Below, in pieces: positions 1-39,714 of a DNA stretch of 39,714 nucleotides (positions are counted from its first letter, which is position 1; every line of letters starts with the position of its first letter). The translations under genes and the position numbers were made by a program. The notes beneath the pieces were generated by a model that had not been told where the DNA came from, ran no database searches, and saw nothing but the letters and a program-made list of their open reading frames with translations. The DNA lies in the NCBI RefSeq assembly GCF_006345805.1, contig NW_021835525.1, forward strand, positions 1-39,714, in the 5' to 3' direction. The DNA comes from Octopus sinensis. Its lineage: Eukaryota.

Positions 1-13
1 TGGTGGAGGAATT

Positions 14-189
14 GAATGGTTGTATACTGTCAATCTAATGGGAACGTGACAGTAGGGGTTACACCACTGCTGTTTAGCCCTAGGAAGCATCGCTGCCACC
101 TGATGGCTTCGACAAATTTTTCCTGTGTCCTATATATTTACGAAATATATCCCCTACTGTCCCGTTAGATTGACAGTATACAACCATTC
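14..189. repeat. Fold-back element: inverted arms 14-58 and 151-189 around a core related to the 13955-14235 palindrome; may extend beyond the window start
   Basis: GAATGGTTGTATACTGTCAATCTAA...GACAGTAGGGG is the reverse complement of CCCCTACTGTC...TTAGATTGACAGTATACAACCATTC (one mismatch, one 6-nt indel). Directly followed by (TA)n. Confidence 0.85.
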
Positions 190-748
190 TATATATTATA
201 TATATATATATATTATATATATATAATATATATATATATATGTATATATGTATATATATATGTATATATGTAATATATATATATATAGTATATATATATA
301 TTATATATATATTATGTATATATGTATATATATATGTATATATGTATATATATATGTATACGTATATATATATATTTATACGTATTATATATATGTATAC
401 GTATATATATATGTGTGTATACATATATATTATATATGTGTATACATATATATGTATACATATATATATATGTATACATATTTATGTATACATATAATAT
501 GTATACATATATATATGTTTATTATATATGTATACAATATATATGTATACATATATATGTTATATATTATATATATATGTATACATATATATATATGTAT
601 ACTATATATGTATACATATATATGTATATAATATAATATGTATACATATATATATATGATTCATATATAATGTATACATATATATATGTATACAATATAT
701 ATGTATACATATATATGTATACATATATATGTATACATATATATTATG

Positions 749-780
<32 letters not shown>

Positions 781-790
781 TACATACACA
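190..790. repeat. Complex (TA)n/(TATG)n/(TACA)n microsatellite
   Basis: Direct reading. Overlapping Y/I/M-rich ORFs are artefacts. Confidence 0.97.
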
Positions 791-1552
791 GAGAGAGTGG
801 CAGCCGTAGAGTGAGAGAGATATAGGCAGAGAGAAATGATGTACTGAGTGACAGAAGCGGAGTTGTATAGAAATTAATAAGAACTTGAAACTGCAAATAC
901 CAACACATGCACATACATGTACTTGCAGACGCACGCATGAATGCACTCACATTTAAATATTATATGTTCCTTTGTTTTGTTTGTTTCTTACGTATCTTTT
1001 TCCATACTGATATTATTTTAAAGCCAGACGCCCCTCCTATAATTAACATTGACCTGGCGGCACCTTATGCAATTGTTTTCTATTCTATCCCCAGATCCAT
1101 CAAAATTTTGTGAGTGTATTTGGTGAATGATCGCTTAGAGAGATCTGTCGTATATACATGTGTGTGAGTGTAGATTCTGTGTGTGAGTGTAGATTCTGTG
1201 TGTGCGTGCATTCAAGTGTTTTGTGTCTCCTTGTCTAGACATCACTCGATAGTCTTGAACAAGTAATGTCACCATTATCAAAAGCAGTGTCCCTTGCTTC
1301 TAGTCTTCTGTGAAAACCTGTCTGGCTGAAACGGAAACAATTGAAAGTCGTTGAGACGAAGGGTGTTCAGCCATAGAAAATCTCTTTCAACGAATTTGAC
1401 CCGTCCCATTGCAAGCGTGGAAAAGTGGACATTAAAACAATAACGATGATTGTTCTCCTCTCTCTCTCTCCCCCTCATACAGACACTCACCATATGCCAG
1501 CATCATTATCATTGTTTTAAGCATCTACTTTTCCATACTTGCATAGGTTGCT

Positions 1553-2445
1553 TAATAATCAAGGGGGCTGCAGTCTGGGGAGTTAGGTGGCCAGATGTTA
1601 GGGGTGATGGGGTCACAGAAATTGTCTGACATCCATGACTGGACTCCAGACGACTTCAGAATCTCCTACAACTCTTCTGGATGGTCCCCTTGTTTAAGTT
1701 GGTGAAAGCTGCCATAATCCTGTCCTTCTGGACTTTGCCTTTCATCCCAGTTACGCACTGGGATCGATGTAATCGATTTAATCCCTTTGTCTGTCCTTGT
1801 TTGTCCCCTCTATGTTTAGCCCCTTGTTAGTAATAAAGAAATATATCTTTGGTGTTACAAGGAGCTTTGTTGCTCCCTCGCTAAACTGCACCCCACACAT
1901 AATAATCAAGGGGGTTGCAGTCTGGGGAGTTAGGTGGCCAGATGTTAGGGGGTGATGTGGTCACAGAAATTGTCTGACATCCATGACTGGGTTCTCCTGC
2001 TTGTATGACATGGTGCAGAGTCCTGTTGCCAGACATAGGGTCTTCCAGCAGCCACCCTCTTCACCCAGGGCAGAACTACCACCTCCAGGCACTTGATGTA
2101 GGCTTCTGTGTTGAATCTGAGGCTGTGTGGGAAGATGAACGGAGGCATAATGTCGCTGTCACTAGTGATCACTCCGAACACCATGATGTTGACTGTACCT
2201 GTCCTCAGACTGATGCTCAAATACCCTGAAACCTTCATATTGGGGCTTCTGGCATGAATGCCAAGCAGTACAGCATGTCGTTTCCAAATTTCTGGCATAG
2301 TGAATTGTATCATGGTGCTATTTTTCTCACAGATGGTGCCCAACTAAGCCTATTATATGGTGTAGTCGACAAAATCAAAGTGAAACTATGCGCATGCACG
2401 AAATTAAAAATATATGGTGACAATTTTCCCATTGCACCCCATGTA
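1553..2445 (-). mobile_element. Degraded Tc1/mariner-superfamily transposon, maT (DD37D) type, with a duplicated segment and a nested SINE fragment
   Basis: Minus-strand translation gives VMVFGVI-like, YVWQQDSAPCHTSRRTQ and (across frameshifts) IWPPNSPDCNPLDYYVWG, with 37 residues between the second and third catalytic D. C-terminal KDRIMAAFTNLNK at ~1650-1730. 1553-1641 duplicates ~1900-1990. Confidence 0.85.
1731..1843 (+). mobile_element. SINE family B, 5'-truncated fragment
   Basis: GACTTTGCCTTTCATCC...TGTTTAGCCCCTTG...TAAAGAAATA matches the copies at 18881, 20736 and 38632. Confidence 0.85.
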
Positions 2446-2477
2446 CATGTATGTATTTGTTCATTCATTTGGTTTTA

Positions 2478-2905
2478 TACTCTTTACTCTTTTACTTGTT
2501 TCAGTCATTTGACTGCAGCCATGCTGGAGCATCGCCTTTAATCAAGCAACTCGACCCCGGGACTTATTCTTTGTAAGCCCAGTACTTATTCTTTGTAAGC
2601 CCAGTACTTATTCTGTTGGTCTCTTTTGCCGAACCGCTAATTGACGGGGACATAAACATACCAGCATCGGTTGTCAAGCAATGCTAGGAGGACCAACACA
2701 AACACACAAACATACACGCACATACATATATATACATATATACGACGGGCTTCTTTCAGTTTCCATCTACCGAATCCACTCACAAGGCTTTGGTCGGCCC
2801 GGGGCTATAGTAGAAGACACTTGCCCAAAGTGCCACGCAGTGGGACTGAACCCGGAACCATGTGGTTGGTAAACAAGCTACTTACCACACAGCCACTCCT
2901 GCGCC
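2478..2905 (-). mobile_element. tRNA-derived SINE family A, full length, with internal TA/TG microsatellite
   Basis: Reverse complement has A-box TGGCTGTGTGG, B-box GGTTCAGTCCC, a CORE-like TTGGGCAAGT segment and an (AGTAAAAG)n tail. Many copies in the window. Confidence 0.9.
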
Positions 2906-3267
2906 TTTCCCTCAGCATGTCTGAAATTGGATGAAACCTTGTGACTGTTGGGGAGAGATATCCTTAGTTACAACAGAAACAGACTATGGGGAAGAGAGAA
3001 GGGAGAGTTAGTTAAAAGAGAAATAAGCAGCATGAACTTGTGGGGTTTGAGGAGATAATAATATGGGTAGGATAAGACAGATAAGAGCAACGTGATGTAG
3101 AGACGAAAGTGATAAAAGTGTTAGATAGATGACAGGCTATCAAAGAGCTCAATGACATAGACTTAACAGTAAGTAAACACACACGCACACACACATACAC
3201 GTACCACACATACATTTGATTAATTTTACATTCATGCATGTGTGTGTGGATGTATGTATGTATATAT

Positions 3268-3490
3268 ATCATCATCATCATCATTGTTTAACGTCCGCTT
3301 TCCATGCTGGTATGGGTTGGACGGTTTGACTGGGGACTGGTGAGCCAGATGGCTGCACCAGGTTCCAATCTGATCCGGCAGAGTTTCTACAGCTGGATGC
3401 CTTTCCTAATGCCAACCACTCTGAGAGTGTAGTGGGTGCTTTTACGTGCCACCGGCACGAGGGCCAGTAGGCGGTACTGGCAACAGCTAC
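3268..3490 (-). mobile_element. RTE LINE 3' UTR fragment
   Basis: (ATC)n tail plus TTCCATGCTGG...GCTGGATGCC...AACCACTC, homologous to the 3' UTR after the RTE ORF at 33430-34036. Confidence 0.85.
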
Positions 3491-4916
3491 ACTATATATA
3501 CAGGCAGCTAAGCCCAGTTTCACTTGGTCTGTTTGGATGATGTGGCTGTGATCGTTTTTGGTTAGGCATATGTGAATGAAAATTAAGTTCAGACCTCTAC
3601 ATGGTAGCTAGACCTAGTAGAAATAGCCGCCAAATTTCCCTCAAAATACCCTACTATCCTAATCCGACAATTCTGCCTATTATGTAGTTTGTATGAGAAA
3701 CTGTAACTAAAGATTAAGATTATTAACCTCACAAAGAGGTTAAAGAAGAGAGACAGCATAACGAATGTTTTGGCTGACTGTCATTCTGTACTCCCCTTGT
3801 TGCTAGCGAAATGGTATATGCCGGCTGTGTGAGGAACTAGTTGTTTTAATGGCAGAAGAAACAGGAGAATTCTGTAATAAAAAGTTTTAATCGATTTTCT
3901 CAGTAAGTATGAGGGCCAGGAAAAAAATACAAATTGCATTCCAATCTATGCACCCGTCTTCACATGTGTGCCACGTGAATCCACCCAGCCGTTTGACTGT
4001 GGACCTCAAGACAAGAAAGAATACAATGATCGCCCATGTCCATGTATATACGACAGATTTCTCTCAGTGATCATTTACCAAATACACTCACAAAACTTCG
4101 ATAGATCTGGGGATATATTATAGATATATGTATGAAAAGGTGAGAGATCCAAGGATCTCAAGGTGTAGGAAGATAGTAAGCTTTGGGCAATCTGTAGAAG
4201 GTATAAAAAACAATTTTCAGGAACAGTAGTGGTTTATTGATATGGAAGGTTGTAAACTTTTCCTTTATCGAAGTTTGATAAGCTGAAAAAATTGTTTTAT
4301 AGCTTATGGTTAGCAGCAGGAGTTGCTGTGTATGTGAATAGAAATCCCAAATTAGGGAATCTACTCTATTCCTTTATTTTGGATATATACGATGTCAGCT
4401 TTTTACTTTCAGAGTTGCACGTTTCCTTTACGCATGTGCACACTCACACATATCTCATACGCACACACACACACACACACATACATACACAAACATTCAC
4501 ATGCCTCCCTTTTTTATACACACACATATGCTTACATTGAGCTGAATGGCTGTTTTTTACTTTATTCACCCCTTCCTTTCTCATTCATATGTTGAGAACA
4601 CATGATACACTCCGCGTTCATCTTTCTCAAACGGTTATTACTTTCTCTCACTCTTTCAGTCATGGCTATTACTCTCTCTACCTCTCCTTCACTGTATTAG
4701 TATTTTCTCTCCTCCCTTCGCTGAAACTATTATTTCTCTTTCTCCATTCTACTGTTTTACTTGTAGAAGGCTATTTTGTAAATAAAAGAATTTCTTTTTC
4801 TTTTTATTTTCATTTGATATTACCATATTATTAACTTTAAATTAGGACATTTATTATGTTTTAGTAGATATTATATCAGTTTGTAGTTATTAAATTTCAA
4901 ATTTTAATTAGATAAC

Positions 4917-5324
4917 CTGTGTGGTAAGTAGCTAGCTTACCAACCACATGGTTCCGGGTTCAGTCCAACTGCGTGGCACCTTGGCCAAGTGTCTTCTACT
5001 ATAGCCTCGGGCCGACCAAAGCCTTGTGAGTGGATTTGGTAGGCGGAAACTGAAAGAAGCCTGTCGTATATATGTGTATGTATATATATATTTTTGTGTA
5101 TGTGTGTGTATATGTTTGTGTGTCTGTGTGTCCCCCAACATCGCCTGACAACCGATGCTGGTGTGTTTATGTCCCCGTCACTTAGCGGTTCGGCAAAAGA
5201 GACCGATAGAATAAGTACTAGGCTTACAAAGAATAAGTCCCGGGGTCGATTTGTTCGACTAAAGGTGGTGCTCCAGCATGGCCGCAGTCAAATGACTGAA
5301 ACAAGTAAAAGAGTAAAAGAGTAA
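4917..5324 (+). mobile_element. SINE family A, slightly 5'-truncated
   Basis: B-box, internal microsatellite and AGTAAAAGAGTAAAAGAG tail, as in the other copies. Confidence 0.9.
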
Positions 5325-5577
5325 CCCTATTATTTTTGTAGTTGATTTTTGTTTCATTTAATTTATCTGTCTTTAATTGATTTTTACATATCGTGAATTG
5401 TAATGTTCATAAAACGCTGGAATGGTTTGTGTTTTTTTATATATAATTTTTCTGGTTTTGAATTATCTGGCGTTCCAGTTATCTTTCATTATATTATTAT
5501 TTGTTTATTCCCGTCTGGGCTATGAAAGATCTTTGTATATTTTTGTTGTTGGTCGTAATTATTCATACCAGCATGTA

Positions 5578-5667
5578 ATTCCTGACGAAGAATCTAATTT
5601 TTATTTCATGAAGAATTCTTTGTTTATGTGTTTGGAATTAATTAGTCTCCGAAACAATTTGTAGAAT
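5578..5667 (+). ncRNA. Putative type I hammerhead ribozyme motif, Penelope-like style, possibly degenerate
   Basis: ATTC-CTGACGA-AG..CTAATT...AATTAG..CC-GAAAC-AATTT-GTA-GAAT: both catalytic boxes in the correct order, stem I ATTC/GAAT, imperfect stem II, minimal stem III, GUA cleavage triplet. Confidence 0.6.
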
Positions 5668-5674
5668 ATATCGT

Positions 5675-6065
5675 AGCTGTGATAGCAGTGTCGGTGGCAC
5701 ATGAGAGACCATCCGAACGTGGCCGTTGCCAGCGCCACCCCGACTGCCTCCGTGCCAGTGGTACGTAAAAAGCACCATCCGATCATGGCCGCTACCAGCC
5801 TCGCCTGGCCTCCGTGCCAGTGGCACGTAAAGGGCACCATCCGATCGTGGCCGTTTGCCAGACTTGTCTGGCACCTGTGCCGGTGGCACGTAAAAAGCAC
5901 CCACTACATTCATGGAGTGGTTGGCGTTAGTAAGGGCATCCAGCTGTAGAAACATTGCCAGATCAGACTGGGCCTGGCACAGCCTTCTGGCTTCTCAGAC
6001 ACCAGTTGAACCGTCCAACCCATGCTAGCATGGAAAGCAGATGCTAAACAATGATGATGATGATA
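5675..6065 (+). mobile_element. RTE LINE 3' UTR fragment with repeated GTGCCRGTGGCAC modules
   Basis: Module repeats, conserved terminal block and (GAT)n tail. Confidence 0.85.
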
Positions 6066-6473
6066 ATGATATTGGTTCTGTACCAACCTGGATTGTGAAT
6101 TAAAGATGGTCTACAACTACAATTTTTCCTTTCCTTATTCTTCATTTATACACAGACACATGCACACACACACACCTTCTTGATATGTGATCTATGTGTC
6201 TTACAGCCATCCACTCTTATGACCATAGAAAAATAAGGAAATTGAAAAATAAATGAATATATAAAAGATTGAATTTTAGATGTCGGGCAGCTGCATGTAT
6301 GATGATTATGTTAGCATCTGGCAATGCAGGCCTCCTCTGCCTGTCACTGTCTCTCAGTTGCTTTCAAGGCCATCAGTTGTACTCGAATGAAAATAGTGTT
6401 TAAGAAATATAAATCTAACAAACGACCTGTCAGCTGGAATGGAACTCGGTTGTAAGTGAAAGAGAAGGTATGT

Positions 6474-6504
<31 letters not shown>

Positions 6505-6744
6505 TATGAAAAGTTATGCTAAAGAAAAAGTTGATATCATATGGTCCTACATATGTTTCGCCCTGCAATGGATGTTCCAAAGCGCATTTGTATCTCTTCG
6601 TAGTTTAATATGTTGAAGTGTTCCTTGAAGGTCTGTTTCAAATGCCCTCTGAACATCTAGTGCAGTTTTCCAAGCAACTATAAGGGTGAAACGAAACATA
6701 AAAACAAATGGTATAAACTTGTATCTATTGTAAATCTCTCCTAC

Positions 6745-7082
6745 ATCATCATCATCATCATCGTTTAACATCTGCTTTCTATGCTAGCATGGGTTGGACG
6801 ATTTTGACTGAGGGCTGGCGAACCAGATGGCTGCACCAGGCTCCAATCTTGATCTGGCAGAGTTTCTACAGCTGGATGCCTTTCTTAACGCCAACCACTC
6901 CGAGAGTGTAGTGGGCGCTTTTTATGTGCCAGTGGCACGGGGGCCAGTCAGGCGGCACTGGCAATGACCTCGCTCGAATCTTTTTACATGTGCCAGTGAA
7001 GTGACATTGGTAACGATCAGGCTCGAATGGTGCCTTTTACGTGCCACCGGTACGGAAGCCAGTTGGCTGCTCAGGCAACGAT
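6745..7082 (-). mobile_element. RTE LINE 3' UTR fragment, same subfamily as 37935-38375
   Basis: (ATC)n tail and near-identical internal sequence to the 37935 copy. Confidence 0.85.
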
Positions 7083-7134
7083 TTCACAATTATATTTTAT
7101 AGCTAGTAATACTACTAAGCATACAGGGTGTTCA

Positions 7135-7287
7135 GGCTAAATTTGACAGTTTGCATGAAAGCTAATGAAAACACAATATCCCAATGGACTAAATTTGACA
7201 GTTTTGCATGAAAAGGAATGAAAACACAATATCCCATTGGGCTAAATTTGACACTGCTTGAAAGGAAATAAAAGCACAATATCCCAT
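7135..7287. repeat. Three tandem copies of a ~52-53 bp unit
   Basis: G(G/A)CTAAATTTGACA...GAAA...ACAATATCCCA repeats at 7135, 7187 and 7240. Preceded by TACAGGGTG, which resembles a Tc1/mariner terminus. Confidence 0.85.
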
Positions 7288-7343
7288 CCAAAATAAATAT
7301 TATTTTTAAAAATCAAAATATTTCAACAAGATTATGACTTTAA

Positions 7344-7566
7344 CCCTTTAGCATTTAAACCGGCCATATCCGGCCAAAAGTATTCTGCTTGTTTTATGTT
7401 CAAACTGGCCAGATCTGGTCTCTCACACCAACCCTACAATATTGTTTTAAAAATTAACAGCTACCTCATCAAAATCTCATAGCTACAAGATAATGCATGA
7501 TCAGTTCAAAACAATGTGGATAAAAAAAAGCATCAATTTGGGTAGAATAATGTGAACCTTAAAGGG
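7344..7566. mobile_element. piggyBac-type MITE family 1
   Basis: TTAA|CCCTTTAG ... TAAAGGG|TTAA. Homologous copy at 24385-24606. Confidence 0.85.
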
Positions 7567-7703
7567 TTAAAGTTGATGCTATTGGGATTTAGTGTTCTAT
7601 GATGAGTTAAGACAATAGAATGCATTAAATAAACTAATTTGATTAAATAAGATTATGTCACGTCTCAAGTATGTTTAAGCAAAAATAATGCGTAAGAGAT
7701 AAT

Positions 7704-7790
7704 ACATATACTAAAATTGGAACGATTCAGAGAAGATTAGCATGCCCCTGCGCAAGGATGACATGCAAATTCGCGAAGCGTTTCATATTT
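7704..7790 (+). pseudogene. RNU6: U6 snRNA pseudogene, missing ~17 nt at the 5' end
   Basis: ACATATACTAAAATTGGAACGAT(T)CAGAGAAGATTAGCATG-CCCCTGCGCAAGGATGACATGCAAATTCGCGAAGCGTTTCATATTT has about 5 differences from canonical metazoan U6. The ACAGAGA box is mutated to TCAGAGA and the 5' stem-loop is absent. Confidence 0.95.
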
Positions 7791-7796
7791 CTCAAA

Positions 7797-8032
7797 CCGT
7801 GCCGGTGGCACGTAAAAAGCACCAACCGATTGTGACCGTGGCCAGCCTCGCCTGGCACATAAAAAGCACCCACTACACTCACGGAGTGGTTGGTGTTAGG
7901 AAGGGCATCCAGCTGTAGAAACACTACTAGATCAGACTGGACCTGGTGCAGCCTCCTAGCTTCCCAGACCCCAGTCGAACTGTTCAACCCATGCAAGCAT
8001 GGAAAGCGGTCATTTGACGATGATGATGATGA
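7797..8032 (+). mobile_element. RTE LINE 3' UTR fragment directly downstream of the U6 copy
   Basis: CCGTGCCGGTGGCACGTAAAAAGCACC...GCATGGAAAGCGG...(GAT)n. Confidence 0.88.
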
Positions 8033-8994
8033 TTTATACAGAAGGTCTTCTTTTACTGCATTTAAATTGTGGTATAATCAAAAGATCTTAAAGAATTTAT
8101 GAACACAAGATGAGAATTCTTCATGTTTTTTTCATAATTGTGCCGGGTTATCTAATAGTATTTGTATAGATTCTTTCATACATAACCAACAAGGAGCATT
8201 TTGGTCCTGTTATGGAGGTAAAAGTTCCTGGGTTTGGGTAAAAGAAAACACAGGAAGATCAGTTAATTATGATTTTATTCAACTATTTAATCTTAATTTG
8301 AAGGAATTTTGTGTACATTTGATGTAAGTAAATTTTGAGAGATTATGGGTAATAATTGTTGCTTGGTATTCTACATCTTTCATTTTATAGTTACCATCTA
8401 CCTCACAAGTATTCAGGATCCTGCAGTTACAATTAGAATTATTAGTTGGTACTCTATTGTTATGTCTATATTTATTAGGGGTAATTGCGGTTAGGTTATT
8501 CTGATAATTGTTGTTATTAGACATGGAATTATTGGGGTAGTATCTCTTATATAAAAGGCAGATTTTATTTGCCTCCCTTTGGGAGTTATACAAATCTACA
8601 ATATAGGATTTCTTCAATTACAATTTACCTAGCAGTTTTTAAGAGTACAATGCATCGCGTCATGCCAGGGTCCAGTTTTTAAAATTAAACTCCAATTAAG
8701 CAAAATTACAGAAAACTCACATTCTGGTGTGTGTGTCAAATGCTTTTCTTAGTCTGGTTTACACCACACGCAAACGCACACACACAATGGGCAACGAATA
8801 AAATGAAAGTAAATGTAATATTTGTTTCTGTCTATCACGCTGATAGATTACTGAGTAAAATGTATGGGAAGCTAACAGATAACAGTGAGTGAAAATGTTC
8901 TTGGAAGAGAGTAAATTAGCGACAGTGATTTGAGGAAGACTAAACTGAAACTATGAAACAGTGTTTATGTATAAACAGACGACACTTATATAAA

Positions 8995-9317
8995 CCCTTT
9001 CGTTACCAAACCGCCCGAATTTACCTATTCATATTTAAATGAGAATATCAGAGTAAATCTCGTTAGTACATTCGTGAAAACACGTATTATACTTCGTAAA
9101 CACTTCAAATACAGTTTTGTACAAAAATCGAAGTGTAATTTTAATTCCGTGAATTATGGGAGATTTTTTTCCGAAATTGTTCCTATTGTGTTTTCAAAAT
9201 TGGTAATTCTGACAAAAAATGGATACGAATTTCATTATATCAAGCACGAGTCAGAATTCGAAGGATTTTCTACTGAAGACCTTCATAAATCTAACTCTAT
9301 GACTGAAAAAAAAAGCA
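8995..9317. mobile_element. One-ended piggyBac-type element fragment
   Basis: Begins CCCTTTCGTTACC, identical to the TIR at 10232. No matching right end seen; it abuts the Helitron. Confidence 0.5.
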
Positions 9318-9712
9318 TCTTTATATAAGAGTGAAGTTGTGTGTCTGTCCCCTTCGATTTACATTCGTAATTACTCCCACATTTTGCGGTGCAGTTTAAA
9401 CAAAAGCGGGTATCTTATAGTCCGTGATTCATATCGAGCCCTTCTGGGTATTAGCGCGCGTCTACGATGAGTCTACGATTTTAAAAAAATTTACCATCAT
9501 ATTTTTCCATTTTAATGCATTTTTTTCGCTTTTATATAAGGGAAGTAACTCTCTAAAAATATCTACAATGTGTCAACGATTTAAAAAAAAATTTACCTTA
9601 ATTTTTTTCAATTTTTAATGCATTTTTTTTTGCTATTTTGGCTATAACTCTCTAAAAATGCTTATATAGTTATTTCCCTTACAACCCGAGCAACGCCGGG
9701 CGATACTGCTAG
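9318..9712 (+). mobile_element. Non-autonomous Helitron
   Basis: A|TC 5' end, CTAG|T 3' end, and a GC-rich hairpin CCCGAGCAACGCCGGG 8 nt before CTAG. No TSD. Internal duplication of CGATTTAAAAAAAATTTACC..TTTTAATGCATTTTTT. Confidence 0.85.
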
Positions 9713-9722
9713 TATATATATA

Positions 9723-9754
<32 letters not shown>

Positions 9755-10231
9755 TAGAAGGAGTATTTTTTTATTGTAGAATTGGCGTAGTTTCCTATTG
9801 TTAAATGAAGAGATGATCCTAAATAGATTAGGAGATACTGAAAATCCAAATCTGATCATTTTGTTATTAAATATTTTTTCATGTTTAGAGTTTTAAAGTT
9901 TTTTTTTAATTATTCTTCTTATGGATTTAATAAAATTAGATTTTAGGTGTTTTGCAAATGGAATTATGATCCAAATGATGTTATTGTTTTCTTTAGCGGC
10001 TTATATTTTGTAGGTAATCTGTTTGTACATATGGCATAGGTTTCTTGTTTTCTATATTATTCCTGACTTTATTAATATGATTTATGCAGTTATGTGAGTT
10101 ATTAGAAGGATGAGATGTAGTGGAATAAGTTTAATTTTCAAAGTGTGTAGGCTTCGTGTTCTTATTTCTATCTACAGTTATTTGTTTACGGTTTTTATTG
10201 TCCGTATACTTGGGTTTAATTACATTATTAA

Positions 10232-10446
10232 CCCTTTCGTTACCGTATTTATTTTGAGATGCTCTGAGTTTCTTTCAATTGTTTTAAATATAACAAAGAA
10301 TTTAGTAAAATAACTTAGTTATCATTCAGCTAGTGTTAGGAACATAAATTATGACTAAGGTTTGGTGGAAAATTTTAATTCAAAACTTATGAAAACAAAA
10401 CGTTTGTACTACAGAGCCAGGTTCAGCCAGGTTGGTAACGAAAGGG
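10232..10446. mobile_element. piggyBac-type MITE family 2
   Basis: TTAA TSD and perfect 13-bp TIR CCCTTTCGTTACC/GGTAACGAAAGGG. Homologues at 25339 and 26128. Confidence 0.92.
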
Positions 10447-10584
10447 TTAAGCCGCTATTTCCAGCAAAGTTTGACACAGTGTATTTGGTGATTTGTGAGT
10501 TCGTTAAATTAATGATATTCGTTCTGTTAGAGAGGTTATGGTTATGGTCCTTATATTTTTAGAGTTTATTGTGATGTTTATTGT

Positions 10585-10865
10585 TCATCATCATCATCAT
10601 CATCATTTAGCGTCCACTTTCCATGCTAGCATGGGTTGGACAGTTCAACTGGGGTCTGGGAAGCCAGAAGGCTGCACCAGGCCCAGTCTGATCTGGCAAT
10701 GTTTCTACGGCTAGATGCCCTTCCTAACGCCAACCACTCCGTGAGTGTAGCGGGTGCTTTTTACATGCCACCGGCACAGCTGCCAGGCAGGGCTGGCAAA
10801 CGGCCACGGTTGGATGGTGCTTTTTACGTGCCACCGGCACGGGGGCCAGGCGAGGCTGGCAAGGA
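10585..10865 (-). mobile_element. RTE LINE 3' UTR fragment nested in the PLE
   Basis: (ATC)n tail plus conserved block. Confidence 0.85.
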
Positions 10866-12060
10866 TTTGTGTCTGTTGGTTATATATTGCTGATGATTAT
10901 TATTGAGAGAATTTAATTGTGTGTCGGAGCTTTCAAATTTACTAGTTGATGTGGGTTCAGTAATATGGTCAGTATTATTCTTATCTAAATAATTATTGGA
11001 ATAAATAGAATAGGTGCTATTGTTTTTGTTGTACTTAATTTGATATTCATATCCTTCCTTCTTAAGTGCTAGGTTATAATAGTGCTTGTGTTTGTTAAAC
11101 ACTTCCTCATAAGTTAATTCTACTTCTTTTGTTAGAGGCCCAGTTATTTATAATATTATAAGGATGGTTACTTCGTACATGTATGTATGTGATATTATTA
11201 TTAGGTTTATCGTAAGGTTGATAAGATGATGTTTTAAGGGTAAAGTTAACATCTAGGAAGTTCACTGAGTTGTAATCTTTTTCAGTGGTGATGGCTAGTC
11301 CTTGGTTTTTGAAGAAGTTCTGTAATCTTTTTATGTTTAGCTCAAGTTTTCTGTTGGAGGTATTTCTAACTAAAAACAGTCTGTCATCGCGGTAAAGACC
11401 ACCTTCCAATTCAGAGAATTCTTTGAGTAAGTGTAAAAGGTACATTCCAACTAACTCGGTGACTTCAGCGGAGTCTTGTGCACCCATGGGTATATCGATA
11501 TAATCTGGAGTGTCCTTCTGAGTCCAATATATACCTTGATGAAATATTATAGTTTTTCTAGCTTCAGTTATTATATTAATTCCATTCATTGATAAATTAG
11601 TCCTATTCTTGGTGAATATAAGTGCCTTATTAAGTAATGTAGGATTGATAGCTTGGTAATAGTTGTCTATGTCAAGTTGGATAAATTTACATTTCTTCTT
11701 ACCTTTTATGCTGGTAAACCAGTTGATTGTATCTAGTGTTTTCAACCATAAGTTGAGTTTGGTTTTAGATTTCAGTAATTTCAGGTATTTGTCAAAGATG
11801 AATTTGCTAAGTTTTGCGTTTTTGAGCTCAGAGCTGAGAAAAGTAATAAGGAGGATACAGGAGGCAGTCGAAAAAGCTAGCTTCTATATATGGCTAAAGC
11901 GAGAAGACCAAAAATGGCTTGAAAGCCATAACATCACTAGGTGAGACTGGCTGATGCTTAAGCAGCATTGCTGATTGACAGGTAGTGATCTTGTTTATGG
12001 TGCCCTCTCCCCCTGGTTCGAAGGCTTGGTGTTTGTAAGAATGGGGAGGAAGTCATCCAT

Positions 12061-12472
12061 ACTCTCTTTACTCTTTTACTTGTTTCAGTCATTTGACTGC
12101 GGCCATGCTGGAGCACCGCCTTTAATCAAACAACTCGACCCCGGGACTTATTCTTTTGTAAGCCCAGTACTTATTCTATCGGTCTCCTTTGCCGAACCGC
12201 TAAGTAACGGGGACGTAAACACATCAGCATCGGTTGTCAAGCAATGCTAGGGGAACAAACACAGACACACAAACACACACACGCATATATATATATATAT
12301 ATATATATATGACGGGCTTCTTTCAGTTTCCGTCTACCAAATCCACTCACAAGGCTTTGGTCGGCCCGAGGCTATAGTAGAAGACACTTGCCCAAGGTGC
12401 CACGCAGTGGGACTGAACCTGGAACCATGTGGTTCATAAGCAAGCTACTTACCACACAGCCACTCCTGTGCC
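12061..12472 (-). mobile_element. SINE family A, full length
   Basis: Same head, internal microsatellite and tail as 2478-2905. Confidence 0.9.
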
Positions 12473-12489
12473 TATGATGGAAGTTGTAG

Positions 12490-12680
12490 TCGTGATACCT
12501 GTGCCGGTGGCATGTAAAAAGTACCCACTACACTCACGGAGTGGTTGGCGTTAGGAAGGGCATCCAGCTGTAGAAACACTGCCAGATCAGACTGGAGCCT
12601 GGTGTAGCCTCCTGTCTTCCCAGACCCTGGTTGAACCGTCCAACTCGTGCTAGCATGGAAAACGGATGTTAAATGATGAT
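12490..12680 (+). mobile_element. RTE LINE 3' UTR fragment
   Basis: Module, terminal block and GATGAT tail. Confidence 0.82.
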
Positions 12681-12709
12681 GTTTATGTATATGTAGATAT
12701 ATATGTTTA

Positions 12710-12739
<30 letters not shown>

Positions 12740-12740
<1 letters not shown>

Positions 12741-13039
12741 CACGTGACCGACCAGGCTATCAGATGTTGCTACACACATTGCTGGTCACAATGCGCTTTG
12801 CATTATTTTAGCCTTCAAATGACGCCACCCCGCTGGCTAAGCAACCAGGCCAACAGCAGAAAGAGTGAGAGAAAATTGTGGCGAAAGAGTACAGCAGGGA
12901 TCGCCACCACCCCCTACCGGAGCCTCGTGGAGCTTTGGGTATTTTCGTTCAATAAACACTCACAACGCCCGGTCTGGGAATCGAAACCGTGATCCTATGA
13001 TCGCGAGTCCGCTTCTCTAACCACTGGGCCATCGTGCCT

Positions 13040-13042
<3 letters not shown>
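12740..13042 (-). mobile_element. tRNA-derived SINE family C
   Basis: Reverse complement starts GGAGGCAC.ATGGCCCAGTGG (A-box) ... GGTTTCGATTCCC (B-box). Related to 20067, 27222 and 30480. Confidence 0.85.
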
Positions 13043-13089
<47 letters not shown>

Positions 13090-13199
13090 TTATATAAAAT
13101 AAGGAAGTCAGTTATAAGCAATATAAAGCCAAAAAGGAAATACTCAATTGTTACTACTTGTGACTGACCTCAAAATATAGGTCCCGTCATGACAGTGTA

Positions 13200-13690
13200 C
13201 TAAGAAATGGTTCCGGGTTCAGTTCCACTTAATGGCATCTTAGGCATGTGTCCTCTACTATAGTCTCAGGCTAATCAAAGCCTTGGGAGTGGATTTGGTA
13301 GAAGGAAACTGAAAGTATCCCGTTGTATATATGTATATCTATGTGTGTGTCTGACTTTATACCCCAGCTCTGCTTGGTGTGTTTACATCCATATAACTTA
13401 GCTGTTCAGCAAAGGAGACTGATAGAATGAATACCAGGCTGATGCAAAAAAATTAAGTCCTGGGGTCAATTCATTTAACTAAAAACTTTTCTAGGTGGTG
13501 CTGAAGCCTGGCTACAGCCTAATGACTGAAAGGATTAAAGCATAAAAGATATCTGTGTGTGTCTTTGTTTCTGTGTTTGTCCCCCACGAACTGCTTGGCA
13601 GCCAGTATTGGTTTGTTTATGGCCCTGTAACCTAGCATTTTGCCAAAAGGGACTGATAAAATAAATACCAGGCTTTAAAGAAAAAAAAGT
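13200..13690 (+). mobile_element. Old diverged SINE family A-related copies (one near-complete, one 3' part)
   Basis: GGTTCCGGGTTCAGTTCC, GAGTGGATTTGGTAGA and GACTGATAGAAT motifs with many substitutions. Confidence 0.7.
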
Positions 13691-13691
13691 A

Positions 13692-13862
13692 AGGATTGGC
13701 TGTGTGGTAAGTAGCTTGCTAACCAACCACATAGTTCCGGGTTCAGTCCCACTGCGTGGCATCTTGGGCAAGTGTCTTTTGCTATAGCCCCGGGCCGACC
13801 AATGCCTTGTGAGTGGATTTGGTAGACGGAAAGTGAAAGAAGCCTGTCGTATATATGTATAT

Positions 13863-13908
<46 letters not shown>

Positions 13909-14234
13909 AACAATAATAAATTTCTGAACGAGATATAAACAGTAACTGCTCGACAACGTAAGGGGTATCAGCCATCTGAATGTGGCTAGGGACTGGGCGG
14001 GGTGGTGGGGTGTTACTGATGCTTTTAGCCCCAGGCGATCAACGTCACCAGAAGGACTGACACTATCTCAGTGTCCTTGTTTACTATCTCAGTGTCCTTT
14101 TTTAAACAAACAAGGACACTGAGATAGTGTCAGTCCTTCTGGTGACGTTGATCGCCTGGGGCTAAAAGCATCAGTAACACCCCACCACCCCGCCCAGTCC
14201 CTGGCCACATTCAGATGGCTGATACCCCTTGCGT

Positions 14235-14271
<37 letters not shown>

Positions 14272-14478
14272 ATGTGTGTGTTTGTCCCCCTAGCATTGCT
14301 TGACAACCGATGCTGGTGTGTTTACGTCCTCGTCACTTAGCGGTTCGGCAAAAAGAGACCGATAGAATAAGTACTGGGCTTACAAAGAATAAGTCCCGGG
14401 GTCGATTTGCTCGACTAAAGGCGGTGCTCCAGCATGGCCGCAGCCAAATGACTGAAACAAGTAAAAGAGAGTAAAAGA
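13692..14478 (+). mobile_element. SINE family A copy split at its internal (TA)n by the palindromic insertion
   Basis: 5' half 13692-13855; 3' half resumes after (TA)n(TG)n at ~14280. Confidence 0.88.
13955..14235. repeat. Long inverted repeat, 128-bp arms and 25-nt spacer
   Basis: 13955-14082 is the reverse complement of 14108-14235 with 2 mismatches by eye. Confidence 0.95.
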
Positions 14479-14784
14479 GGTCAATTTCTTCCACTAAAAA
14501 TCCTTCAAAGTGGTGCCCCAGCATTAAAGAATTGAAGATAAAACACACTCACACACACACACACACACACAAAGTTGGTATGAGGATGTATACAACACTT
14601 CAATCCTTGTTGCCAAAATGTCACTTCCTCTTTCATTTTACACAGTTTTCAGTGGAGCTGACATGATGCTGAATGCCAAATGATGTTAAAGGAAAATTAA
14701 TTTGTTTCTGAGAATCACTTGTGGTTTCGTAGAATTTTTATCTGTTTTCCAGTAGTATATCATATATCGGAGTATGTATTTTTC

Positions 14785-15845
14785 AGTGTGTATATATGTA
14801 TATATATGTGTGTGTGTGTCTCCCACTCTTTGTGTGTGTGTGTCTGTGTGTGTGTATATGTGTGTGTGAGTGTGTGTTTGTGCCCGTGTGTGTCTGTGTA
14901 TATATGTGTGTGTGTTTGTGCCTGTGTGTGTATATGTGTGTGTGTGTCTTCCACTCTTTGTGTGTGTGTGTTTGTGAGTGTGTGTCTGTGTGTGTGTGTG
15001 GTGTGTGTGTGTGTGTGTCTTTGTGCCTCTGTGTGTGTGTTTGTGCCTCTCTGTGTGTGTGTGTGTTTGTGCCTCTGTGTGTGTGTGTTTGTGCCTCTGT
15101 ATGTCTTTGTGCTTCTGTGTGTCTTTGTGCTTCTGTGTGTGTGTGTCTTTGTGCCTCTGTGTGTGTCTTTGTGCCTCTGTGTGTGTGTGTCTGTGCCTCT
15201 GTGTGTGTGTGTTTGTGCCTCTGTGTATGTGTGTGTTTGTGCCTCTGTGTATGTGTGTGTTTGTGCCTCTGTGTGTGTGTGCCTTTGTGCCTCTGTGTGT
15301 GTGTGTGTGTGTGTGTTTGTGCCTCTGTGTGTGTTTGTGCCTCTGTGTATGTGTGTGTGCATTTGTACCTCTGTGTGGGGGTTTTTGTGCCTCTGTGTGT
15401 GTGTTTGTGCCTCTGTGTGTGTGTTTGTGCCTGTGTGTGTGTGTTTGTGTCTGTGTGTGTGTGTGTGTGTGTTTGTGCCACTGTGTGTGTGTGTGTGTGT
15501 GTGTTTGTGCCTCTGTGTGTGTGTGTGTGCCTCTGTGTGTGTGTGTGTTTGTGCCTCTGTGTGTGTATTTGTGCCTCTGTGTATGTGTGTGTGTGTGTGT
15601 TTGTGCCCCTGCGTGTGTGTGTGTTTGTGCCTCTGTGTGTGTGTGTGTATTTGTGCCTCTGTGTGTGTGTGTTTGTGCCCCTGTGTGTGTGTTTGTGCCT
15701 CTGTGTGTGTGTGTGTGTGTGTGTTTGGTTGTGCCTCTGTGTGTGTGTGTGTTTGGTTCTGCCTCTGTGTGTGTGTGTTCGTGTGTCTGTTTGTCTGTGT
15801 ATATGTATGTGTATATCTGCATGCATGCATGCGTGTGTGTGTGTG
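14785..15845. repeat. (TG)n-derived minisatellite with recurring TTTGTGCCTC(TG)n unit
   Basis: Direct reading. Produces spurious Cys/Val and His/Thr ORFs. Confidence 0.95.
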
Positions 15846-16094
15846 GGGGGGGGGTAAATGTGAGAGAATAAAAATAGAGCTACTACCAATAACAACAACA
15901 ACAACAACAACAACGATTATCGGGTCATTGCTGATTGTAAGATTGCTGTTATCACATAGCAATTTTATAGATTGCAACCTTGCAATCTCCCTAAATGAAG
16001 AATCGGTAAGTGAGGTGGGTGACCCCTGTTAAGGAGGGACTAAATGGAATACATGTTAACTCTGACCGTCAGCAGCTTTACTTTTTTATTTGCT

Positions 16095-18050
16095 GTCATC
16101 ATCATCATCATCGCCTTCATCATCATCGTAATTGTCCCCAGCATCGTCATTATCATCAACTTCATTGCTATTGGTATCATCGTCAGTGTCATCATCATCA
16201 TCATCATCATCATTTTTGCCATTATCGTCATCGTTCACATCATCATCACCAGCATCATCGCCTTCATCATCATCGTCATTATCATCAGCTTCATTGCTAT
16301 TGGTATCATCGTCAGTGTCATCATCATCATCATCATCATCATTTTTGCCATTATCGTCATCGTTCACATCATCATCACCAGCATCATCGCCTTCATCATC
16401 ATCGTCATTATCATCAGCTTCATTGCTATTGGTATCATCGTCAGTGTCATCATCATCATCATCATCATCATTTTTGCCATTATCGTCATCGTTCACATCA
16501 TCATCACCAGCATCATCGCCTTCATCATCATCGTCATTATCATCAGCTTCATTGCTATTGGTATCATCGTCAGTGTCATCATCATCATCATCATCATCAT
16601 TTTTGCCATTATCGTCATCGTTCAATCATCATCACCAGCATCATCGCCTTCATCATCATCGTCATTATCATCATTTCATTGCTATTGGTATCATCGTCAG
16701 TGTCATCATCATCATCATCATCATCATTTTTGCCATTATCGTCATCGTTCACATCATCATCACCAGCATCATCGCCTTCATCATCATCGTCATTATCATC
16801 AGCTTCATTGCTATTGGTATCATCGTCAGTGTCATCATCATCATCATCATCATCATTTTTGCCATTATCGTCATCGTTCACATCATCATCACCACCGCAT
16901 CATCGCCTTCATCATCATCGTCATTATCATCAGTTTCATTGCTATTGGTATCATCGTCAGTGTCATCACATCATCATCATCATCATCATTTTTGCCATTA
17001 TCGTCATCGTTCACATCATCATCACCAGCATCATCGCCTTCATCATCATCGTCATTATCATCAGCTTCATTGCTATTGTATCATCGTCAGTGTCATCATC
17101 ATCATCATCATCATCATTTTTGCCATTATCGTCATCGTTCACATCATCATCACCAGCATCATCGCCTTCATCATCATCGTCATTATCATCAGTTTCATTG
17201 CTATTGGTATCATCGTCAGTGTCATCATCATCATCATCATCATCATTTTTGCCATTATCGCCATCGTTCACATCATCATCACCAGCATCATCGCCTTCAT
17301 CATCATCGTCATTATCATCAGCTTCATTGCTATTGGTATCATCGTTAGTGTCATCATCATCATCGTCGTCATCATTTTTGCCATTATCGTCATCGTTCAC
17401 ATCATCATCACCAGCATCATCGCCTTCATCATCATCTTCATTATCATCAGCTTCATTGCTATTGGTATCATCGTTAGTGTCATCATCATCATCATCGTCA
17501 TCATTTTTGCCATTATCGTCATCGTTCACATCATCATCACCAGCATCATCGCCTTCATCATCATCGTCATTATCATCAGCTTCATTGCTATTGGTATCAT
17601 CGTTAGTGTCATCATCATCATCATCGTCATCATTTTTGCCATTATCGTCATCGTTCACATCATCATCACCAGCATCATCGCCTTCATCATCATCGTCATT
17701 AGCTTCATTGCTATTGGTATCATCGTTAGTGTCATCATCATCATCATCGTCATCATTTTTGCCATTATCGTCATCGTTCACATCATCATCACCAGCATCA
17801 TCGCCTTCATCATCATCGTCATTATCATCAGCTTCATTGCTATTGGTATCATCGTTAGTGTCATCATCATCATCATCGTCATCATTTTTGCCATTATCGT
17901 CATCGTTCACATCATCATCACCAGCATCATCGCCTTCATCATCATCGTCATTATCATCAGTTTCATTGCTATTGGTATCATCGTCAGTGTCATCGTCATC
18001 ATCGCCATTATCGTCATAGTTCACATCATCATCACCAGCATCATTATTGT
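16095..18050. repeat. 129-bp minisatellite (~15 copies) built from (ATC)n
   Basis: CCTTCATC recurs at 16261 and 16390 (period 129). Markers GCTATTGGTATC and TTTTGCCATT occur in each unit. Confidence 0.95.
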
Positions 18051-18880
18051 CATCATTATCAGCATCACCATCACTATCGTCATCGTCTTCATTGTGCTCA
18101 GAATCCTCACCATCACCCGCATCATCATCATTGTCTTCGTCATCATTATCACCATCATTAACGTTACAATGTCCATGTTACCATCGTTGCATGGATCAAG
18201 ACAGAATTTTGTCGAGGTAAATTTTTTCTGGCCAGACACCCTTCCCGTTGCCAAGACTCACCTGTTTAAATTAAATTGATAACATAAAACACATAAGCAC
18301 TGTCCATTCTAAGGCATCCAGCCATTTTACCCTATATTCTTCATATGGGCGAGGCCATTGGCGAAGCCAGTGTGTTTTCACAGAAGATTAAAAATGAAAG
18401 ACACCATTAGTATAACGGTACTTGTGCTTGCTATGGCATTCCCTTGAGGTGGGTTGAGTCAGCTCCAACCAACAAGTTGGCCATGTCCCTCACAAATGCT
18501 GGTTGGTCCTAACATCCGATGGTTGGTCCTAACAGTCCAGCTGGCAAAGTAATGCTATTGCCTGTGGCCCAAGAATCCAGCTTCCAAATTTGACAACTTA
18601 CCCTTCCATGCTTCGAAGAGCATGGACACCATAGCAGTCAGTTATTGTTGAGATGTAGAGTTCATGTTTGGAGTATTCAGAAGGAATACGCCAAACATGG
18701 TCCCAGGTCACATTCATACAATCTTTGGGATAGTGTAACGCATAGCAGCTCTTCTTGCAGTTGATTATCAACTATCACAGAGGATTCTCTGACGAAGTCG
18801 TTGCCGAATTTTGGAGCAGGTGTAGCCTGGGTGTGAAACGGGTGGTACACATGCCAGTCGACCCATGGCTGGGACCCTAA

Positions 18881-19097
18881 CGAGCTGGCAGAATCGTTAG
18901 CGTGCCTGGTGAAATGCTTAATGGTATTTCGTCTGCCACTACGTTCTGAGTTCAAATTCCGCCAAGGTCGACTTTGCCCTTTATCCTTTCGGGGTCGATA
19001 AATTAAGTACCAGTTACGCACTGGGGTCGATGCAATCGACTTAATCTGTTTGTCTGTCCTCTCTGTGTTTAGCCCCTTGTGGGTAGTAAAGAAGTAG
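18881..19097 (+). mobile_element. SINE family B monomer
   Basis: GAGCTGGCAGAA head, GAGTTCAAATTCC B-box, GTCGACTTTGCC..ATCCTTTCGGGGTCGATAAATTAAGTACCAG central domain, TAAAGAA tail. Confidence 0.85.
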
Positions 19098-19141
19098 GTG
19101 CTACTGCTCTGGGATAGAGTAGACCTTGGAACAATAGTGTA

Positions 19142-19397
19142 AGTAAGTAAGAAAGGTCCTTCTCGAGTCATACAGACTCAGAAGGGCTGGTTTCCTGGTT
19201 TCCATGGCATATATGTTCCCCACTTGAACGGGACGCTAGTCTGTTGCAGGATTACTCATTTTTGCCAGCTGAGTGGACCGGAGCAATGTGAAATGAAGTC
19301 TTTTACTCAAGAACACAATGCGTTGCCTGGCCCAGGAATTGAAACCAGAATCTTACAATCACAAGTCCAACACACTAACCACTTAGCCACGCACCTC
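19142..19397 (-). mobile_element. Older tRNA-derived SINE sharing its 3' module with 20067-20360
   Basis: Reverse complement has TGGCTAAGTGG A-box, GGTTTCAATTCC B-box, GACTAGCGTCCCGT..GGGGAAC..GAAACCAGGAAACCAGCCCTT and a (CTTA)n tail. Confidence 0.75.
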
Positions 19398-19572
19398 ATT
19401 TGGAACAATAGTGACTAACAGGTACTTCCACACCCCTCAAAACCCAGGAATTCCCATTCCAAAGTCTCACTACCGGATGCAATTTAAAATTCTACCCTGG
19501 ACTTTATATGATCGTAACCCTTGTTTGCAACTGTGATGTGATGTCAAAACAGAGACGTACACATAAACATAT

Positions 19573-19841
19573 AGCGTTGGCTGCGGGGTCACTCCGAAAA
19601 GCTCTATCTGCGACGATTTCATCTCAATCGAAGGAGAGGGGCTTTCTCCGTCCGGGTTGCGGATCCGTGGAATAAGCTGCTGGACGAGATAATGAAGATG
19701 CTGACGACCGCTCGGTTCAAAGTCTCTCTTGACCAGAAATGGCCTGAACTTTTTGCATGAACACCCTCTCTGTACATAACTCCATGTCCCCCTACATGGC
19801 CTTGCTTTTTGCTTTTTGAGCCAAAAAATTAACTTAACTTA
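19573..19841 (+). mobile_element. CR1/L2-clade LINE 3' end
   Basis: Translates LRGHSEKLYLRRFHLNRRRGAFSVRVADPWNKL...FKVSLD*, matching the typical CR1 ORF2 C-terminus (RGH..KL, FS.RV...WN.L, FK..LD). Short UTR and (TTAAC)3 tail. Confidence 0.85.
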
Positions 19842-20066
19842 ACACTAACCACTTAGCCACGCACCTCACTTGGAACGGCAGTGGCTAACAGGTACTTCCA
19901 CACTCCTCAAAACCCAGGAATTCCCATTCCAAAGTCTCACTACCGGATGCAATTTAAAATTTTACCCAGGACTTTCTATAATTGTAACCCTTGTTTGCAA
20001 CTGTGATGTAATGTCAAAACAGAGATGTACACATAGACATATGCATTCACACATATAAAGATGTGT

Positions 20067-20360
20067 AGAGGCACATGGCCTAGTGGTTAGAGCAGTGGAC
20101 TCGCGGCCGAGGGATCACGGGTTCGAATCTCAGACCGGACGATGTGTGTGTTTATGAGCGAAACACCTAAGCTCCACGCGGCTCCGGCAGAAGGTAATGG
20201 CGAAACTTCTGCTGACTCTTTCGCCACAACTTTCTCTCACTCTTACCTCCTGCATCTTGCAGCTCACCTGTGATGGACTGGCGTCCCGTCCAGTTGGGGA
20301 ACCTATACGCCAAGAAACCGGGAAACCGGCCCTTATGAGCCAGGCATAGCTTGAGAAGGA
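20067..20360 (+). mobile_element. tRNA-derived SINE with family C head and alternative tail
   Basis: TGGCCTAGTGG A-box, GGTTCGAATCT B-box, A-rich tail. Confidence 0.85.
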
Positions 20361-20379
20361 ACAAAAAAAAAACAAACAC

Positions 20380-20565
20380 ATGTACAGATACACACACTTA
20401 CATGCACGTGCAATGGACTTCCTTCAGCTTTCATATTCATGCACAAAGCTTTGATTGGCCCTGGGGCTATAGTAGAAGACATCTGCCTAAGATGCCACTG
20501 AATGGGACTGTACTCAAAACTATGAGGCTGGCCTGCAAACTTCTTCACCACACAGATTTACCTAC
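20380..20565 (-). mobile_element. Diverged SINE family A 5' half
   Basis: GCTATAGTAGAAGACA and GGGACTG..CTT.ACCACACAG motifs. Confidence 0.65.
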
Positions 20566-20735
20566 ACCTATTAACCTGTGGGAATGATTGTTATTACTGT
20601 TTAGCCATCCCAACCATGAACATCCTGTCTCTTATCTGATATATTGCATATCAAAGATTACATTATTAAATATGGCTTTTGAAGAGGGATTTGATTGCTA
20701 TATCTAGCAGGCTGATCAGTCACAATAAGAATGTG

Positions 20736-21144
20736 AAGCTGGCAGAAACGGTAGCACGCTGGGCGAAATGCTTAGCAGTATTTCGTCTGTCGCTACATTC
20801 TGAGTTCAAATTCCGCCGAGGTCGACTTTGCCTTTCATCCTTTCGGGGTTGATAAATAAAGTACCAGTTGCTCACTGGGGTCGATGTAATCGACTTAATC
20901 CCTTTGCCTGTCCTTGTTTGTCCCCTCTATGTTTAGCCCCTTGTGGGTAATAAAGAAATAGGTATTTCGTCTGTCGTTACGTTCTGAGTTCAAATTCCGC
21001 CGAGGTTGACTTTGCCTTTCATCCTTTCGGGGTTGATAAATAAAGTACCAGTTGCTCACTGGGGTCGATGTAATCAACTTAATCCCTTTGTCTGTCCTTG
21101 TTTGTCCCCTCTATGTTTAGCCTCTTTTGGGCAATAAAGAAATA
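20736..21144 (+). mobile_element. SINE family B dimer (184-bp period)
   Basis: GTATTTCG at 20778 and 20962; junction AAGAAATA|GGTATTTCG. Confidence 0.9.
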
Positions 21145-21395
21145 TATATTGATGTCCTACATTAGCTTAATGCCTGAAATTTCACAGTAGGGGGACATAA
21201 TCAATGGAAAAGACCCTACTTATTTTATCAGTCCCAGGTTGATAGATGTCCCAAGTCATCCATGTCAAGATTTGGAATATGACAGCTTGTAACTACCTTA
21301 TTTACCCACATATAAACCACATCCCAGTTTTTTTCACATAAGAATCAAATATAAAACGGTGTGACTTATACCTGAGTAAATATGGTAACTATATA

Positions 21396-23636
21396 GGTGC
21401 AGGAGTGGCTGTGTGGTAAGTAGCTTGCTAACTAACCACATGGTTCCGGGTTCAGTCCCACTGCGTGGCATCTTGGGCAAGTGTCTTTTGCTATAGCCCT
21501 GGGCCGACCAATGCCTTGTGAGTGGATTTGGTAGACGGAAACTGAAAGAAACCTGTCGTATATATGTATATATATGGGACGAGGTGGTGAAGCACGACCT
21601 TCGAACTTTAGGTCTCACTAAGGAAATGTCTAGAGACCGAGACCTATGGAAGTATGCTGTGCATGAGAAGACCCGGCAAGACTAGTCAGGCCATAACCCG
21701 TGGCCCCGACCTGGGACGTAGTCAGTCCTGTGCATACCTTCCTTCTTGTGACACTTATGAAGACCTGTTGAGGCAAGTGAAAATCAAATCAAATCAAAAC
21801 AAATCAAAATAGATGAACATCAGTGGAATTGTATTCTTTGTGGTACCAGTGCCGGTGGCACACAAGAAAACCACCCAAACCAGTACCGCATCGACTGGCC
21901 TCCGTGCTGTGGGCACAACAAACACCATCCGATCGTGGCCGTTCGCCAGCCTCATCTGGCACCTGTGCCGGTGGCACATAAAGACACCATCCGAAGACCC
22001 GGCGACGTAGTCAGTCCACCTGTGCATACCTTCCCTCTTATGACACTTGTGAAGACCTGTTGAGGCAAGTGTGTGACACTTGTGAAGACCTGTTGAGGCA
22101 GAGGCAAGTGTGTGACACTTGTGGAGACCTGTTGAGGCAAGTGTGTGACCCTTGTGAAGACCTGTTGAGGCAAGTGAAAATCAAACCAAATCAAAATAGA
22201 TGAATATCAATGGAATTTGTATCTTTGTGGTTCCAGTACCGGTGGCACACAAGAAAACCATCCGAACGTGGCCGTAGCTGGTACCGCATCGACTGGCCTC
22301 CGTGCTGTGGGCACAACAAACACCATCTGATCGTGGCCGTTCGCCAGCCTCACCTGGCACCTGTGTCGGTGGCACATAAAAACACCATCCAAAGACCCGG
22401 CGACGTAGTCATCCACCTGTGCATACCTTCCCTCTTATGACACTTGTGAAGACCTGTTGAGGCAGAGGCAAGTGTGTGACACTTTGTGAAGACCTTTGAG
22501 GCAGAGGCAAGTGTGTGACACTTGTGGAGACCTGTTGAGGCAAGTGTGTGACACGCGTGACACTTGTGAAGACCTGTGAGGCAAGTGAAAATCAAACCAA
22601 ATCAAAATAGATGAACATCAATGGAATTTGTATCTTTGTGGTTCCAGTACCGGTGGCACACAAGAAAACCATCCGATCGTGGCCGTTCGCCAGCCACATC
22701 TGGCACCTGTGTCGGTGGCACATAAAGACACCATCCGAAGACCCGCGACGTAGACAGTCCACCTGTGCATACCTTCCTTCTTGTGACACTTGTGAAGACC
22801 TGTTGAGGCAAGTGAAAATCAAATCAAATCAAAACAAATCAAAATAGATGAACATAAATGGAATTTGTATCTTTGTGGTACCAGTGCCGGTGGCACACAA
22901 GAAAATCATCCGAACGTGGCCGTAGCCAGTACCGCATAGACTGGCCTCCGTGCTTTGGGGACGTAACAAACACCATCCGATCGTGGCCGTCCGCCAGCCT
23001 CATCTGGCACCTGTGTCGGTGGCACATAAAAAACACCATCCGAGCGTGGCCGTCTGCCAGCCTCGTCTGGCACCTGCCAGCCTCATCTGGCACCTGTGTC
23101 GGTGGCACATAAAAACACCATCCGAGCGTGGCCGTCTGCCAGCCTCGTCTGGCACCTGTGTCGGTGGCACATAAAAACACCATCCGAGCGTGGCCGTTCG
23201 CCAGCCTCGTCTGGCACCTGTGTCGGTGGCACATAAAATCACCCACTACACTCTCGGAGTGGTTGGCGTTAGGAAGGGCATCCAGCTGTAGAAACACTGC
23301 CAGATCTGACTGGCCTGGTGCAGCCTTCGGGCTCCCCAGACCCCAGTTGAACCGTCCAACCCATGCTAGCATGGAAAACGGACGCTAAATGATGATGATG
23401 ATGATGATGATATGCGTGTGTGTGTTTGTGTGTCTGTGTTTGTCCCCCTAGCATTGCTTGACAACCGATGCTGGTGTGTTTACGTCCCCGTCACCTAGCG
23501 GTTCGCCAAAAGAGACCGATAGAATAAGTACTTGGCTTACAAAGAATAAGTCGCGGGGTCAATTTGCTCGACTAAAGGCGGTGCTCCAGCATGGCAGCAG
23601 TCAAATGACTGAAACAAGTAAAAGAGTAAAGAGAGT
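21396..23636 (+). mobile_element. SINE family A copy split by the RTE insertion
   Basis: 5' half 21396-21574; 3' half 23411-23636. Confidence 0.85.
21575..23410 (+). mobile_element. 5'-truncated RTE LINE: ORF C-terminus plus a tandemly expanded 3' UTR
   Basis: WDEVVKHDLRTLGLTKEMSRDRDLWKYAVHEKTRQD*, homologous to 33313-33427. Four macro-units start near 21715, 22004, 22402 and 22747. (GAT)n tail. Confidence 0.9.
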
Positions 23637-23714
23637 ATTGAATCTAATGAAGGTCGCTTGTGGGAGGGGAATAAGTTTTTCTCAATTGTAATTGTGAGAA
23701 CTGAAAAACCAATG

Positions 23715-24110
23715 ATGTCACAACTCATTTCTACATTTGAGTGAACTGGTGCAACATAAAATAAAGTGTCTTGCTCAAGAACACAACACACAGATCCAGA
23801 ATTTGTTGGTCAGATCCAGTGCAGAAGATTTGAAATGAATTGGATGAGTCTAGGCGCAGGAGTGGCAGTGTGGTAAGTAGCTTGTTTACCAACCACACGG
23901 TTCCGGGTTCAGTCCCACTGCGTGACATCTTGGGCAAGTGTCTTCTACTATAGCCTCGGTCTGACCAAAGCCTTGTGAGTGAATTTGGTAGACGGAAAGT
24001 GAAAGAAGCCTGTCGTATATATATATATATATATATATCCAGTCCAGGAATTGAACTCACTACTTCACGATTGTGAGCCTGATGCTCTAACCACTGAGCC
24101 ATGTGCCCTC
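23715..24110 (-). mobile_element. Old tRNA-derived SINE interrupted by a SINE A 5' half (23853-24038, +)
   Basis: Head at 24040-24110 (rc TGGCTCAGTGG..GAGTTCAATTCC). Body at 23715-23795 resembles 19255-19320. Confidence 0.65.
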
Positions 24111-24384
24111 ACTAATATATTTTCAATCCTGCTGTTTGGTATCACATCCTCCTCACCTAGTAAATAAGCTGTCTCACTGACCACTTGACCACAAGACTGG
24201 ATCGGAAGTCACCAATATTTAATGTTAAGCCTGTTACCAGAGACAGGCTTGATAGAAACCATAGCAGATTGTATTCCGGTTCCTCACATGATAATTTGTG
24301 TTTTGTGTCTTTTATTTTGTTGTTGTTGTTGTTGTTGTTCTCCACCTCTCCCTCCTGTTATCATCATCGTTAGTTTTGGCTTAA

Positions 24385-24606
24385 CCCTTTAGTGTTTAAA
24401 CCAGCCATATCCGGCCCAAATATTCTATATGTTTTATATTCAAACTGGCAATATCTAGCCTTTCACACCTAACCGACAATGCCATTCTAAAAATAAACAG
24501 TCACATCATTGAAACCTCAAAGCTATGAAATAATGCTTGATTAATTCAAAACAATTTGAATAAAAAAAAATATTACATTTAACAGAGTAATCTGAACACT
24601 AAAGGT
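24385..24606. mobile_element. piggyBac-type MITE family 1
   Basis: TTAA|CCCTTTAGTGTT ... AACACTAAAGGT; colinear with 7344-7566. Confidence 0.8.
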
Positions 24607-24830
24607 TCAATGACCTGCCTGAAACCCCAAAATCTTAGTGCCACATGAGAGTTTACAAACTTGAGAAATCATTTTCAAAATGTAAAAAAAAAAAAAAAAA
24701 TACACTATGGATTTCAAATTAAAAACAGAAAAACTATTGATTTCAAAGAAAAAAAGTCATTTATTTTGCATTTTGTTTGCACTTGTTGTTGTTGTATGTT
24801 AGTAAATAACATTATTTATGTCGTTTGCAG

Positions 24831-24983
24831 CTAGAACTTGGAATCAAAGTTGGTACACCCCAGTCAGATTTGGCTCCAATTTATATGTCATTGGCACAGA
24901 CTTACCAAGATGACTGCCAGTATGAAAACGCCATTGAATATTATCAGAGGGAACTCGATAATATTAAGGACAATCCAGAACAG
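24831..24983 (+). CDS. TONSL: Internal coding exon (51 aa) of a TPR-repeat protein, most likely Tonsoku-like DNA repair protein
   Basis: Acceptor TTTGCAG|, donor CAG|GTAATT, 153 nt, phase 0-0, no stops, non-repetitive. LELGIKVGTPQSDLAPIYMSLAQTYQDDCQYENAIEYYQRELDNIKDNPEQ fits a TPR and resembles my recollection of the vertebrate TONSL segment AIIHVSLA.TL.D......A..HY..EL. The exon call is firmer than the gene name. Confidence 0.75.
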
Positions 24984-25338
24984 GTAATTTTAGCTAGCTT
25001 TATATTCTATATACTGTGCAAACAACTGACCTCCCTTGGGATATTGTGAATGAAAGTTGTACTTATTTTACAAACAAAAGAAGTGTGAAATGTGTGTTGT
25101 GTGTGTGTGTGTGCACATGCATGTGTGTGTATATGTGTGTTGGAGAGAAATTAAGTAACTTGAGAAAAAGAGAATTTGATATAAATTTAAATTTGCAAAT
25201 TTCACATGTTTACATATACACACAAACACATGTGTGCGCACATACTCACACACACACACACACACACACATATACATATCATAATTAAAACTATAAGCTT
25301 TCACAGCATATTGACGATAAAAAGTAGTCTAATATTAA

Positions 25339-25521
25339 CCCTTTCATTACTGTATTTATTTTGAGATGCTCTGTGTTTCTTTCAATTATTTCAAATATAA
25401 CAAAGAATTTAATAAATTAACTTAGTTATCATTAAGCTAGTGTTAGGAACATAAATTTTAACTAAGATTTGTTGGAAGATTTGAATTCAAAACTTATGAA
25501 AACAAGTTGGTAATGAAAGGG
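25339..25521. mobile_element. piggyBac-type MITE family 2 (internal deletion)
   Basis: TTAA|CCCTTTCATTAC ... GTAATGAAAGGG|TTAA. Confidence 0.9.
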
Positions 25522-25923
25522 TTAAGGTCTGTAAACACCCGTAATGAAAGAAATGGGCATTAGTATTTGTATATATGTGTGTATGTGTATTTAGGTATAT
25601 ATATATATTCGAAACATGCATTGAGTCGAACCAGGGACAGCTGATGAAGGGGAATTTTCCTTGTATTGTTTGTCCTGTACTCTGTTTTTTTGTTGTTTAA
25701 AAAAAGTCTGTTTCCTTGTTTGATTTTATGTTTTCGTCTCTCGTGTTTTTTTACGTTTATTTGTGGTGTCCTGTACTCATATATATATATATATATATAT
25801 ATTATATAATATATTTATATATATATATCCATGTATATATACATGTAGATGTTAGTATGTACATATATGTATGTATAATTGCATTATTTTATTTATTTAT
25901 TATATTATATATATATATATAAT

Positions 25924-25954
<31 letters not shown>

Positions 25955-26127
25955 TATAACTATATATACATGTGATTGTGTAGTTGAAAAATATACTTGC
26001 ATCCTGACCACATGGTTTTCAGGTTCAGTCCATCTGTGTGGCACCTTGGATAACTGTTTTCTGTTTAGTGGGAACCAACGAAGGTTGGTGACAGGGAGAG
26101 CATTGAACCATAGAAAACTGGTTTTAA

Positions 26128-26348
26128 CCCTTTTGTTACTGTATTTATTTTGAAATGTGCTGTGTTGCTTTCAATTATTTTAAATATAACAAAGAATTTA
26201 GTAAATTAACTTAGTTATCATTAAGCTAGTGTTAGGAACATAAATTGTGACTAAGGTTTGGTGGAAGATTTTAATTCAAAGCTTACGCAAAAAATGACAT
26301 TTGTACTCAGAGCTAGGGCCTGTTTCAGCCGGGTTGGTAATGAAAGGG
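26128..26348. mobile_element. piggyBac-type MITE family 2
   Basis: TTAA|CCCTTTTGTTAC ... GTAATGAAAGGG|TTAA; colinear with 10232-10446. Confidence 0.9.
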
Positions 26349-26409
26349 TTAATCCTCCTCCTCCTCATTGTCGTTGGCATCATCATCTCTATACTAATTA
26401 TTCATCTCT

Positions 26410-26813
26410 TTTCTCTTTTTACTCTTTTTACTTGTTTCAGTCATTTGACTGCGGCCATGCTGGAGCACCGCCTTTAGTCGAGCAACTCGACTTATTCTTT
26501 GTAAGCCCAGTACTTATTCTATCGGCCTCTTTTGCCGAACCGCTAGGTGACGGGGACGTAAACACACCAGCATCAGTTGTCAAGCAATGCTAGGGGAACA
26601 AACACAGACACAAACATATTCACACACATTTATATATATATACATATATACGACAGGCTTCTTTCAGTTTCCGTCTACCAAATCCACTCACAAGGCATTG
26701 GTCGGCCCGGGGCTATAGCAGAAGACACTTGCCCAAGATGCCACGCAGTGGGACTGAACCCGGAACCATGTGGTTGGTTAGCAAGCTACTTACCAAACAG
26801 CCACTCCTGCGCC
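26410..26813 (-). mobile_element. SINE family A, full length
   Basis: Same architecture as 2478-2905. Confidence 0.9.
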
Positions 26814-27221
26814 TAACTATACTGTTATTTACTTTTCGTTTCCTCTCAATATAAGCAAAGAAAAGAAAAAAAAGGCAATGCCTGGTAGACGCACAATGTA
26901 AGAGTGCACCTTTGATGCAAGCTCGGTGGAGGGTCACTCTAATGTCTATCTAAAACTGCAAGCAATTACGCAAATTTTCACTTTGAATATTTGCGTAAAC
27001 TGGCACTGCAAGTAGAATTGGTACAAAAGCAATTGTAATGAATCATTAAAGATATGTTAAAGAATTTCTTCGCCGTATTATTATTTGGATGATCTACATA
27101 TTCATATATGCACATATATATACACATATATATATATATATGTATATTTTTTTTTTTTTTTTTTTTTTTTTGGTACTTGTTTCAGTCATTTGACTGCGGC
27201 CATGCTGGAGCACCGCCTTTA

Positions 27222-27390
27222 GAGTGGTGAAAGAGTACAGCAGGGATCACCACCTCCTGCCGGAGCCTCGTGGAGCTTTTAGGTGTTTTTTTCGCTCAAT
27301 AAACACACACAACGCCCGGTCTGGGAATCGAAACCGCGATCCTCCGACCGCAAGTCCGCTGCCCTAACCACTGGGCCATTGCGCCTCCAC
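27222..27390 (-). mobile_element. SINE family C 5' part, adjoining a SINE A tail fragment (27175-27221)
   Basis: Homologous to 12880-13042. Confidence 0.82.
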
Positions 27391-27404
27391 GCAATATAAT
27401 ATTT

Positions 27405-27660
27405 TCATCATTTAGCGTCCGCTTTCCATGCTAGCATGGGTTGGACGGGTCAACTGGGGTCTGTGAAGCTGGAAGGCTTCGTCAGGCCCAGTCAGATCTG
27501 GCAGTGTTTCTACGGCTGGATGCCCTTCCTAACGCCAACCACTCCGCGAGTGTAGTGGGTGTTTTTTATGTGCCACCTGCACAGGTGCCAGACAGAGCTG
27601 GCGAGCGGCCACGAACGGATGGTGCTTTTACGTGTCACCGGCACGGGGCCAGGCGATGCT
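27405..27660 (-). mobile_element. RTE LINE 3' UTR fragment
   Basis: Conserved terminal block and modules. Confidence 0.85.
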
Positions 27661-27753
27661 GTGTGTGTGTGTATATCTCTATATATAAAACTGAAACGCG
27701 TTTTTACCCTTTGGCTCGCTTTCAATGCCACTACGTCCCGTCCGATTCGCTCC

Positions 27754-28345
27754 AAAATTTACAGGGACATGTAGAATGAGGTGACGATGCCCATGGGCTA
27801 CCTTAGAAATCCCTATCTTAAAAGGTGTGGTTGCTAGGGGCCATCTTCTTCACTCACGCTACTTCCTCCGTTACCCTCTCACTCCTCTTCATTTATAACG
27901 TTGACAATGTCCACTCCTGTTATTTAATGTATTCCCCTCAACTCTGACGTTTGTCAGACGGCGTTCTTTGATGTATCTGTCGGCATTCATAGGGAGAATT
28001 ATCATTGCCACAAGCAACACCTAATCATGAGAACAAATATTATGAATCAGATATTCATTGCGTTCATTTATATATGTGCGTGTCTGTGTGTGTTCGATAT
28101 ATAAATATGTATATATAATGTATATATACAAAGTGTATATATCTGTATTTATGTATATTAAACTTTTTAATACTTTTTGATAGTTATATATATTTTTAAA
28201 CAAATTATAAATATAATTTAATAATTTTTATTTTAAATTTAAATAATTTAAATTTTTCAATTTTATATATTTTCTATATTATATTTTTAAAATTTACAGG
28301 GACATGTAAAATGAGGTGACGATGCCCGTGGGCTACCTTAGAAAT
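27754..28345. repeat. 57-bp direct repeats (27754-27810 and 28289-28345) bounding an unclassified element between microsatellites
   Basis: AAAATTTACAGGGACATGTARAATGAGGTGACGATGCCCRTGGGCTACCTTAGAAAT occurs twice with 2 mismatches. Confidence 0.9.
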
Positions 28346-28552
28346 ATACATGTGTATACATTACACATGTATATATATATATGTATACACATGTATATAT
28401 ACACATGTATAAATATATATGTATACACAGGTATATATACATATGTATATATATATATATATATATACATGTATAGACACATCTTTAATTAAACTATTGA
28501 CCGCTTTAAAATGGATTTCAACAGACAAATATTACTATAATGGGGAATGAAA

Positions 28553-28868
28553 TCATCATCATCATCATCATCGTCGTTTAACGTCCGTTTTCCATGCTAG
28601 CACGGGTTGGACGGTTTCGACCGGGGTCTGGGGAGCCAGGGGCTGCCCCAGGCTCCAGTCTGGTCTGGCAGTGTTTCTACAGCTGGATGCCCTTCCTAAC
28701 GCCAACCACTCCGCGAGTGTAGTGGGTGCTTTTTACGTGCCACCTGCACAGGTGCCAGAGGGGTCTGGCATCGGCCACGGTCGGTTGGTGCTTTTTATGT
28801 GCCACCTGCACAGAAGCCAGTCGGGGCGGTGCTGGCATCGGCCACGTTCGGATGGTGCTTTTTATGTG
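28553..28868 (-). mobile_element. RTE LINE 3' UTR fragment
   Basis: (ATC)n tail, conserved block and modules. Confidence 0.85.
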
Positions 28869-29560
28869 GGGGGGTGTGTGCAGAAATATAGGGGAGCACC
28901 AGTGGGGAGGGGTGGTTCAGAGAAACGATGACAGGTTCTAGGCAAGTAGAACGTAGGATATCACGAGAGGGGTAATGCATTTATAAACTTTAAACTGACC
29001 TTCAATTGTTTTATAAACCTAACAGCGTGGTGGTACGTAAATAAACGGCGTAAATTAACGAAGGTATAAACCTGACGTAAATACGCGAAATTGACGTACT
29101 TTCACTTCTGACAGCTAACAGCATGACAGTCTGGGTCAACAGTTCGTTTCCTCGGATGATATGGAAATTCCTATTACCCGTCAGAGCAATAACTACAGCA
29201 GGTCACAACTATTTCAACAAAGACAAGGTTACCTGTTTACCAGTCGAATTCAGCGTCAATGCTCACGTATGAGAGACACTCCAGCACACACACACATATA
29301 TACATGTATATATATATATATATATATAATGTGTGCATTATGTGGTCGGTCGGTTCAGCTGAAAATATGCAGACCTATGTTAAAAGTGCTGGCAAGTTTG
29401 CATGACAACTATTTTTTCCTCAAATGAAAGACGTGACCTCTAGGACAAAATTCTTCATCTTATAAAATGTGGCCTCAGTAGACTCGAATGAAACCGGGTT
29501 ATATTAAGCAAAATGTGAAAACGGGTCTAAATGGGGCTGGAAGGGGATTAAAATGAGCGA

Positions 29561-29845
29561 GTGTTTAGGAATTCTCTGTTACATCAAGCTAAAAAATTTA
29601 CGCCAGCCTATTAATCTTCAATGTGTTGCCGTCCATGATGAAGAGGTTTTGAATGCTTGCCATGGTGAGTCTACTGTCGTGAGAAAGAATCACTTCAAAA
29701 CTTGGTGTTTACGAATTTTCTTTTACATCAAGTTCAAAATTTTATGCCAGCCGTTAAACTGTCAATACGTTGCTGTCCGTCGTTAAGAAATGCCAGCCAT
29801 GGTGACTCTACTATCCTTAGATTCTATCCCTTCAAACTTTGGTTT
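29561..29845. repeat. Diverged tandem dimer of a ~144-bp unit
   Basis: GTGTTTA.GAATT.TCT.TTACATCAAG...GCCAGCC...GCCATGGTGA.TCTACT...CTTCAAA at 29561 and 29705. Confidence 0.8.
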
Positions 29846-30479
29846 CCAATATTTTATTATTTTTATTCAGCTCGCAAGTTCGTCTGTCCCTTTTAAATGT
29901 TAACGTTTTGCTGTCTGCCTTGAAGCAGACCTTTCCGTTGCCACTGCCTGATATTTATGATTGATCTTTCTAAATATTTTATTTCTCAACTTACTCAAGA
30001 TCTTTTGTTGTTTATAAATGGGAGAGAGATAGATAAAGATAGAGAGTAAGAGAAAGCGAAGGAGAGTCCGAGAGAAAAGAAAAGTAAGAGAGTGGGAAAG
30101 TGAGAGAGAAAGGAGAGAGAAACAAAGAGGGAGAATCATCATCATCATCATCGTTTAACGTCCGTTTTCCGTGCTAAACAGGGTGTGTGGTGAATAAACA
30201 AACTGTCATCTATATTACACAAAAATGAAAAATGACACTAACATCTCATTTTAACACACATACTTACCAAATTTAGATATGTGTCTCTATCTGTCTGTGC
30301 ATGCATTTGTGTCTGTATTTGCATGTGTGAATGGGTTTGCTTAATTCACTATTTGTATTCATCTTACTTGTTTACTAAAAGAAAAACGAATAAATATCTG
30401 CTTCAATATATTATTTCATAGCAACAATCTTGCAAAACAAATACATAAATGTGTATGTGTAAATATATATATATATATA

Positions 30480-30588
30480 TTGGCCTGCTAGCTTAGCCAG
30501 TGGGGTGGCGTCATTTCAAGGCTAAAACAATGTGAAGCGCATTGTGACCAGCGATGTATAGCAACATCTGACAATCTGGTCGGTCGCG

Positions 30589-30592
<4 letters not shown>
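30480..30592 (+). mobile_element. SINE family C 3' fragment
   Basis: Reverse complement of 12740-12852; flanked by (TA)n. Confidence 0.8.
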
Positions 30593-30627
<35 letters not shown>

Positions 30628-30696
30628 ATCTATATATATATGTATGTCCCTAGCTGTCCAGACGTTTTGCGTTCTTGTCCCATTTTGTATTTTTAT

Positions 30697-31008
30697 GGTG
30701 GCACGTAAAAAGCACCATCCAATCATGGCCGCTGCCAGCCTCGCCTGGCCTCCGTGCCGGTGGCACATAAAAAGCACCATCCGATCATGGCCATTTGCCA
30801 GCCCTGTCTGGCACCTGTGCCGGTGGCACATAAAAAGCACCCACTACACTCTCGGAGTGGTTGGCGTTAGGAAGGGCATCCGGCCGTAGAAGCATTGCCA
30901 AATCAGACTGGGCCTGGTGCAGCCTTCTGGCTTCCTGGACCCCAGTTGAACCGTCCAACCCATGCTAGCATGGAAAGCGGACGCTAAATGATGATGATGA
31001 TGATGATG
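30697..31008 (+). mobile_element. RTE LINE 3' UTR fragment
   Basis: Nearly colinear with 5755-6065; (GAT)n tail. Confidence 0.87.
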
Positions 31009-31753
31009 ATAGTGGCGTACATACACTTTGGTGTAAGTACACAGTTTTCAAAATCTTGTACAGCTCTATTTCTGTCTATCAGCCCTTTCACGCTTGTTCG
31101 TTCATTCCACTCTTCGTTCTTTCGTTTCCCCTCTCTCACATTTCTTTGCCTTCTCTTCTTACTCACTTTTCCCCCCACTTTTCACTTCACTGTGTCCCTG
31201 TCATCTTTTCTCGCCCCCTCCATAATTCTTATATCCCTCTGCTTCTCCTTCTCTCTCTTCTCTTCCCACGTGACCATTTGGCCAAGCCTGCTCTTTCTTT
31301 CTTGGTCTGACCGTTGTCCGTGCAACATCAATATTCTTCCCTGTTTGTGAAATTTTTGTATCTCTGCCATAAGGCTTTATTTCCACATGCGCCAGCTTAA
31401 TTCAATTCATCCTTAGTCAAAAGACACCTATTGTTATTATTTTTATTGTATTTATATTTGTGTAACATTGTCCGTTCTTTCCGTCCTTGTTTTTGTATAC
31501 ATTCGCTGCTTTCTTCCAAGGAATTTAATGCTCTTAGCTTAGGTTTTCCTTGGGGCTGGCCAGATTTGAGGAATCTCAAGAATAATCAGCCGAAATTGCG
31601 AGGATAATCTGGTACTTGACTGAGAAAAGAAAATTTCAAGTGACCTGTCCTTGTTTTCTTTGTATCGTCTATCTGTATTTTTTGTTGTCCTTTTTGTATC
31701 ACCTAGCTGTCCGGATGTTTTGCGTTATTGACCCATTTTGTAATTTTTAATAA

Positions 31754-31786
<33 letters not shown>

Positions 31787-31822
31787 ATAGCGGCGTACGT
31801 ACACTTTGGTCTCTCTCTCTCT

Positions 31823-31893
<71 letters not shown>

Positions 31894-31896
<3 letters not shown>

Positions 31897-34036
31897 GTCC
31901 ACCAAGGATCAGTCCTCAGCTCCCCTCTTATTCATCATAGTCCTCCAGGCAATAACAGAGGAATTCAAGACAGGATGCTCCTGGCTGCTCCTTTATGCTG
32001 ATGACCTTGCTCTAATTGCTGAATCACTATCAGAACTAGAGAAGTTTCAGGTGTGGAAGCAAGGATTAGAATCGAAGGGCCTTAGAGTCAACCTAGCTAA
32101 AACCAAAGTTTTAACTCCTTGACGCTGGTATTACCCAAAACATGCGAGACACTGCTCCGTTTTTTTTTTTTATCTAATGAGGCCACTCAAACACACAAGT
32201 GCCAATGAGGTCGTGTCTATTTATATTCACCATTACAATAACATAGCGTTGTGCATTTACGTCTGCTGGTTTATGAAAATGGATTATGCGAAGCTATTTA
32301 TCATAATATGATATGCACGAGTTATTCTGCTCAAGTTCAGAAAATAGCTTGCATATTATACATGTAAATTACCCGCATGTCATGTGTATACTGCTAGTCT
32401 CATGACTTGAACGTAATCTAAAATAGCTAAAATAATGCACGGGATGGCGACTGTGCACTCCTCAAGAGATAAAGTACACGATAGTGAACATAAGCATGTG
32501 TCAGCTGCTAAAAAGTCCGTGTTAGATGCAGGGCAGCTCTACATCGTATATTTATGTTAACCGCGGGTAAGCAAGCAAAAGTGTGATCGCATATTTGTGT
32601 CAGCCGTTATCAAGGGGTTAATAAGTAGGATGACAGACAAACCACAAATCCCTTCAGGTAGATGGCCCTGCTTGATCTGTAGAAAAGGCGTTGGTAGGAA
32701 CTCTATGAGATGTACCCAGTGTAAGCTATGGACACATAAGAGGTGCAGCAATATCAAAGGAAGGCTAACTGGGAAGATAGTTTTTGTATGTGGCAGATGC
32801 TCAGGAGTAATAACCACTGAAAATGTGCAGAGAATAGTTTCTGCCACATTCCAGGGAGAAAAACTAGAAGTTGTTGATAGCTTCTGTTACCTAGGTGACC
32901 AAGTTAGTAGCGGGTGACGGTGCACTGAAAGTGTAGCTGCTAGAATAAGAATAGCCTGGGCAAAGTTCAGAGAGCTCTTACATCTGCTGGTGACAAAGGT
33001 CCTCTCGCTCAGAGTAAAAGGTAGACTGTATGATGCATGTGTACGAACAGCCATGCTACATGGCAGTGAAACATGGGTTGTGACTGCTGAGGACATGCGT
33101 AAGCTTGCAAGGAATGAATCCAGTATGCTCCACTGAAAGTGTAATGTCAGTGTGAATGCATGACAGAGTGTAAGCGCCATGAGAGTAAAGTTGGACTTGA
33201 GAAGCATCAGATGTGTTGTGCAAGTGATAAGACTGTGCTGGTATGGTCATGTGTTGCAAATGGATGAGGACAACTGTGTGAAAAAGTGCCACACCCTAGC
33301 AGTTGAGGGGACCTGGGACGAGGTGGTAAAGCACAACCTCTGAACATTGGGCCTCACTGAGGCAATGATTAGTGACTGAGACCTTTGGAGATATGCTGTG
33401 CTTGAGAAGAACTGGCAAGCCAAGTGAGACCAGAACCTGTGGCCTATGCCAGTGGTGTATAGCCAGTCCACTTATGAGTACCCTTCATTCATTGGACAAT
33501 AAACTTTGCTTGCAAAGACCTGTTGAGGCAAGTGAAATCAAAATCAAAATTGCTGACGTGGCTGATGACAGTACCGCCTGATTGTTACTCGTGCCAATGG
33601 AATGTTAAAAGCACCATCCGAGCGTGAGCATTGCCAGGGCCGCAGACTGGCTCTCGAGCCAGTGGCATGTAAAAAGCAGCATTCAAGCGTAATAGTTGCC
33701 AGTGTCACCTTACTGGTACATGTGCCGGTGGCACGTGGAAAACAACATTCGAGCATAGTTGTTGCCAGTGCTGCTGGACTGGCTCCTGTGCAGGTGGCGT
33801 GTAAAAAACACCTTTTGAGCGTGATCGTTGCTAGTGCCGCCTGAGTGGCCCACGTGCCAGTGGCATGTAAAAGCACCCACACTCTCGGACTGGTTGGTGT
33901 TAGAAAGGGCATCCAGCTATAGAAACTTTGCCAGAGCAGATTGGATCCTGGGGCAGCCTTCTGGCTTGTCAGTCCTCAGTCAAACTGTCCAACCCATGCC
34001 AGCATGGAAAGCAGATGTTAAACGACAATGATGATG
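31894..34036 (+). mobile_element. 5'-truncated, disrupted RTE LINE: RT C-terminal half, PHD-like finger, ORF end and 3' UTR
   Basis: GVHQGSVLS/PLLF, LLYADDLAL, GLRVNLAKTKV, FCYLG, AWAKFREL and LYDACVRTAMLHGSETW motifs, with stops and frameshifts. The UTR ends in GATGATGA. Confidence 0.92.
32115..32617. mobile_element. TTAA-flanked piggyBac-type non-autonomous insertion in the RTE ORF
   Basis: TTAA|CTCCTTGA ... TCAAGGGG|TTAA. Removing it restores the frame KTKVL-ISRMTDK. Confidence 0.85.
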
Positions 34037-34067
34037 AGATATATATATATGATGAGATATATATTAT

Positions 34068-34172
34068 AGGAGTGGCTGTCTGGCATCTTGGGCAAGTGTC
34101 TTCTTCTATAGCCTCGGGCCGACCAATGCCTTGTGAGTGGATTTGGTCGACAGAAACTGAAAGAAGCCCGTC

Positions 34173-34224
<52 letters not shown>

Positions 34225-34440
34225 TTCTGTGTCTGTGTTTGTCTTCCCAACATCGCTTGGCAACTGATGCTGGTGTGTTTACGTCCCCGTCACCTAGCGG
34301 TTCGGCAAAAGAGACCGATAGAATAAGTACTGGGCTTACAAAGAATAAGTCCTTGGGTCGAGTTGCTCGACTAAAAGGCGGTGCTCCAGCATGGCCGCAG
34401 TCAAATGACTGAAACAAGTAAAAGAGAAATAAAAGAGAAT
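34068..34440 (+). mobile_element. SINE family A with a deletion removing the B-box
   Basis: GGAGTGGCTGT joins directly to TGGCATCTTGGGCAAGT. Confidence 0.88.
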
Positions 34441-34693
34441 ATACATATACATATATGACCTGTGGGAGAGAATGAGAGAGTAGGTGTGGAGGGAGATATA
34501 TATATGTTCTCATGCACATACAGAACACACCCAAACTGAAGCACATTGAACAATGTATATTCATCTTCATGGTTTAATGTCTGCCTTTCATGCTGGTATG
34601 GGTTGGGCAGTTTGACATGACTGAGCAGGTCAGCTGGCCCCTTTTCTTTTTTTGGCACATTTCTTCAGCTAGATGTCTTTCCTAATGCCAACC

Positions 34694-35277
34694 TATTTCT
34701 TTACTACCCACAAGGGGGAACAAACAAGGACAGACAAACGGATTAAGTCGATTACATCGACCCCAGTGCGTAACCGGTACTTATTCAATTGACTCTGAAA
34801 GGATGAAACGCAAAGTCGACCTCGGCGGAATTTGAACTCAGTACGTAGCGGCAGACAAAATACCTATTCTTTACTGCCCACAAGGGGCTAAACATAGAGG
34901 GGACAAACAAGGACAGACAAACGGATTAAGTCGATTACATTGACCCCAGTGCGAAACTGGAACTTTATTTATCGACCCCAAAAGGATGAAAGGCAAAGTC
35001 GACCTTGGTGGAATTTGAACTCAGAACGTAACGGCAGACGAAATACCTATTTCTTTACTGCCCACAAGGGGCTATACACAGAGGGGACAAACAAGGACAG
35101 ACAAATGGATTAAGTCGATTATATCGACCCCAGTGCGTAACTGGTACTTATTTAATCGACACCAAAAGGATGAAAGGCAAAGTCGACCTTGGCGGAATTT
35201 GAACTCAGAACGTAGCGGCAGACGAAATACCGCTAAGCATTTCGCCCGGCACGCTAATGTTTCTGCTAGCTCTCCGC
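34694..35277 (-). mobile_element. SINE family B trimer inserted into an old RTE 3' UTR fragment (34560-35345)
   Basis: 17-bp TSD CTTTCCTAATGCCAACC at 34677-34693 and 35278-35294; internal periods 183 and 184 bp. Confidence 0.92.
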
Positions 35278-35671
35278 CTTTCCTAATGCCAACCACTACA
35301 GAGTGTAGCGAGCGCCCTTTTTGTGATTTTGTGACACTGGCACTTGCAAGTTGATAGAAGTAACTTGAAAGACAAGACTCCTTAACTGAATGGGAGTGTT
35401 ATATTGAGGGAGATGTCTTTAAACCCCCAAAGTAGTGAGAATGGTGAATGATGTAATTGTTTGGTTGAGCGAAAGACCTTTTCTAAGAGTTTAGACAGAT
35501 ATTTTTCTACCTATGTTTGATGAGGGAATAGGAGAAGTTTAGTAATTGCAGCTCTCCCATGTTGTCCAGCATGTGGAGCTCAATTTTGGCTGACACAGTG
35601 TTGGAAAGCCAGTGGTTTTCCTCGGCTCTCATTTTTGCTGCAGCTATTTAATGGTTTTTAGATATAGTATG

Positions 35672-35674
35672 TTA

Positions 35675-35713
<39 letters not shown>

Positions 35714-35882
35714 GCCTATCTATCTATCTATCTATTTCTCTCTCTCTCTCTCTCTCAATCTATCTATCTATCTATCTATCTATTTCTCTCTCTATCTATC
35801 TATTTCTATCTCTCTATCCATCTATCTATCTATCTATTTCTCTCTATCTATCTATCTATCTATCTATTTCTATCTATCTATG

Positions 35883-35917
<35 letters not shown>

Positions 35918-35924
35918 TTCTCTC

Positions 35925-35959
<35 letters not shown>

Positions 35960-36064
35960 GTCTCTCTCTCTATCTATCTATCTATCTATTTCTCTCTCTG
36001 TCTGTCTGTCTGTCTCTCTGTCTGTCTCTCTGTCTCTCTCTCTATCTATCTATCTATCTATTTC

Positions 36065-36099
<35 letters not shown>

Positions 36100-36340
36100 G
36101 TCTCTCTCTCTATCTATCTATCTATCTATTTCTCTCTCTGTCTGTCTGTCTCTCTCTGCCTCTGTCTCTCTCTCTCTCTATCTATCTATCTATTTCTCTC
36201 TCTGTCTGTCTGTCTCTCTCTGCCTCTGTCTCTCTCTCTATCTATCTATCTATCTATTTCTCTCTCTGTCTGTCTGTCTGTCTCTCTGTCTGTCTCTCTG
36301 TCTCTCTCTCTATCTATCTATCTATCTATCTGTCTATGTC
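35672..36340. repeat. Compound (TCTG)n/(TCTA)n/(TC)n microsatellite with higher-order structure
   Basis: Direct reading. Confidence 0.96.
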
Positions 36341-36752
36341 TGAAGTAACAGGGTGACACAAGGTTCTAGAGTTTCACGCATTTGCACTTTTCAGCCCAGT
36401 TACCATTCAAAGGCCTCTGAGTTTATATTGCCGTTGATAAATATCTAAATCTGTTTCCGTTTTGGAATGTCGTAGAACGAACTATGCTGTCAAGTGGGTA
36501 ATTAAAGTTTGCCTGCTATGACATTTAATACGCAAATATATAGACAAACAAAGAGGGGGGAAAAAGAAAAGAATCCATGTGCATGTCACTGCACATATAT
36601 ACACTCACAAACATAAACACACCCAAAAAAAAAAACCCGCGAAATTCACACATGTATATATGAGAGAATATACATGAATTATGCATATTTGTATGCATGT
36701 ATGTATATGTAGTTATGTGTATATATGCACATGCATGTACACATATACATAG

Positions 36753-37425
36753 TCGCAGAAGTGGCTGTGTGGTAAGTAGCCTGTTTACCAACCACATGGT
36801 TCCGGGTTCAGTCCCACTGCGTGGCATCTTGGGCAAGTGTCTTCTACTATACCCCCGGGCCGACCAATGCCTTGTGAGTGGATTTGGTAGATGGAAACTG
36901 AAAGAAGCCTGTCGTATATATGTATATATATATATAATTAATTAATAAGGGTGAGAGAATTAGATACTAATTTAATAGTATATCTATTCTACACCAAGTG
37001 GCCTAGTGCTCCGAGAAACCTGGATTATTATAATATTTTATAATATATTATAATATTTTTACAAAATAAATATAAGAGAGTGGTCACTATATGGCTCACT
37101 CTAGCACCAGTTAATCCAAAAGGTTTCAACCACAAAAATACATGTTTCCCATGAAAGTCAGTACGATTGTTAGCTCACACGGACAGGGCAAATAAAAAAT
37201 AACAAAAATACAGATTATTTTGTGAATTAAATTACATTTAATTCATTAATAGCGAAACAATTGTCCCAAAATAATCTGTATTTTTGTTATTTTTTATTTG
37301 CCCTGTCCGTGTGAGCTAACAATCGTACTGACTTTCATGGGAAACATGTATTTTTGTGGTTGAAACCTTTTGGATTAACTGGTGCTAGAGTGAGCCATAT
37401 AGTGACCACTCTCTTATATTTATTT

Positions 37426-37457
<32 letters not shown>

Positions 37458-37680
37458 CGTGTATGTTTGTGTGTCTGTGTTTGTCCCCCTAGCATTGCTT
37501 GACAACCGATGCTGGTGTCCCTGTCACTTAGCGGTTCGGCAAAAAGAGACTTATAGAATAAGTACTAGGCTTACAAATATAAGTCCCGGGGTCAATTTGC
37601 TCGACTAAAGGCGGTGCTCCAGCATGGCCGCAGTCAAATGACTGAAACAAGTAAAAAAAAAAAAAAAAGTAAAGTAAAAA
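36753..37680 (+). mobile_element. SINE family A copy split at its internal (TA)n by the 160-bp palindrome element
   Basis: 5' half 36753-36935; 3' half resumes at ~37430. Confidence 0.88.
37063..37426. repeat. Long inverted repeat, 160-bp arms, with a 44-nt spacer carrying a half-hammerhead motif
   Basis: 37063-37222 is the reverse complement of 37267-37426 with no mismatch found by eye. Confidence 0.96.
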
Positions 37681-37934
37681 GTATATATGAGGGGGTACCC
37701 AAAAGAAACCTGATTCTTGCAAGGCTGTTTCATTTCACTTCGTCTTACATGTTCACACTTTTATCACATTCAAAGTTTTCTTCATTTGAAGCAATGCATT
37801 GGTCCAAATAAATTTTCCAGTTTTTGAAACTGTGCTGGAACTCTTGCAAAGCGATGCCTTTTAATGCCTCCATCGCTCTTTCTTCACCTGTTCTACATCT
37901 GCAAATTCTGTAACACCAGCCTTCGTCACCAGTG

Positions 37935-38375
37935 ATCATCATCATCATCATCATCGTTTAACGTCCACCTTCCATGCTAGCATGGGTTGGACCATTTTGA
38001 CTGAGGGCTGGCGAGCCAGATGGCTGCACCAGGCTCCAATCTTGATCTGGCAGAGTTTCTACAGCTGGATGCCCTTCCTAACGCCAACCACTCCGAGAGT
38101 GTAGTGGGTGCTTTTTACGTGCCACTGGCACGGGAGCCAGTCAGGCGGCACTGGCAACGACCTCACTCGAATCTTTTTACACGTGCCGCCAGCACAGGTG
38201 CCACTGAAGCGACATTGGTAACGATCACGCTCGAATGGTGCCCTTTTACGTGCCACGGGTACAGAAGCCAGTTGGCTGCTCTGGCAACGATCACGCTCGG
38301 ATGGTGCTCTTGGCACCCTACTAGCACAGGCATAAGTGCCAGTAAGGCCACGCTGGTAATGATCATACTCGAATA
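37935..38375 (-). mobile_element. RTE LINE 3' UTR fragment nested in the mariner
   Basis: (ATC)n tail, conserved block and modules. Confidence 0.87.
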
Positions 38376-38631
38376 GCTGCTCTGTCAACGATAACACTCG
38401 TTGACCACACACGTGAAGACCTTAGTAAAAAGGGTCCAGATAAATTTTCAACTGTTCTTTCAGTTCATGGCACGCATTCAGTCATGACTGCTTTTGATCT
38501 TCTGTGAGGAAAAGAAGCACAAATCTTGCTACAACTTTTTTCATTCATAAATCCTCACTCAAAATTTGTGAGCTCCAGGACACACCAGTCATATCAACAA
38601 GTTTGTCAGTTGTTCGGTGATGGTCCTCCAA

Positions 38632-39081
38632 AAGGCGGCGAGCTGGCAGAAATGTTAGCACACTGGGTGAAATGCTTTGCGGTATTTCGTCCGCCGCTGC
38701 GTTCTGAGTTCAAATTACGCCGAGGTCGACTTTGCCTTTCATCCTTTTGGGGTCGATAAATTAAGTACCAGTTACGCACTGGGGTTGATGTAATAGACTT
38801 AATCCCTTTGTCTGTCCTTGTTTGTCCCCTCTATGTTTAGCCCCTTGTGGGCAATAAAGATATAAGAAACGCTAGCATGCTGGGCGAAATCCTTAGTGGT
38901 ATTTCGCCTGTCTTTACGTTCTGGGTTCAAATTCTGCTGAGGTCGACTTTGCCTTTCATTCTTTCGGGCTCGATAAATTAAGTACCAGTTACGCACTGGG
39001 GTCAATGTAATAGACTTAATCCCTTAGTCTGTGCTTGTTTGTCCCCTCTGTGTTTAGCCCCTGGTGGGTAGTAAAGAAATA
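38632..39081 (+). mobile_element. SINE family B dimer (217-bp period) nested in the mariner
   Basis: 13-bp TSD GATGGTCCTCCAA at 38619-38631 and 39082-39094. Confidence 0.92.
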
Positions 39082-39714
39082 GATGGTCCTCCAAGATCAG
39101 TCCATGAACTTTCGGGATGCTCTCAAGCGACAAGTGACCTTTTTTCTAAAGACTGACAACCATTTGTAAACATGTTTTGCTCATGGCAGCATCATGTAGA
39201 AGCATGACAACTGTTTCGGCCACTGTTTTCCCCAGCAGAAAACAGAATTTCATGGTAGCATGCTGTTCCTTCATTTCAGCTATTGCAAAACTCAATGAAC
39301 AAGGGAGAAGCACTGCAAAACAATGACACGCTATGTGACAGTAGGTCTAAACTTGCCACCGCCAGTTGGCATACTGGAGCCTGAGGGCCACATCAAGGGT
39401 TGCTAGCAGCAGAGGCCTGAACTATAATGGGCATGTCCCACAGAGAACATTTCCTGTTACTTTTGGGTACCCCCTTGTACTCATGCAAACATAAACACGT
39501 ACACACTCATACATATATATACACAAAATATGTATAGACACAGACATATATACAGTATATACTGCACAGACACTCACTCACTTGCTCACATACACATGCA
39601 CTTATGTGTATACATATACACATCTCAAAATCTGACCGCGTGTGTACCATTGGCGATTTTTTTTTCCTCCGTCTTCCCTTCTTTGGATCTTTCCTTTTCC
39701 TATGTTTCTGATAA

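What the first reader, a model, noticed from the sequence alone, without database searches (positions are those of the whole stretch)
36940..37426. Perfect 160-bp palindrome whose fold-back point lies 1 nt from a predicted hammerhead cleavage site
Seen: the arms look identical, so the event is young. The spacer holds a 10-bp hairpin (TGAATTAAAT-TAC-ATTTAATTCA), then TTAATAGC-GAAAC-AATT-GTC. This is the 3' half of a minimal hammerhead (helix II, GAAA, palindromic ACAATTGT, GUC at 37263-37265) with the CTGANGA half missing. The right arm starts at 37267, so the left arm is the antisense copy of essentially the predicted 3' cleavage product. The unit sits in a SINE (TA)n tract with a hairpin-containing left extension. 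Established: PLEs carry such hammerheads and often show inverted terminal copies. Inference: a non-coding, ribozyme-processed, TA-targeted retroelement captured as a head-to-head product of one cleaved and one longer template. Together with the motifs at 14, 5578, 13955 and 25605 this is the best candidate for an under-described system here.
Basis: partly seen in the sequence, partly recalled or inferred. Interest (0 to 1): 0.75.

Follow-up and report, generated by a model that had tools for sequence, protein, structure and literature searches.

The report
Head-to-head retrozyme with Penelope tail
This palindrome is one insertion of an abundant, protein-less 535-base repeat that carries a hammerhead ribozyme motif; its copies often sit back to back in TA repeats, ending at two different fixed sites, which suggests they are likely copied from one uncut (probably circular) RNA by a borrowed Penelope-type enzyme starting from both sides of the DNA break, while the fold-back next to the predicted cut site is likely chance.

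Summary
The 160-bp palindrome and the half hammerhead are real. They are one truncated, head-to-head insertion of a non-coding ~535-nt tandem repeat (1,647 exact hits to a 22-mer across the cleavage site) with one type I hammerhead per unit: a non-LTR retrozyme. Fuller copies have the predicted CUGANGA core. The real signal is at the outer ends: of 75 head-to-head loci, 66 pair an end at unit position ~290 with one at ~161, and none pairs like with like. An autonomous Penelope-like family in this genome obeys the same rule (12 of 12). The two arms of a locus are 0.57% apart versus 3.6% between loci, and 24 of 68 are not nested, so simple fold-back fails. Best model: twin target-primed reverse transcription of one uncut, probably circular RNA. 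The mobilising partner, cleavage and expression are not shown. The scan has already noted this family and this reading on other DNA of this genome. New member of a known kind, with a testable mechanistic footprint.

The parts
36746..36935 (+). 5' half of the host SINE-like repeat, ending in the (TA)n target
36933..37222 (-). Arm A: antisense copy of unit positions 291 to 2; outer (3') end at fixed site A (~290) in (TA)n
   Evidence: 99.3% to the reference monomer; site A shared by 588 exact end-plus-TA matches in the genome
36933..37062 (-). ~130-nt 'tail' (unit 162-291) present on arm A only; holds two hairpins
   Evidence: analogous to the one-ended PLE tail (PMC8557442 Fig. 2 legend, PMC11167929)
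37063..37222 (-). Left arm of the exact 160-bp palindrome (unit 161 to 2)
37223..37228 (.). Junction bases: three differences from the family that create the 10-bp hairpin 37223-37245; likely templated by fold-back. Alternative reading: 5-nt TTTTG microhomology at 37218-37222 plus three changes
   Evidence: mechanism inferred
37229..37426 (+). Arm B: sense copy of unit 499-535 then 1-161, reading through the cleavage site; outer (3') end at fixed site B (~161) in (TA)n
37250..37278 (+). 3' half of the type I hammerhead: helix II strand TAGC 37250-53, GAAA 37254-57, palindromic helix III/loop 37257-64, GTC 37263-65, helix I 3' strand 37266-78; CUGANGA half truncated away in this copy
37427..37680 (+). 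(TA)n and 3' half of the host SINE-like repeat

Best explanation
The palindrome is one 5'-truncated, head-to-head insertion of a ~535-nt non-coding tandem repeat with a type I hammerhead motif (a non-LTR retrozyme), and it was likely made by a Penelope-like reverse transcriptase/GIY-YIG endonuclease acting in trans, which would cut both strands of a (TA)n tract and prime two cDNAs, one at unit position ~290 and one at ~161, on the same uncut and probably circular RNA. Shown: unit, motif, tandem arrays, TA target, two fixed 3' ends paired one-of-each, near-identical arms, read-through of the cleavage site, scattered 5' ends. Inferred: transcription, self-cleavage (possibly as a dimer through the ACAAUUGU palindrome), ligation to a circle, PLE as the helper, joining of the two cDNA 3' ends by microhomology or short fold-back. 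In this copy arm A stopped about 1-6 nt from the cleavage site, which the family statistics put down to chance.
For: 1,647 exact 22-mer hits spanning the cleavage site, in ~533-bp tandem spacing with minus-then-plus orientation; 48 monomers of 484-542 nt. 75 of 116 sampled loci head-to-head; 66 A/B, 0 A/A, 0 B/B, 9 edge or other; in the sample not selected on ends 22 A/B vs 0 like pairs, P=5e-7. Site B is sharp at ~161. (TA)4 at both outer ends in 67 of 72. Arms of one locus 0.57% apart (332/58,563) vs 3.6% between loci; in 23 arrays of 3 or more units 112 variants are shared by all units, 22 by some, 138 private. 24 of 68 A/B loci, this one included, have neither arm nested in the other; nesting 44 observed vs 48.3 by permutation. 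Same one-tail/one-no-tail rule in an RT + GIY-YIG family of this genome: 12 of 12 loci with a second end among 20 fetched, plus L208 and L206. Anolis PLE protein cleaves and extends both strands, starts RT at two sites flanking the tail and prefers uncut RNA (PMC11167929).
Against: No autonomous element sharing the retrozyme's ends was found among 50 GIY-YIG loci or 15 short-stem hammerhead loci; the PLE families seen have ~37-40-nt tails with no sequence likeness. 41 of 116 loci show only one arm of 30 nt or more. 15 of 75 joints are near-symmetric (4.1 expected, P=5e-5), often at palindromes, as fold-back self-priming predicts. Homogeneous arrays could also come from multimeric transcripts of young arrays or from gene conversion. 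Rfam finds no hammerhead in the window or in a full unit; the compensatory changes in helix I come from only two sister-family copies. Cleavage, circles and expression are untested.
Confidence: 0.62

Rival explanations
1. One reading: head-to-head product of one ribozyme-cleaved linear template and one longer template, so that 5' ends pile up at GUC.
For: In this copy the exact match of arm A stops at unit position 2; one more locus, L254, has an arm stopping at position 1; 8 stops at positions 1-12 vs 4.6 expected, P=0.09.
Against: 0 of 191 arms stop at 1-2 and 3 at 1-6 (2.3 expected) against 237 read-throughs; only 1 genome-wide diagnostic match (capture about 1 in 8, my estimate) against 1,647 exact read-through 22-mers (control 0); the junction here can be read with 5 nt of microhomology, which makes the end uncertain by 5 nt.
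Confidence: 0.08
2. Fold-back self-priming (as proposed for PLE head-to-head repeats on an antisense template, PMC3846280): one strand snaps back and copies itself to make the second arm.
For: 15 of 75 near-symmetric joints, several on palindromes; arms near-identical; short templated fold-backs at joints, this one included.
Against: 24 of 68 loci have sequence unique to each arm, impossible for a single fold-back; nesting no commoner than by permutation; in this locus arm B holds unit 499-535 that arm A lacks, and arm A holds the tail that arm B lacks.
Confidence: 0.15
3. Same twin priming, but on linear multimeric read-through transcripts of young tandem arrays (ribozyme inactive or bypassed), with no RNA circle.
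For: HHR cleavage is not needed for PAc insertion in vitro and uncut RNA is the main substrate (PMC11167929); 22 variants are shared by only some units of an array; L048 has 17 fairly heterogeneous units.
Against: Arrays must be regenerated from truncated copies; loci 2-3% from the family majority carry the same variants in all units of both arms (e.g. L063, 13 of 13); the core stays intact in 105 of 121 motifs.
Confidence: 0.25
4. Assembly or read-chimera artefact, or a DNA-level foldback/MITE-like element.
For: The window is a whole 39.7-kb unplaced contig; the exact junction was not among the joints shown by public contigs.
Against: Outer ends fall on the two family sites, the host repeat continues on both sides, and 75 loci on large contigs show the same build with variable inner joints; variable 5' truncation and tandem read-through are not MITE features (own knowledge).
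Confidence: 0.03

Closest known systems
Metazoan non-LTR retrozymes (Cervera and de la Pena 2020, PMC7229834: term passages and Discussion read; Li, Clavereau and Pollet, bioRxiv 10.64898/2026.07.22.740005: first fifth, term passages and Discussion read, supplements closed)
   Same: Non-coding tandem units, one type I hammerhead per unit, dispersed high copy number, PLEs proposed as helpers, rolling copy of a circle proposed.
   Different: Unit 535 nt vs ~170-400 nt; head-to-head arrays, fixed paired 3' ends, one-ended tail and (TA)n targeting are not mentioned in the passages found for 'invert', 'palindrom', 'head-to-head', 'target site', 'microsatellite'. Expression and circles are shown there, not here.
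Endonuclease-bearing Penelope-like elements (PMC8557442 and PMC3846280: term passages; PMC11167929: first two of four parts)
   Same: Inverted 5'-truncated copy at the 5' end, partial tandems, tail on one end only, two RT start sites, AT-rich/microsatellite targets, palindromic helix III hammerhead.
   Different: No ORF; tail ~130 nt rather than 30-40 nt; whole arrays of a short unit; the antisense self-priming model of PMC3846280 does not fit 24 of 68 loci.
L1 twin priming (PMC2837659: search listing and start of abstract only; mechanism otherwise recalled)
   Same: Both target strands prime cDNA; cDNA ends join by microhomology, giving an inverted-plus-direct insertion.
   Different: In L1 the second primer lands at variable internal sites and segments do not overlap (recalled); here both sites are fixed, 130 nt apart, and both arms cover the same sequence, often for several units.

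Membership tests
Non-LTR retrozyme | Tandem head-to-tail repeats of a short unit | tested here: met
   48 monomers, mostly 529-542 nt; arms up to ~17 units (L048+L049). This window's copy is sub-monomeric.
Non-LTR retrozyme | One type I hammerhead per unit with intact core | tested here: met
   CTGANGA in 105 of 121, GCTA/TAGC in 114 of 121 (the scan needs intact anchors); fold z=-5.3; 5 pairs with double changes, from two sister copies. No Rfam hit.
Non-LTR retrozyme | No protein coding, no LTR/PBS/PPT | tested here: met
   No ORF of 200 codons or more listed within the repeat arrays; no flanking direct LTRs in the locus maps. PBS/PPT not searched separately.
Non-LTR retrozyme | Self-cleavage in vitro | not testable with these tools
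   needs a bench assay
Non-LTR retrozyme | Expressed as linear and circular monomers | tested here: inconclusive
   No run on record as RNA; contigs only
Penelope-like element (autonomous) | ORF with RT and GIY-YIG | tested here: not met
   Absent from the unit; no tblastn match of the 781-aa PLE protein in the window
PLE-mobilised (works like a PLE) | Inverted 5'-truncated copy, one-ended tail, microsatellite target | tested here: met
   same rule in an autonomous family
PLE-mobilised (works like a PLE) | Sequence shared with the pLTR of an autonomous partner | tested here: inconclusive
   None in 50 GIY-YIG loci (30+20 fetched from 147 listed of 5,029 candidates); the search was far from exhaustive
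Minimal hammerhead (short helix II) | Short helix II, weak palindromic helix III | tested here: not met
   Helix III is 2 bp with a palindromic loop, but helix II carries a ~45-nt extension

The most novel reading that the evidence does not exclude
Each insertion is the footprint of two reverse transcriptases of a PLE dimer loaded 130 nt apart on one circular ribozyme RNA, each primed by one strand of the cut target and running laps by strand displacement until the two cDNA ends meet; this one rule would explain retrozyme tandem arrays, PLE inverted repeats, the one-ended tail and the excess of joints where both arms stop at the same circle position.
Probability: 0.33. Interest if true: 0.78.

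Novelty: new member of a known kind. Interest (0 to 1): 0.52.

Why it matters
How retrozymes are mobilised and how Penelope-like elements build their tandem/inverted structures are stated open questions (PMC7229834 Discussion; PMC8557442; bioRxiv 10.64898/2026.07.22.740005 Discussion). This young family offers hundreds of near-unmutated insertion products with two base-precise start sites, a strict one-of-each pairing and arms from one template. That ties a retrozyme to PLE enzymology by footprint rather than co-occurrence, argues against antisense self-priming as the sole route, and names the RNA sites to mutate in the existing in vitro PLE assay. The single locus itself is ordinary within the family.

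Tried and rejected
Rfam scans gave only hairpin-like miRNA noise and no hammerhead. The DNA search returned only 5 candidates, so patterns were used. A first map split at the unit boundary suggested three arms ending exactly at position 1; remapping on a repeated reference showed these were artefacts of the split. BLAST end coordinates of 158-203 for site B were run-on into (TA)n; the true end is ~161. Partner hunt: GIY-YIG family search, 50 loci compared, no shared terminus; L191/L192 and L205/L138 only have the two elements side by side in TA tracts; short-stem hammerhead pattern gave 15 hits, none tied to an intact ORF; tail-motif pattern returned 1,898 hits, those inspected being this family. 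Sequencing runs: no RNA holder listed; in run X6 (RNA status only a guess) a single 565-nt contig covers exactly one unit and closes on itself, which a tandem array in DNA would also give, so it is not counted. Laying contigs on the window did not show the locus junction among the rows displayed. Mild stop excesses at unit 81-100 and 481-500 (P=0.03, 0.015) do not survive 27 bins. Rows dropped before counts: L047, L111 and the second block of L041 (duplicates), L049 (continuation of L048); the window, L002, L003, L005, L078 were left out of the stop statistics because they were found by likeness to the window; L048, L102, L156 (cut by the fetch edge) were left out of the nesting test.

Full report
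Observation. The arms 37063-37222 and 37267-37426 are an exact 160-bp inverted repeat with a 44-nt spacer, and GTC lies at 37263-37265. The insert sits in the (TA)n tract of a SINE-like repeat whose halves continue on both sides. The window is a whole 39,714-base contig of a 2.72-Gb genome; 'octopus' is the label given in earlier scan notes and was not checked here.

The family. A 22-mer spanning the predicted cleavage site has 1,647 exact matches (control 0), mostly at ~533-bp spacing and with minus-strand copies preceding plus-strand copies. From 40 fetched stretches I cut 48 cleavage-to-cleavage monomers (46 of 529-542 nt) and used one real copy (L056, 535 nt; position 1 = first base after GTC) as reference. 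The window maps as arm A, antisense, unit 291 to 2 (36933-37222), then arm B, sense, unit ~499-535 and 1-161 (37229-37426).

The ribozyme. Complete copies read helix I, CTGANGA, GCTA, a ~45-nt bulged stem, TAGC, GAAA, a 2-bp helix III with a palindromic loop, GTC. Of 121 complete motifs 105 have CTGANGA, 11 CCGANGA and 5 other; 114 keep GCTA/TAGC (the scan needs intact anchors). The region folds at z=-5.3 and the monomer at z=-7.2. On 29 aligned copies 98.8% of cells pair and 5 pairs change on both sides, but those changes come from two copies of a sister family, i.e. about one event. Rfam does not detect it. The window's 10-bp hairpin rests on three differences from the family seen in no other locus held, so it is most likely made at the joint; similar short fold-backs or duplications occur at other joints.

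Two samples were used: 37 loci from the first 100 listed 22-mer hits and 79 loci from the first 100 of 588 hits to the site-A end (80 fetched, one duplicate dropped). Among 191 arms, 5' stops are spread over the unit: 0 at positions 1-2 (0.75 expected), 3 at 1-6 (2.3; P=0.39), 8 at 1-12 (4.6; P=0.09), with 237 passes through the site; 189 of 222 read-throughs are letter-exact. A genome-wide pattern built to catch arms starting at positions 1-2 found 1 locus (L254), a control site 0; with a capture rate of about 1 in 8 (my estimate) this leaves room for at most a few percent.

What is regular. 75 of 116 loci are head-to-head. Their outer ends are 3' ends of the hammerhead strand and fall on two sites: A at ~290 and B at ~161, in (TA)n on both sides in 67 of 72. 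66 of 75 pair A with B, none pairs A/A or B/B, 9 are cut by the fetch edge or end elsewhere (two of these, L067 and L048/L049, are A/B on inspection). Sample 2 was chosen on an A end and cannot show B/B; sample 1 was not, and gives 22 A/B to 0 like pairs (P=5e-7). 41 loci show one arm only at the 30-nt limit; some carry shorter second arms (e.g. L094, L137).

One template. Substitution divergence is 0.57% between opposite arms of a locus, 1.2% within an arm and 3.6% between loci. In 23 arrays of three or more units, 112 variants are in all units, 22 in some, 138 in one. Neither arm contains the other in 24 of 68 A/B loci, including this one, and nesting (44) is no commoner than by permutation (48.3), so single fold-back copying cannot be the general route. 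Against my model, or refining it: 15 of 75 joints have both arms ending within 12 nt of the same unit position (4.1 expected), often at palindromes. Joints overlap by 2 nt or more in 35 of 75, 1 nt in 15, are blunt in 14 and carry inserted bases in 11 (BLAST-based, rough).

The helper. The genome holds RT + GIY-YIG elements with intact 781-aa ORFs 99% alike. They also end in (TA)n, at two sites ~40 nt apart. Of 20 tailed ends fetched (of 134), 12 have an inverted partner in the stretch and all 12 partners lack the tail; L208 and L206 (another family) agree. So the pairing rule is a PLE property in this genome. But these families share no sequence with the retrozyme and my scan found no hammerhead in them; the actual helper is unidentified.

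Mechanism. Inferred: tandem copies are transcribed, self-cleave, and are ligated to circles as shown for other retrozymes (PMC7229834); a PLE protein cuts both strands of (TA)n and extends both, as the Anolis protein does in vitro, starting at the two sites that bound the tail (PMC11167929); both cDNAs run through the ligated or uncut site, sometimes for several laps, and are joined at their 3' ends. Confidence 0.62 for the whole; higher (about 0.9) for 'retrozyme with PLE footprint', lower for circle versus multimer.

Comparison and novelty. Retrozymes, their proposed PLE link, inverted PLE copies and the one-ended tail are all in print (see Closest known systems for what I read of each). I did not find head-to-head retrozymes, strict end pairing or an octopus retrozyme or in the term passages; subscription papers and the preprint's supplements were out of reach and may bear on this. 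Earlier notes of this scan describe the same or sister families and the same model on other DNA of this genome; they are unchecked AI notes, my reading was recorded before I saw them, and they are not counted as support.

Noticed in passing
window 13955-14236: A second, unrelated head-to-head unit in the (TA)n tract of another copy of the same SINE-like repeat: 95-bp exact arms 13988-14082/14108-14202, a one-sided extension and a short duplication at the joint; same build, different family.
   Followed up: partly
window 5560-5670: CTGACGA at 5582 with a GAAAC about 70 nt downstream; possible hammerhead of another family, no likeness to this one.
   Followed up: no
window 14-200 and 25605-25780: Further TA-flanked repeats; 14-100 shares a motif with the 13955 unit, and 14-40 has an inverted match near 150-180; 25641 has a CTGATGA without a GAAA in the next 120 nt.
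   Followed up: no
window 7692-7792: U6 snRNA copy above the Rfam cut-off (89 bits) with an altered 5' hairpin, probably a pseudogene.
   Followed up: no
window 15967-18000: 129-bp-period (CAT)n-rich tandem repeat.
   Followed up: no
L189:1136-5958: Young PLE family with a 479-codon open frame of no Pfam family upstream of the 781-aa RT/GIY-YIG ORF, a long 3' region with internal repeats, a unit that starts where its own 3' end stops, and no hammerhead found.
   Followed up: partly
L203:6920-7610; L249, L251 around 1485-1570: Sister retrozyme-like families about 70% alike, with homologous A and B ends (L203, head-to-head) and compensatory helix I changes.
   Followed up: partly
L002:1690-1745: Joint with a 9-nt unit repeated about four times, as if by repeated template slippage.
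   Followed up: no
L138/L205 and L191/L192: Retrozyme inserted in the TA tract at or near the 3' end of a PLE copy; shared target rather than shared element.
   Followed up: partly
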